Origin: Diadema antillarum | Taxonomy: Eukaryota | Direction: 5' to 3' | NCBI RefSeq assembly: GCF_040938485.1 | Contig: NW_027271554.1 | Span: 1,426,001 to 1,490,000 of the forward strand | DNA length: 64,000 nucleotides | Part shown: one piece after another, positions 1-64,000 of the stretch | Layout: the number at the start of each line of letters is the position of its first letter | Position numbering within the stretch: position 1 is the stretch's first letter | Program-made: the position numbers and the translations under genes | The notes under the pieces: model-generated | The model's input: the letters and a program-made list of their open reading frames with translations, nothing else | What the model was told of the DNA's origin: nothing | Databases searched by the model: none

Positions 1-1228
1 ACTTCCCTTGTGGCGTTTTTGTATAGATTATTTTAAGAGTTACACACCTGCGGTATACGGTAAAGGAAATTGTGTCATACTGCACACATGTATAATATGC
101 GACTTGTATTTTTACGTCCAAGTTCCGCGTTCGTAGGTTGTGCTAGTATACGTATACGGTCACTCTTTAATTCTGTAACTCCGGATAACGCCACTGGCTC
201 TCTTGCGCAGGTCTACAGAACACTCTCGTTGGATGTCCGCGCGTTGCTGACTTCAATTCTATCGCTAAGGGACTTATACGAAGTATATCGTATAATACAA
301 TGGACACAGCCTTGATGGTGAGACTGTTGTGATGACTGGATACGGTTGTGATAACTATCACATCCGCAGAATCTCGGCGCACCTTGAAAAGGACAGTCAT
401 CGTGCGAGAGATTATTCGCACTTCTCTTTGCTGTAATCATGGTATAGGAGGCTTATTCGTGTAGTCTCGGGTGACCGTGGCGGCGAATCCATCAGAGCCC
501 ACGGGTTGTATAGAGTCGCACCATTGGCGTGCCTAGTGTATACTGCCCGTCACGATGTCAACGCGCGTCACCAGCCCATCAGATGAGTTGGGATTCGACA
601 TGCACTATTGCATGGCTAAATATCTTCCCGCGCGCGTGCCGGGAAGGGCAATGTGCAAGCAAGGAGGTGACCTCCCTGGTGCAAGGGAGGTTTCATTTTC
701 GGGTCGGGACGAACGAAGGACTTCCGGTTCTCAGCTAAAAATACAGTTCTCACACCCATAAATAATGTAGCCCTGTGTTGATAGAATGGCTCAAAAGCAG
801 AAAGAAAAGAAAAAAAGAACTTTGCTAAATGCAGGACTGATTTAGGTGTTTCGTGTTTGATGTATACGCTCCTAAACCAACTTTCTTTAGTCCAATCTTG
901 ACATTTTTTTTTTTTGGGGGGGGGGGGGAAGCAAAGTCGGCTTAACCTCTTCATAGTTGTCCTTTAACGGAAAATACAGTTTCGTCATTCAGAAGTGACG
1001 TACATCGTACATGTAGTAAATCTGTAAAGTGTGTACTTTGTAATATGGATTGCTTTTGGTTTTGTTTGAAGGATAAGCCCTATAAAGTTTGACTGAATTG
1101 TATGGAATCAAAAAGAAAAATCTATGCCGGAAAAGATATAAAAATTTGCAGGATAGCTTATCAACACTCCCGATACGGACTCTTCGGATCGGGAATTCCC
1201 CTTCATCGACCGCTGCATTACCAGTGTA

Positions 1229-1445
1229 CTGTAAAAGCGGACATTTTCGCGGTGCATTGATTTTCGCGTATTTCACGCTACATTTAGCTAGCGCGAAATC
1301 TAAAACCTGCGAAAATGTCCTAACTCTCTGCACATTCTGAATGGGTTGATAATCTATTGTGCAGCGCGACTTCAGGAACCCGCGAAATTATTTTGAAGCC
1401 ACTCAGTGCGAAAAAATAATCACCCAAAAATATCAACGTTTACAG
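1229..1445. mobile_element. TA-flanked MITE (CTGTAAA...TTTACAG termini; Tc1/mariner-pogo type)
   Basis: TA|CTGTAAA ... TTTACAG|TA; internal ttttcgcg/cgcgaaa motifs shared with the copies at 12.1, 40.8 and 63.5 kb. Confidence 0.7.
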
Positions 1446-2099
1446 TAATGTTCTCATTAGGCTGGCATTCCTCAGGAACGGCAGAACCGAAAAAAAAAAA
1501 TAGTTAAAAGAAAAAAGGAAACCCATGACGATCAAATGGTTTAGCCCCGAGATTTTCCTCCACTGGAGGTTGAGATGAAGGTGGGAGCATTTTGTTTTTG
1601 GCCCAACCACGACCATTGTGACGAACAAGGGCCTATTCCAGGCACATCCCCACCCCCTCCCAACCAAACCCCTCCCACTCCCTCACACACATGCGCCCAC
1701 ACATTACAAACCTTCTGTAGCTCCTGCTATTTACACATAATTGGCAACCAACAGAGTTCGATCTTGGAGAGGTCATTCTCATTCATAAATATAATAATAG
1801 GTGTGTTAACTGTATAGCGCTCACATATTGACACAATTTGCAAGTTATTGTGGTCATACTCTCTGGTAGGCCTCTACAAGTACAGATATTCTGAAAGATC
1901 TCTAATGAATGATCCAAATAAACAGTTTGTCCTACTAGTATTTGGTTTCACTGACTCAAGGCAGATGGAGGAAAGTACTTTAATAGTGAGAGAACCCGAA
2001 CACAAATGACATCGGATTATAATCATCAATTTAAATCTTACATTGAACCCAGCCCGGCATACCATAAAACATTTAGTTGTTAATGTCGTCGTTTCTCTT

Positions 2100-2109
2100 G
2101 GTTGTTGTT

Positions 2110-2140
<31 letters not shown>

Positions 2141-2155
2141 TTTGTTGTTGTTGTT
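2100..2155. repeat. (GTT)n microsatellite
   Basis: Direct reading of the sequence. Confidence 0.95.
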
Positions 2156-3099
2156 ACAGAAAAAGGACGTTGAGCAATAGAAGACAATCTGGTAAAACAT
2201 GCTGGGAGGGGGGGGGGAGTGAAGTGAGCAGACAAAATGCTGCTGTATGCAGATTTTATGGCACCTATACACATTTTATCAAAATTATACTGGAATTTGC
2301 CTGTACAAACTGAGAAGAAGAAACAAACAAAAAAAGAATCAAACAAATAAACATACATACATACATATAAAATAGTCAATGAACACTATTTACGGGACAC
2401 ACGGCAGCAAGAATTCTGGTTATACAGTCATGCCTTGATGATTTCGTCGTTACTACACCGTAAGTCCGTCAACTTTGAACCGGAAGTGAACTTAGAGCTT
2501 CTCTTGCAGTAAAAGCACTCCTTAATGTGCCAACGACTATAGACCGGAAGGATGAGACCCTAATTTAGTCGACTATGCAGGAGACGCATATCACGTGACA
2601 TCCTGTTAGCCAGTAATGTAATAGAATGTGTAATGGTGTCTTCTTTTTTTTTAAGTAGACAAAAGCTGATATAAATGTTATATAATCATTTCGCCCCACA
2701 AAAGGGTCGTCAAGGAGTCATCGGGTTGTACAGTCGCTGTCGTGGTAATTACTTTAGCCTGAGAGAAATTCTGCGACATTTTTGTCAAAAATACATAGAC
2801 CCACATTTTTGTACGTTCACACACATACACACATACACGCGCACACACGCACGTAAATAACCGTCAAGATTTTTATATAATCATTTATCCAGTCATAAAA
2901 ATGCATTCATTTGTATTGTTTAAAACTCTTATATAGTTATTATTAATTTGATACATATTTACACACCCGTGCATGTTATATGTACACCACATCCAACACA
3001 ATGTTGACTCATACAGATTAATATTTCTTTTAATGCTATGTATTTTTGACAATAACATTAACATTGTATTGCGGTATATCTCTTGTGTGTCTATCATGT

Positions 3100-3224
3100 C
3101 TATGTATCCATGTTATACGTGTGCTCTGTATTTGCATGTATCGATGTAACTTGTAAGCATGCAAACAAAACAAATTTCCAGGAACGGACAATAAAATCGA
3201 ATTGAATTGAATTGAATTGAATTG
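3100..3224 (+). mobile_element. Probable 3' tail of a non-LTR retroelement (AATAAA + (AATTG)n)
   Basis: AATAAA at 3190 followed by five AATTG pentamers; short tandem tails are typical of CR1/L2-group elements. Confidence 0.45.
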
Positions 3225-3440
3225 TTATCACACACCTTGAGTTATTGACAGAGCCAAGAGGATAAACTAAGCTTTACTAGGCACCAAGTATGGGGGGAAT
3301 GCACTATATACAAGCACTGCTTTTTAGTATTCCTCCCCATTTCCAGCATTTCCGTGTACTTAAAGTATTCTGTAAACTTATCTTTTATTATTCATTGTGG
3401 TGTAATTCATGTCTTATATTTCTGTAAAATATGTATATGT

Positions 3441-3698
3441 NNNNNNNNNNNNNNNNNNNNNNNNNNNNNNNNNNNNNNNNNNNNNNNNNNNNNNNNNNNN
3501 NNNNNNNNNNNNNNNNNNNNNNNNNNNNNNNNNNNNNNNNNNNNNNNNNNNNNNNNNNNNNNNNNNNNNNNNNNNNNNNNNNNNNNNNNNNNNNNNNNNN
3601 NNNNNNNNNNNNNNNNNNNNNNNNNNNNNNNNNNNNNNNNNNNNNNNNNNNNNNNNNNNNNNNNNNNNNNNNNNNNNNNNNNNNNNNNNNNNNNNNNN
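3441..3698. other. Assembly gap / masked bases (N run)
   Basis: Run of n; other gaps at 38113-38242 and 50535-51142. Confidence 0.99.
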
Positions 3699-3700
3699 TG

Positions 3701-3986
3701 CAGTGGCGTGCCATGGTGATTTTTTCACATCAATTCATACCATGGAGCGTTTAACCCCAATTCTTACGAAATTTCTTTACACTTCATCTACAGTACCTAC
3801 CGGTTTCCCTTCCCACTGTTCAGGGTTAGATTTTTTTTTTTGTCATTTCTTTTAAATAATTTGATCTGTATTGTTTCGTTTTGTTTTATAACCTCTCAGC
3901 TTGTCAGCCGATGAAACCCGGAAGTGGCACCAGAAATATTTTTGGCGCCCCCCCCCCCCCCTTCGGAATTCCTGGATCCGCCCCTG
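3701..3986. mobile_element. Probable MITE with CAGTGGCG...CGCCCCTG termini (hAT-like)
   Basis: Imperfect inverted termini and an internal poly-C run; the TSD cannot be assessed because the left flank is a gap. Confidence 0.45.
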
Positions 3987-5390
3987 GCTAAATTACACAT
4001 AATGATTGATATTGATGATAATAATTGTGATGGCAACAATCAAACAATACTAGGAATTACAACAGTGTCGATAATGACAGGAAGAAGGAGGGGAAGAAAA
4101 AATACATGCCCGTTGAAATTAGACAAATTTCTATATGAGACATTTATGACGAGAAAGCAAAATTAATGATTAGAGCCTAACGTTTTATTGCTTGATTGAT
4201 ATCAAAAAGTTTGCAATGATCAACGCGAGTAAAATCAAGTCGGAATATAGTCATCATCCGTTTGGGAGTATACTAAAGTAGATTTTTGCTGTTACATTTA
4301 TCATAATTTCTATCAGTGGTTTACCACTTATTACTGTATTATTATCGTTGTTCCATTCATTACTATCATTACGATCTTTATCGTTAACTTAATAACGAGG
4401 ATATCCCTATTATATTCTGGACTATTATCAGTATCACCATCATCACTATCATCATCATCATTATCATCATCATCAATATTGTTATCTTTATCATTGCTGT
4501 CGATATAGATTTACTAATTTTCTCAAGAATTATATCTAGTTTTTTCCATATTTTTTGCTGGCATTTATTTACAATAATATCCCGAATACTTGGAAGTTAT
4601 TCAATGAAATCGTTAATAGAATCTATCCTCATGTTGTCACTTCAGATTCATGCGTACCATAGCATACTACATACCCAGCAAAAAACACAAGCTCGAGCTA
4701 ATGACTGAACTGTGTCCAAGACACACATCAATGGTAACACATATTATCATTATGATCACGTGTTTATATCTATCTATTACTTGTTTACCTATAATCTGAA
4801 AATCACAGGGTGAGGTCATTAAGTTTCATAACTGCTCTGCAATGACGCCCCTTATATACACAATACTTTCTTACAAATGACAGGTAGTTTCAGTTTCAGC
4901 TTAGCTAATTTTTTCTTTAAAAAAAAGCAATACTTTGTTGTAACACAAAATGCATTACATGTAGGGAGCAAAAGAATTGAATTGAAAAAGATACAAACAA
5001 ATACCAAGCAAGTATGATAATTACGTATAATGTGCATCGAAGTTAGAAGAGAATTGGGAAATAATATTCGATATGATTGAAGAGTGCGTTATACGTTTAA
5101 GCTATTACACTCGGATGTTAAACGGATATCAAGATGCTTTATTTGGCCCTCACGTATCGCTTTACAAACGACCAGGGAATGAGATTATTACATTTTCCAC
5201 GAAACCTGGTATAGGAAATGAAACTAAACCGGGCATCGTGGCTTCGTTAGCATGGTTAGTGGTAAATCCAATGCTCAGCACCACACGTATATCGTGCGGT
5301 ATTCAGGTATCAGTGTAGACAAAACCTAATGGACTTTTTTTTTTTGTGTGTGTATGTTTGTTTACATAGTGTTACCATTACGAAACAATA

Positions 5391-5643
5391 TATGAAGAGT
5401 TTGTTCGCAAAAACCGATAAGTCCATATTTGCCAAATGGAGAAATTTGCGATTAAAGGTCAAGAAAAATAAAGAGAATAATAAGAACATTTTCGCTTCTT
5501 TTGACCATAACTTCAAAAATGTAGCTTTATATGTACTGACCAATATATCATTTAAAAGGTATTATTTTGTACTTTAAGACAGAGACCTTAGTTCAAAACC
5601 TTCAAAAATGGACTTATCGGTTTTTGCGAACAAACTCTTCATA
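5391..5643. mobile_element. MITE with ~36-bp terminal inverted repeats
   Basis: tatgaagagtttgttcgcaaaaaccgataagtccat (from 5391) is the exact reverse complement of atggacttatcggtttttgcgaacaaactcttcata (ending 5643). Confidence 0.85.
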
Positions 5644-8600
5644 TGTGTGCACTTCATACCTAGGTTAGTACCTGCGAAGCCACGTGAAAAGAATGTGTTC
5701 ACATGAGCAAAATGTACACTCTTAAATCAAAGAACAAAATAGGCCCTATATAATCCCATAAAATATAATCATTCATTTTAGTTTACAATCAATATCATTA
5801 CATTTCAAAACTGCCATATTTGACTATTACAAAATAAAATGCGTTTGCAGATGGATATTGGCACATATTTTCGTAAGTTTTGGATGAATGAAAGAAAAAC
5901 ATTTTATCCGTAGGAGTAATAGAAGTACCAGTAGCAAAATCCTCATCACTAATATTTTCCGTTTCAATTAATTGACCAAAATTAAAGACCCAGAATGGCA
6001 GATTTTTCTTAAAATCTTTTGACCTTATCGGACAGGAGAGTTAATTTGGAATTTCAAAGTTTGATGTGTGTCATGAATATTCATTTATGTAAATTAAGTA
6101 CAGCCTGTTTAGCCCATCACGTGGGGCAGAGGAAGATTCGAGACACGTGGGACTGGCGCTCGAGGGGAGGAATAAAGTTTTGTTGTTCACTTTACAAAAG
6201 TCTGGTATTGTGGTGATTTGTTTGGTGTCCGTGATGATGTGTGACATGTTGAGTTACCATCTTTTCCTCTCCTCCGTAATATGTGCTTTTGTATGAAATG
6301 TGAATGAAATAATGATACTTTAGTGGCAAGCACATTGTAAATTTGATAAGATGATGACGTCATGGCCCCAGAAATTTTCCATTGGCCTTCTCACAAATCG
6401 TCGCTAAATTAATTTTCTTGGAGTATGAAGTCAGACAAGACACTTGCATCCTTTGTGACAGACGTTTGGTTGTGTTTTATAATGACCTGGTAAAATCTTC
6501 AGTGATAAAGATTCGTAGTTTGAAAATGACTTGTGTGATATTCAGTCATTTATATACAAACTACAAAACTATAGTTGGAGAGCTGGGAAGTGGTTTCATC
6601 ATCATCTCAGCTACTTTTCCTTCGTGTTTGGCGAAAGCATGTTAAATCTTAACCCTTTCTTTTTGTATCTCAGGGGGTTTTGTGCCAATCGGCACTCAGA
6701 ACCCACAAAGGGTTACAGTTTCAGAACTTTCCCTAACTCTTTAAGTGACACCTTAATGCCACTTCCTTACTATAATGATATTGTTTTACTCAGGGCGTAT
6801 CCGAGTAAATTTGAACATAATTATGATAGAGTCGTCTGCTAATGACGGAGTGGAAGATAACAATGTCCCGATAGGACCAAACTTTAGATGCCGACAGAAA
6901 CATATACTGCTTCTCGTCAATGGGTCTATCTCTTGTCTTACGATTTATCTCGCAACAAAGAATCGAATACAGGACTAATGATAAGTCAGGAATGTCCAAT
7001 CGTAAAGAGGAAGTGAAAACGACGGTCTTCACAGGACATTGAATACTTGCATGTAGGCCTATCGAACCCTCGTGGTTCGCCCTAGGTGAATATAGCAATA
7101 GTCAGCAAATGGTATCAATCAGGCACATTGTGCCATACATGCTTGAAATGAAATGAAATTCATTTTGGCAAGTGGGTTTTTCATTTATAAAGGGCAACTG
7201 GACGACGCCTTAAAGCACTAATACCATATTTTCAGTTTGAAAAATCTGCGCTGTATGACCTTGCATTCTGCCCTGAGTCCCTGATTTTGTTTAAACATGA
7301 GGCTATAAAAACAACGTTGAAGCCGATAGCTAAATGCGTCAAAAAAAGTGAGACGACCATGTGAGTGACCGTATCTCCAGTTAATGTATTCAATATTTTC
7401 TGTAGACAATAGTTTTGCGGACCATACCATTCAATAAAAGATTCACTGGCATTTGCTCACATTTAGCGTAATAGTGACAGCATCATTTTCATAGGACATA
7501 AATTTTGTTTGCTTGGATGACTTTTACTTTTATGCATTTAAACATCACCATGTACAGCTCAGCCAACAACTTCTGAAACTGTCCGACAATGTTAAACAGT
7601 GTCGGTATATTACCCTTTTGTATATGTCACATCAATCTCCTATCAATAGCTTTGTGTGCATGATTTTTGCACATGTGACTCGTCAGCAGAGTAAGAGTTA
7701 AGCTATTCGACTTCAATAAAATCCACGGAATCTCTGTATCTCTCACGGCCACGCCCATTGGAAGTGTAAGCTCCAAGTCGACGACAGGTGTTAGTACCAA
7801 TAATAGTGGACGAAATAGGATAGAATTAGTGTTGACTAAGATTTCTTTGAAAGATGGCCGATGTCTTTGAGGGCATCATTTGCCATAAGGGCGTCATGTC
7901 AAGAGATGTTTTCATTGACCGTCTCAGTTCTCGCTTTCCCCCCGAGGGAACCTTATTTCTACCTTTCATAGTTTGGGTGAAATAGAAATACTTATCATGA
8001 TACTATGCCATAATCGAATTCATGCAAAGTGTCTGGCATGATATTGTTATCCTTATGGATTCATGTTTTCTGTTACTTCTTGTGTCTCAAACAACTATCA
8101 AAGTATATTATGATAGATGTGAAACTTTGTAGTTTCTAATCATCAGCAGATTATGTTGCCATGGTTGCAGCTTCTAGGATATTTGCGAAAGTGCGCAATA
8201 TTCGGAGCATCGCGGCATTAGAGCGTGTATTTGAATCTAATTTGTATCTAACTCCCGCTAAAACATTACGTCTGTTGGTGTTGGGATAGTAAAATTGGAA
8301 ACAGGGTTGGCAAAAGAGGGGAATCAGGGAGTAAGTTGTCCCGGGTGTAGATAAACACTTAACAAATTTTATAAGAAAGTTGAGGAGTTAAAAGAAAGCA
8401 AATCCCAAATATAAATGGGGATTGACTGGAAGCGTCAATGTTGGCAGAACAAATCAGTGAAAGTTGTTTTTTTTTTTTGGAAAATAAAAGAATTTCACAA
8501 AATTTCATTCTTCATGAAAATTACACATTTCATTGACATATAAGCGTAATACAATTCTCCTTGTTTTCTGAAAGAGGTAAGTCAAGTGTTCTTTCATTAT

Positions 8601-9999
8601 GCTAAAAAAGGGAAGATAAGTATGTTGGATTTTCTTTATATTTTCTTTATAGTGTTGTCCATAATGACGTCACGAAGTGTATCAGTCACCTAATCCAGCG
8701 ATGACGAAACTGAAACTTTGAAAATTCACAACTGTTGAAACAATTGTCTGTTTTTCCTCCTGATGTGTTCTATCAATATTTCTGTTTTCACTCAATCCAC
8801 ATTCCTTGGTTTCCTTGAAGATTTCATCGAGTCCTCTGCGTTTTACCTGCTTCTTTTCTTTAGCAAAAGGAACCCACAAACGTTCGAAAGAACGTAAAAA
8901 AAATCATAAAGGGGCTGCCATTTTGATTTACAAATTACGTATGTAGTTCTGCTCAGTAAACCATCCATCTTCTTCTACATCAAATGGGGGCCACCATGGA
9001 TGATTGACATTCTCGTGTTTTTCAGAACTCAGTTTGAGGGGGATTTTTTTTTTCAGTTAAAAAAAGAAAAAGAAGAAAATGCATTTACCTCTTCGCGATT
9101 GTCAGGATAACTCAATGAATTTCAGAGCAGCTACTTTTAAACGCAGTGGTTAGGGTACAGTTCCCTATGCTAAATTGCTATTCTTGGTCAAGGAAGTCAC
9201 GGTAAGCCATCATTCAATCTGTAGAGTTTTTAGGTGGCAAGTGACGAAAGGCATCAAAGCAAAATTTTCAATGAGAAGATGAAAACGGAAAAAGGAGGAA
9301 GAGAAGGATGAGGAGGACGCAGAAGGAGAAAAGAAGAAAAAGCGAATGGGAGGAGGAGGTGGAGAAACAGACGAATTAAGTCAAGCGATGTCGTTTTGCT
9401 CTTTCAGAAAACGCTGCCATATGTTCTTCTTTCTCAGCAGCATGTGTGCAGGTTGGAAAAGTTAGCTAGGGTCAGCGAGTACTACTAGTACTTTGTTCTT
9501 ATCAAAGTTTGGGCTTGTGGTGGTTTCTTCGCGCACGAAGTGGTCCAATAGATTGTTGTGTCTGCGTGTTTAAGTGTGTGCATTTGAGTGGCAATTGTGT
9601 GTATGTGCGTGAAAGGGGATAGAGGATTGTTAATTCATAACCATATCGCAGCGTTGTAACAAAGCATTATGAAGTATGCCGAGAAAGCATGAGGGCAAAC
9701 TGTCGAAATTGAAGACTATCAACTTGTGATTCTCGTTTCCAGACTAGACTGGCGTAAACATTAATGACCACTGGAAACATTTCGGACGCACAACATAGAT
9801 AAGACACTGACGACTTATTCTTTGAATGTGATTCAACGGCATAATGATGTCAGAGGTAACAATTTGATAAATGATTCCCAAGCCAACCTCCCTTTTAAAA
9901 TAGTCACGTCTGTTGAGAATGATTTTTTTTTTTTTTTTTGATGTTGATTGATGTCTTTTTGGGCTCCTACACTTATCGACATCTAGAGCCGGTGGTGTG

Positions 10000-11059
10000 A
10001 TGAAAGCGACCTCAAATTTGGAAAGGAAAGCGAGTCAAGTGTCTAGTTGTTCATCAGGGGCACGGCCTTAGCTTGAGAAAATAAATCGGCTCGGACCTGA
10101 GCGAAAATTTGAAATTCGACAAGCCACGACGCTTCGTCCACAATGGCTGGGTCTGCAAAGCGCCGAACTCACATTGATGGAGTGCGCTGGCCACGCGCTC
10201 ACACTGCACCGTACACGCATCCCTCTAACAAAGCCGTACGTTCAAACGGCAACGCAGTGTAGAAGAAAGGAGACGAGCGCCATACTTGGCTGCGAGTGTG
10301 CGACCTTCGTCAAACCGGCGTGTCTCGATCGCAGATTTCCTCGCAAAATTTCGAATCTCAGACGTTTTTCAACGAACATTTTCGCACCAGAACGAGCGTA
10401 ATTACAAGGAGCGTAGTGTGTTGACAAGTTTAGAGTCTTAGGGTAAGTCATGCGAAATATTTGCGAGGTTTTTTGTTGGGGTTGTCGACTTATTTCGAGG
10501 CGGCTGGCCATTGACGCACTGCGTCATGGCACGTAGCGAAATTGTGCGTCGAATGTTGTCAAATCGCTCGCGAACATGACAGATGTTGCCTCCAAATTTG
10601 CATAAGAGTTCGTGAATTATTAATATCGCCAGGCAAGCATGCTATCAGGAATGTATTTGCCTTAATCCTTGTTATCCCCAAGCCGTCGTAAATATCCACA
10701 TTAGACCAGATTCACGAATTTTGTTTGGATTGTCGATGGCTTCCGCCGAGTTTTAGACATGCAAACAATACTCGCAGTGCGAGCGAGCGAGCGTAGCGTC
10801 CATGTTGTCTGTGTGCCCGAAGTCATAAACCGGCTGTGCAATGGGCGTGTGTTGTCTGCTGTCGGTTTCGGCAGTAATTCCCCGACAATAAGACTCCAAC
10901 GGCATGAACATGGCTGGCCTCACTTTCTTGTCGAAATGCTTTATTGGTAGCGTGGGGAGGTATTAGGAGCTTGCAGTTTCTCGAGCTTAGAGCCGCTGTG
11001 TGTTTGGTGATGTTGAAATTTGCGCTGGGCAGATGTCGGTGGTGACTCTAGCGCCAGTG
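10000..11059 (+). promoter_or_regulatory. CpG-rich candidate promoter and first exon of the ZNF800-like gene
   Basis: Visible local excess of CG dinucleotides compared with the flanks, ending in a canonical donor (cagtg|gtgagt at 11060). The link to ZNF800 is inferred from position and orientation. Confidence 0.5.
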
Positions 11060-11543
11060 GTGAGTGGGTGCTGACGGGACGTGGCCACCCGGCAGTCATT
11101 TACGCAAATTGTCGTATGTCGTCTGATATGTCTGGCTCTGTCGTTGTAGCTGCTGCATGCCTGTAACCTCGGGTACCCTGCCTTGCGTGTGTCTACGACC
11201 CTCCTGTTTTTTCCTCCCCGAACTCATTTTTGTCTTTGCCAGGGGCTTTCTTTCCCCAGCGATGTACAACATCATGATGTGAGCAGCAGCTTGTACTACA
11301 CGTGTTTGTTTCTCCAAAGCTAAACTGTACTGCTCCTCTTAAATTACCATAGCTTGGTTCCCAGCCAGGCCCAGTACACTTGGCTTGGGCTAGTTCCATA
11401 CACCTTAACAGTTAGTTGTCTGGGTGCTGGGAACACATGACTTAGAATAGAATTGATCCAGGATCACTGGTAGTTCAGTGAGAGCTTGACTGTTGAGCTT
11501 GTTAAAGCTGATAAAGGCAGTTATCCAGCTACACATCTGTCAG

Positions 11544-11633
11544 ACATGCTTGGGACATCGTGGTCGTTGATTTGAAGTGATAATTATTTCATGGAGACAA
11601 TTTAGCAATGAAAATTTACTCACCTGACTCAAG
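11544..11633 (+). other. Candidate non-coding 5'-UTR exon of the ZNF800-like gene
   Basis: Donor caag|gtatgt at 11634; possible acceptors at 11528 or 11543; the frame continuous with the main CDS is blocked by a TGA. Confidence 0.35.
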
Positions 11634-12131
11634 GTATGTAGCCTAGCCTGGTCTGTAAGCCTGCGTCTTATCTAATATCAGTCCATGTGCATTGTTTTGG
11701 GGTTTTTTTTAAGTTTAAAGTTATTAATTTCCAAATCCACAAAACGGAGCAGAGATACAATAATAGCTTACATCCTGGTTCTTGAGCATTGTATCTTGGC
11801 CTTGACGACAAAATTATATGTAATGAAGTTGCCAAGGTAACTGCTAACTTTTGTGGTTTTGTTTACTTTTTTTCCCTCCTAATGTGCACAATTGTGGGTG
11901 CCTGCATGATGGTGTGTGTGTGAATGTGCCTCAAAACTATGTGATGATAAATTGTGTGATGACCTAATTTATGTTGGTATATTGCATGAGGAAGCAAGGC
12001 TGTGGGAACTACATGCTATAATGTTGACAGTAGTGAGATTCTCTTGAATTAATCTCGGCACCAGGATCATGTTCTGCTGTCAAATCGAAAATGTTGTTCT
12101 GCACTAGAGGATGGTGGGCAGGAATATTATA

Positions 12132-12339
12132 CTACAAAACATGATATATTCGCGGCATGAAATTTTCGCTAATCGGAGCCGACAGCCTTTTTTGCGACAT
12201 GAAATTTTCACGAATTGTCACTGACATTCAATGCATATAGTGTAGGTGAGAACTTTTGAGTACATTTTAATTTCGCGATTCTTGGCTCTCGCGAAATTCG
12301 TGAAATCAAAATGCGCGCGAACAGTCCTCTCGTTTATAG
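12132..12339. mobile_element. TA-flanked MITE, same subfamily as 63454-63659
   Basis: TA|CTACAAAA ... TTTATAG|TA; shares gaaattttcgct...ggagccgacagcctttttt with the 63.5-kb copy. Confidence 0.7.
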
Positions 12340-15300
12340 TAATCTCAGATCTTTTGTTCCTACCATGTGACGGAGTATGATATGTGACCAGTACGGTACA
12401 GAAAGTTTCAGAGTAGGGATGCATGGGCACAACTCCACAAGATTTCTCATGTCCACCAAATAACTGGACCTTCGGTACCATAGTGGAGACCATCTGTCAA
12501 ATATCTGATGCACCTGATGTCCGTAGAAACGAGCTTGCAATGTTTAAACAAAATCTCCCAACCTATGGCCTTATTTTCATTGCACGGCACTGCATCCAAC
12601 ATCAACGGGGAAGATGACTTGACAGGTGCTTTTTAGTTGTTGTTTTTTTCAATCTGGCATGGCTTTGGATGACAGCTGCACTGTGTTTGAACTCTAGAGG
12701 GCAGTCATGAAGTGATGGATGGTGGAATCCATCCTTTGCTTAAACAAAAAGGATGACTGAGCAAGACTGACGACCATTTACTGCTGTGTAGTGTGCTCTT
12801 TGTGACAGTGTTATTTGTGATGTGTAGCATCGTTTCACTGTAATTACTGTTTGTTTCTTCTTGATGTACAGTGGTTGTTCTTACCCACCCCCACTTTAAG
12901 AAAATGAAAATAAAAACCAAAAACAGCTACTTTCATCAGGTCATCGAGATGATTTTGTATTCAGTTGGTCACTTCCTATGTAGCAATGCATTTACATACT
13001 ACCGGTATTATATACAAGTGGGTGAGAATTCAGACAAAACAAGCGCTCAAAGAAAAATATGCTGTTAAGTCAGAAAAAAAGAAAATAGCTCTACAGGTTT
13101 GACTAGTGGAGTTTTCTGCTGCATGTGTACCCATGTAGCATGTGTTGTACAACTGTATTAACCAACTGGACAGGACTTTGTATGATTGCATCCATGGATC
13201 TTTGTTACCAGTTGCTGCTGGGGAGTTAGCAAAGAACATGCCAGGCTCTTCCGTGTTCTGAATTTCTGCTGTGTGCACACAGCTAGCTTGTCAGATTGGC
13301 GTCGAGGTTCCACAATGCCGCTAGGTCCATTGTGCTGTCTGCCCAGGCCCGTGTTGTTTGGCGATGGGGCGAGCCGCCGTCCGTTCCTGCCCAGTGGCCA
13401 GTGATAAAATTTGTGTAGGACTCTGCTTTGGTTCCGCACGTGGACAAGACTGGTGTTGATTTGGTAGCCCCGTCCTCTTCATCTGCACTTCACTCTTCGG
13501 CGACTGCGTGGTCGCCCTCGATCGATCATGAGCATCAGCTGAGGTTGATGTCAAAATAGTTCAGTAGGCACGGGAGCATGGATGGGTGCCCATGGCACTG
13601 TAGTAAAAGCGTAGAGTGACCAAAAAAAAAAAAGTCCTTTCAAGTTTTGACATTTCTAAAGGCGTTTCCATGCTCTGTTTACACAGGGCATGACAGAAAA
13701 TCCCCCATATCTACTCCCACTTGCCCTAAACAGGATTTTGGCACATCCCCTATTAGATTCTATGATACAACCAGGTGCCAAATCATATTACATGCCCAAC
13801 ATCAAGTTTTTGTTGCCCTGGGCAGCCAGGCATTTGGGTGTGTAACACCCTGTTCAGGGGTGGGGATTTGGTATATGGTCATCAGCTGGATGGCAGAAAC
13901 GAACAAAGTGGGCAGTACTATCTCTCAGTTTTAAAGTGATTGAAAGGTTGAGCTTGCAAGGACTTGACCTTGCGCGTTTCATGTCCACTGGAGCCTTGCC
14001 TAGCTCGTGTAGGAGGCTGCAGGGTATATGGTTGCCATGGTAACTGTCTGGAATGCATGTAATAGGAAGTATCAACAGCAGGGATAGGCACCATTCTTTG
14101 CCCTTGTGGAAATTTTGTGCACTGCAATACCAGCAGCAAAAAACAATATTAACAAAATGTACCGTAGATATTCTGTTCTTCTTGTACATTGTCACCAAAA
14201 TATCTAAACCCATACAGCTTGTCATCTGGCAGTAGTCAAGGAACTTCAAGAAACAAACAAACAGTCAAACAAACATGAAAATTGCATCTCTGACTCAAGA
14301 AAATGAGTTAATCCCACAAAAATGTTGCATGTAGGAAATTTTCTTTCAAACTTCTAGATTTTACGCAAGTAGAACAAGTGTGGAGGTAAAGATGTTACCC
14401 CATCCCTAGTAGAGAATCACAAAAGTGTAACAACATCCGCTGATCATTCAGCTCGAGTGAGGAACTATGGGATTGGAATATGGCTGCAACCACTTGTCAC
14501 TGTGGGCTCTTTACATGTGTGGCTGCTGCATGTGCGAGAGATTAATTGTTGAGCCGCAGGGATGCCTGGCTCCCTCTGTAGTCTCAACCGATGACCTAAG
14601 AGTTGCAGAGTCTCTCTTTGGCCTTGTTCTCATCAATTTTATTGTGCAGTAAAAAGTTTGATTTGTTCTCAGAGTACATCTTCATGGTTCTTGCGTGTGA
14701 GTGTGTAGCGTCACACATACATGTCATGTCCATGCCCTACTGTGCAATTAAACGTCCCATTCGTATATAAATTAGTTATGAAAGTGAGAGTAGCTAAGCT
14801 TTGTACATCATGTGATGAGGATTCAATTTGTCCCTAACAGTGCCAGGTTTGGGTATTGACATTTTACTCACTTATGAAGTTTTGCTTTTGGGTGCATTCT
14901 TCCACCAACCACCACCCTGGTATCTTCATGACAAGGAGCAGTGGAAGTGCCGTGGTTGTGTGACATCATTGCGGTAAAGTGGGCAAGGCTGTGGACATCC
15001 AAAATGGCAGGTTCTCGGTTCAAATCTTGCCCAGCGGACCGTACATCCATTTCGTGGAGTTTCCTTGCTGCCGTGCGTGCACTCACTCTTGACGTTGATG
15101 TGTTGGAAACGATAAAGCTGGCAAAGCTTGGGCAGAGATTGTGGGGCTCCCCTCTGTGATGCAGACCTGCATCACAGAGGTTGTCATGGAAACACCCCCG
15201 GAGAATATGAGAACATTAACGGATTAGAGTGTTAAAGAAGCATGTAACAAGAAGGTGTGGTACAGCATGTTGCTCCTTGGTACAAGGATGCTCGCTCATT

Positions 15301-16651
15301 TCATGGTCATCACCTGTGTTTCTGTAGGGAAGTATCGTGCATGTAAGAATTTTTTCCATTATGTCATCAACAAAGCAGGCATTTTTTTGAGACAAGAAAT
15401 GTGATCATGCACACTTGAAAGAACACAGAATAAAAAAAAACAGCAAAAGGGGGGGAGGTGTAATATTGGCCTAGTGACTTGCCAACTTGTGCCATTGCCA
15501 TGTACTGCCTGGCACTGCCTTAATTTAAATGCCTTTGTATACTAGCATTACATGTGCACAGTCATATGAAGTAATTATATTGTCCATATCACTTTTTATT
15601 TAAATAAATGCACAATGTGTGTAGGTCATGTCACATGCAGAAGTATCACCTCAAGTACTGTCATACATAAAAGAAATTCCATCCTGATGTTACATTTTAC
15701 TTAGTGTGAAAACAGAAAAATTGAGAGTAAATCAGTGAAAATTTTGAGGAAAAAAATGGAACACAAAGTTATGACTGAAAATTTAGAGTGTGCTAAATTG
15801 GCAACTCTGTATGGCATTGTAGATGTAGAGCAGCTTTTCATTTAGTTTGTACATGAAAACCAACTATTTTCATTTTTCTCCCAGGAAAAATTTTCTGCAG
15901 ACCTGTTCCTGGTATGTATTAAGAGTGATCAATGAGTTCTGCATGTGCTCTTTTTGAGAAATGCAAAAATAAGTGAAATTTCATATTTTACCAAACAAAT
16001 AGAGCTCTGCTCAACACATGCATCACACAGAGTTGTCAATTTGTCTGTCTTTAAATCTTTACAATATTAATACATTATGCTATACCAGTATCCAAATTCC
16101 CCCCCCCTCAATTCTCCCCCAAATTTTCACTGATTTACTGATTGTCTGATTTTTCTGTTTCAATAGAAAGCAGCATAAAGTCATGATGGAAATTCCCTTA
16201 AAATATTGTGAATTTGTAATCGGCAAGTGACGTGAATTTGTTTGTTTTTTTGTTTGTTTTTTTGGAAGGAGCATGGAACAGTTGACAGTATCAATTCTTG
16301 TTTATACCCCAATTGGTGCTGTAAGATTTCATTCAACATGTTGGTGCCATGGACCAACTGTACTTATAGAAGTCAAATGCTACAGTGCAGGTTAATTTTC
16401 TGAAGATACAGTGTACATACCAGTTAATTACCACACTAGTTATCTTTTATACTGCTTTTAAAACATTTATGAGATGAATGAGATACCAGCGGTAAATCTT
16501 GTGTATTACCACTTCCACATGTTTGTCGCCTCATAATTTACCATTTGTGTAGATTCAATGCGATTTTGGTAAAGATTAGCTTGATGACATGAACAATATG
16601 TTTGTATTGTTCAATGTTTACATCTTCAGTCCTATCAGGAGGTCAATGTAA

Positions 16652-17276
16652 AGCCCCGGTCACACAGCACTCCACGTCTAAATCACGTACAAAAAGTTAT
16701 GAAAATCTGGTGGACGTGGTCGTAAGTGGTAATTTTTGGTCAATTTTGGTTTGGCCGTGCTTTGTATGGGGTATGGCCGTCGGCGGCTGTTCCACTGCTG
16801 AAGCACTGCCTAAGCACGGCTAACCACGTCCAGCCACGTGTATGTATGCGGAAAAATCCATTTGTCAGTGATAAGCCGCTAAACACACGCTATTTCCCGT
16901 GATACCAACGCGTAACACGCGTCTGATGACCGTGCTCTGCCCGTGACAGACCGCTAAACTTTCGCGTCTTACCGCGTCTCCCCAAGTTTTAATCACTGCC
17001 GGAACACGGATTATCACGTGTGTTTCACGTGTGTTGCACGTCTTTACCACGTGTGCCGCCTGTGGTTGTCCGCGGGCTAAAATTTTGAGCAGTTCAAAAC
17101 TTTTTGCCGCGTCCGACGCCGTTCCGATTTTTCCCCGCATCCTGCCACATCTATAAATCGACCATAGCTTGTCTTAAGCTCGACATCAACGCGAACAACA
17201 TCGTCTGCTTCACGGGAGACCACTTTTTGATGGGTTTTGGCCGTGATTAAGCCGTAAAGCGCTGTGTGACCGGGCT
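16652..17276. mobile_element. PIF/Harbinger-like MITE
   Basis: Termini AGCCCCGGTCACACAGC ... GCTGTGTGACCGGGCT; left flank TAA; CpG-rich interior with cacgtg/acacg motifs. Confidence 0.7.
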
Positions 17277-17883
17277 TTGACATTTTATATAAGATGGTAG
17301 GCCAGACAGAATTACTTACAACATACTTTAACCTGGGATTCCCCTCGTTGGTGTGATATGCTGGTCTGTGGTTGAATTCTTGTGCCCATGTGCATTTCTT
17401 CATGTGAGCGTGTCAAACTGGATTTGGATATAGTGATGAGTCATGTAGATGTCACCTTTTTGCAGTATTTTGTCCTCTTGCAAAAAAAAAAATTGCAGGG
17501 TTTATGGAAAGTAATTTTTTTTTGTTCCAAATTGTACTACTGCACAGGTCTTTGCAGGAAAGGTAAAAATACTGTTCTTCACCAAGATTATGCTTAATAG
17601 TCAGCCCTCAGAATACTCCCCAGTGCTATTTACAGGGTTGGCATAAAAAAGTCACATACATGTATTAATTTTGTATAAATTCTTTTGTACTATTTCATTC
17701 CATGCTATTCACCATATTGGAGGTCTGTCAGTTTGCCTCTCCCCCCCCCCCCCTTTTTATGGGGGGGGGGGGGAGGTGGGTGGGTTGGGATGTTATTCAA
17801 ATAGGCCCTACAGTATGGAGGTATGTCACTAACCCGTTATAGACTAGTCCCACATATACTCGGGCAGGTGCCTAGATGGCAAA

Positions 17884-18063
17884 GGTGGTACAATTGAAAC
17901 CATGGCCTATTTCGTTTCGAAATGGTCATTTCGTCAATGAAAGGTCAATATTTCGTAACGAAATGACTGATTTCGTAACGAAATAGGCCATGTGACACTT
18001 GGCGCCCCATAAAAAACTACGGTCTTTGTCCATGGTTTAAACCATGGTTTCAATTGTTCCACC
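17884..18063. mobile_element. Small MITE with 22-bp TIRs and a nested internal inverted repeat
   Basis: GGTGGTACAATTGAAACCATGG ... CCATGGTTTCAATTGTTCCACC (1 mismatch); internal catggcctatttcgtt ... aacgaaataggccatg. Confidence 0.7.
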
Positions 18064-18199
18064 GTCATGAATTTTGGCCAATGGGTCGAAAAGTAGAGCT
18101 GCCTGATAGATAGTGTTTGTGGTGGCACCCTCACTTGTTCTTTTTTCGTATACAAAAAGGTTGATGTTTTACGGTCTGCTTGTGTGTGCCCTGCAAGCC

Positions 18200-19030
18200 A
18201 CATTTCTTGACAGATTTTGGTCAGATTTTGTACTGAGGTTTATCATCTGCTGTGCTTGTAGTCAAATTTGAACCCCTGTAATTTTGATGCTGCTGCCCCC
18301 AGTGTTCTGCCTTTTACAGGATCAAAGGTAGCCACCCTTATACAGTGTATTTCTTCTGTGCACATTTCCAGATTGATTTTCTTCCAAACTGGTATGGAGG
18401 TGTATCATTATGAAACTGAAACCCTTTATTGTTTATGGTGATGCTGCCCTCTGTGTTCTAGCTTTTACAGGGTCATACATGTAGGTCATACTGTTTGGTC
18501 TGTATCTTGTGTATGGCCTGTAGACTGCATTTCTTGGCAGATTTCATTCAAATTCTAATTATGGAAGGCTTGCACAGAGGTTTATCATAGTAAAATCTTG
18601 ACCTTGTAGATGGTTTGTACTAGTTTTGGTTATTCTGCCCTCAGTGTTCCACATTTAATTGGGTCAAAGGCTGCCACCATGTTATACACACACATTCCCT
18701 GTATGCTTAACCATCTACATCTTTGCATCTTGGATATTTTTTTCAAAACGCATAAAAAATACATAGATTTGCATCGTGGTAAATCTAGACCTTATTGTTT
18801 CCCTTAATGCTGCTCCCAGTGTTCAGCCTTTCATAGGGTCAAAGGTCATATTTTGATGGGTGTCTTGTGTACAGAATATAGGTGGCATTTTGTGATGGAT
18901 ATACACAAATTTTTTATTAGGTTGTATAATGAACAAATCTATACTCTTGTTATTTTTGGTAATGCTGCCCTCAGTGTTCCATCTTTTATAGGATCAAAAT
19001 TCATATATTTAGGTTTCTGACTTGTATGTG
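18200..19030. repeat. Degenerate tandem array, ~150-190-bp units
   Basis: The motif gctgccc..cagtgtt...ttt(t)a(c/t)agg(g/a)tca recurs at ~18292, 18443, 18635, 18809 and 18964. Confidence 0.65.
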
Positions 19031-19120
19031 TTACATGCACTCCACTGGCCATACTTAATGGCTATATTATGCAGGTCCATCGAATGGTATAGGCCTACCC
19101 TTATCTTAGTTGTAGTTTAA

Positions 19121-19841
19121 CCCTAACCAGGCCGGGCTTTTTTTTGGTGTTCTGTGGCTGGGGAGGGGTTGATTCAACCCCCCCCCCCCCCCCCCCCCCC
19201 CCCGGAGATCTCGGCCATCGATTGCGCAATCGCCATGAAATTTGGCACGTGCATTGCCTGTGGCGTATGCTACCATGCTATACAAAAAGAAATGGAAATT
19301 TTCGTCATAATAATTAATTATGCTAATACAACTGTGTATGCATAAAATCATACATTTTGCTCTAAATCAGAAATTAAATCTCCTAGAATCCTAATTTTTG
19401 GTGAAAACATTCTTTGTAGCATTCCTAACAACGTACTTGAAAAAAAAATTTGGTATCAAAATCAATTTCTTATGTATTTTATTGTTTTATGAATTTCTTA
19501 TGTATTTCCTTGTTTTTTCGACCTTTTGTTTTATCATTTTTTTTCCGCAAAATTTATGACAGAACCTATTTCAAGCATAATTATGCTAAAATTAATTAGT
19601 TTCAGCCTATGAAAGTGAAAATAATCATATCTTTATGAATAAGAAGAGAAAACTCCATTTGCATAGACTTTATACACAAAATCACGTTTTTGAGCCATTT
19701 TTGGTGTCAAATGGTGTCAAAAGATCCGCGAGACTTGAAAGTAAAAAGTCAGCGAACGGCGCGGTCAAAAAATTTCGCGCGGCGGAGTAGTCGCGAAAAA
19801 TGTCGAGGGGGGGTTGATTCAACCCCCCGGCCTTTTTAGGG
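19121..19841. mobile_element. piggyBac-like non-autonomous element
   Basis: TTAA|CCCTAA ... TTAGGG|TTAA with subterminal gg(g)ttgattcaacccccc motifs at both ends; a 5' fragment of the same family lies at ~33500. Confidence 0.8.
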
Positions 19842-19918
19842 TTAATAACCTGGGGATGCACTTTCATTGCATGCCAATGGATATTTGTAGTGTTACTGGT
19901 CTTTATCCTGTATTGCAG

Positions 19919-19952
19919 GTCAGATACCATGCCGAGCTGGTGTATCTCAAAG
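19919..19952 (+). other. Candidate 34-nt 5'-UTR exon of the ZNF800-like gene
   Basis: Acceptor ctttatcctgtattgcag| and donor AAAG|gtatga; contains accATG at 19929. Confidence 0.45.
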
Positions 19953-20204
19953 GTATGATGTTGTAGCACAGGGGTGCTATATTCATAGCCACTGCATTAG
20001 CACACCCATGATGGGGGCAATGAAACCCTTTCAGTTTTGAGGGGCTTAAAGGGGATGGCTAGTAACTGATCAGTGGGAATCAGTGGGAATTCCGGGGGAT
20101 GATTGTTCCAATCCTTGTGAGATTCATTTAAGAGTACATTTGTTGTGTGAAAATTATTTGCTTCAGAATGGTCTCATATTCAAGTAATGTGCAGTTCAGT
20201 GTTT

Positions 20205-20281
20205 CCAGGTTAGCATGCCTGTACAGTGACGGGGCGAGCATTAACGGATCGCCCCGTCACTGTACAGGCATGCTAACCTGG
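20205..20281. repeat. Perfect 33-bp inverted repeat with 11-nt loop
   Basis: ccaggttagcatgcctgtacagtgacggggcga (20205-20237) / gcattaacgga / tcgccccgtcactgtacaggcatgctaacctgg (20249-20281). Confidence 0.95.
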
Positions 20282-21605
20282 GAACATTTTGCTGACCTTG
20301 CCTAAGTTGAATCTGTTTGGACTGAAGAAATAGCTTCAACTTCCAAATCGAATTGTGAGGGATTAAAATCAATAGAATGTAAAGAGAAGAGGACTTGAAA
20401 AGACCTTCGACACAGGTGATTATTGGACTTCCAATCCGAGGTTGACTTTAGCAAGCTTGACTGTTGTGAAATTTGGTGCAAACTTTTGTCAGGGCTTGAC
20501 ACTATATTTTTTACCCAATGACCCATTAGGGCCACTAAAATCTATTAAAGATCTGAGATTTTGGTAGTCCAAAAAAGAAATCACTGTATAGTGGTCTGAA
20601 ATATAACAATCTGTTGTGAGTCATACAATGCAAGTGCCTGATCGGGCCACCAAAAGATAGTCTTTTTGGAATTTGATGGCCCGACATGAATTATTAGTGT
20701 CCCTGGGCCACCACTAATGTTGAGCCCTGCTTTAGTCATGATTTCAACATTATACCTGTACATAGAGCTAGGCCCTGTTTTATGAAGAGTTATTAATTGA
20801 ATATAATATACCCGGTAGTCGAGCCTGTCTGGAAAGAGAATTTACAATCAATTTTATCTTTTGATAGAACTGGGCCCTGGTGTGCCTGCTGGACAATCTT
20901 GAAACCTTAGGCATGGGAAGAGTATACCATCATGTTGATGTTTGTATTACCCATCTATATTGTTTGGAAATGAAAATAAAACATGAATGAAATGAACATT
21001 GACTTTGTCAAAATATCAGGGATTTTTGGACACCTTTTTTTTTGTGCTTATGTATTGGGGGTTCAGCATGAGATTTTGTTTATCAGAGTGAGACAGGTAG
21101 AAGTGGATGAACTGTGCTCTGATTGTGAGAGTTGCAGCCCCGGGGTATCAGAAGAGCCCTATCCAAGACTTGAGAATGTAGCAGACCATTCAGTGGTTTC
21201 CATTTGGATGGTTGTAACCCCATGAAAATATGCTTGAATCTTTCAATGAAACATGATATGTTAGTCTTGCCTCTAGTGTGATGTAATTTAAATCTGTGTG
21301 TAATTAGTTATATGACCTCGAGACCACTTCCTTTTTAGCAGAGAGTACTCTGGACGGTGGGAGAGGACAGTCTCTAGTTTTGTGATTTCTCATCTAATCA
21401 CTCTGCCACCAGGGGGCGGGCTTGACTGAACTGAAGCAAGTCGAACCAACTCCAGAACATTGTTTGGTGCACATGATACAATCAGTCAGCAGTTGATCAT
21501 GGAAGCACTGTACATAGCTTTAGGTTATGAACCAGTCCAATTTACATTAATAATAATTGGCGACTGATGTAAAACAAAAGTAGGCCCTACTGACTTGTGG
21601 ATAAT

Positions 21606-22735
21606 TTTTTATGCCTCCGCCACGAAGTGTCGCCGGAGGCATTATGTTTTCAGGTTGTCTGTCCTTCTGTCCTTCTGTCCATCCGCAATCAACTTTGTGG
21701 ACAGCATAACTAAAAAACCGTTTGAGGTATCCTAATGAAACTTGGCAGGTATATGTATGAGGGGGTGAAGTTGTGCCTATCAACTTTTGGGTGCAGATGC
21801 TCAAGGTCAAAGGTCAAAGGTCGAGGTCAAATGCTCAAAATTTCACTATTTCGCCCATATCTATGCAATGCCTGATGGCACTTAGTGTATACATCTATTA
21901 CCCAATAAAGATTCTCTAGTGAGAGTTTGGAGTCATGAGGTCAAAGTTCAAAGGTCAAGCAAAAATGTTGAAATTTCACTTTTTTCTTCATATCTTGGAA
22001 ATGGTTCAAGGTATCTTCATGGAACAGAGTACATATGCATCTACTGACTGGCAGTGATTATCTAGGGAATTTGGGGGTCATGAGGTCCAAGATCAGGGAT
22101 CAAAGGTCAAGGTCAACTCATTAAATTTCACTTTTTCCATCATATTTATGCAATGCCTGCCAGATTTTTCTTGAAACTTGGTTCATTACCCAATAGAGAT
22201 TCTCTGGAAAGTTTTTTGCCAAAAAGTCGAAGGTCAAAAGGTCAAAGGTCAAGTGAAAGTGCTAGATTTCACTTCTTCCTCCATAGCTCGGAAGTTGCTC
22301 AAGGTGTCATGAAACTACTTGTATGCATGTTGTGCCTGACAGTGATTCTCTTGGGAATTTTAAGGTCAAAGGTCAAGGTTCAAAGGTCAAGGGTCAAAGG
22401 CCAGGTCAAGATGCTAACAATTTATTGTTTAATACACAAATTACACTTTTTCTCTGTACCTTGAAAATAACTCAATGCATAGAGACTTATAAAAGGGTCA
22501 AAAGTCAAGTAAAAGTCCCTGAATCCCCCAAATACATGTACATGCTCTCTTAGAAAATGTAGCCATTCGTCCAATTAAGCCTAGTTCAAGGAAAGTGAAC
22601 ATTCAACACATTATAACATGTCAACTTGATATTTTGCCATTTAGATGAAACTGTCATACATTGTCAAGACATAATACTGTATAGACCTATCAGGAGAATC
22701 ATACATTATGGTGGAGGCATGGCGACATTTCTAGT
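21606..22735 (+). mobile_element. Helentron/DINE-1-like non-autonomous element (HINE) with aaggtcaaaggtca core repeats
   Basis: 5' subTIR atgcctccgcca (21611), nearby inverted ggaggcat, (tctg/tcc) microsatellite, repeated ggtcaaaggtca cores, 3' subTIR tggtggaggcat (22709-22720) and end ctagttt. Confidence 0.75.
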
Positions 22736-25428
22736 TTATTTGTATATCATTTCTTTGTGCGTGCAAGTGTCATTATATATATATGTCTGTAAGCCATTAA
22801 CCTGTTGATGACAAGTCCCTAGTATACTCGGGCATCTATGGGAAATCAGTCTGTCCTCAAAGGGAAGTAATTCTGTTATGTTTAAAGTAATTGTGTAGTA
22901 GCACAACACAAAAGTATTGGATGCTGTGTGTATGTGTAACTGCAGGACGTCTTTCCTTCTTGTTTTTTTAATATGTGTTGGTCAAAGTTGTGAGATGAAT
23001 GACATCACCACTGTCAACTGGTGTGAAGTGGCACAGTTTTTGTTTCCTTACTGATACCTGTGTGAGATCATCAGTTACTAGCACTGGATAGCTCTCAGTC
23101 TCATTAAATGTGTGTTCATTTACAGTGTTCCCCAATAGATGCTCTGAATTGAGTATGACTTATATAATTACTTGTATTACTGTCCACTCAGGGGCGTCAC
23201 CAGCTTTTTTTCAAGGGCGGGGGATGCGTTTATATTTCTTGTTCCACTTATGGGTTTCATCAGCTAACAAGCAAAAAAAAAAAAAGGGCTTCTTACTCGT
23301 GCGCATGCGAGGTCCCACCTCTGAGACTGTTGATATTTAAATTCTCCGTACATACATGATAAGTAATTGTCCTCGGGAGGTAATGTACAATGTATGGTGT
23401 GGGAGTTGTGTCTGATGCAAGAAGGCTTTCCAATTTCTAGACCTGTTTTCATAGCCGGAGCAGCCTGCCATGAAACAGAGATGCTCAATCATTAACAGTG
23501 TCCTTGTAGCCAATATGAGGAAGAGAAGCACAACTATTATGTGATGCAAAGGGACTAACATCAGAAGCCAGTCAAACAGTAGACCAAGGCTCTTTGCCTT
23601 TTTTATGTGTCTCCATTTACCTTTTTATGTGTCTCCATTTACCTTTTTATGTCGCCCTCTTGTGATCAGTGACCGCAAAAGCCTATCACATTGCACGGTA
23701 TTGTGTACAACTTTGCTGGCAAAAGGGATGTTGCTCTCACCCCACAAATCGCTACCTCACAAAAGTATAAATGAGAACATCTCTATGAGCCCTTTCTATC
23801 ATTGAGCAACAGAGGGCGTTGTAAGGTTTATTGCTGATTGGGGGGAAATATACTGCTCAGGCAGTGAGCTAGTGAAACAGTGGCTAACAATCCTCTGAGC
23901 AGATGATCATAGTTTTAACGATCATAGTTTATGATCTTTTCGCTCAGTTTGCTCTCCAGTCCGTTAAGTTAATTGCGGCGGCATGCTACTGTCACATTTT
24001 TGCAATTTGTGAAACCATACATACATGTATGAACGGATTCTGCTTGAGCTCAGTCAAGAATGGATGTAGCAAGATTCCTGAATTTCTTATCGAAATGGGT
24101 ATAATTGGGCTGTCGTTATCTATGTACAGTGTATGTTGCAATGTTCCATGATAGCACAGTGAGCTGCTTGTATAAATTTGTAACCCATGCAAACTCTCTC
24201 AGTTTATTTGTGAGTGCAATAAATCGTATTTGCATATTGATTGACCCTCCACACAAGCAGAAGGCAATATGTATGTCATTGGACCAGCAAAAAAGATAAA
24301 AAGAAAAAAAAAATAAAAATGCTGGAATGTTCAAAAGCCAAGCTTAGGCTAGAGCTTTGAAATCAGGTTTTAGATTGTAATGTTAATATAAATTATATAT
24401 CAAATATATGTAGTAGCATTACATGTCAAGAAGATGGGAAAAGTATAAGAAAGAGAGATAATGTGTGCATGTTACAGGAAGAGCAAAAGTACATGTAGTA
24501 TTTCGGTGTCACAGAATTGGGTACAGACTTGTTTTCTTCGATCACAACATGAACATGCTGCATCATTGTGTGTAGATTGATGACACAGAAAGTGATTGAT
24601 TTCCTAGCAAGCTGTTTCAAAGATCAAGGGTCAAAGGTTATGGTCATTACGGATTGTCCATGAGATACTACTAGAAAGGTATCCCTGTCAAAACTTTTTC
24701 ATTCCAGGGAAGAGGACATAGTGTGACCGATAAATGACAGATAAATGATACTGATTAGATTTCAAGTTATCTATCTATCTGACAGTCTCAAAGGTCAGTG
24801 GCTAGTGGTCAAGGCAGCTCACCCAGCAGTTAGACCAAAGGTCAATGGCTGGTGGTAATGGCAAAGCACACAGCAGACTCCAACAGACTTTGCCAGACTT
24901 ATTTACTATAAAGCCCACTGCCTTCCGAATCAAAGTTACCCTTGTAGCCAGAATGTTGTTCCTGGTTTCCATGGGTGTGAGTTCTTCAGAGTTTCTCAGC
25001 AGTTGTGCTGTTTGTAATGGCAGTAGCTTTAACTATGATGGAGTGTAGGATTGTTTGCATAATATCTTGGGTGCTTGGAAAAAAAGACTCATGGGCCCAT
25101 GGGCAGAGGTGACCCAAGTAAGTGTTGACTTGCAAGCAACACTGACCTAAAGCAACTGAAGCTCCATTGTCAAGATCATGAGTACTTGTACTTCATTGTG
25201 TTCAACTGGTGGAAAAGTCATAACTGAATGATCAAGCATGTGAAGTCTTGGGTAAAATACTGCATGGCAAAGTATGTATACCTGACCTAATATCTTGTCC
25301 TGCAGCCACATTTCACTTCCGGCAGATATGGACTTCGAATTGTACTCTTTGAAGTTAAACAATCGAATTTAGATTTAGAAGGGTTTCAGAGTTTGTTAGA
25401 CTTCTTTGTTGCTTTGAGGTTGCAAATA

Positions 25429-25963
25429 CAGTGCACTCCCGTTATAACGAAATGCTCGGGACCGGCAGTTTTCTTTCATTATAACGAAATTTCGTTATAA
25501 CCGAACAAATACAATATATAACAAAAACAAGGAAACCACGTATATATATCATATTCTCTTTGCTGAATACTCATCATACACTGGAAAGCTATGTGAAATG
25601 TGATGGGATAACTGTATTACAATAATAAACGCAAGTTCCCCTCAGAAACTGTGCGTGACACAAGGAGCGAACACACAGTGGTGTGAAGCGTTCACCCATG
25701 CAGAAACGCTATAAATGCTTGTTCCGCTACATATGTTCGAAAGCAATTCGCATTTCGTTATAACGGAGCACATTTCTTTTGTTTTTCTTTGTCTGTGGCG
25801 CTCGGAAAAGACTTTGTTATAACGGAAATTTCGCTATAACCGTGTTCGTTATAAGCGAATTTTGTACCATAGACTTTAATGGTGATAATTTGGGGACCAC
25901 AAGATTTACTTCGTTATAACGAAATTTCGTTATAACCGTGTTCGTTGTAACGGGAGTGCACTG
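25429..25963. mobile_element. pogo/Tigger-like MITE
   Basis: TA|CAGTGCACTCCCGTTATAACGAA ... TTCGTTGTAACGGGAGTGCACTG|TA; internal repeated cgttataac motifs. Confidence 0.88.
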
Positions 25964-26315
25964 TATCAGCTTGAAAGGAAGCCGGTGTGGCTCTCTGTCC
26001 TGGTGATCTGGATTCCCTGATTCAAGTCTGCTAGCAGCAGGTTTTTTTTTTCTGCCCTATTTGGCCTAGGCAAAGCACTTACCAATTGTAATCCTCATAG
26101 ATTAGTCCTTTGGAAGGAACTTAAAACTGCTAATCTTGTAGTGGTCACTCCTGAGCATATAGTACTTCCGTAGTGGCCACATTAAATAAATTAAAACCAA
26201 TGAACACCAGATTTCTTTTTGTCAGATTTTGCTATTTTGTCTTTGAATACACTTTTAAAGTTCTAATTGAAAATGTGGTTTTGTTCTTGTGTCTGCATAC
26301 AGAGCGGCTACCGTG

Positions 26316-29012
26316 ATGGCTCAGCCCGTGGCAACCCCGGTTGCCAGTGAGAAGGGACTTGACAGCAGCCAGCTGCTGCAACCGATGCACACCTCCCGGC
26401 GGGGCCTGCAACAGGTGCTGGACCTCTTCCACAATGCCACGCCCAGTCTCAAGCAGCTGCTCCTGCACGAGGCCGACATCATCTACGAATGCCGCGTCTG
26501 CAAGGGCCTCTTCAGGGGCCTCGTCAACTTCATCGAGCACAAGAAGTCCTACTGCAAGATGCGGGCAGGGCTGGACCAGCACTGCTCCACAAAGGTGATG
26601 AGCCTCAACATGAGAGACCTGTACCCCAGTGAGGATGCAGCAGCGCCGCAAGTGGAACCGCAGCCACCAACTGGTTCCCCAGCCACCGAACGCGTCCTCC
26701 CAGAGAGGTCGTCCGGGCAGCCAGTGTTTGTGAACGACATGTCCTCGGGGGTCGGCAACTCCGATGCATTTGTGGTCCTGCGGCCCATCCCTTCCACCAC
26801 AGAGGCGATCGAGCAGCAGGTGGTCCGGTCCGACCACATAGTGAACCATGATGAACTTGAAAAACTCAGCATCTTCACCCACACGCCCGAAGGTGAGGAC
26901 ACCTCAAAGATAGTGGGGGAGATTGCAATACGCCAGGCAACAAAAGGTGCCAAGACAACGAGGATAGAGAAGCGTGCAGCTCTTCACACTATTCTCAAAA
27001 ATGTCAGCGGCAAAACAGTTATGGACAGCAGTGAACTGTCGAGCAATGCAGCCAGCCCTGAGGGACCATCAAGTCCCCCAGGTAGAGGAGCAGAGGTAGG
27101 AGGAAAGGCAACAAGTCCGAACAAAGTGGATGCTGTAATGGCACGCAAGACTAGTCCTCAGCAAGAACCAAAAGAGATGAATGCACAGGGGACGGCAGCA
27201 TGCCAGCCAACTGAGTGCCAGATCTGCAAGAAGAAGTGCAAGAACTGGACAGCACTGGCCTGGCACATGCGCATTCACAAGAGGCCAATATTCAAGTGTT
27301 CCCTGTGTCGATACAGCTCGGCGTCGGTGTACAATCTGAGGCGACATATGCAGACGATGCACCACCTGCCAACTAGGAGGGTTGACGAGCTGCTCAGCAG
27401 GAAGGTGGAGCAGCAGAAGGTCTCCCACGGGGGACGGGAGAAGGAGGGTGCCAAGGAAGGGGAGAGTAGCTCAGTTCCCACTTGCGACATTTGCTTCAAA
27501 ACTTTTGCCAATCGTCGCAATGTCCTGCGACACAAGGAGATCCACCGGCGCGAGCGCCTTACCTCTGACCTCAACCGAGGAGGGACAGTGACGCCGTCCC
27601 GAGAGGAGATTGCCCAGAACAAAGTAATGCAAATCATGGACGAGAAAAACCTCAAGTGTCGGCGCTGTCAGAAGCAGCTGTCAACCATGCGACGTCTTCA
27701 GCAACACTGCTGCAACCACTTTGGCTTCAACCGCTATCGATGCAAATTGTGTCCGTATGAGAACAATGACTACACGCAGATGAGGAGGCACATGATGGGC
27801 AAACATGGCAGGCAGTTCCGCACAATCCACCAAATTTCTGAAGCCATCCGCAACATGAAGGTCGGTATCTGGGTCAATCTTGTGCAGAACAACAACGGCG
27901 CAAGTGCCGACGAGAATGCAAACTCCAGTGTGGGAAAACCAAAGGAGAATAGCGAAACCAAATTCATCAGCCTCAAAACCAAACATGATGCAGCTGTAGC
28001 ACCAAAGATGAGGGAGAATGGGAGTACACCAGATGTCAATGGAGACAGTGGGGATCATGAGGATGATATCTTGATGGATGAAGAAGAGCATAAAGCAAAG
28101 GAAGAAGAGGAGAGTGAAGGAGATAATGATGCTGAAGAGGAGGGGGAAGAGGAAGAAGAAGAGGAGGAGGAGGAAGAAGAAGAAGAAGAAGGAGATGCTG
28201 CAGAAGCCGGAGCAGCAGCAGAAAACAAGAAGGATCAGAGCAAGATTGAGATCAAGGTTGCTCGGTCTCAATCAAACAAGGAAAACAAAGTCGTGCCCAA
28301 AACGCCCACGAAGCAGCATCAGAACACTAACTCCACCAAGGATATTCTCCTGACTCCGCCCAGCAGCAACGGTGCCAGGAAGAGCCCTGAGCCGACGCCC
28401 AGCCGCGATATGCCAGTTCGCCAGGCACGCCTCAACCACCAGAGTGTGTCTCCTCGCAGCCAGCCGGAGAAGGTGCAGGGCGAGCGGCCGCAGCTCGACA
28501 AAACACAGCAGGTGCGACGGGACCTGGGCAAGACCTCAACAGAAAAGCCTCGCTCCATCAAGACGGAGATCGACGAGGAGGATAAGAACGTGTTGGAGTT
28601 GATGATGGACAAGAGGCTTGTCCGCTGCCTGAACTGCAACAAGAGATACCAGTACCTAAGCTCTCTGCAGCGCCATGTTCGCGTCCACCTGCTCCGTGGC
28701 GAGACTGACATGCGGCCATCGCCATCGAAGGATGTGGCCGACGCCTCTGCGAAGCAGCAGGCCATCGAGGCGCTCATCAACACCAGCCTCCTCAAGTGTC
28801 TCAAGTGCAAGAAGCGCTTCGAGAGCGTGAGTTCCCTCAAGCGGCATGTAGCGCGCCACCTGGGCTACAGCACCTTCAAGTGCATGTACTGCGGCTACCT
28901 GTCCCGAAACTACACCTGGTTCAAGCAGCACTTGATGATTAAGCATCCGCAGGAGGTGTCCAACCCCAGTAAAATGGGTAGCCTTATAGGGAGCATGAAA
29001 ACCAAGAAGTAG
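26316..29012 (+). CDS. ZNF800: ZNF800-like C2H2 zinc-finger protein (898 aa, single coding exon)
   Basis: The long ORF 26289-29012 has an in-frame ATG at 26316 in good Kozak context (gtgATGG), just after a pyrimidine-rich acceptor (tgtgtctgcatacag|, exon start 26303). The N-terminal block LLQPMHTSRRGLQQVLDLFHNATPSLKQLLLHEADIIYECRVCKGLFRGLVNFIEHKKSYC matches the recalled ZNF800 signature ([60 protein letters not shown]). It has one C2HC-type finger plus eight C2H2 fingers and a central poly-Glu tract. Confidence 0.92.
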   Translation: MAQPVATPVASEKGLDSSQLLQPMHTSRRGLQQVLDLFHNATPSLKQLLLHEADIIYECRVCKGLFRGLVNFIEHKKSYCKMRAGLDQHCSTKVMSLNMRDLYPSEDAAAPQVEPQPPTGSPATERVLPERSSGQPVFVNDMSSGVGNSDAFVVLRPIPSTTEAIEQQVVRSDHIVNHDELEKLSIFTHTPEGEDTSKIVGEIAIRQATKGAKTTRIEKRAALHTILKNVSGKTVMDSSELSSNAASPEGPSSPPGRGAEVGGKATSPNKVDAVMARKTSPQQEPKEMNAQGTAACQPTECQICKKKCKNWTALAWHMRIHKRPIFKCSLCRYSSASVYNLRRHMQTMHHLPTRRVDELLSRKVEQQKVSHGGREKEGAKEGESSSVPTCDICFKTFANRRNVLRHKEIHRRERLTSDLNRGGTVTPSREEIAQNKVMQIMDEKNLKCRRCQKQLSTMRRLQQHCCNHFGFNRYRCKLCPYENNDYTQMRRHMMGKHGRQFRTIHQISEAIRNMKVGIWVNLVQNNNGASADENANSSVGKPKENSETKFISLKTKHDAAVAPKMRENGSTPDVNGDSGDHEDDILMDEEEHKAKEEEESEGDNDAEEEGEEEEEEEEEEEEEEEGDAAEAGAAAENKKDQSKIEIKVARSQSNKENKVVPKTPTKQHQNTNSTKDILLTPPSSNGARKSPEPTPSRDMPVRQARLNHQSVSPRSQPEKVQGERPQLDKTQQVRRDLGKTSTEKPRSIKTEIDEEDKNVLELMMDKRLVRCLNCNKRYQYLSSLQRHVRVHLLRGETDMRPSPSKDVADASAKQQAIEALINTSLLKCLKCKKRFESVSSLKRHVARHLGYSTFKCMYCGYLSRNYTWFKQHLMIKHPQEVSNPSKMGSLIGSMKTKK

Positions 29013-29763
29013 AGGGGGAGTTTCTGCCTGTTTTGTGTTAAGGCAGTGACTTCCTGCCGAACAATTTGACAGAAGATAAGTCTGTAATGCTGTGATATTT
29101 TAAACTTACATGTCATGGAAAAAAGAGCCCAGAGACCCTTATAGCAGTCGAGTCTACCAGCAAAAGGTCAATCACATATATGTGGAATACCTGATAATTT
29201 TCTTGTGTAATTTGGTAAAATGATGTTGCATTATTTTGAGATAGTTTGGTTTACTTCTCGTAATCATGTATAGTAGTTTGTATTTATCACTCCAAGTTTA
29301 AGTGATGTTTAGTATGCATGATTCCATCATTGTGATTCAAAGTTGATGTTGTATGAAAACTTGATTTGTGGTTTTGTTTTGTAAATTTTGCAAGTAACTG
29401 TATGTGCTCTTTGAATGCTGAGAGAAATGAAGAGCAATGATGGTTTCTTGGTTTGATGCAATAACTTTTCTGAGATGACACAGTGTTGTGAGCCGCAGCA
29501 GGAAAAGAAATATACTGCGTGTACGGTAGACCTATGTAGACCCATTCATCTTTACATACATTGTGTGCATGGTCAGGGGTGATTGGTTTCAGATGACGAG
29601 CGCACATGCACATTACTGCAGTTGGTCTTTTTTTTTTGCACTCATACTTCAGCTTTCACCAAAATTATTAATTTGACACCAATCCTTAAGCAGTAGGGTG
29701 CGAGCCTCAACCTCCTCAGAGTAAGCACAGAACAGACAAACAAACAGAAATGTGTATAGTTAA

Positions 29764-30014
29764 AGGGATGGTACAGTATTGGTGGAGATGAGAATTGGGC
29801 TTTTAACTTTTTGCGAGATACCAAGAAAACACTTATTTATTGGAATCGCTCTTTTTTTGGACATCTCAGCCATTTCAATACCAAATTTCACCAAATAAAC
29901 AGTGAGTTCCTCAAAAAATTACATGCTCTTTCATATTCCAAGAGGTTTTGCATTATCTCACCAAAAAATGTTAGAAACCTGAAATTAGCTCTCAACCAAA
30001 ACTATACGATCCCT
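29764..30014. mobile_element. Kolobok-like TTAA MITE (in presumed ZNF800 3' UTR)
   Basis: TTAA|AGGGAT ... ATCCCT|TTAA; homologous to 59900-60262 (shared gtattggtggagatgag..ttgggcttttaactttttg). Confidence 0.8.
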
Positions 30015-30141
30015 TTAAGTCCTTAATAACTGTCTTGGCACTGAGCCAACTAATCACAGCATTGTTGCTTTTTGCATGCTAGAAAGATTATGAATACCAG
30101 TGGTGTGTATATGTATGTTGGGGTGTGTTCTGGTCTGATCC

Positions 30142-30260
30142 CTGTACTAGTCTAAAGTTTGGACTCCTCCAATGATATCTGTATTGGGGTTGCTAAACCT
30201 GTACTAGTCGAAAGTTTGGACTCCTTCAATGATATCTGTATTGGGGTTGCTAAACCTGTT
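30142..30260 (+). repeat. Tandem duplication of a 57-bp unit (x2)
   Basis: cctgtactagtc(t/g)aaagtttggactcct(c/t)caatgatatctgtattggggttgctaaa occurs twice head-to-tail. Confidence 0.85.
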
Positions 30261-32548
30261 CACGTCAAGTTGAGTAATGACATGGTCCCGAGAACCACAC
30301 ACACACAAAAAAAAGAGTCCAGACTACTGTATACGCCATTACTGTATTTAGCAAATCGGAACTTCCTGATGATTTCATGAGTGGTTAAATTTGCGATCGT
30401 GGAGTACTGTACTGAGCGGAGAAATGTATATGTGTGCATCACATTCATATCGGGATCAGAGTCATTATTTTCGCATGTTATTAATTTCAGGAATAGCACC
30501 TGACTCACGAAATTTGCGAAAATAAAAACTTCACAAAATATTCGGCATATTCAGTTATTGCTGTCAGCTGACAGTAGAGGTCAAAAGTTCACACACTTCT
30601 AATTCAAGCGTACACTCCCTCAAAATTCTGAAAGGAAAGTGATAGAGTGGAGAGCCATTAGTCTGAATTCTTTTCTTTTTTCTCCGGTTTTCGGGATCGT
30701 GCTATCACTGGACTTAACATGTACAAGTTTAGCAGTTCCAATAAAGCTATCATAAAAAGAGTCCAGAATCTGGACTAGTGCGGTACGACGTGCACACACT
30801 TTTGGTCGCATGGCGCACCAGGCCTGACCTGTTGCCATATTTCCGGGGTTAGGACAGAGCTGTATGTATACGAGAGAATCGTGCTCACACCTAAAGAGGC
30901 TAATTTGGTGGGTTGATTGAAAACAGCCAAGGAAAAAAAAAAGACAGAATCCCAAGTCGTGACACTTCACAATGTCAAGTGCAATTGAGAAAATGAAAGT
31001 GGGAAGTGCACCATTTCAATTACGGCCCAGTCATTTGCATGCAGATTCTAGTTTGTAGCGTCAGGCAGGTGGCAGTTACTTGTATTTGATGAGTAGATGG
31101 TTAAAAAAAAAAAAACCTGAGGAACTCCATCTGCCATCTGCAAAGATTTATCTAAAGCGGTCTACATAAATACCGTTAATAGTAATTGGTCATAGCACAA
31201 TCACCTGACTAATGCAGTGAGAATCAAAATCGTAATATTGCCTGCAGTGATTATGTGTCAGTAAATATGATAACTCCAGAATTTGACCTGTTCCTGATGG
31301 GGCTAGACTGAAATGATGTGCACCAGTATTTATGTAGATCATACAGTACATAACACAATTGCCTTATCTGTCATTGTAATACAACACTAGACAGTCCCGT
31401 GAGGGTTATATTCCCCCACAAGAGAATATTTTCCCTCAGTGCTGTGTGCTTTAGGGGAAAATATAACCTCTTTGGGCAAATGTAACTCCTGCGGAGATGT
31501 TAACCCATTGAGGATGAGTCCCAAGTATATCATTTGTATATAGATGCCAGCATATCTTCTGTAAAGTCGGCTTCATTAACTGACAATCAATCCCCATTCC
31601 TCCTTCAGTATTGATTTGCATGCAGTACGCAGCTCTGTGGATTGCCTTGGGGACTAAAATGCCAGTAAATGTTCACTCTTACCCCCACTCCAGCCCCATA
31701 AATATAATATTGTGTTCAATTTCTTGCCATATTTAACTTGTACAGAATTTTTTTTTAAGATTAAAATTCCTATATATTTATGCTTCAACTTTATTTTCTG
31801 CTAATTTTTTTTTTGTGTGTATGTTGAATTTTTGCCTGGAAGGCACAATTTAAATAATCAAATCTACATTTAAGGTCTTTTTTTTTCTTTGTAGCTTGAA
31901 GCTTGACAATGATTTGTCAATTACAATAATCTATGAAAATATCCCTTCCAGCTCAATTCAGATGGGTCACAATGAACATTAGATTCCATATTTTTTCCTC
32001 TGCTGAAATAATTTGCAGTCATAGTAACAAGAATTTCTGTTTCTTTCTTTTTTTTTGAGATGTAGCATTGTTCCTTAACCGTAAAGATATTTATTTAGCT
32101 ACAGGCATCCATGCTGTCATGTAGGAGCATAATACTTGTCATCAAAGCTTTATGTAACTCGACATATTACTGTAAAATGCAATGTGCAGAACAAGATGAC
32201 ATTATTTTCAGGATGGGCTATCATTTTTAGGGTGATTCCAATAGTTTAATTTCAAGTTGTAGTGAGAATTTTTTTCAGTGTATCATTAACCTTTGGACTG
32301 TAAATATTTATTTTTGTACCATCGTTAACAGTGATTACAGTCAGAGATATTTTCAATATGATTATATAGTATACAAAGGGAAGATTGTAAGAGTGTAGGT
32401 GTACAAGTATTGGTCCAGATTACACCTAAGCTTTTTAAAGTTTTTGTTGTTCCAATGCCCCTTCACCTCAGATATTGATGTAGTTGTATTTAGACCAAAA
32501 TGGAATGTGTAGTTGGACATGGTGTTCTCCTTGCATATAAAATATCAC

Positions 32549-33151
32549 AATTCTCCCTATCGCATATAACCGATATCAAGCGATATCACCTCTCGATACC
32601 GATATCTGATCGATCGCTTTTGGGACGTATACTTCCGGTTTTGCGGTTCTGGAAAATCGTGCCAAATATCCTACGTAGTGTAGGATCTTTGATCGTGCAT
32701 TCCTTTCTGGAAATGTCTTGAACAAATACATGAGTTTGACTTCAGGTCAAAGTGGTCTTTTCTGCAAAACAGATTTTTTCACGCTCCCCGCTAAACTTTG
32801 TCTGTTGGGAACTTCACCCACGTCACATCCTTCATCTATGGATATTTTCCATAATTTTGTCATTTGGCATCATTGACCCAGCATTGGACTGCTTTGCAGA
32901 AGAATCCCATTTTTCATATAATATGCAAAGTTACAGATTAGAAAATAACTCTATTATTCGTGAGATTATAAAATAGAATTTGATACAATCTATGAATACT
33001 AGCTAGTACTTCGGCATTCAATGTGCATAAAAGCGTACACTTACACATCGCACGTTCATAATCGGAAGTTCATATACCAAGAAATAAAGGTAAAAAAATT
33101 AGAGCGCCACACACGTTCAGATTTGGAGAGCTATATGCGATAGGGAGAATT
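32549..33151. mobile_element. MITE with AATT-CTCCCTATCGCATATA inverted ends (possibly Sola-type, AATT TSD)
   Basis: aattctccctatcgcatata (32549-32568) and tatatgcgatagggagaatt (33132-33151) are exact reverse complements. Confidence 0.75.
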
Positions 33152-33329
33152 CTGCATCGAAATCCAGTAGGATTTTCACAGGGGTGTGCAAATGATGCAT
33201 TTGCTTCCTTTTCTCCTCCATAGTAGTGTCCTATGTGATATCAAATTGTGTGAGGGGGAAGAAGTGAGAGATATCAATGATGAATAGACATGCTCTCTCA
33301 CAGGCTGGGAAGAAGCCCAATGCTTTGCA

Positions 33330-33343
33330 GTTGCCATGGCAAC
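33330..33343. promoter_or_regulatory. Perfect palindromic RFX X-box
   Basis: GTTGCCATGGCAAC; the motif match is direct, function is untested. Confidence 0.55.
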
Positions 33344-36300
33344 CACAGGTGGAAGCCTGATGGCTCGTCATTGTTGTGATGGAGACAACGGAAAACGCTC
33401 GCTTTCCACAAGGGTCGTCGGTAATCACTGCTTTGCAACTCAGTTGCGATAGAAATGCTGTGATTACCGGGAATTATCTCCCACAGTAGACTAAAGGTTT
33501 AACCCTAATCGGGCTGGGCTTTTTTTTTTTGCTAGTGGATGCCTTATCTTGGGGGGGGGGGGGGGGGGGAGACATATTTTGCTGTTACTAGAAAAGTTTT
33601 AGGCTGACTCTTCTTGGTTTATCAGGTACATCAATTCGGATGTACTCTGTCTTATCGATATTGTCACCACACTAGAGACTTTTCCACTACACAATATAAT
33701 CAGGGCAAAGAGTGTGTGATATGCATAAATGAGTGTATAATCATATTAAAGACAAAGAACATGATGTAAGTGCTGTGAAGAATGAAGAAAAGAAGAAGAA
33801 ATGATAACAATCTTACGAGCTTGTTCCAGTTTCGGTTTCATTTTGACTTATCACTCATGTATGCATGTGCATGCCAGTGATCACAGTGGGATGGTATTGA
33901 GAACTGCATAGATGCAGAATGGCAGTGTGTACTACACACACACACACACACACACACACACCACCACCACCACAAACAACCTGCCATCTTTTCTTATTGT
34001 ATGCATTGTGAAGTAAGGAGCTGACAGTAAAGAAAAAAAAAATGGTGTATGAATTACTATTATTTTTTTTTTGTCTTGTGCTCCTGGTGTTGCAGTTATG
34101 TATGACTTAACTTTGACAATCTTCGTTATTTTGTGAGATGTCGCCGCTGCTCAATGGGGGGGGGGGGGGGGGGAATGATTGGATAATCTCTTTACTTCTG
34201 TGTTCAAAGTGTTGCTGCTGCCACGTATGTTGTCCAACCGCCAACAGTGGTCTTCGTGCCAAAAGCCAGATCTCATTTCAGTTTCAAGTGCACTCGGTTC
34301 GATCATTTTTAGTGCACACCAAGAGGGAGGAATGCAACCATAATGGCAGCTTTCGTATCACGTTTAATATGTATGAACATTTTTTTGTTCTTTTTATAAG
34401 TGTGTGCATGTATGTATTTTGTTTGTATGCTGGCTGACACAAGCGCACATATTTGACATAACCCAAATTATGTGGAATTTCATGCTTATGGCGTGTATGC
34501 AACTTTTGAACTTTTTCTGTGATCGGGGTTGGTCAGACATTCAAATAATGTCTTGTTTATACATATATATATATATATATATTCTTTTCTTTTTGGAAAA
34601 AGAAATAGTTGTCATTTCTTGTTTACTTCAGTGCAATCATGAAATATTACAATTCTGTTTGAAATAGGTTAGGTACAGTACAGCCATTGCAAAGAAGATA
34701 TTTACTGTGTGAAGGTTTGCCTGTAACCTGTGAATGTTTGGAGAATGGAAGCTCATTCAGACTATTATGAAATGCCATTTCATTGCATCCTGTTGCCCTT
34801 CATGTGTTCTTTTGCAACTTGAGGTGTGAACTCACCAAGTAAAAACACACACAGTATGGAAGCAGTGATTAACATTGAATGGTTATCATGCAAAAAGCTG
34901 CATTCTTCTCCTCATTCGTTGTACATAATCATGAGTGATGTCGGTCATTTCATTGAGAGTAAGCGTGAATTTGAAAACGTCATCAACTCTAGGAGACAGA
35001 GAAGCAAATATCATCGATGTCAAATAATCGCCAGCTGTTCGTTTTTCACCGCATGATGCTCTTTATTGACGGAGCAACATTGCATTGTACCTGACGTATG
35101 CTATACCACATTATCACACATGTTACTCCCCCTCGAAATTGTGCAAACAGTCGTATTGGATGACTGGTGTACATTTTGAAGACTTGTAAATGATTTTAGA
35201 AAGAAAATGATTGTGATTGTGTTGATGCGTCGTAACCAAGAAATTATTTTGTGTCCCTAAGAAAAGAGAAATTAGCATAGTGCCAGCTTTAAAGTTTGTT
35301 TCACAAAGAAATGTAGCACACATAACTTGAGTATGGAGAGAACATACAGAATTTTTCCTTCAAAGGGTTGTTGGTGCTATTGAATGAGGTCATATACCAA
35401 TTCCTTGAAACAGGGAACACAAGAATTTCTCCCTAGATAAGCAAGTCAAAGCCCTTAGATTAAAATAAGATGTTCTATATATTCCTAAGTACAAATATTA
35501 TCACATTTTCGCATTGCTGTATATGTGTTGGTCCCAGTACCTAGAGGGGACACTCCTTTTTATGTCATTCGTTTGACGTGAAAATGTTTATACAGGGGGG
35601 AACAAAACAAACGGTTCTGCCCCCATGTAATAGGATGTTCCACCTGTCATGTTTATCCAAGCACTGAATGGTATCTGACTTTGTCGTATGATATTAACAT
35701 TACAGTCTGGTGTAACCTTAAGGCTGGTTGAAGTCGTGTGAATAGCTTCGCTAGCTCGTTCTTGTATTATGATTGGACTTTCATTGAAGTTTTGCATTTG
35801 AGATCATTTAATCAATATTACTAATTAATGTTAAATTGCCAGTTTTGAAGTATTGCCTTTTTTGAAAAAAAAAATGAAGACTTAAAAGTTTAATGCTGTG
35901 GAGGTGTTGTTCTAATGCATGGTTCTTCTATATGACAGAAGATATCTTGGATTGATATTCAGATTTTGTCCTATTGTTGTAATGCTGTAAGCGAATATTA
36001 TATATTTTGAACATCTGGAACTCTGCATTACTGTTCAAGTATAAGACTTTTGTTAGTCTCTTTTTGTCACTGTGTGGAGTGCACCGAGGTATCCTCTTTG
36101 GTAAAGTAATGTAAAGCAATATCAGATTATAAAGTGTTCAAAGATGCACATTATGTAATAAGAGTTCAGCAGCCTTTTCATATAACAATGACATGTGAAT
36201 ATATATATTATGTGTTAGTGTATATTGGTATCACGTGCACTGCATTATGGGTACAATTGTAGCATACTACAGTAGTCAGTTGAAAGGGGATTGTCCAGTG

Positions 36301-37479
36301 CAAATTGCATATACACTGTGTGGTCATTTACAATTGCACATGCATAGTGGCAGTTTGCGTCCTTGGTGAACTGTACCTAGTGGTGACGTTTCGTGACCCT
36401 TTTTTAATCTGGTTTCCCCGAGGACATGCTAATCATGCAAAAGATTATTATATTTTGTCATGATCATTATAAACGTCCTGCATGTGAAGTTAAGTGCCAC
36501 TCGCTGCGTATGCATGTGTCTGATTATTAATCACAGTCCGCTGAATTCTTCCCAGAATGTCTCTCCAAAATTTGTGGAGTCTGCGTCATATCAACAGCAC
36601 AAGAACATGCCTGCTTGAAAGTGGCATACTTTTCAAAGTGCTCTCCGATAGAAAACTAATGTGTCCCTTTAATATCCGATTCTCTCTGGACAGGCAGAGA
36701 AATGAAGCAATCATAACAATGCATGTCATGCAGAGATACGGTCTGTAATTACAGTACGTAGTGTATGAAACCTGAAAGTAAACTAGGACTGTGTAGCGAA
36801 CCAAGAAACCGATGATTTATCTGGAGAGTGCACCGGGGTTTCAGTTTCGAGGGAGGATTCACTCACGAGGAGGAAGCTATTAAGGATGAGGTGTGTAGCA
36901 CAACAGCAAGCATCATGGTTGCCTAAAACCAGGAGGGGTAAACTACCCTTGAACTGTAGCCTCCATTGATGAGATATCCAGGCTAAGTGGCAAAAAAAAA
37001 ATGGAGCCATTGGGACCAGGGACCAGTGGCTCCCTGAGCGAGTGACGGTACCCAACATGAAGACATCCACCTTTCTATTAAAAAGTGGATGTGTGGGTTT
37101 CTGTGTAAGAAAAAGGGAAATCCCCAGAATGTGTTGTACGATGTAGTTTGCATCATTCGAGCCTATGCTTTCCTACACGTTTAAGTCATACAGAGTTTCT
37201 CCCCAAGATGGTATTGGGAGTTACTCGAATTTCCACGTACTTGTAGCTCTCGTGTTCGTGGCTGGCTGGAAGACGAGATCCGCCTCGTCTCTTGTTGGAA
37301 AATTTTTATTTTTCGATGTTTCCGTTTTATTGTTGTCTTTTCTCCCTCAGCTGAGCCACCAGTGAAAGAATATTGAGGTATTTCACAGAAATAAACAGAA
37401 AAAGAAAAAAAAGTTCTGCATGCTTAGTGTGTATCATGGTAATGTGTATATGTGCCTTGGATATATGTGTGTGCATTTG

Positions 37480-37512
<33 letters not shown>

Positions 37513-37760
37513 GTATATGAAGAGTTTGAATGCAAGAATCATATATATTTATAGAGGAAAATTAATCTTTTTAATGGTACTGCACTCGTTACATTAACAT
37601 TCTGAAAATGTTACTAAAATTGGCACATATTTTTATCACTTTCTCTTGATCTCTATTTCTACAGGTTCTATCTCAAAAATCTCAATTTGATGAAAATAGA
37701 TCAATCAAATTTTGAATTACAGCTATCTCTCTCTAATATATATATATATATATATATAAA

Positions 37761-38112
37761 TAAATTGAAACAAGAGAGAGAAAACTGACCAGAAACAAAT
37801 AATAAATGGCGAAAACTATTGAGCAAAGAAAATGGGTTTTCATCGGGATTCGAACCCGAGACCTTCGGATTACTAGACCGGTGCTCTACCGACTGAGCTA
37901 TTGAAAGCCCTAGATCGGTGTTCGTCCCAAACCCTTAATTCTCTTTGCTCATGTGGTCAGAAGCTATAGTGTGTGTATGTGTGCCACACACACACACATT
38001 AACCTGACATAGACCCGAAGGACGTAAATCAACTTTGGAATAAATGCGAGGGATCACCGAAGCGATGCAGCTTTTTATTTTTTGTAATATAAATTGAAAC
38101 AAGAGAGAGAAA
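37761..38112. repeat. 329-bp direct-repeat unit containing the tRNA-like sequence, running into an N-gap
   Basis: taaattgaaacaagagagagaaa occurs at 37761-37783 and again at 38090-38112, immediately before gap 38113-38242. Confidence 0.65.
37834..37910 (-). pseudogene. tRNA-Thr(AGT)-like sequence (tRNA pseudogene or tRNA-derived repeat head)
   Basis: The minus strand reads GGGCTTTCAATAGCTCAGTCGGTAGAGCACCGGTCTAGTAATCCGAAGGTCTCGGGTTCGAATCCCGATGAAAACCC. It has an intact A box, B box (GGTTCGAATCC), D arm, T arm and a CT-AGT-AA loop, but mismatches in the anticodon and acceptor stems. Confidence 0.75.
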
Positions 38113-39049
38113 NNNNNNNNNNNNNNNNNNNNNNNNNNNNNNNNNNNNNNNNNNNNNNNNNNNNNNNNNNNNNNNNNNNNNNNNNNNNNNNNNNNNNNNN
38201 NNNNNNNNNNNNNNNNNNNNNNNNNNNNNNNNNNNNNNNNNNTACCTTCCTATATGAGGTTCCTCACTACATCAAGTTACAAAAACAAAGAAATGTTATG
38301 AATTGGGACCTGCAAAATTACCTTCTGACAGGAGTAACTGTTATATCTGACCTCTTTATAACAAGATTCTTTCTCTCTCCTCTCTCTATATATATACATT
38401 TATATGTATGTATGTATGGATAGATAAACAGATAGATAAATAGATGGATAAATAGATACTGTAAAATCAGAGATTGTCGTATGCATGAAACTAATGTGAA
38501 TTTCGCGAGGAGCCCACTGGTTTTGTCTAAACAATGCACTGAATGCTAGTGGCAATTCAATTCAGCTTTAATTTGTGAAAGTTCAATGCCATGAATGTTT
38601 CTAGTTTTACAGTAGATATACATGTGTGTAGATACTTACATGTACATAGATACGTATTGTATATTGTGTGTGTGGGGGAGGGAGGAGGTGTGCATGTTTG
38701 TGTCTAAAACTGTGAAAATGGATGACATTAATATACATGTACTTGTCATACAGTACATCCCTATCTGGTCAGTTTTTCAACTGTGATCCACTGCAGTGTG
38801 TTACTGTTCCTGTTGCACGTACACAAGTCCCCCGTGAAGTGAACTTTTGCTTTTTGGGGGAAAAGGAAAACTTATCCCTTGGAGAGACGTTAATGCTCTA
38901 CAATTCAGGGAAACCCTGCAGATGGTGAGCTCGCATAGGACAATGTGACGCTTTTTAAATAAGGAGAATTCGGCAGTGCCGATTTACCATTTCAGTATTT
39001 AGCTGGTCTCTCTTTTTTATAGCAAGGCCTTACATGAGGTACATGTACC

Positions 39050-39540
39050 AGTTATAACAAGGTCAAATTAGTGGTCCTAGCAAAGTTGCTATCTGTATAA
39101 CAGGATTCCCCTCTTCATACAATATGTACTTTTTAAAGTCATCAGAAAGAAAAGAGAGGTTTTTAAGGTCATATGGATTCCCTTTGCAAACATCACAAAA
39201 TTTTATGTGGTTGGAAAATAATGTCTCCCAACTTCATGTATGAAAGCGTATGGTACATACACCTCAAGAGTTTGTTTTGTTTTTCTTTCTAAAGAAATGA
39301 AAAACTAACCCCATGTCACTTCAGAATATGCCCCCCTTTTTGTACCAAGAACAACAGATGGAATTTTTTAAGGAGGTCTGAATAAATTCACTGGAAATCT
39401 ACAGTTTTGTTTCCCCCTCCATCACAGAGAAGTTTCCAGTTTTATCATTCTGAGGAAAAAAATGATACCCTCCTCTACAATATACCGGCTTATGAATGGA
39501 ATCTTGATTTTCAGGGTTTCAAAAGGGACACAAACACCTT
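39050..39540. repeat. Dispersed repeat, related to 44890-45290 (boundaries approximate)
   Basis: Shared blocks tttgcaaacatcacaaaatttt, aaaataat.tctcc, taaattcactggaaatct, aagtttccagttt, tttcagggtt. Confidence 0.6.
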
Positions 39541-40699
39541 ATATAACATGAACTATGTAATTCTTTATCTTTTTTTGTAATCCTTTGATCATCAACTAAT
39601 AAAATAGAGCGTAATATTAAGTGCATTTGAAGAGAATGACAAAGACAATGAGTGTACACCACAATTCCTTTTCACGACGGACTATTTTTAATACTGCCTC
39701 CTCATAAACAACTCCAAATACAATGAATACAAGAATGCATTGTTTTCTCTTTTTTTTTCACTTGTGATGCAAAATACTACATTACAAAGGCAACTTTATA
39801 CACACACCTATACAGGGTTTACAAATAAATTAATATCTAATATCTTCATAACACAATTACAGCATCGCACCGGTATGATGCAATGAATGTTTCCCTGTTA
39901 GAAACTTGGTGACAAGAATAAGATATCAGTAGTCTTTCCAAACTAATATTTTTTTTCTTTTACTTTTCATGAGACGCGCTGTATAATTATAATGGTGAAT
40001 ATGCCATGACAACACATGTCATTATGAACCATCACATCACAACAAAAACTAGAAGATGTGTAAGTACAAAATGCTGCATACTTGTCGACGGGGGGTATTT
40101 ATCACAATGTGAGTAACGGAGGATTTTTTTTTCATTCTCATCACAATGATTTAATACAGAAATACACCAATGGCACCACTATATCAATGGGTAGATGTTG
40201 CTGTATTATCGTCCTATTAATAAGCTAGTTTGTAGGACTTCTGCTCAGAAGTTACCGTACACATCTTGGTCCGGGATAATGGGTGATGGCACAACACTGC
40301 TTTAATACATTCTGCACAACCTTCAGTTCACAACACCACAGTTTCATCACAAGAATAGACCCACTTTTGACATATAGCTACCGTTCAGTGGGAACACACA
40401 GCCTAATCTCAGTGGTACAGAAAGCCCACATAAGCAAAAAAACTTCAGACTATGCCTTGGGATCAAAGAGGAAAACTACTTTGAAGGGTTTTGCTGTGAA
40501 AACATCCCAAACAGCTCCCAGTTTTGTATCACTTTGTTTTAGATCTGAAAACCTATAAGGAAATTGCTCAGTACTAGCAAATTTTGAATACTTTATAGTG
40601 ATTTTTTTTTTCACAAAAGCTATGATCTTTATTACATGCGGGACAACTAAAAATCCAACTTACTCTCTTGACAACGTAGCTCGAGAAACCACAAATTTA

Positions 40700-40891
40700 C
40701 ATACATGTGCATGAAATTGTTGCAAATTTTACAAGGAGCCAAGATTAGCGAAATTAAAATGCATGTGAAAGTTTTTGTCTTCACAATTCAGCGAGTGCCA
40801 CTCGCCAATTCGCGAAAGTTTCACGCCACGAATAAGGCCGTCGGCTTCTACTCGTGAAAGTTTTATGATGCGAGTGTTTCTGGTTTAACAG
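40700..40891. mobile_element. Diverged member of the TA-flanked CTGTA MITE family (left boundary approximate)
   Basis: Ends in tttaacag|ta; internal gcgaaattaaaatgcatg and ggccgtcggct (reverse of agccgacagcc) motifs. Confidence 0.5.
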
Positions 40892-41181
40892 TATTTCTTT
40901 GGCCTAATGAAACATTTTACTATAGTATATTGAAGTTTGAAATCAACACAAATACAAAAGGCAGAAACTTGGGACACTGATTTTGGATTGACATACACAT
41001 AGTAGGCCATTTGTCCTGTCTTGTTTGAAATAAATGTGGCCATGAGAAGACACATCATTCCTCCATGGACTTGTAGAGTGCAGAGATGGTTTAAGCTCTG
41101 AGATGCGTTTCTGTCGTCAGTGGGATACTGCAAAGGTGTGCCGAAAAGCTGCGCCAGCCCTTGCCATCTTATCTACTTTAA

Positions 41182-41640
41182 AGGGGAATTCCAGACGATT
41201 TTCATAATTTTGAATCGTGTAGTACATAAATCAATAGCTCCATGTATAGATTTGTGGAATTTATTGTGGTTCTTGAGCAGAGAAACAATACTTTCAAAAA
41301 CCTCAAACAAATTACACTGAACTAGGATGATGACATAGGAGGTTCACATATTTCAGAAATGTAGCAGTGTAATTCCATTACAATACCACTTGCTTGCGAG
41401 TTCACCTGTGTATAATCTATGCATGCCTTCTTCTTTTGTTCTGCTTCCTTGAGCCCCAACTCATGTATTCTTGCAGTGACTCTGCTATGTCATCATCCCT
41501 GTTCACTGCAATTTGTTTTAAATTTCGAAAATATTCTTATTCTTCATGCCAATTATGATAAATTATGAAACTCTGTCATCAGTACAACTAATTTACAGTT
41601 GTTCAAAGGTCAAAATCTGAAAATCATCTGGAGGTCTCCT
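41182..41640. mobile_element. Kolobok-like TTAA MITE
   Basis: TTAA|AGGGGAATTCCAGACGATTTT ... AAAATCATCTGGAGGTCTCCT|TTAA imperfect TIRs. Confidence 0.7.
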
Positions 41641-42084
41641 TTAACAATCGGCTACCTTGGTACACTTTCAGGTCTTTTACGATAACAGACTGGTTTAAAC
41701 GTAATATATTCACAGTGTGCGCTCACCAATATGCCAGAAACTTGACCAACAGGAAAAAAAAAACAATATGACACATGCAAATTGGATTCCATGTATTGAA
41801 ATGCACTGAGAATGTACAGATAGAAGAAATAGCTCGTTAGTACATCCTTTAAAAAAACAACAACAAAAGTGCCCATGAATTTGAATGCATGAGTAAGCCC
41901 TTTAACCTGAATAATGCAACTTTGAAGTATTTGGGCAATGTTGAGAGCAAAATGTACATGCATATTTCTCTGTCAGGCTCTGGTGCGATCTACAAGACAT
42001 ACACAGCATATCATTAATATGCTTGTACACTACAGTATACGGCAAGAAAGTTCTGCATGGAGCAGCCTACTCCTGGGTCATGCT

Positions 42085-42260
42085 GCATAAAAGTTGGGAT
42101 CAAACATAAGTCAGAAATCAAACACAAGTCTCTGAATATTCAATTCTGATTGGCTCATACATGACTTATGCTTGATTTTCATACTTAATATCTTTGATTG
42201 CATGTTTTTATGCAAGAGGGCCCTGGTATTTTTCTTTACATACATTTGCAGCAACAGCAT
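42085..42260. repeat. Dispersed short repeat with internal inverted repeat, related to 47440-47555
   Basis: aagtcagaaa(a)tcaaaca(c/t)aagtctctgaata.tcaattctgattggct...gacttatg in both copies. Confidence 0.6.
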
Positions 42261-44273
42261 TTTGTCCGGGTGGGGGTGGAAAAAACTTGGTATGGGCTGG
42301 TCCAATTCATCACAACAAGCTCCTAAGTTACCTTTATGCCTTTTACTACGTACAGCACACATACATGTACACATGCCATTTCTTTTCAAATTGTGATGGA
42401 TGGAAATATGACTATTTGCTTTTCTTTTTGGTCTTCCAGTGAAGCGAAGCTAAGAGATACTGCGTACTTTGCCCATGGAAGTGACACCAACACGCTCTTG
42501 TGCCCCGTACAGCATGAACTCGTCCAGACTGGACGCTGCACATCCCAACTGGCCAAAACAATATGAACAAACCACAAAAATGGTGCCAAAACCAAATAAT
42601 ACCAAACTTGATTTGATGCACAGCACACTCACAAGCACATCTTTTTTTCATGTTTCTCACTTTTTTCATCTTGTTTTTTAGATTGTACAGGTGACACACT
42701 ACATTACAACAACAGATGCCTTTAATACACACAGTAAATCTCTCTTCCAGCATAATGCACACCAGACAATATATACAGTTTGCGTTGCAGAAGACCATAA
42801 CAAACTACAGGTGTCACAGTGTACACAAATATGTACATCCAGTTTTTGGTGACCTTCTTGCAGGCAAGTTTTTTTGTTTTAAAAAAAAGTGACATTTTCT
42901 TCTCTCTCTCCCGCATGAGATCAAATGAATTCTCACACTTTTATTGCAGTTAGTTCAAAATCATAATGGACGCAATTCTGAGCTGTACATGAACTTTCTT
43001 GTAAAACTTTCCGACATATCTTTAAACACATTTCATGGAACGTACCACCACAAATGATCTCTGTGGTACCCACACCTCACAGATGGTCACAAGAGAAAAA
43101 CACCAATATCACTTGAATAAAATAAAAAAACAGATATTCCTCTATTTCTCTCCCACCACCCTCCACCCCCCCCCCCTTTCCCCCGACATGGCGGGAATGT
43201 AATGAGGAGCGCAAAGCCACATGACTTTCACAACCACGATTCTAATAACCCTTTGGCACCCGAGATGTTGTAATTTCTCATGGAGCCATCACTGGGCACA
43301 ACCGATTCCCCAAAAAGCATTGCATTTTAAAGTTCCCACAGCCACAATTGCACTTGACAAATTCTCAAGACCAGCTACTGTGTCCTCGCGTTTGGACGGG
43401 AGAAGATAACAACACAAATCCAATTGTTCACTGGCCCCCTTCACACTGTAACCCCACAGGAAATACAAAGACATCGCAACACCAATCTCTTACCATTATT
43501 GCCAATATATTGAAAATGTTATGCAACACCATCCCAACCTCTCATTCACTTCATTCTCTAGATTTCCCCTTCCAAATTCCGGCATGATGCAAAAATAGGT
43601 GAATATATGGACATCAGAGAGAATTTTCCATTCACAGTTCTGGTGAGCAACAAAAACCATCACATCACAAATATCTTGTCCTTCTTTTCTGATCATAATT
43701 CTGTTCCATCCGCTCTGTTTTGTACCAATAATAGATTGTCCAAGGCCTGCTACTTCTACGAGATGAATTAGAAAAGTTTTGAAAGAAATAAAAGGTACAT
43801 GTGGTCATAGAAAAGTTTTGAGAGAAATCATAGGTACGTTTGATAGCGTGTCCCAAACAGATGAAGACTGCATATTGAAACTGAAGTCTTTCCTTCAGAG
43901 ATTAATAGTATTTCATTTGTTTAATTATCTTCTTTCTTTTTTTGTGTGAGAATGCCTGTCTTCATTCTGTTCTGGAGAGATCATCAAACATTTCTCATAA
44001 TTTTTCCTTCAGTTTGAGTTAACAGGATGACTTTTGAACCATCTTACATTATAGTTTATTTGTGCCACTTCTCTAACAGCAGGGCACATTATGGGGTTTT
44101 TAGACCAAAGGAACAATTTTATCACAACCTTGTACATGTGATCTTGCCTACGAATACATGGCTGCTATTGGCTGATGGCATGGGCTTGAATATTTGTTTT
44201 GTCCCTAGCTTGTAACATTCATATCATCATAGTCAAGTGCAACAGAGTAAAGATCATGAACAATGCACTGCAT

Positions 44274-44275
<2 letters not shown>

Positions 44276-44324
<49 letters not shown>
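44276..44324. repeat. (CA)n microsatellite
   Basis: Direct reading; further (CA/TG)n tracts occur at ~33932-33960 and ~63916-63945. Confidence 0.95.
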
Positions 44325-44330
<6 letters not shown>

Positions 44331-44889
44331 AACATTTTTCAAAAGTCATCGACAACATTCCTTCACTAATAAAGAAGTGATAATCCTTCATGTGAAATGA
44401 TTTGAGTGCAAAAAAAAAAACAAAAAAACAAGAATACTCTCAACTGTCAAGATGGGAAATATATCTCACAAAAACGAATGAAATTTAAATGAAATGAAGA
44501 ACAAATGAAATTCAAACACTCCACCAACCCCCTGATAATACATGTAACTCTACCACAATAAATATACTACACAGAATTTACTACACACAAATACAATATG
44601 CTGAATAGAAATAAATAGAGGCAGGAAAAACAAGAAATGAATACACAGTTGTTCAAAGGTGTCATCTGGAGGCAGTGCTAGTAGAGAGAGAAATGCAGTA
44701 AATTATCAACAAGAGCAACATGATATCTACGACATATGGCACACAGACAAGCATGTTTAAATTTAGTAGTGAAAGCTTCCTGTGAAGGACAGATCTTTTT
44801 AGGTCTACCAGTGGTCCTCTTCTGCAATCTCGCCCTGGATTTGATTGGTTGGAAGTTGGCTTGGAATGTTTCTGGTTGGAATCGTCGAT

Positions 44890-45290
44890 TGGTCCTCCAC
44901 CATTGTTTAATAAACTCAAAAAGAACTAAAAGCTGATGTTGTGACTTTCAAAAGTTGTGTATCCCTTTTGCAAACATCACAAAATTTTGCATCATTGAAA
45001 AATAATATCTCCAAACATCGTGTATGAAATCTTACAGGAATAAACCTCAGTCTCTGATAAAGAAACAAAAAGCAAATCCCATGTCACCAGAGAATACTCT
45101 CTCGTTTTGTACTGATAATAACTGTTTTTCCAGGTCTGCATAAATTCACTGGAAATCTTTGTTTCCCCCGACATCATACTCAAGTTTCCAGTTTGATCTT
45201 TTTTTGGGAAGGCCTGAATTAGCCACCTCTATTATGTAAGGATGCTAACTTTCAGGGTTGGAAGAGGGACACACACACTTCAAATGAAAA
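44890..45290. repeat. Dispersed repeat, related to 39050-39540 (boundaries approximate)
   Basis: The same shared blocks in the same order. Confidence 0.6.
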
Positions 45291-46994
45291 AAAAAATCAA
45301 AGTCAAATTTGGTTATCAGAGAGAAATTGTCTGTAAGAGGTGAATATCAGCAGTTTGAATCACCACCTGCCAGACATAAACATATTACCCAGAGCTCCAA
45401 ACAAGCATATCTCCAATATTAGTTTTGCTGAAAAAAAAAAAAAAAGAAGCTAAAAATCACCTTCTTTTTACCACATGCTGACAGTAAAGCTCACGTTCTA
45501 GCACAAGCATCAAATGTTTTATCTCTGATGACAATTTCTCACAGAGTATTACAAAAAATGTGCATCATATCTGCACCGTGATGTCAATAAACACATCACA
45601 CTAACGAGCCTGTCAGTAGACCTTAGAAAGAATCAATCATAACTTTCACAATACTACATATCAAACATGCTTGAAAGAACAAGCACCCAAATTCTCTCCA
45701 TAAATGTATGACGTAGAAACAATGGCAGACTATATAACCAAATCTGATGCACAATCAATCACACCTTCATTGGCCAAAATTCTTTTTGAGTATGGGTTTG
45801 GTTTGGTGAGGATTATAAAAACTAGGGCAAGGGGGTGGAATGGGGTACAATTCCGGAAACAGTATGATTTCTTTCCTTATTTACTTGTACTTTTTTTGTC
45901 AATTTTTGTCAAATATAAAATGGATAAATGTAGATCATATGTAGGAATCTATACATCTTCATAATATGAGTATCTTCTGCAATATGAGAATACAAAATCA
46001 GTTGAACGGAGATAACAGGCATAAATCGCTATAGCTTAGCCTGTACATCTTCCGCAAACATGAAGTGTGTAGTATCAGTAATAAGAATACATACTCTTGC
46101 AAGCTAATAAGACTTGCAGTGTGACATCAATTCCGCATGACGTGTCCCTATGCAGTTAAGTACGCCGAACGGGAGGAAAACAAAAAACAGAAAAGAATTC
46201 CTTTTGAGTGGAAACCGTAAGTACGTGTGAAGACACACTATCAAAATGGCACCGTTTCAATTTCTATTCAAGTGAAGCATAGGGTGGACACACACCTATC
46301 AAAGGTTTTTGGCAAATATAAAGTATCATAAGTACAAACACAATAAGAATGAAATTCTTGAGAGCCCCGACCACCACAAAGTCGAGGCTATCTTACAGAC
46401 CAGACTAGAAATTCACATTGAGGTTGGTCCTCTAGCGTATGGAATGCCAACTTGTGACCTCATCATTTTGTACAATTCTGTAATACATACTTTGACAACA
46501 CAACTAAAACTGTCTCATGCAGAATCATGATTACCATGACAACACGCGCTGTTTGTCTGTCGATTTGTTTCATAAGTACAGAATCACGACACAAAAGTGA
46601 GAGGCTGAGGTCATCCCTTGCAAGTCAGAAAAATGAAGTTTTAACGCAGTCATGATCGATGAAACAAGTTATTAATAGCACACTGTTGATCTCAGACACC
46701 AAAACTTTAAGTCTGTTTTATACACTGTCTATCCCAGCTGGCCTTTCCTAGAGTGGTTAATGCCGAGTTTGCTTTGACTACTCACCCCTCCCTATACGCC
46801 CATGAATATGCAATACCGAATTAGCATAAACTTCAGAATCCAGACGCATTCTCTTCTTGACATTGGAGTTATGTTTCTTCTCTGAAATGATTTTGATATA
46901 TCTTTAAACCAAGCACACAACAATTATGGCAGCATGAGTACTTTATATGCATGTTAATAGCTAAAATAACCCCAAACAATGATATGGCTACAGA

Positions 46995-47279
46995 AGGCGC
47001 GGTCAGACAGGCAAAAGATCGAGAAGTTTAAGCTCGCGAAGTTTGGGCCATTCGTACGCGCGCAAGAAAGAGTGCCCCGTCCAATGGCTAGTGATTGTGA
47101 TGTAACAATGCACATCTGTACATGACAATGGCCTCGCGCTTCGGAGACACCGCCCACAAACAGATCGAGAAGTTTCGCGAGAAATTTCGCAGGAAGTTTG
47201 CGGTCACACTGGCAAAACTTCGAGATCTTAAAGATCGCGATCTTAAACTTCGCGATCTTTTGCCAGTCTGACCGCGCCT
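46995..47279. mobile_element. PIF/Harbinger-like MITE
   Basis: AGGCGCGGTCAGACAGGCAAAAGATCGAGAAGTTTAAG ... CTTAAACTTCGCGATCTTTTGCCAGTCTGACCGCGCCT, with AGA on both flanks. Confidence 0.82.
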
Positions 47280-49892
47280 AGAGATGCATAATTTATCCAC
47301 AAGAAGGGTTATAGTGCCAAGGAAGTAAGAGGGGCTAGAAGCTACATGTATCTTTGGACAATATGGGCAGATGAAAAGCCAAGGTGCAGTCTATGACTTC
47401 TGACCTAATAAGCTGCCAGCTGGGCCCTGTTGCATATTAAAAGTTGAGAACAAATGCAAGTCAGAAAATCAAACATAAGTCTCTGAATACTCAATTCTGA
47501 TTGGCTGATACCAGACTTATGGTTGATTTTCTGACTTATGCTTGATTGCATCAGGGCCAGAACAGGCATTTGAGGAAGAGCCCCACAACACACACTCAAC
47601 AGGCAAGGTGCCCATTCATATTTTTTTTCACTAGCCCAACAGTGACTTGCAGTAGCCCGGGGCAAGTAACATGTGGCCTTGCAGTGCCCTAGGACAAGAT
47701 TTCAGTCTGCAACAAGCTGATAACATCTACCCTTGGTGTGACAGAGAGAGCACTCTCCTTTCATTATTTGACATTCTTCCAGCGCAATTAAATTAGATGC
47801 ATTTCCAAGAAAGTGTCAATTGAAGGATTAAGTACAAAGTGGATCTAATTGAAGCAAGGTGGAAATTTTCAAATTTGAAACTAAAACGGCATAAAATCAC
47901 CATCTTTAGTTTGATGAAACACAAAGGTAAACAGGTCTCAAATTGCAAACAGAAGCAATTGATCAAGAGGTGATATTCCTGAATATAATTCTTTTCTGTC
48001 ACTTTTCACTGCTTCATATGATCTTGGTCATATTCACCTCAGCACTATGAAGTAACTAACACTGGCCAGATAACAACATGGTATACATCAAAGATTCTGG
48101 CCCCTACTTGTTCATAATTCCCAAATGATGTAGTGAAAAAATCCATTGCTTGATAAGCCTTCATACATTGTACCTTTAATAATCGCATTTTGCAGGATTT
48201 TAAAAACAATAATGCCAAGATCCCAAGATAAAGAAAGTTATTCTTACCTTTTACTCTTGTAAAAGGCTACAAATTGCTAAGTATTTGCATTACTTTTTGG
48301 CCAATTCTTTCCCCTTGAATAGAAGTGAAAGAAAAAGAATGGGGGGGGGGGGGGGGGGGGGGGGAGTAATAAGAGTCAGATAGACCAACCGGCAAAACAG
48401 TATAACAGTAATATATACAATCTTTGTAGATTGTAGAGCAGTGGAATTATGAGGTCCATTTTGACAAGACGATCAGTTTTGGGAAAGTCTACAGCTGACT
48501 GGTAAGGACGCCGCACCAGCAGATGTGATGCTTGGGACAAAAACGCAGGCTGGGAGAGAGTCAAAGGTTATGCAAGTTTACATACTTTGTCATTTTATTC
48601 CTATCTGTTCACAAACATCTGGTGCTTAGCCAAAACCTCGGGGGGAGTGGCCTGTGTCTGACTCAGACATATCAAAGTTCGCAGTTGCACATCACCACCT
48701 GTGAAATAAGATGGCTGACCTTACATGTGTCTTAATCTAAAGGATTTCATTTGTTTGGCCACAGAAAATGTGTGCATGCATCGTCTGAGTCTAACACTGG
48801 CAATGCCTTTCTGCTTTTAACACTCACAAACTAGCTTGAAAAAAGCAGGTAGAAAAAAAAAATGATATGAATATTTGGCCTTATTCTACTGTGTGTGGCA
48901 AAAAAAAAAATATATATATATATCTTGATTATGTCTTACTTGCAAAGCATCACACTGTTACAAATTTTGTAGCATTATTGTGACAAATACAAAAATGTTA
49001 AACTATTCCAAGGGGACAAGATATCTCATCAGATAACTGTATCCATGGCAAAAATACAAACAAACCAACAAACTGTTTTTCCACCTTAATTCCTGCTGAA
49101 GGAATGAGTATCAACTGCAAGTGCAGCCCATCATTTTTTTTTAAATCATCTTCTCCCTTATCAGCCCCCCCCCCCCCCCCCCCCCTCCTGTTTTCCCATT
49201 TCCAATGCTAGGAGGCAGAGACGGGTGTAGTTTGTGTTGGAACTGAACACAACTTAGGGCTGCACAAACACACACCAGAGAAAGGTTCACCATTCTCATC
49301 CCCCATCCCCATCCTCCGCCCCTCCCTTTCCCTCTCCCCATCCACCAATACTAAACCAGTGTTCCTCATGTCGCGCTCATATGACTGTCACACTCAACCA
49401 GTTGGGGGGTGAGTAAAAAAAAAAAAGCAGTCAACACGCAGACTGGTGAACAACCACAAACTCTGGACAATCATTGGTGCATTCATGTGAGTGATACCAA
49501 CACATATTTGATGACAATCTGCACAGGAGTAGAAGAGTTGGTGCCTGTCTGTCCAAAGTCCACTCCCTTTTCTGCCACCATCTTTCCTTTTCCTAAGAAA
49601 AGCAAGAAATGTTTGTGCAAAGGTCTCGGACAACTGACCTCCGATCATTGATGTATCCATGTGCGTATCCAAGAGAGTCTTCATCATACATCAAGATGTG
49701 AGCATCTACCTTTTCACTTTTTAACATTAGCATGTGACTTTCATAAAAATCACTGCTGCTTGTTAACAGTTAGACTGGTACCACTATCTTGTCTTCCATC
49801 ATGATCCATGCCAGGTAGTCAAGTCAAGTCAGCGTGGTTGAGAGATGGGAACGCGCACCCTGCAACAACTACCCACTCAGGATGGAGACTGG

Positions 49893-50017
49893 TTATCCCA
49901 TGTTGTCCAGGACAGTCTGTGCAAGCTGCTTGAGCTGCGCCGAGTGAGAAGAGGTCAGAATGGTGTCCACCAGCTTGGGGAGAGACGATTCCCCGAACGC
50001 CGTCCTGAAAGCTTCCG
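49893..50017 (-). CDS. VAC8: Vac8-like terminal coding exon: (S)EAFRTAFGESSLPKLVDTILTSSHSAQLKQLAQTVLDNMG*
   Basis: Strong acceptor ttcttgccatcccctccctacag|; 125 nt, phase 1; stop TAA at 49895-49893. The terminal amphipathic helix resembles the Vac8 C-terminal helix. Confidence 0.8.
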
Positions 50018-50119
50018 CTGTAGGGAGGGGATGGCAAGAAGAAACTTGAAATTAAAGAAATGAAGCAAAAAACATTTTCCTATCAATGAGACAAGAGTAG
50101 ACTGGATACATCAGTTGCA

Positions 50120-51205
50120 ATCATCATTAGCACAATTATCACCATTTATAAAACTTATTACAAACTATAAGCACCACCACGTCTGACATGATCATCACCC
50201 TCTTACCAGCATCACCACAATTTATGTTAATCATCAGCAACATCATTCTCATGACTATCACCATGATAATATCTATTGCCTTAATCATTATCTTCTTCCT
50301 CATCACGTCATCATTATCACCATTATCATATTCATTGTCACCATTAGAATCATCCAACTGTTGACACAGACATTATCGTCTTCATTATCATTGTCATCAC
50401 TGTCACCAGAAACAGAGACTTTCCTATCAATGAGACAAGTACAGATTGGATACATCAGTTGCAACTATCATCATCACCATCAACACCGTCATCATCGCCA
50501 TCATCACTATCACCATATCCTTATCACCATCACCNNNNNNNNNNNNNNNNNNNNNNNNNNNNNNNNNNNNNNNNNNNNNNNNNNNNNNNNNNNNNNNNNN
50601 NNNNNNNNNNNNNNNNNNNNNNNNNNNNNNNNNNNNNNNNNNNNNNNNNNNNNNNNNNNNNNNNNNNNNNNNNNNNNNNNNNNNNNNNNNNNNNNNNNNN
50701 NNNNNNNNNNNNNNNNNNNNNNNNNNNNNNNNNNNNNNNNNNNNNNNNNNNNNNNNNNNNNNNNNNNNNNNNNNNNNNNNNNNNNNNNNNNNNNNNNNNN
50801 NNNNNNNNNNNNNNNNNNNNNNNNNNNNNNNNNNNNNNNNNNNNNNNNNNNNNNNNNNNNNNNNNNNNNNNNNNNNNNNNNNNNNNNNNNNNNNNNNNNN
50901 NNNNNATGNNNNNNNNNNNNNNNNNNNNNNNNNNNNNNNNNNNNNNNNNNNNNNNNNNNNNNNNNNNNNNNNNNNNNNNNNNNNNNNNNNNNNNNNNNNN
51001 NNNNNNNNNNNNNNNNNNNNNNNNNNNNNNNNNNNNNNNNNNNNNNNNNNNNNNNNNNNNNNNNNNNNNNNNNNNNNNNNNNNNNNNNNNNNNNNNNNNN
51101 NNNNNNNNNNNNNNNNNNNNNNNNNNNNNNNNNNNNNNNNNNATGACCATCACCATCAGCAATCACCATCATCACCATCACCATTATCATCACTATCATC
51201 ATTCT
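50120..51205. repeat. (CAT/CAC)n low-complexity intronic region enclosing N-gap 50535-51142
   Basis: Degenerate CAT repeats on both sides of the gap. Confidence 0.85.
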
Positions 51206-51244
51206 CTCTATCACCTCTGAGCAATGCATGTATGAGTGTCTTAC

Positions 51245-51370
51245 ACTTGAGGAGGTGGACAATGGTCCAGAGAGAGATGTGGATGAAGCCGGCGTCCGAG
51301 CTGCGGAGGAAACGGGTCAGGTACTTCTGGAGCATGGAGATGTTGGCAGATATCAGCTCGGGGGGCAGGC
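51245..51370 (-). CDS. VAC8: Vac8-like exon: (S)LPPELISANISMLQKYLTRFLRSSDAGFIHISLWTIVHLLK
   Basis: Acceptor atcttttgccag| and donor AAGT|gtaaga; 126 nt, phase 1 to 1. Resembles the Vac8 motif YLxRFLxSxDxTFQHIAVWTIVQLLE (recalled). Confidence 0.88.
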
Positions 51371-52729
51371 CTGGCAAAAGATACAAAATATGAAAGCTGT
51401 CAATGGAAAAGTTTCACTGGTACAAGTATGTTAGGAAGCATCATTAAGTGTCTCAACATGGCTGGAAAGGAACTGTGTAAGATACAAATATGTGACCCGC
51501 TACAACAAAAGGATCTGAAAGTCGAAGGAGGTGGATTTTCTGAAAATGACATGACATTATTCCCTTACTCTTCTGCCGTAATTTCATATATACAATGTAA
51601 CACAACTCATAAAATTCATCGGTTGCGGAGATATTGATGATTTTATGAGAGCACGTCGAGCGGTCTAGGAAATCAGCATTTTGAGAAAACCGCCTTCAAA
51701 GTTTCTTTCTGATGCAATCGTGATCAAGGGGAGGTAAGACAGTTTACACCTCTTGACAATAGGTCTGCTCATAGCAACCTCCACAATGTTCAATCAAGCT
51801 TAGCACCAGCAGTTTACACACGACCAATCAGCAAACAGGATGCCACGCACTGACCAATAAGATCACTCCCTCGTTGCGAGGGGCAGAGTCTATCTGCAGC
51901 GTTAAATAAAAATCTTCGGCCAAGTTTCTGTTCCGTTGCATGTTGGAAAATCATGGCTCAGAAAAACATCAATTTCTCACCTTTCCTTTGATCATTTAAG
52001 CTTCAAAATTTCGGTAGATGATAGACAAAACATTAGACTACATTATCCTGAAAATAGAAATTCAATTATTTTGACAAATTCTGACGATCTGACTTCAAAC
52101 TCGATTTTCTCTGCTCAGCCATCAGCAACTTTCAGATCCTTTTGTCGTGGTGGGTCACATATCATCATCACTATCATCATCCTCAAGTCATCATCATTAT
52201 CGCTATTATCATTACTACAACTACTCCCCTTACTATTGCCTCCATTACCATTAATACTACTATATCATTGCTCTGATCATTTTCATCATCATAACTGTGA
52301 CATCAAGTATATTTCAGCTTTAGATTTAAGATACAGATTGTCAATAGCTTTCGTCCGTTTCCTCATCCCCATAAGCAAGAACATGCGCGGAGCACTGGGC
52401 TGAACGGACATGGTGCCAGCTGCATAGTGACTCGAGAAGGAGAATTAATCAACTGTTTTATTGTCATATTGTCACAAGCCTACCACAATGAACAAGGAGT
52501 CAAAAGTGCATAACCTAAATCACCTCCTCTCTCACAGATATGCATTACACACAAATACACAAAATGGGACAATGAACAATATACAGGATATGTTATTTAT
52601 GGAAATGGAAACGTGTGAAACAATAAAAGTATTTACAGGAAAATGACCTTAGTGTAAAAATAGTAAAGTGCACTTGGACTGTGTTGAAGAAATCAGTATG
52701 CTTGGTTCAGTCGCTGTTAGCAGTATTCT

Positions 52730-53075
52730 TTTGAGAACAAATGTGACAAAAGTGTCATTGTTCTTGTTTAAAGATGTTTGGAAACCATGAGGGGAAATGA
52801 GTCTCTGTTTAGAATGATGATGTCCATGAACATAGGCAAGGCTAAGCCGACTGAATCATCTGGGTTGTTTAAACAAAGTGTGGGAATGTCCTGAAGGTGA
52901 GGGGAATATTTTTGTGTTTTTACGACACCTTGAAAACAAAAGGGTCTCTGTTCAGAATGATAATGTCCATGAACGTGAGAAAGGCTATGCCCACTGAATC
53001 ATTCACAATGCAGCTTGTTGAAAAAGGTGAGTCAATGTCACAAAGGTGAGAAGAATATTATTGTGTTTGTTCTTA
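52730..53075. repeat. Diverged ~142-bp tandem duplication
   Basis: gtctctgtt.agaatgat.atgtccatgaac....aaggcta.gcc.actgaatcat at 52801 and 52943. Confidence 0.7.
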
Positions 53076-53911
53076 TTTCTTCAAATTCTAGTCATTTCTT
53101 TGACAGCATGCAGTAGCATATTTTAAAACCTTTGTGTGCCCATGTGCTCAGCGTAACTTGCCAGGCATTTTCATTGTCATTTAGTAAGCCATCAAAACTT
53201 AGCTTTATAATTGTAAAGTTAGCAAAGTGGATGGTGATTTGATTTGGGTTTATAGGTGGTTGGATGGTGTCGTATTTGTGCTGAGAAGTGGCCATTTTGG
53301 GTCAGGGAGCCTGGCAAGAGGTTAGGGTTGGGATGGGTGGAGGATGGGTTTGATGGGGGAGGGTCGATGTGGATGTAGTGGGCTAAATAGATGTTGGGGT
53401 TGTTAAGGGGGATGGGTAATGCCATGACTGAGCAGGGTGGTGGTGGTGGTTGGGGACAATGGTGATTGGGTGAGGTGGTAGATGGATAATGTGAGTTTTG
53501 GGTTGGGTAATGAGTTGACAAACAGTTGAATTGTGCTGGATCAGGCTGATCTTGCAGAGGTTGGGATAATGGGAGAGGATGAGGTTTGACAGACAAAGGC
53601 CTCATTTTAACGCCCAGGATCAGGGTAACTTTGAAGACATTATCTGGCAGAATGATCTGGCAGGTGGGGAGAAGGCTAACACAAACACCTGCTCACCACA
53701 GAACAGCTAACGAGGGCAAGTTTTGAGGTAAAGACGTCACAGTCAGTTCATCATCATCACATTCACCTGTTTACTTGACAGGGCAACCAACATCGTCATC
53801 TTGTGGTTACCTGAAGGATGGTTTGGCCTTATTTACCCAGGATAGCCTCCCTTTGAAGCTATCAGCACCCTTCCCTGCAGGCAGCTGCTAGTATCAGTAC
53901 CCTTCCTTTAA

Positions 53912-53996
53912 CCCACTGAAGACTGGTCCCGAGTATACTCGGGCAATTGTCTATGGGAAATGGATGTTACAGCAAAATCAGCCCGTCCTCAGTGGA
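53912..53996 (+). mobile_element. 85-bp piggyBac-like micro-MITE
   Basis: TTAA|CCCACTGAAGAC...cccgagtatactcggg...GTCCTCAGTGGA|TTAA. Confidence 0.75.
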
Positions 53997-54349
53997 TTAA
54001 CCAACGCTTAACACTGGCGATGGTCCCAGACTGGCGAAAGTCACGGATGGACTGGTAACTTTTCAAGAATCGCAACAGTTACTGGTCCGACATGACCGTT
54101 ACAACAAAAAATTATGATAACATCATTGTTGAGCCAGTCAAACCAACAGAACAAGACCGGTAAATTTTAGGATCCCACCAGTAAAAAAATGGAAAAACTG
54201 GGTATCTACTGGTCCAACAAAGATGGGTTGTACTAGTAGAAAAGGGGTTCTAGTGTGCAGCCCTGCTTTACTGCAACAATCATACCAACATCATGGTCAG
54301 CATGAGTATTGCAGGTAGATAAAAAGCCCGAAACTCAGTGATGTATGGA

Positions 54350-54634
54350 TAGGGCAGGAATTAAAGTTGGGATCTCTTCTTGTTTGAGACTCCCATAACT
54401 CTCTCTATCTCTGTACGGCATCCAACTATTCTATTGTAAGTTCGATGTATTGAGTGGCCCATATTCCTACAAGCTTGTCTTCTATATGGGTCCCTCTTTT
54501 CCATTAACGCAATTATTTTGAACGATCAGTTCCATATATGCAATTCTTTTGTTGTAATACAATGTGTTTTTTTTAATATGTATCGATAACAAACGTGTGT
54601 TATTGGAAATAAGATTTATTTGAATTGAATTGAA
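54350..54634 (+). mobile_element. Probable 3' end of a non-LTR retroelement with (TGAAT)n tail
   Basis: UTR-like sequence ending aaataagatttatttgaattgaattgaa; no RT ORF recognisable. Confidence 0.35.
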
Positions 54635-55734
54635 CAGTATTCCCTCTTCCAGTACATAAATCTAGAACTACACGTTTAGAAGAGTTACCATCCCTATTAG
54701 CCCATCTTGGGAGTTTGAGTCAGAATTTGGCAACTAAGACGTAGACTGTCCATGAACCTCGGCTGAAAACAAAGAATGAAAGGGGCACACAAGCAAAAGA
54801 CTGGGTGTGGCACACAAAACCAGCTCATCATAACCTACCAGTCAAGGATACAAACTTTGATGACCCATTTTACTCTGTTTTCCGATTCTCATCTCTTATC
54901 ATATCTCTGCACATCATTGGCACTGTTTTTTTCTTTTTTTTACTTTAAGAACAAAACAAGAAGCGGTTGATAATATCAACCGACTGAAATTAGATAGTCA
55001 AGAGTGTGTACTGATCGCCCACTTATTTGTTTCGTATGTGTCAATCATGCATATCAAAAGGTTTGCAGCGAAAAACAAATATTGCTGCTCCATTGTCAGC
55101 ATTACAGTAGACGGCATGCTATTGTTAAGATAGAGAAATATGGGTAATATCTGTCAATACAATGAATAACTCCCCCTCCCCCCCCCCCCATAAAAAAAAA
55201 AAAGAGAGGAAAAAACTACTATTGGCCTATTGTGCAATTTTGTAAAACTTGAGAATGATCCAGGCATCTTTGTGAAAGGTGCCAGGAATGTGAAATCAAA
55301 GCCTAGAATAAGACCTTGACATGTAACAGGGGTTTAATAAACACCATGATTATTACTCAGGTTTTTACTTAATTAACCCCTGTGTTTAAAACACAAATGT
55401 GTGATGTCTGCTGTTATCATGTCTGCTAAAGCACAGACTTTTCCTACTGATTAAGATGTCCCAAAACTCGTTGAAATGTGAGAGAATGATGCCAGACAAA
55501 TGATGCATGGGTGACAGTGCGTTAGTGGAGATGCAGTGCACTGGAGGGTATTTACAATGGTCTTCTTTTCTTTTCTTCTCGAGTCACTACACAAGTCCTG
55601 TCCAGTGCAGAGCGCAGGATCTGGCTTTGGTGTTGAAAGTCTCCAGATCATTTACAATGGTGCAACATGCGCAAGGTGCAGCCAACAGCATGTTGCATGA
55701 TTTGTGAATACCTTTGATTTCAGTTTATTTATTT

Positions 55735-55895
55735 TATATATTTTTTATATTCTTATATATGTTTTTGTTCATTTATCTTTTATTTTTTCTTCATATTCCA
55801 ATGTTCTCACATCTACTCATGTAAAAAGTCTGTAATTCAGCCTGCGGGCTGCTAGAGATGTTGCTTAATAAAAAATACCTTTTCATTCATTCATT
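55735..55895 (+). mobile_element. Probable L2/CR1-type LINE or SINE 3' end
   Basis: Terminal stem-loop cagcctgcgggctg (55838-55851), AATAAA at 55867, then a (CATT)n tail. Confidence 0.5.
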
Positions 55896-56281
55896 TAATG
55901 TCACAAGCTTAAACCTGTGCAATATTTGTTACAAAAATAGGTCGATGAACTATCATGTCAGCTGGAAAACTCTTTGATCCCTCTTTCATCAGCTGTACAG
56001 ACGACCATGTGAATCAAAGCAACTAATTGGGTTACTCTATAATCTTCCAGTGGAAGATGTGTAGTGCAGTTTGGTTTCTCATTGCTGTGCACTTTTTGCA
56101 CTCAGGTGCTTTTTGGCACAAAAAAAAAAAAAAAAAAAAAATGAAGAAGGCACTCATGACTCATGTCAGCATTTAGGGTTGGCTACATTCTTGTACCAAT
56201 TCTATAATATTCAATTATTTCACCCCGTCATATTACAATAGTCTTGATGTGGGACTGTTACATCTTTAATGAAACTTTTAA

Positions 56282-56366
56282 CCCGTTGAGGACGAGTCCC
56301 GAGTATACTCGGGCAAGTGCTTATGGGAAATGTGTGTTGTAGCAAAATCAGCCCGTACTCAACAGG
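56282..56366 (+). mobile_element. 85-bp piggyBac-like micro-MITE
   Basis: TTAA|CCCGTTGAGGACG...CGTACTCAACAGG|TTAA; internal palindrome cccgagtatactcggg. Confidence 0.8.
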
Positions 56367-56403
56367 TTAATGGGATTGTCTACTCAATAGTACATAATAT
56401 TAA

Positions 56404-56491
56404 CCCATAGAGGACAAGCAGACTTGATTTGCTATAACATGCATTTCCCATTGACACCTCTCTGGTATACTCAAGAGTAGCCTTCAATGGG
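56404..56491 (-). mobile_element. 88-bp piggyBac-like micro-MITE, inverted relative to 56282-56366
   Basis: TTAA|CCCATAGAGG ... CCTTCAATGGG|TTAA; the interior (gatttgctataac..atttccca) is the reverse complement of the neighbouring copy. Confidence 0.72.
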
Positions 56492-56647
56492 TTAAACAGA
56501 GTTTAGGGAGACATTGGTCTGATGTCACAGATATAATACAACAAATTGAAACTAAAGTGCACTAGCCCTAGAAGGGTAAGGGTGACAGTTCACATGAACT
56601 CTTATAACTTCACAGCCCAAGTGTGGTGCCCCCTTTTGGTCACTCAC

Positions 56648-56782
56648 TGAATAACGCCAGCTGCCCGATGGTTCCAGCGCTGTTGTACTGCACATCCCGA
56701 CTGGGCGAGCACGCGGCCAGGTTGACCAGACGACTGAAGACCCGTCCGTCACCAATCCCCAGGAGCACTCGCTTGGCCTCGT
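56648..56782 (-). CDS. VAC8: Vac8-like exon: (D)EAKRVLLGIGDGRVFSRLVNLAACSPSRDVQYNSAGTIGQLALF
   Basis: Acceptor gctgtgttccag| and donor TTCA|gtgagt; 135 nt, phase 1 to 1. The correct frame is not in the ORF track. Resembles Vac8 SPSxEVQGNSAAALGNLS (recalled). Confidence 0.87.
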
Positions 56783-57745
56783 CTGGAACACAGCGCAAAC
56801 AATTGAAAATTTTTATGATCAGGATGGTTTATCGCAACTGATTGGCTAATTGCCCAATGTCAACATAAATGAACATCAATCATTGGGTGTTTGAGTAGCA
56901 GCCATGATAGAGAAATCCTGAGCACACATACTTGGTTAACACTCAAACCAACAAGAGTACAAGAGTATGTATGCCTGTGATATTTCATTATAGCTCAAAC
57001 ACTGAATAATAGGTGTTCATTTACATCAATGTGGGGCAATTTGTCAATCAGCTCCAATAAGAACAACTCGACACAAGAATTACTACCGGTAATTATTCAA
57101 AATTAGGACGGTTTATCGGACAACATGGCAAATTCACAGCATCATGAGAAATTACATAGTCTGTAATTACAAATGTACATGGTCATACATAGCTTTGACC
57201 ATAATTTTAAAATAGTGACATAAGTACATATCAATAAAGGAGCACGTTTGAACAGGGAACCCAAGTCTTACAATACAAATGGCAAGCCTGTAGATAGATA
57301 ATTAGGAATGTAATATGTATATAATGAATTGACACGGTGACACAAGTACGTGTACAGGGCAGTCAAACTTACTCAGTTCTACAGGTCTCATGGCAAACTC
57401 AATCCTATGATCTACACGACTTTGCCGTAGTGTAACTTTCATCTCTTCACATATTGCGCATATTGCACAAACTGTTAATCTATTGATTCGCACAATTTGC
57501 AATCGTGTGAAAACTATGTACTGCACAATGCCCACAGCGTAGCAAAGTGCAAAGATGCATCCATGGACTGACTTGTTACTGACTCAAATATCATCAAATC
57601 ACCTTAATTTTCATCTCTTCAAATGAGACCACAAATTGACGTTGCAGTTACAGGAAAGAGAGATATTGTAGTTACAGAATTCTTCTTCTGCTTCATGATC
57701 ACTGAAAGAACTTTGTCCTGTGAGGTAATTTATTTGACAGTCTCT

Positions 57746-58207
57746 GGCTGCATTTATCAACTTTCCCCTGTTTAAACGGCTTTCAAAAGCTGTTTCCAAA
57801 GCCCTTTCCAAAGCCGTTTCCAAAGCCCTTTAGAAACGGCTTCCAAAATAGTTGCGTTTATCAACTCTTTGCAAACACAATAACTGGCCTGTCACTGCAC
57901 AGCTGCATTGTGCAATTCCACCCGGGGAGAAGAGGTCATTAAGGCGTGCATTGTTCGTAACTGCAGTATAATACCACAAAGCCGTTTCAAAACAGCTTTG
58001 CGTTTATCAACTTCAAAAGGCTTTTACAAACAGGTTTCTGAAAACCTGTTTAGGAAACCTGTTTGGAAAGCCACAAATTTGCGGCTTTCGAAAAGGCTTT
58101 CCGAAAGGGCTTTCAAAACAGCTTTGCGTTTATCAACTCGTAAAAATTCCTTGAAAGCTGTTTGGAAAACCTGTTTCTGCTCAGAAAAAGAGTTGATAAA
58201 CGCACCC
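57746..58207. mobile_element. PIF/Harbinger-like MITE with internal short repeats
   Basis: GGCTGCATTTATCAACTT ... GAGTTGATAAACGCACCC (15/18 inverted match), TCT on both flanks; internal gcgtttatcaact and tttccaaagcc repeats. Confidence 0.75.
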
Positions 58208-58375
58208 TCTGTTGTACCAATTGACTGTTTTCGCACAGGCGGATCACCAATCTGTTCGTTCTCTGTGGACAGGGAAAAAGAATCTTGTTTGGGGGCACTG
58301 AAGACTCTTGGAGAATTGTGGGAGGAATGGGTCAACAATCATGGGAGTTGCATTGGCCTTCACCGGCCACCTTAC

Positions 58376-58490
58376 CGTGTCCAGCAATGATGGCCAGGGC
58401 TGCGGTCACTTCCGTCTGGACGCTAGCTGGAGAGGTGGACTCAAGGAACACGGTGATTAGTCCGTCAAGGGCACCCGAAGTGAGAATCAT
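58376..58490 (-). CDS. VAC8: Vac8-like exon: MILTSGALDGLITVFLESTSPASVQTEVTAALAIIAGH(D)
   Basis: Acceptor tgtttgaatgtcag| and donor CACG|gtaagg; 115 nt, phase 0 to 1. Resembles Vac8 VQSEMTACVAVLALSDE (recalled). Confidence 0.87.
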
Positions 58491-58598
58491 CTGACATTCA
58501 AACAAATAGATCAACATTCAACACCATTTATGAAATCTGTGTCTTTAATATATGCAACACACATTATGTCTGCCTCAGAGTTATGTATGAGCCTTCTC

Positions 58599-58880
58599 TT
58601 ATTACCTCCGCCACGCAGGATATGTTTTTGCTTGTGTTGGTTTGTTTGTTTGTCTGGGTGCAAAATAACTCAAAAAGTTGAGAACGGATTTAGATGAAAC
58701 CGGCAGGAAAAATTGATAATGACACAAGGAATAGATGATTAAATTTTGCCAGTGATCCAAGAATTTTTATGAATTTTTAAGAGACTTTTTATTTCTTGGC
58801 ATATATGGTCAATGAACTTGGGAGTTCAAGCTGCGCATATTTGAAGTTTGTGTACAGGCGCTAAAGTGCATGTTCTGCTC
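58599..58880 (+). mobile_element. 3'-truncated Helentron/DINE-like element
   Basis: ttattacctccgcca start, (gttt)n microsatellite, and body colinear with 59078-59420. Confidence 0.72.
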
Positions 58881-58898
58881 AAGGCTCTGCAACCTTAC

Positions 58899-59024
58899 CG
58901 ATGTCTTACTCCCGGCTGCCAGGTTGCGTAACGTTCCGGCGGCGTGGCAGTGAGCGTCCCACAGCATTGGCTGCCTCAGCACCACCGCAATCTCCTCCAG
59001 GAATCCGTGCTCCAAGATGGGGAT
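58899..59024 (-). CDS. VAC8: Vac8-like exon: IPILEHGFLEEIAVVLRQPMLWDAHCHAAGTLRNLAAGSKTS
   Basis: Acceptor cttcctctggtcccag| and donor TCG|gtaagg; 126 nt, phase 0 to 0, in frame with neighbours. Resembles Vac8 SPIIESGFL...QCHAISTLRNLAAS (recalled). Confidence 0.88.
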
Positions 59025-59077
59025 CTGGGACCAGAGGAAGAAGGTGCACAAAAACCAGATCATCCCCAAATTATTAC

Positions 59078-59628
59078 TTTATTACCTCCGCCAAGGGAGG
59101 AGGTTATGTTTTCGTTACCGTTGGTTTGTTTGTTAGTTCGTTCATTAGTTAGTTAGTTAGTTACTTAGTTAGTTTGTTAGTTAGTTAGTTTGTCCGTGTG
59201 CAAAATAACTCAAAAAGTAGTTGACAGATTGGGATGAAACTTGCAGGAAAGGTTGAGAATGACACAAGTAACAAACAATTAACTTTTGGTAGTGATCCGA
59301 GGATTTTGGGGGAATTTATGAAGGATTTTTGATATTTTGGCAGGTAGGGTCAATGAACTTGGGAGTTCAGGCTGCGCGTATTTGAGGTTTGCCTGCGCGC
59401 ACTAAAGAGCGTGCTCTAGTTTCTGCTGGGGTGAGGCGCACTGTGCAGCTGAGGGTTTATGACGTAACAAAGGCTTCAATATTGGGAAATCAGGCAACTT
59501 TTCAGCACACAATGCTACAAGTATGTATGGGTGAAAATCACTGATATCTCTATGGAAGAACAAGATCAGTGGTGAAAATGATTTGCATGCTTGGCGGAGG
59601 TCTGCGCTCTCAGAGTGCTTCTCTAGTT
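59078..59628 (+). mobile_element. Apparently complete Helentron/DINE-1-like element (HINE)
   Basis: 5' subTIR acctccgccaag, adjacent inverted ggaggt, (gtta/gttt)n microsatellite, 3' subTIR cttggcggaggt, 3' hairpin gcgctctcagagtgc, and end tagtt followed by a T-run. Confidence 0.82.
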
Positions 59629-59899
59629 ACTTTTTTTTTCCTTTTTTTTTTTTGCTGGATCAGAATTTTGCTTCTAACAATGGAAGTCTCTAGTGAGTTG
59701 CATCCATAAAAAAAAAGGAGAACTTGCCAAACACGCCTACAGTGTACTTGCTCCAGCCTGTGTCATAGGGACCACTAGAAGAGCAAAAAGAGCTAAAAAC
59801 ACACTTTTGCCTGCAGCAAACAACCATTCTAACAATTGATGCTACATTGTTCTTTTAACTCACTAAAGCAGGCCTGAATGCACACGTTTCTGTACTTAA

Positions 59900-60262
59900 A
59901 GGGATAGTATTGGTGGAGATGAGGATTGGGCTTTTAACTTTTTGCCAGATACCACAAACCACTTCTGAAATAGTACAGAACATACCATCTATACAAGGAA
60001 TTCAAAGTTTATTTTGGAACGGCTGAGGCATCCAAAAACAAAGTAAAATAAAGAGATCGTAATAAAATGTGGGTCCCATCTTTCATGAGGATCGCTCTGT
60101 TTTTGATATCTCAGCCATCTCAAGACCAATTTTCATCAAATAAACATTGAATTCCTCTTGGAATTACATGTTCTTTCATAATTGATTTAAGAGGTTTCTC
60201 GTATCTCATACAAAAATATTAGAAACCCGAAGATGGGTCTCAACCAAAACTATACAATCCCT
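59900..60262. mobile_element. Kolobok-like TTAA MITE
   Basis: TTAA|AGGGAT ... ATCCCT|TTAA; homologous to 29764-30014. Confidence 0.8.
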
Positions 60263-60488
60263 TTAACTTGAGCGTTCATGACAAATCCTTCCTTGTCTAT
60301 TTCAATCACAACATAACTCTTCTGTGTACACATTTTCACACTGCCTTAACAAGTTTTCCCCATTGTCACCAATATGACTAAATAATAATGCTAATAAATA
60401 ACACTGTATGTAATGCTTCATACACTTAAGAATGAAGAGGACAATGAACTTTGAGTCACATGACCACCAGTTGAGAGAATACCATTAC

Positions 60489-60622
60489 CTCATTGAGTCT
60501 GTGGATGGACAAATTGCGTAACGCGGCGATGGCAGCTGACAGCGTCTCCTTTGAGCTGTTCCTGATGATGGACAGTAGAGGGGGTAATCCGTTGAGCTTC
60601 ACAATGGCTACCTGATTCTCAT
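60489..60622 (-). CDS. VAC8: Vac8-like armadillo-repeat protein, first exon visible in window: (D)ENQVAIVKLNGLPPLLSIIRNSSKETLSAAIAALRNLSIHRLNE
   Basis: Acceptor ttttctctgacag|AT and donor GAG|gtaatg; 134 nt, phase 1 to 0. ARM motif AALRNLSIH..NE resembles fungal Vac8 (ACVRNVSIHPQNE, recalled). The symbol means 'Vac8-like'. Confidence 0.88.
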
Positions 60623-63453
60623 CTGTCAGAGAAAAAAAAAATAAGCATATATGAAACATTGTTGTTTAATCAGATACTTGTATGAAAATTTAGACAATAT
60701 CTCAGACTTCATAAGTTTGTTCAATATCTGAGTGCATAAAACTGTATAGTGTATTAAATGTTTCCTGAGAGACATTTCCCTTCATATCTTCTTTGTTTAT
60801 TTGCAGGAAAACTGCTGAAAATCCTGGAGAATTGCCATACTGGACATTGCAATTACCATGCATCATCTTCCAAATACTGCCATATCACAATAATTCAATG
60901 ACAACAATGCAAGGAGGCATGTCAATCAAAGCATCAAAATCAAGAGGCAGGGGGTTCAGAAAAGCTATCTGGGAGGATTTTGCATGTTAGATGCATTTCA
61001 ATTGGTAGAAAGAGTATTCACAAAATCAGGGAAGCTTTTAAATCCTTTAATCAGTGTGTGAAGTGTTTTGGTTTTGTTGATTTTTTTTGTGGTTTATTTT
61101 TTTGAGGAGCCTCCTATACAATCAGGGATCTTCCCACTAACAGCAATGTCATTCAAACTACAATGTATATGCTACCAGAATGTCAGTAAGATGATGCCAA
61201 GGGAATAACAGATTTAGGATCAATGTCATATATGTGAATGTACATACAGTGTGACTAAAAGAGAGTGGAAGCTCTCCAATGTAGGTCCAGCATTTTCCCT
61301 CAAACAAATAATCCCTCTTTCATTACGGTTGGGAAGATGTAAGTAAACCCAGTGGAGCGTTGCTTCAATGAAAGTCAGTGAAACACAAACCAAACGTCAG
61401 CGTAAAATTTTTCGGCAAATTAGCACAACTGGGACAGACACTAAACACAGGGAGCAGAGTGACAGTGAGTCACCAAGACATGGTTGTCCTCTTGGGGTCC
61501 ACAAATGAGTTGTCTACATCTTGGCTTGTCACATGACTGTGACATTGATTGCTTTATATCTTCATAAACTTGTTACTGGCGTGCCCTTATTTCATAGGAA
61601 AGTTAATAGGTATATCAATAAAATTTTCCAAGAATCTGTTCCAGATATCATGCTCTCTCTAACACTCAACTGCAGACTTCAGAAACACATTACATCCTTC
61701 TCACATTACATCACCTGCTTGTAGACCAACAATTCAACAAGTTTTTTTTTTTATCTACAGACTTGTCTTTTTGTGTAAACAAACAAACAAACAAACAAAC
61801 CGACAGACAAATCCAACGTACATGTGGAGTCTTTACAGGTTATCATTCATTTTTATTGTGTTGTTTCGTTAAGTTTTATTGCCAGGTATAAGTTGTGGTT
61901 CAAAACTTGTCTCGAGTCTGCTGCACTGGTCTTGATTGATGTAATATATAAGATGGAAATGTGCATAATTTAATTGATAAGAACTAGAGTTCATCAATTT
62001 TTCACTGAAGTTTCACTTTAACAAAAAAATCACTGCGGGTTATAGAACTTCAATCTGCTTTCACTACTAATCACTATGTCTTCCACAGTTGCCTAAAAGG
62101 TAAACTAACAGGGCCGAATGAAACAAAACAAAACATACAAAGACTTCATTTTCAATATGAGAACAAATACACTTTATATATTGAAAAAACGAAATGTATA
62201 TGATTTATAGCAGAAATTCACACAATACATTCAATTCTTTGTTAAACTGTTTTTGGTTTTTCAAACTCTTTCATCACATATCATCAGGTCTCAGTTAGCT
62301 GCGAGTCTGGCTTGGAAGGAAGGTCACTTGGCTACTCAAGATCCATATCAGCGATTCTTGTGCCGGGAGTCTCACGCGCCCACGATAGCATCGATGAGTC
62401 AATTTCCCTGAAAGTGCTATGTTACGTGCAAAATGTAGTCTTGTCCCGTAAGGAATCGCAAGGAATCCAACGAAAGTCATCCCATAGTGTCATCCGACAC
62501 TGCTATCAAGTTATATCAATTAGCACCTTTATCTGCCAAGATGCGTTGTAATGAGTCAAGATATACAGCGTTGTACATTCTAGCCTGAACACATGGAGAA
62601 GACAATTTGAACTCATGATAGACGTTTAAATTGAAAAAACAGATATTGAATTAAAGCTTATTATCATGTCCTGGTCTGTAGAAGCAGGTAAAGGAATTTA
62701 TGATTAAGTCTTGATGGTAGGCTACCCTGCTCAATGTAATTACTGTGAAGTCTGGCATTGATACCGCGACTAAAGAGTTGATTTAATAAAAGCCTGTGAG
62801 TCACTGCGATATCAGTACCAAATATCCATGCTTTCTCCAGTCACCGCAAATCGAACCCGACAATGTGTCCCACAGACACGAAGACACAATGCTAGCGATC
62901 GCTGCACATCAGATGAAACTGAGCATCATCATATCTGTAGTTCCCCCTGCTCACTCCCCCATGCTCCAATGGGGCCAACACATGTAGTGCAATCACAGCT
63001 GTAATTTATAACACGTAAAGATGATTACAATTCCAAAATTGTGCCATCTGTACTTTGGTACTCTAAATGTTCACACAAGGGTACATCTTGTTTATTTTGC
63101 CATGTCCCATTCATCAAAATTTCCTCAAAACAACAAGCTCTGTTCATGATTGTTGGATAGAAGTTTAACCCTTTGTATGATTTGCATGCCAAATGGCTCA
63201 GAAAAACCCTATAGCATATTTCACACTGTCCAAAGTCCCTGGCACAGAAATGGTTTAAGGGAAACCCCACTCCTTGCTGGCGTAGACAAGTTTCATAATA
63301 GATAAGTAAGAATACAGTCATACAAATAAAGAGTGACAAAGGTTTTACGTTGAAATGGTCAAGAAATATAAAAGAAGGTTGCAAAGTCTCTTGTGTTTTC
63401 AGAAAACAGTGCTACTGGTTAATATCACACATGCTGCTCAGGAAAAGAGACTA

Positions 63454-63659
63454 CTGTAAAACATATTAGCGGCAGGAAATTTTCGCTGTTAAATTGGAGC
63501 CGACAGCCTTTTTTGTGGCATGAAATTTTCGCTAATTGCTACTGCCGTTCAATGCATATTGTGAAGACAAGAACTTTTGCATGAATTTTAATTTTGCGAA
63601 TCTTGGCGCTCACGAACTTCGCGAAATTAAAATGCACGCGAACATTCCTCGTTTTACAG
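63454..63659. mobile_element. TA-flanked MITE (CTGTAAAA...TTTTACAG)
   Basis: TA|CTGTAAAAC ... GTTTTACAG|TA terminal inverted repeats. Confidence 0.75.
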
Positions 63660-63912
63660 TATAATGTAATTAATCCATAAATATCACGTATTGGTTAGCT
63701 CATACTAAAATACATACATGTAGTATGCACATTTTGTCTTTTTGGTCAGACCCGTGGCAAATTTGACACCTACCACCCCCCCCCCCCCTTGCAAAGGGTC
63801 ACCTGCGCACTGTCGTCACAAACGAAGGATGATTTCATGAAAGATTTCTTCTATTGATTCTAAAATAAATAATGCATCAATAGCACATTTTCTTCATTTA
63901 TGTGGTTGCGTC

Positions 63913-63949
<37 letters not shown>

Positions 63950-64000
63950 ATTGTTGCTATTGTCACCTTTAGTTTTTGCTCATAAATTAGTACTGAGCGC

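What the first reader, a model, noticed from the sequence alone, without database searches (positions are those of the whole stretch)
49893..60622. Fungal-type Vac8 armadillo protein encoded as an intron-containing animal gene
Six exons join in frame with canonical GT-AG sites to give about 250 aa: DENQVAIVKLNGLPPLL...AALRNLSIHRLNEIPILEHGFL...CHAAGTLRNLAAG...VQTEVTAALAIIAGHDEAKRVLL...VQYNSAGTIGQLA...KYLTRFLRSSDAGFIHISLWTIVHLL...LKQLAQTVLDNMG*. This follows, repeat by repeat, the last ARM repeats and C-terminal helix of fungal Vac8 as I recall them, including the Vac8-characteristic SIHxxNExPI, CHAxxTLRNLAA and FxHIxxWTIVxLL motifs. It looks much more like Vac8 than like importin-alpha or beta-catenin. 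In yeast Vac8 organises vacuole inheritance (Vac17), nucleus-vacuole junctions (Nvj1) and tethering of the autophagosome assembly site (Atg13). A clear one-to-one vertebrate orthologue is not established. Inference: an ancestral opisthokont lysosome/vacuole tethering scaffold was retained in this invertebrate and could serve an uncharacterised lysosome/yolk-granule contact-site or autophagy system. The acidic low-complexity linker before the fungal C-terminal helix appears absent here.
Basis: partly seen in the sequence, partly recalled or inferred. Interest (0 to 1): 0.72.

Follow-up and report, generated by a model that had tools for sequence, protein, structure and literature searches.

The report
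Sea urchin Vac8 orthologue, last six exons
The window holds the last six exons of a real, intron-containing sea-urchin gene that is a true relative of the yeast vacuole scaffold Vac8; the gene is already in public annotation, so it is ordinary, apart from showing that many invertebrates keep a closer Vac8 relative than the ARMC3 protein usually cited for animals.

Summary
Observation confirmed. Six minus-strand exons (60622..49893) join in frame at canonical GT-AG sites. I moved one junction: exon E ends at 51245 and exon F starts at 50017. The result is 252 aa, 100% identical and gapless to residues 300-551 of a 551-aa public Diadema antillarum protein named "uncharacterized protein". The S. 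purpuratus orthologue (83% identical) is named "vacuolar protein 8". The N stretch lies entirely inside the E-F intron, and no residue is missing there compared with orthologues.

The full protein matches yeast Vac8 end to end (324 bits, E 1e-95). The next natural proteins are ODAD2/ARMC4 at 89 bits and importin-alpha at 78 bits. The predicted fold matches Vac8 crystal structures best. The partner-binding Asn ladder is invariant. In a tree, animal copies (sponges, lophotrochozoans, echinoderms, hemichordates, amphioxus) form one clade beside the fungal clade.

A spliced contig from a related species joins exons A-D at the predicted sites, with 20 synonymous against 3 non-synonymous differences.

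Differences from fungal Vac8: no Gly2 myristoylation site but a longer N-terminal Cys string, and no acidic C-terminal insert.

Lysosomal function is inferred only. ARMC3 could not be placed in the tree.

Verdict: a new member of a known, already annotated family; moderate-low interest.

The parts
60489..60622 (-). Exon A (134 nt). It encodes residues ~299-343 of the 551-aa protein, an ARM repeat ending in the motif NLSIHRLNE, and holds the Arg-Asn pair equivalent to yeast R317/N318.
   Evidence: AG/GT sites. Pfam Arm E 1e-8. Aligns to yeast Vac8 chain positions 276-317, E 1e-11. A spliced contig of run X14 joins 60489 to 59024.
58899..59024 (-). Exon B (126 nt), carrying the ARM repeat with CHAAGTLRNLAAG.
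   Evidence: Splice sites. Only Vac8 chains hit in the PDB, positions 320-357. X14 contig joints at both ends.
58376..58490 (-). Exon C (115 nt).
   Evidence: Splice sites. 100% match to P0159. The X14 contig piece covers 58378-58490, and the 7 unaligned letters equal the 5+2 nt expected at the predicted C/D junction.
56648..56782 (-). Exon D (135 nt), containing the motif VQYNSAGTIGQL.
   Evidence: Splice sites. Weak Pfam Arm match. 69% identical to Ptychodera P0113 by tblastn. X14 contig piece 56647-56777.
51245..51370 (-). Exon E (126 nt), carrying the Vac8-specific motif FIHISLWTIVHLLK. The donor was moved to 51245.
   Evidence: Only Vac8 chains hit in the PDB, positions 457-483. Donor AAGT|GTAAGA. 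Gapless identity to P0159.
49893..50017 (-). Exon F (125 nt including the TAA stop), encoding the last helices and the C-terminal helix LKQLAQTVLDNMG. The acceptor was moved to 50017.
   Evidence: Polypyrimidine tract plus AG at 50019-50018. Colinear with all animal orthologues. The model has a helix at residues 537-550 with block pLDDT ~94-95.
50535..51142 (.). N stretch inside the E-F intron. It is not coding according to the orthologue comparison.
   Evidence: N runs. Flanking CAT-type microsatellites. No indel at the E/F junction against orthologues. The letters were not looked up.

Best explanation
This is the 3' part (last 6 of about 13 coding exons) of the Diadema antillarum orthologue of fungal Vac8. 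The protein has 551 aa. It has a short N-terminal helix, a disordered string of six cysteines, an H1 helix, and about 12 armadillo repeats that form one superhelix. Shown here: the exon structure, the orthology-grade similarity to Vac8, the Vac8-like fold, conservation of the Asn/Arg ladder that in yeast grips extended partner peptides, purifying selection, and a spliced transcript in a relative. Inferred: the protein is held on a membrane by S-palmitoylation of the Cys string. There is no Gly2, so no myristate; the amphipathic N-terminal helix may give the first membrane contact. Also inferred: it works as an adaptor that recruits partners through its groove. The endolysosomal membrane is the most likely site by analogy with yeast. 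Its partners must differ from Nvj1 and Vac17, which are restricted to yeasts. My sub-confidences are: identity about 0.95, lipid anchor about 0.7, lysosomal site about 0.45.
For: Six exons join in frame with GT-AG sites and give 252 aa identical to P0159 residues 300-551. P0159 against the PDB: yeast Vac8 scores 324 bits, E 1.4e-95, in one stretch (31-512 on 11-487); the next natural proteins are ARMC4/ODAD2 at 89 bits and importin-alpha at 78 bits. The AlphaFold model has pLDDT 90.7 and pTM 0.84. Its best PDB folds are Vac8 7ycj, 6kbn, 6kbm and 5xjg (E 1e-24 to 1e-25, 37-39% identity over ~505 columns); beta-catenin scores E 3e-15 at 16-18% identity. With hemichordate and amphioxus queries, invertebrate proteins named 'vacuolar protein 8(-like)' come first and fungal Vac8 follows directly, at 34-47% identity over 82-98% of the query. 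In the tree, animals form one clade (98) and fungi one clade (99), and the animal topology follows the species tree. Columns H212, N250, R293/N294, N335 and R376/N377 are invariant across 35 animal and fungal sequences, and R334 is nearly invariant. They correspond to yeast H196, N234, N277 and R317/N318, which bind Vac17 (PMC10161063). The H1 motif YEPLL..ERE.V..LL.YL is shared with fungi. A Cys string of 5-7 Cys is present in all deuterostome invertebrate copies. A spliced 2536-nt contig in run X14 joins exons A-B-C-D at the predicted sites. Of 23 listed differences from it, 20 are synonymous.
Against: There is no Gly2, so the fungal myristoyl-plus-palmitoyl anchor is not fully kept. The N-terminus lies outside the window and rests on a public gene model that has at least one local frame error elsewhere. 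No RNA run of this species was listed, and run X14 is only guessed to be RNA. The E-F junction has no transcript evidence. Nvj1 and Vac17 have no homologues outside yeasts (for Cryptococcus), so yeast functions cannot simply be transferred. Localisation, lipidation and partners were not testable. ARMC3 sequences could not be obtained, so the tree lacks that family.
Confidence: 0.68

Rival explanations
1. It is a true Vac8 orthologue, but in animals it works on a membrane other than the lysosome. Candidates are Golgi, plasma membrane, or cortical, yolk or secretory granules. There it would act as a palmitoylated tether with a new client set, as the acylated ARM protein ARO does on apicomplexan rhoptries.
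For: The anchor has changed: Gly2 is lost, the Cys string is expanded, and lophotrochozoans carry a ~40-aa N-terminal extension. The acidic C-terminal insert is lost. The yeast clients Nvj1 and Vac17 are absent outside yeasts. A paper on the palmitoylated ARM protein TgARO, which tethers rhoptries, turned up in the search on its title and abstract only (PMC3567180, listed, not read).
Against: The groove ladder and the H1 helix are conserved with fungi, which argues for a retained binding mode. No localisation data exist either way.
Confidence: 0.25
2. It belongs to another armadillo family, such as ARMC3 (called the mammalian Vac8 homologue in the literature), ODAD2/ARMC4, importin-alpha or beta-catenin, and only resembles Vac8.
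For: Atlas models of ARMC3 clusters superpose on this protein with TM 0.72-0.80 by query, and ARMC3 scores 0.95 by language-model features. No ARMC3 sequence was available for a direct test.
Against: The protein has 551 aa and matches only ARM/HEAT-type Pfam families. It has no EDR1_CTR1_ARMC3_pept domain and no IBB domain. ODAD2 scores 89 bits and importin-alpha 78 bits, against 324 for Vac8. Vac8 clusters score higher in the Atlas (TM 0.86-0.87, features 0.97). The C-terminal motif hits only Vac8 in the PDB. A published analysis reports vac8p, armc3, armc4 and importin-alpha as separate monophyletic clades (PMC3141441).
Confidence: 0.03
3. It is an inactive gene copy or an annotation artefact that is not expressed.
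For: No RNA run of this species was listed. The public model carries a compensated frame error in an upstream exon.
Against: The frame is intact through six exons with consensus splice sites. A spliced contig from a related species has a 20:3 synonymous to non-synonymous ratio against the window. Identity to S. purpuratus is 83% in the window-encoded part and 86% over the full length.
Confidence: 0.02
4. It is fungal contamination or a recent horizontal transfer from a fungus.
For: High similarity to fungal Vac8.
Against: The gene spans 63 kb with long animal-type introns on a 1.8-Mb contig. Orthologues occur across animal phyla, and the gene tree mirrors animal phylogeny and lies outside the fungal clade.
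Confidence: 0.01

Closest known systems
Fungal Vac8 (S. cerevisiae Vac8p; PDB 5XJG, 6KBM, 6KBN, 7YCJ)
   Same: End-to-end colinear sequence at 37-39% identity to the yeast crystal chains and 39-44% to other fungal Vac8. It shares the H1 helix, the ~12-ARM superhelix, an invariant Asn/Arg groove ladder, the F.HI..WT...LL motif, a terminal helix and an N-terminal Cys cluster.
   Different: It has no Gly2 myristoylation site and 5-7 Cys instead of 3. It lacks the 9-18-residue acidic insert before the last helix. It is an intron-rich 63-kb gene. The yeast partners Nvj1 and Vac17 are not expected in animals.
Invertebrate proteins annotated 'vacuolar protein 8(-like)' (for example S. purpuratus, Asterias, Lingula, Mizuhopecten, Branchiostoma, sponges)
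   Same: Same orthologous clade: 83% identity to S. purpuratus in the window-encoded part, the same N-terminal Cys string, and the same C-terminus.
   Different: Nothing of substance. The D. antillarum entry is merely named 'uncharacterized protein', and its model has a local frame error upstream of the window.
ARMC3 (called the mammalian Vac8 homologue/orthologue in recent papers)
   Same: Armadillo superhelix of similar length; Atlas TM 0.72-0.80 by query. Linked to autophagy in the literature.
   Different: The Atlas ARMC3 clusters range from 506 to 895 aa. The clusters of 740 aa and more carry a C-terminal EDR1_CTR1_ARMC3_pept domain, which is absent here.
ODAD2/ARMC4, importin-alpha, beta-catenin
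   Same: They share ARM repeats.
   Different: Scores are 4-fold lower: 78-89 bits for ODAD2 and importin-alpha against 324 for Vac8. Structural identity is 16-18% for beta-catenin and ODAD2. There is no IBB domain, and their alignments cover only part of the protein.

Membership tests
Vac8 | Full-length, colinear best match to characterised Vac8 rather than to other ARM families | tested here: met
   Yeast Vac8 scores 324 bits, E 1.4e-95, in one stretch (31-512 on 11-487). The next natural proteins score 89 and 78 bits. Fungal Vac8 follows directly after the animal orthologues in two database searches.
Vac8 | H1 helix followed by a ~12-repeat armadillo superhelix | tested here: met
   The model has pLDDT 90.7, with H1 at residues 35-50 and helices through 550. 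Its best PDB folds are the four Vac8 entries, TM 0.77-0.82 by target.
Vac8 | N-terminal Gly2 for myristoylation | tested here: not met
   P0159 starts MENCLDY. No deuterostome or lophotrochozoan copy has Gly2; the Ephydatia sponge and 9 of 10 fungi checked do. The N-terminus lies outside the window and was read from the public model.
Vac8 | N-terminal cysteine cluster for palmitoylation | tested here: met
   P0159 has six Cys in its first 17 residues (LCCCCGC plus C4); echinoderms, hemichordates and amphioxus have 5-7. The modification itself is not testable here.
Vac8 | Groove residues that bind partner peptides (yeast H196, N234, N277, R317/N318) | tested here: met
   H212, N250, R293/N294, N335 and R376/N377 are invariant, and R334 is nearly invariant, in 35 sequences. 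The alignment to the yeast chain shows RN in CIRNISIH against ALRNLSIH. Residue roles come from PMC10161063.
Vac8 | C-terminal F.HIALWT..QLL motif and terminal helix | tested here: met
   Exon E hits only Vac8 in the PDB. The terminal [IL]..LA..VL helix aligns across animals and fungi, and the fungal acidic insert is absent in all animals.
Vac8 | Monophyly with fungal Vac8 against other ARM families | tested here: inconclusive
   Animal and fungal clades are each supported and are separated from seven of eight unnamed generic ARM outgroups by a long branch (99). No named ARMC3, ODAD2, importin or catenin sequences could be included.
Vac8 | Vacuole/lysosome localisation and binding of Atg13-type partners | not testable with these tools
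   This needs localisation and interaction experiments.
ARMC3 | C-terminal EDR1_CTR1_ARMC3_pept domain (PF14381) on a long protein (740-895 aa in the Atlas clusters that carry it) | tested here: not met
   P0159 has 551 aa and matches only ARM/HEAT-type Pfam families. Atlas ARMC3 clusters of 740 aa and more carry PF14381.
Importin-alpha | N-terminal IBB domain and best match to karyopherin-alpha | tested here: not met
   No IBB match. Importin-alpha scores 72-78 bits and covers only about residues 100-336 (best hit 101-336; most 143-336).

The most novel reading that the evidence does not exclude
Sponges, lophotrochozoans, echinoderms, hemichordates and amphioxus keep the true one-to-one orthologue of fungal Vac8. 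In this reading ARMC3, now cited as the metazoan Vac8 orthologue, is a separate ancient ARM family. The true orthologue was lost or diverged beyond recognition in vertebrates and ecdysozoans. In bilaterians its anchor changed from myristoyl plus 3 Cys to a myristate-free string of 5-7 Cys. If it still sits on lysosome-related organelles, sea-urchin eggs would give a tractable animal system for Vac8-type organelle tethering.
Probability: 0.4. Interest if true: 0.55.

Novelty: new member of a known kind. Interest (0 to 1): 0.33.

Why it matters
The gene itself is ordinary and already annotated. Its value is comparative. Reviews say Vac8 has no obvious mammalian orthologue (PMC4951168), and recent papers treat ARMC3 as the metazoan orthologue. 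Many invertebrates nevertheless carry a protein 35-47% identical to fungal Vac8 over nearly its whole length (34-47% with the hemichordate and amphioxus queries; 39-44% for the Diadema protein), with the partner-binding ladder intact. That points to an ancestral opisthokont scaffold with a patchy pattern of loss in animals. It also offers experimentally accessible animals (sea urchin, starfish, amphioxus, oyster) in which to ask what a Vac8-type adaptor does without Nvj1 or Vac17.

Tried and rejected
1. My first E/F join (51247|50004) was in frame, but it was rejected because it left a 5-residue gap against orthologues.
2. The exhaustive representative search with the 44-aa exon A was swamped by multi-repeat ARM proteins. 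Only re-scoring the 150 hits with the spliced protein in a script picked out the orthologue P0113.
3. I looked for ARMC3 among those hits by Pfam scanning 20 proteins. None carried PF14381; they were BTB-, U-box-, kinase-, SAM- and HET-ARM fusions.
4. Cluster names for 10 hits were uninformative, because 'Vacuolar protein 8' is applied automatically even to algal ARM proteins.
5. A region-restricted search with the C-terminal 112 aa found only six ambulacrarian proteins.
6. No RNA runs were listed for this species. Three unknown-type runs of the same species label covered only intron repeats.
7. Searches of earlier findings returned nothing.
8. A bacterial promoter/terminator scan of the 3' flank was irrelevant to a eukaryotic gene.
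9. Exon D alone gave no PDB hit.
10. The paper behind the ARMC3-Vac8 claim (PMC8726738) is not held.

Full report
**The observation**

On the minus strand, six open segments carry canonical AG acceptors and GT donors. Joined, they read in one frame to a TAA stop at 49895-49893. My first choice for the last junction (51247|50004) was in frame, but it left a 5-residue gap against the nearest relative then in hand. The sequence shows a better donor two bases downstream (AAGT|GTAAGA, exon E ends at 51245). It also shows a better acceptor 13 bases upstream, after a long pyrimidine tract (…ccctccctacag|CG, exon F starts at 50017).

With these sites the exons are:
- A: 60622-60489
- B: 59024-58899
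- C: 58490-58376
- D: 56782-56648
- E: 51370-51245
- F: 50017-49893

The introns are 1464, 408, 1593, 5277 and 1227 nt. The product is 252 aa. It is 100% identical, without a gap, to residues 300-551 (the C-terminal end) of the public 551-aa protein P0159, named "uncharacterized protein [Diadema antillarum]". A tblastn of P0159 on the window finds only these six exons.

**The N stretch**

The N runs (50535-50905 and 50909-51142) lie wholly inside the E-F intron. They are 103 nt from the exon E donor and 518 nt from the exon F acceptor. CAT-type microsatellites flank them on both sides. Exon E ends after the first base of a codon and exon F supplies the other two (T+CG, Ser). Across this join the protein has the same length as in S. 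purpuratus, starfish, hemichordates, Lingula, scallop and sponges. No coding letters therefore need to be hidden there.

When I fetched the public record that encodes P0159 to see the whole gene, a script reported that the record has no run of N in the locus and that the intron has the same length. The window's N stretch is therefore more likely masked than a true gap. I did not read, print or use the letters under it. A tblastn of P0159 on the whole locus, run before I knew this, passed over that stretch and listed nothing there; I draw no conclusion from that. There is no transcript evidence for the E-F join.

**Transcript evidence**

No RNA run of this species was listed. I laid four runs of uncertain kind on 56600-60700. 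One run from another organism (X14, guessed to be RNA) has a single 2536-nt contig whose pieces lie exactly on exons A, B, C and D. Its joints are 60489/59024 and 58899/58490, and the skipped ends read GT..AG on the minus strand. There is a third joint near 58378/56777. The seven unaligned letters there equal the 2+5 nt expected at the predicted C/D junction.

Of the 23 listed base differences between that contig and the window, 20 are synonymous and 3 are not. That is the pattern of a gene under purifying selection. The three runs carrying the window's species label covered only repeated parts of the introns.

**What it is**

Single exons already pointed to Vac8. Exon A aligns to yeast Vac8 chain positions 276-317 (E 1e-11). 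Exon B aligns to 320-357 and exon E to 457-483. For B and E, Vac8 chains were the only PDB hits.

The full protein P0159 matches yeast Vac8 at 324 bits, E 1.4e-95, in one stretch (residues 31-512 on 11-487). The next natural proteins are ARMC4/ODAD2 (89 bits) and importin-alpha (78 bits). An AlphaFold model built on 35 orthologues is confident (pLDDT 90.7, pTM 0.84). Its only poorly modelled part is residues 11-30, the Cys string. The best PDB folds are the four Vac8 entries (E 1e-24 to 1e-25, 37-39% identity over about 505 columns). Beta-catenin follows at E 3e-15 with 16-18% identity. Pfam finds only ARM/HEAT-type families, with no IBB domain and no ARMC3 C-terminal domain.

**Relatives**

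I searched with the hemichordate orthologue and with the amphioxus orthologue. Both lists show the same order. First come echinoderms, hemichordates, Lingula, molluscs, an annelid, a nemertean, amphioxus and sponges; many of these are already named "vacuolar protein 8" or "vacuolar protein 8-like". Fungal Vac8 follows directly, at 34-47% identity over 82-98% of the query. No vertebrate, tunicate, arthropod, nematode or cnidarian protein appeared in the best 120 of either list. That is an observation about the lists, not proof of absence.

In a tree of 24 animal and 14 fungal sequences with eight generic ARM outgroups, animals form one clade (support 98) and fungi one clade (99). The animal part follows the species tree: sponges; amphioxus; lophotrochozoans; and hemichordates plus echinoderms, with Diadema next to S. 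purpuratus. This fits vertical descent from the opisthokont ancestor and rules out fungal contamination. So does the gene structure, about 13 coding exons over 63 kb on a 1.8-Mb contig. The outgroups were unnamed, and no ARMC3 sequence could be obtained, so the formal test against ARMC3 is still open. Two proxies point to separate families:
- Atlas ARMC3 clusters are structurally similar but score lower than Vac8 clusters, and the longer ones (740 aa and more) carry PF14381.
- A published analysis reports vac8p, armc3, armc4 and importin-alpha as separate monophyletic clades (PMC3141441).

**How it probably works**

Across the 35 aligned animal and fungal proteins, the residues H212, N250, R293/N294, N335 and R376/N377 are invariant, and R334 is nearly invariant. 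They correspond to yeast H196, N234, N277 and R317/N318, which hold the extended Vac17 peptide; mutating N234 or N277 abolishes that binding (PMC10161063). The H1 segment (YEPLL..ERE.V..LL.YL) is also shared. The peptide-in-groove adaptor mode, and probably H1-controlled self-association, are therefore most likely retained.

The membrane anchor differs. Nine of ten fungal copies checked start MG followed by three Cys. Echinoderm, hemichordate and amphioxus copies start M[DE]..L[DE]Y, followed by a string of 5-7 Cys, and have no Gly2. One sponge keeps MGSC. Lophotrochozoans carry an extra ~40-residue N-terminal extension. I infer palmitoylation-only anchoring.

At the C-terminus all animal copies lack the 9-18-residue acidic insert of fungi but keep the final [IL]..LA..VL helix.

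Lysosomal location and the partners are inference only. Nvj1 has no homologue outside Saccharomycetes, and Cryptococcus lacks Nvj1, Vac17, Atg13 and Tco89 homologues according to PMC12734321. The client set in animals must therefore be different.

**Novelty**

The gene is in public annotation. Invertebrate "vacuolar protein 8" entries appear in papers only as list items, for example a coral KEGG table and a snail QTL list. I found no paper that discusses this animal clade. Reviews state that Vac8 has no obvious mammalian orthologue, and recent work calls ARMC3 the mammalian or metazoan orthologue.

Two points are unresolved:
- Two Atlas clusters whose commonest phylum is Chordata: one of 574 aa named "putative Vacuolar protein 8", and one of 579 aa with only a generic armadillo-repeat name.
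- A chicken locus named "vacuolar protein 8-like".

**Verdict**

This is a new member of a known, already annotated family. It has some comparative interest, and its function is untested.

Noticed in passing
window 26289-29012 (+): A 907-aa uninterrupted ORF in the most GC-rich part of the window (GC 0.525). It has several C2H2 zinc fingers and a long acidic Glu-rich run, and looks like a single-exon zinc-finger gene.
   Followed up: partly
L001 31597-31725 (upstream exon of the same gene, outside the window): The public model P0159 reads TFGCNATRLAP where S. purpuratus has DIRVQRNAAGA, a nearly invariant ARM motif. The conserved motif is present in the DNA in a neighbouring frame. This suggests two compensating one-base indels, possibly at the C runs, so probably an assembly error that corrupts about 11 residues of the model.
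   Followed up: partly
L001 22982-24829 (intron of the same gene, outside the window): A 615-aa piggyBac-type transposase gene (DDE_Tnp_1_7) is called inside one of the long upstream introns.
   Followed up: no
window 59888-60298; also 57011-57147 and 58655-58791: These intron stretches are covered at very high summed depth by many short contigs in all four runs laid, including the run from the other species. They are probably interspersed repeats.
   Followed up: no
window 50535-51142: The public record of the same contig has no N run at the corresponding place, and the intron has the same length. The window's N stretch therefore looks masked rather than unsequenced. The letters were not read.
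   Followed up: no
window 59120-59190, 50468-50507, 51146-51202: A (GTTA)n microsatellite lies in intron A-B, and CAT-type microsatellites lie on both sides of the N stretch.
   Followed up: no
not in the window (Atlas clusters; chicken LOC421690): Two Atlas clusters labelled Chordata are close to this protein by fold: 574 aa named 'putative Vacuolar protein 8', and 579 aa with a generic armadillo-repeat name. A chicken locus is named 'vacuolar protein 8-like'. Whether these are vertebrate orthologues or amphioxus or misnamed proteins was not resolved.
   Followed up: partly
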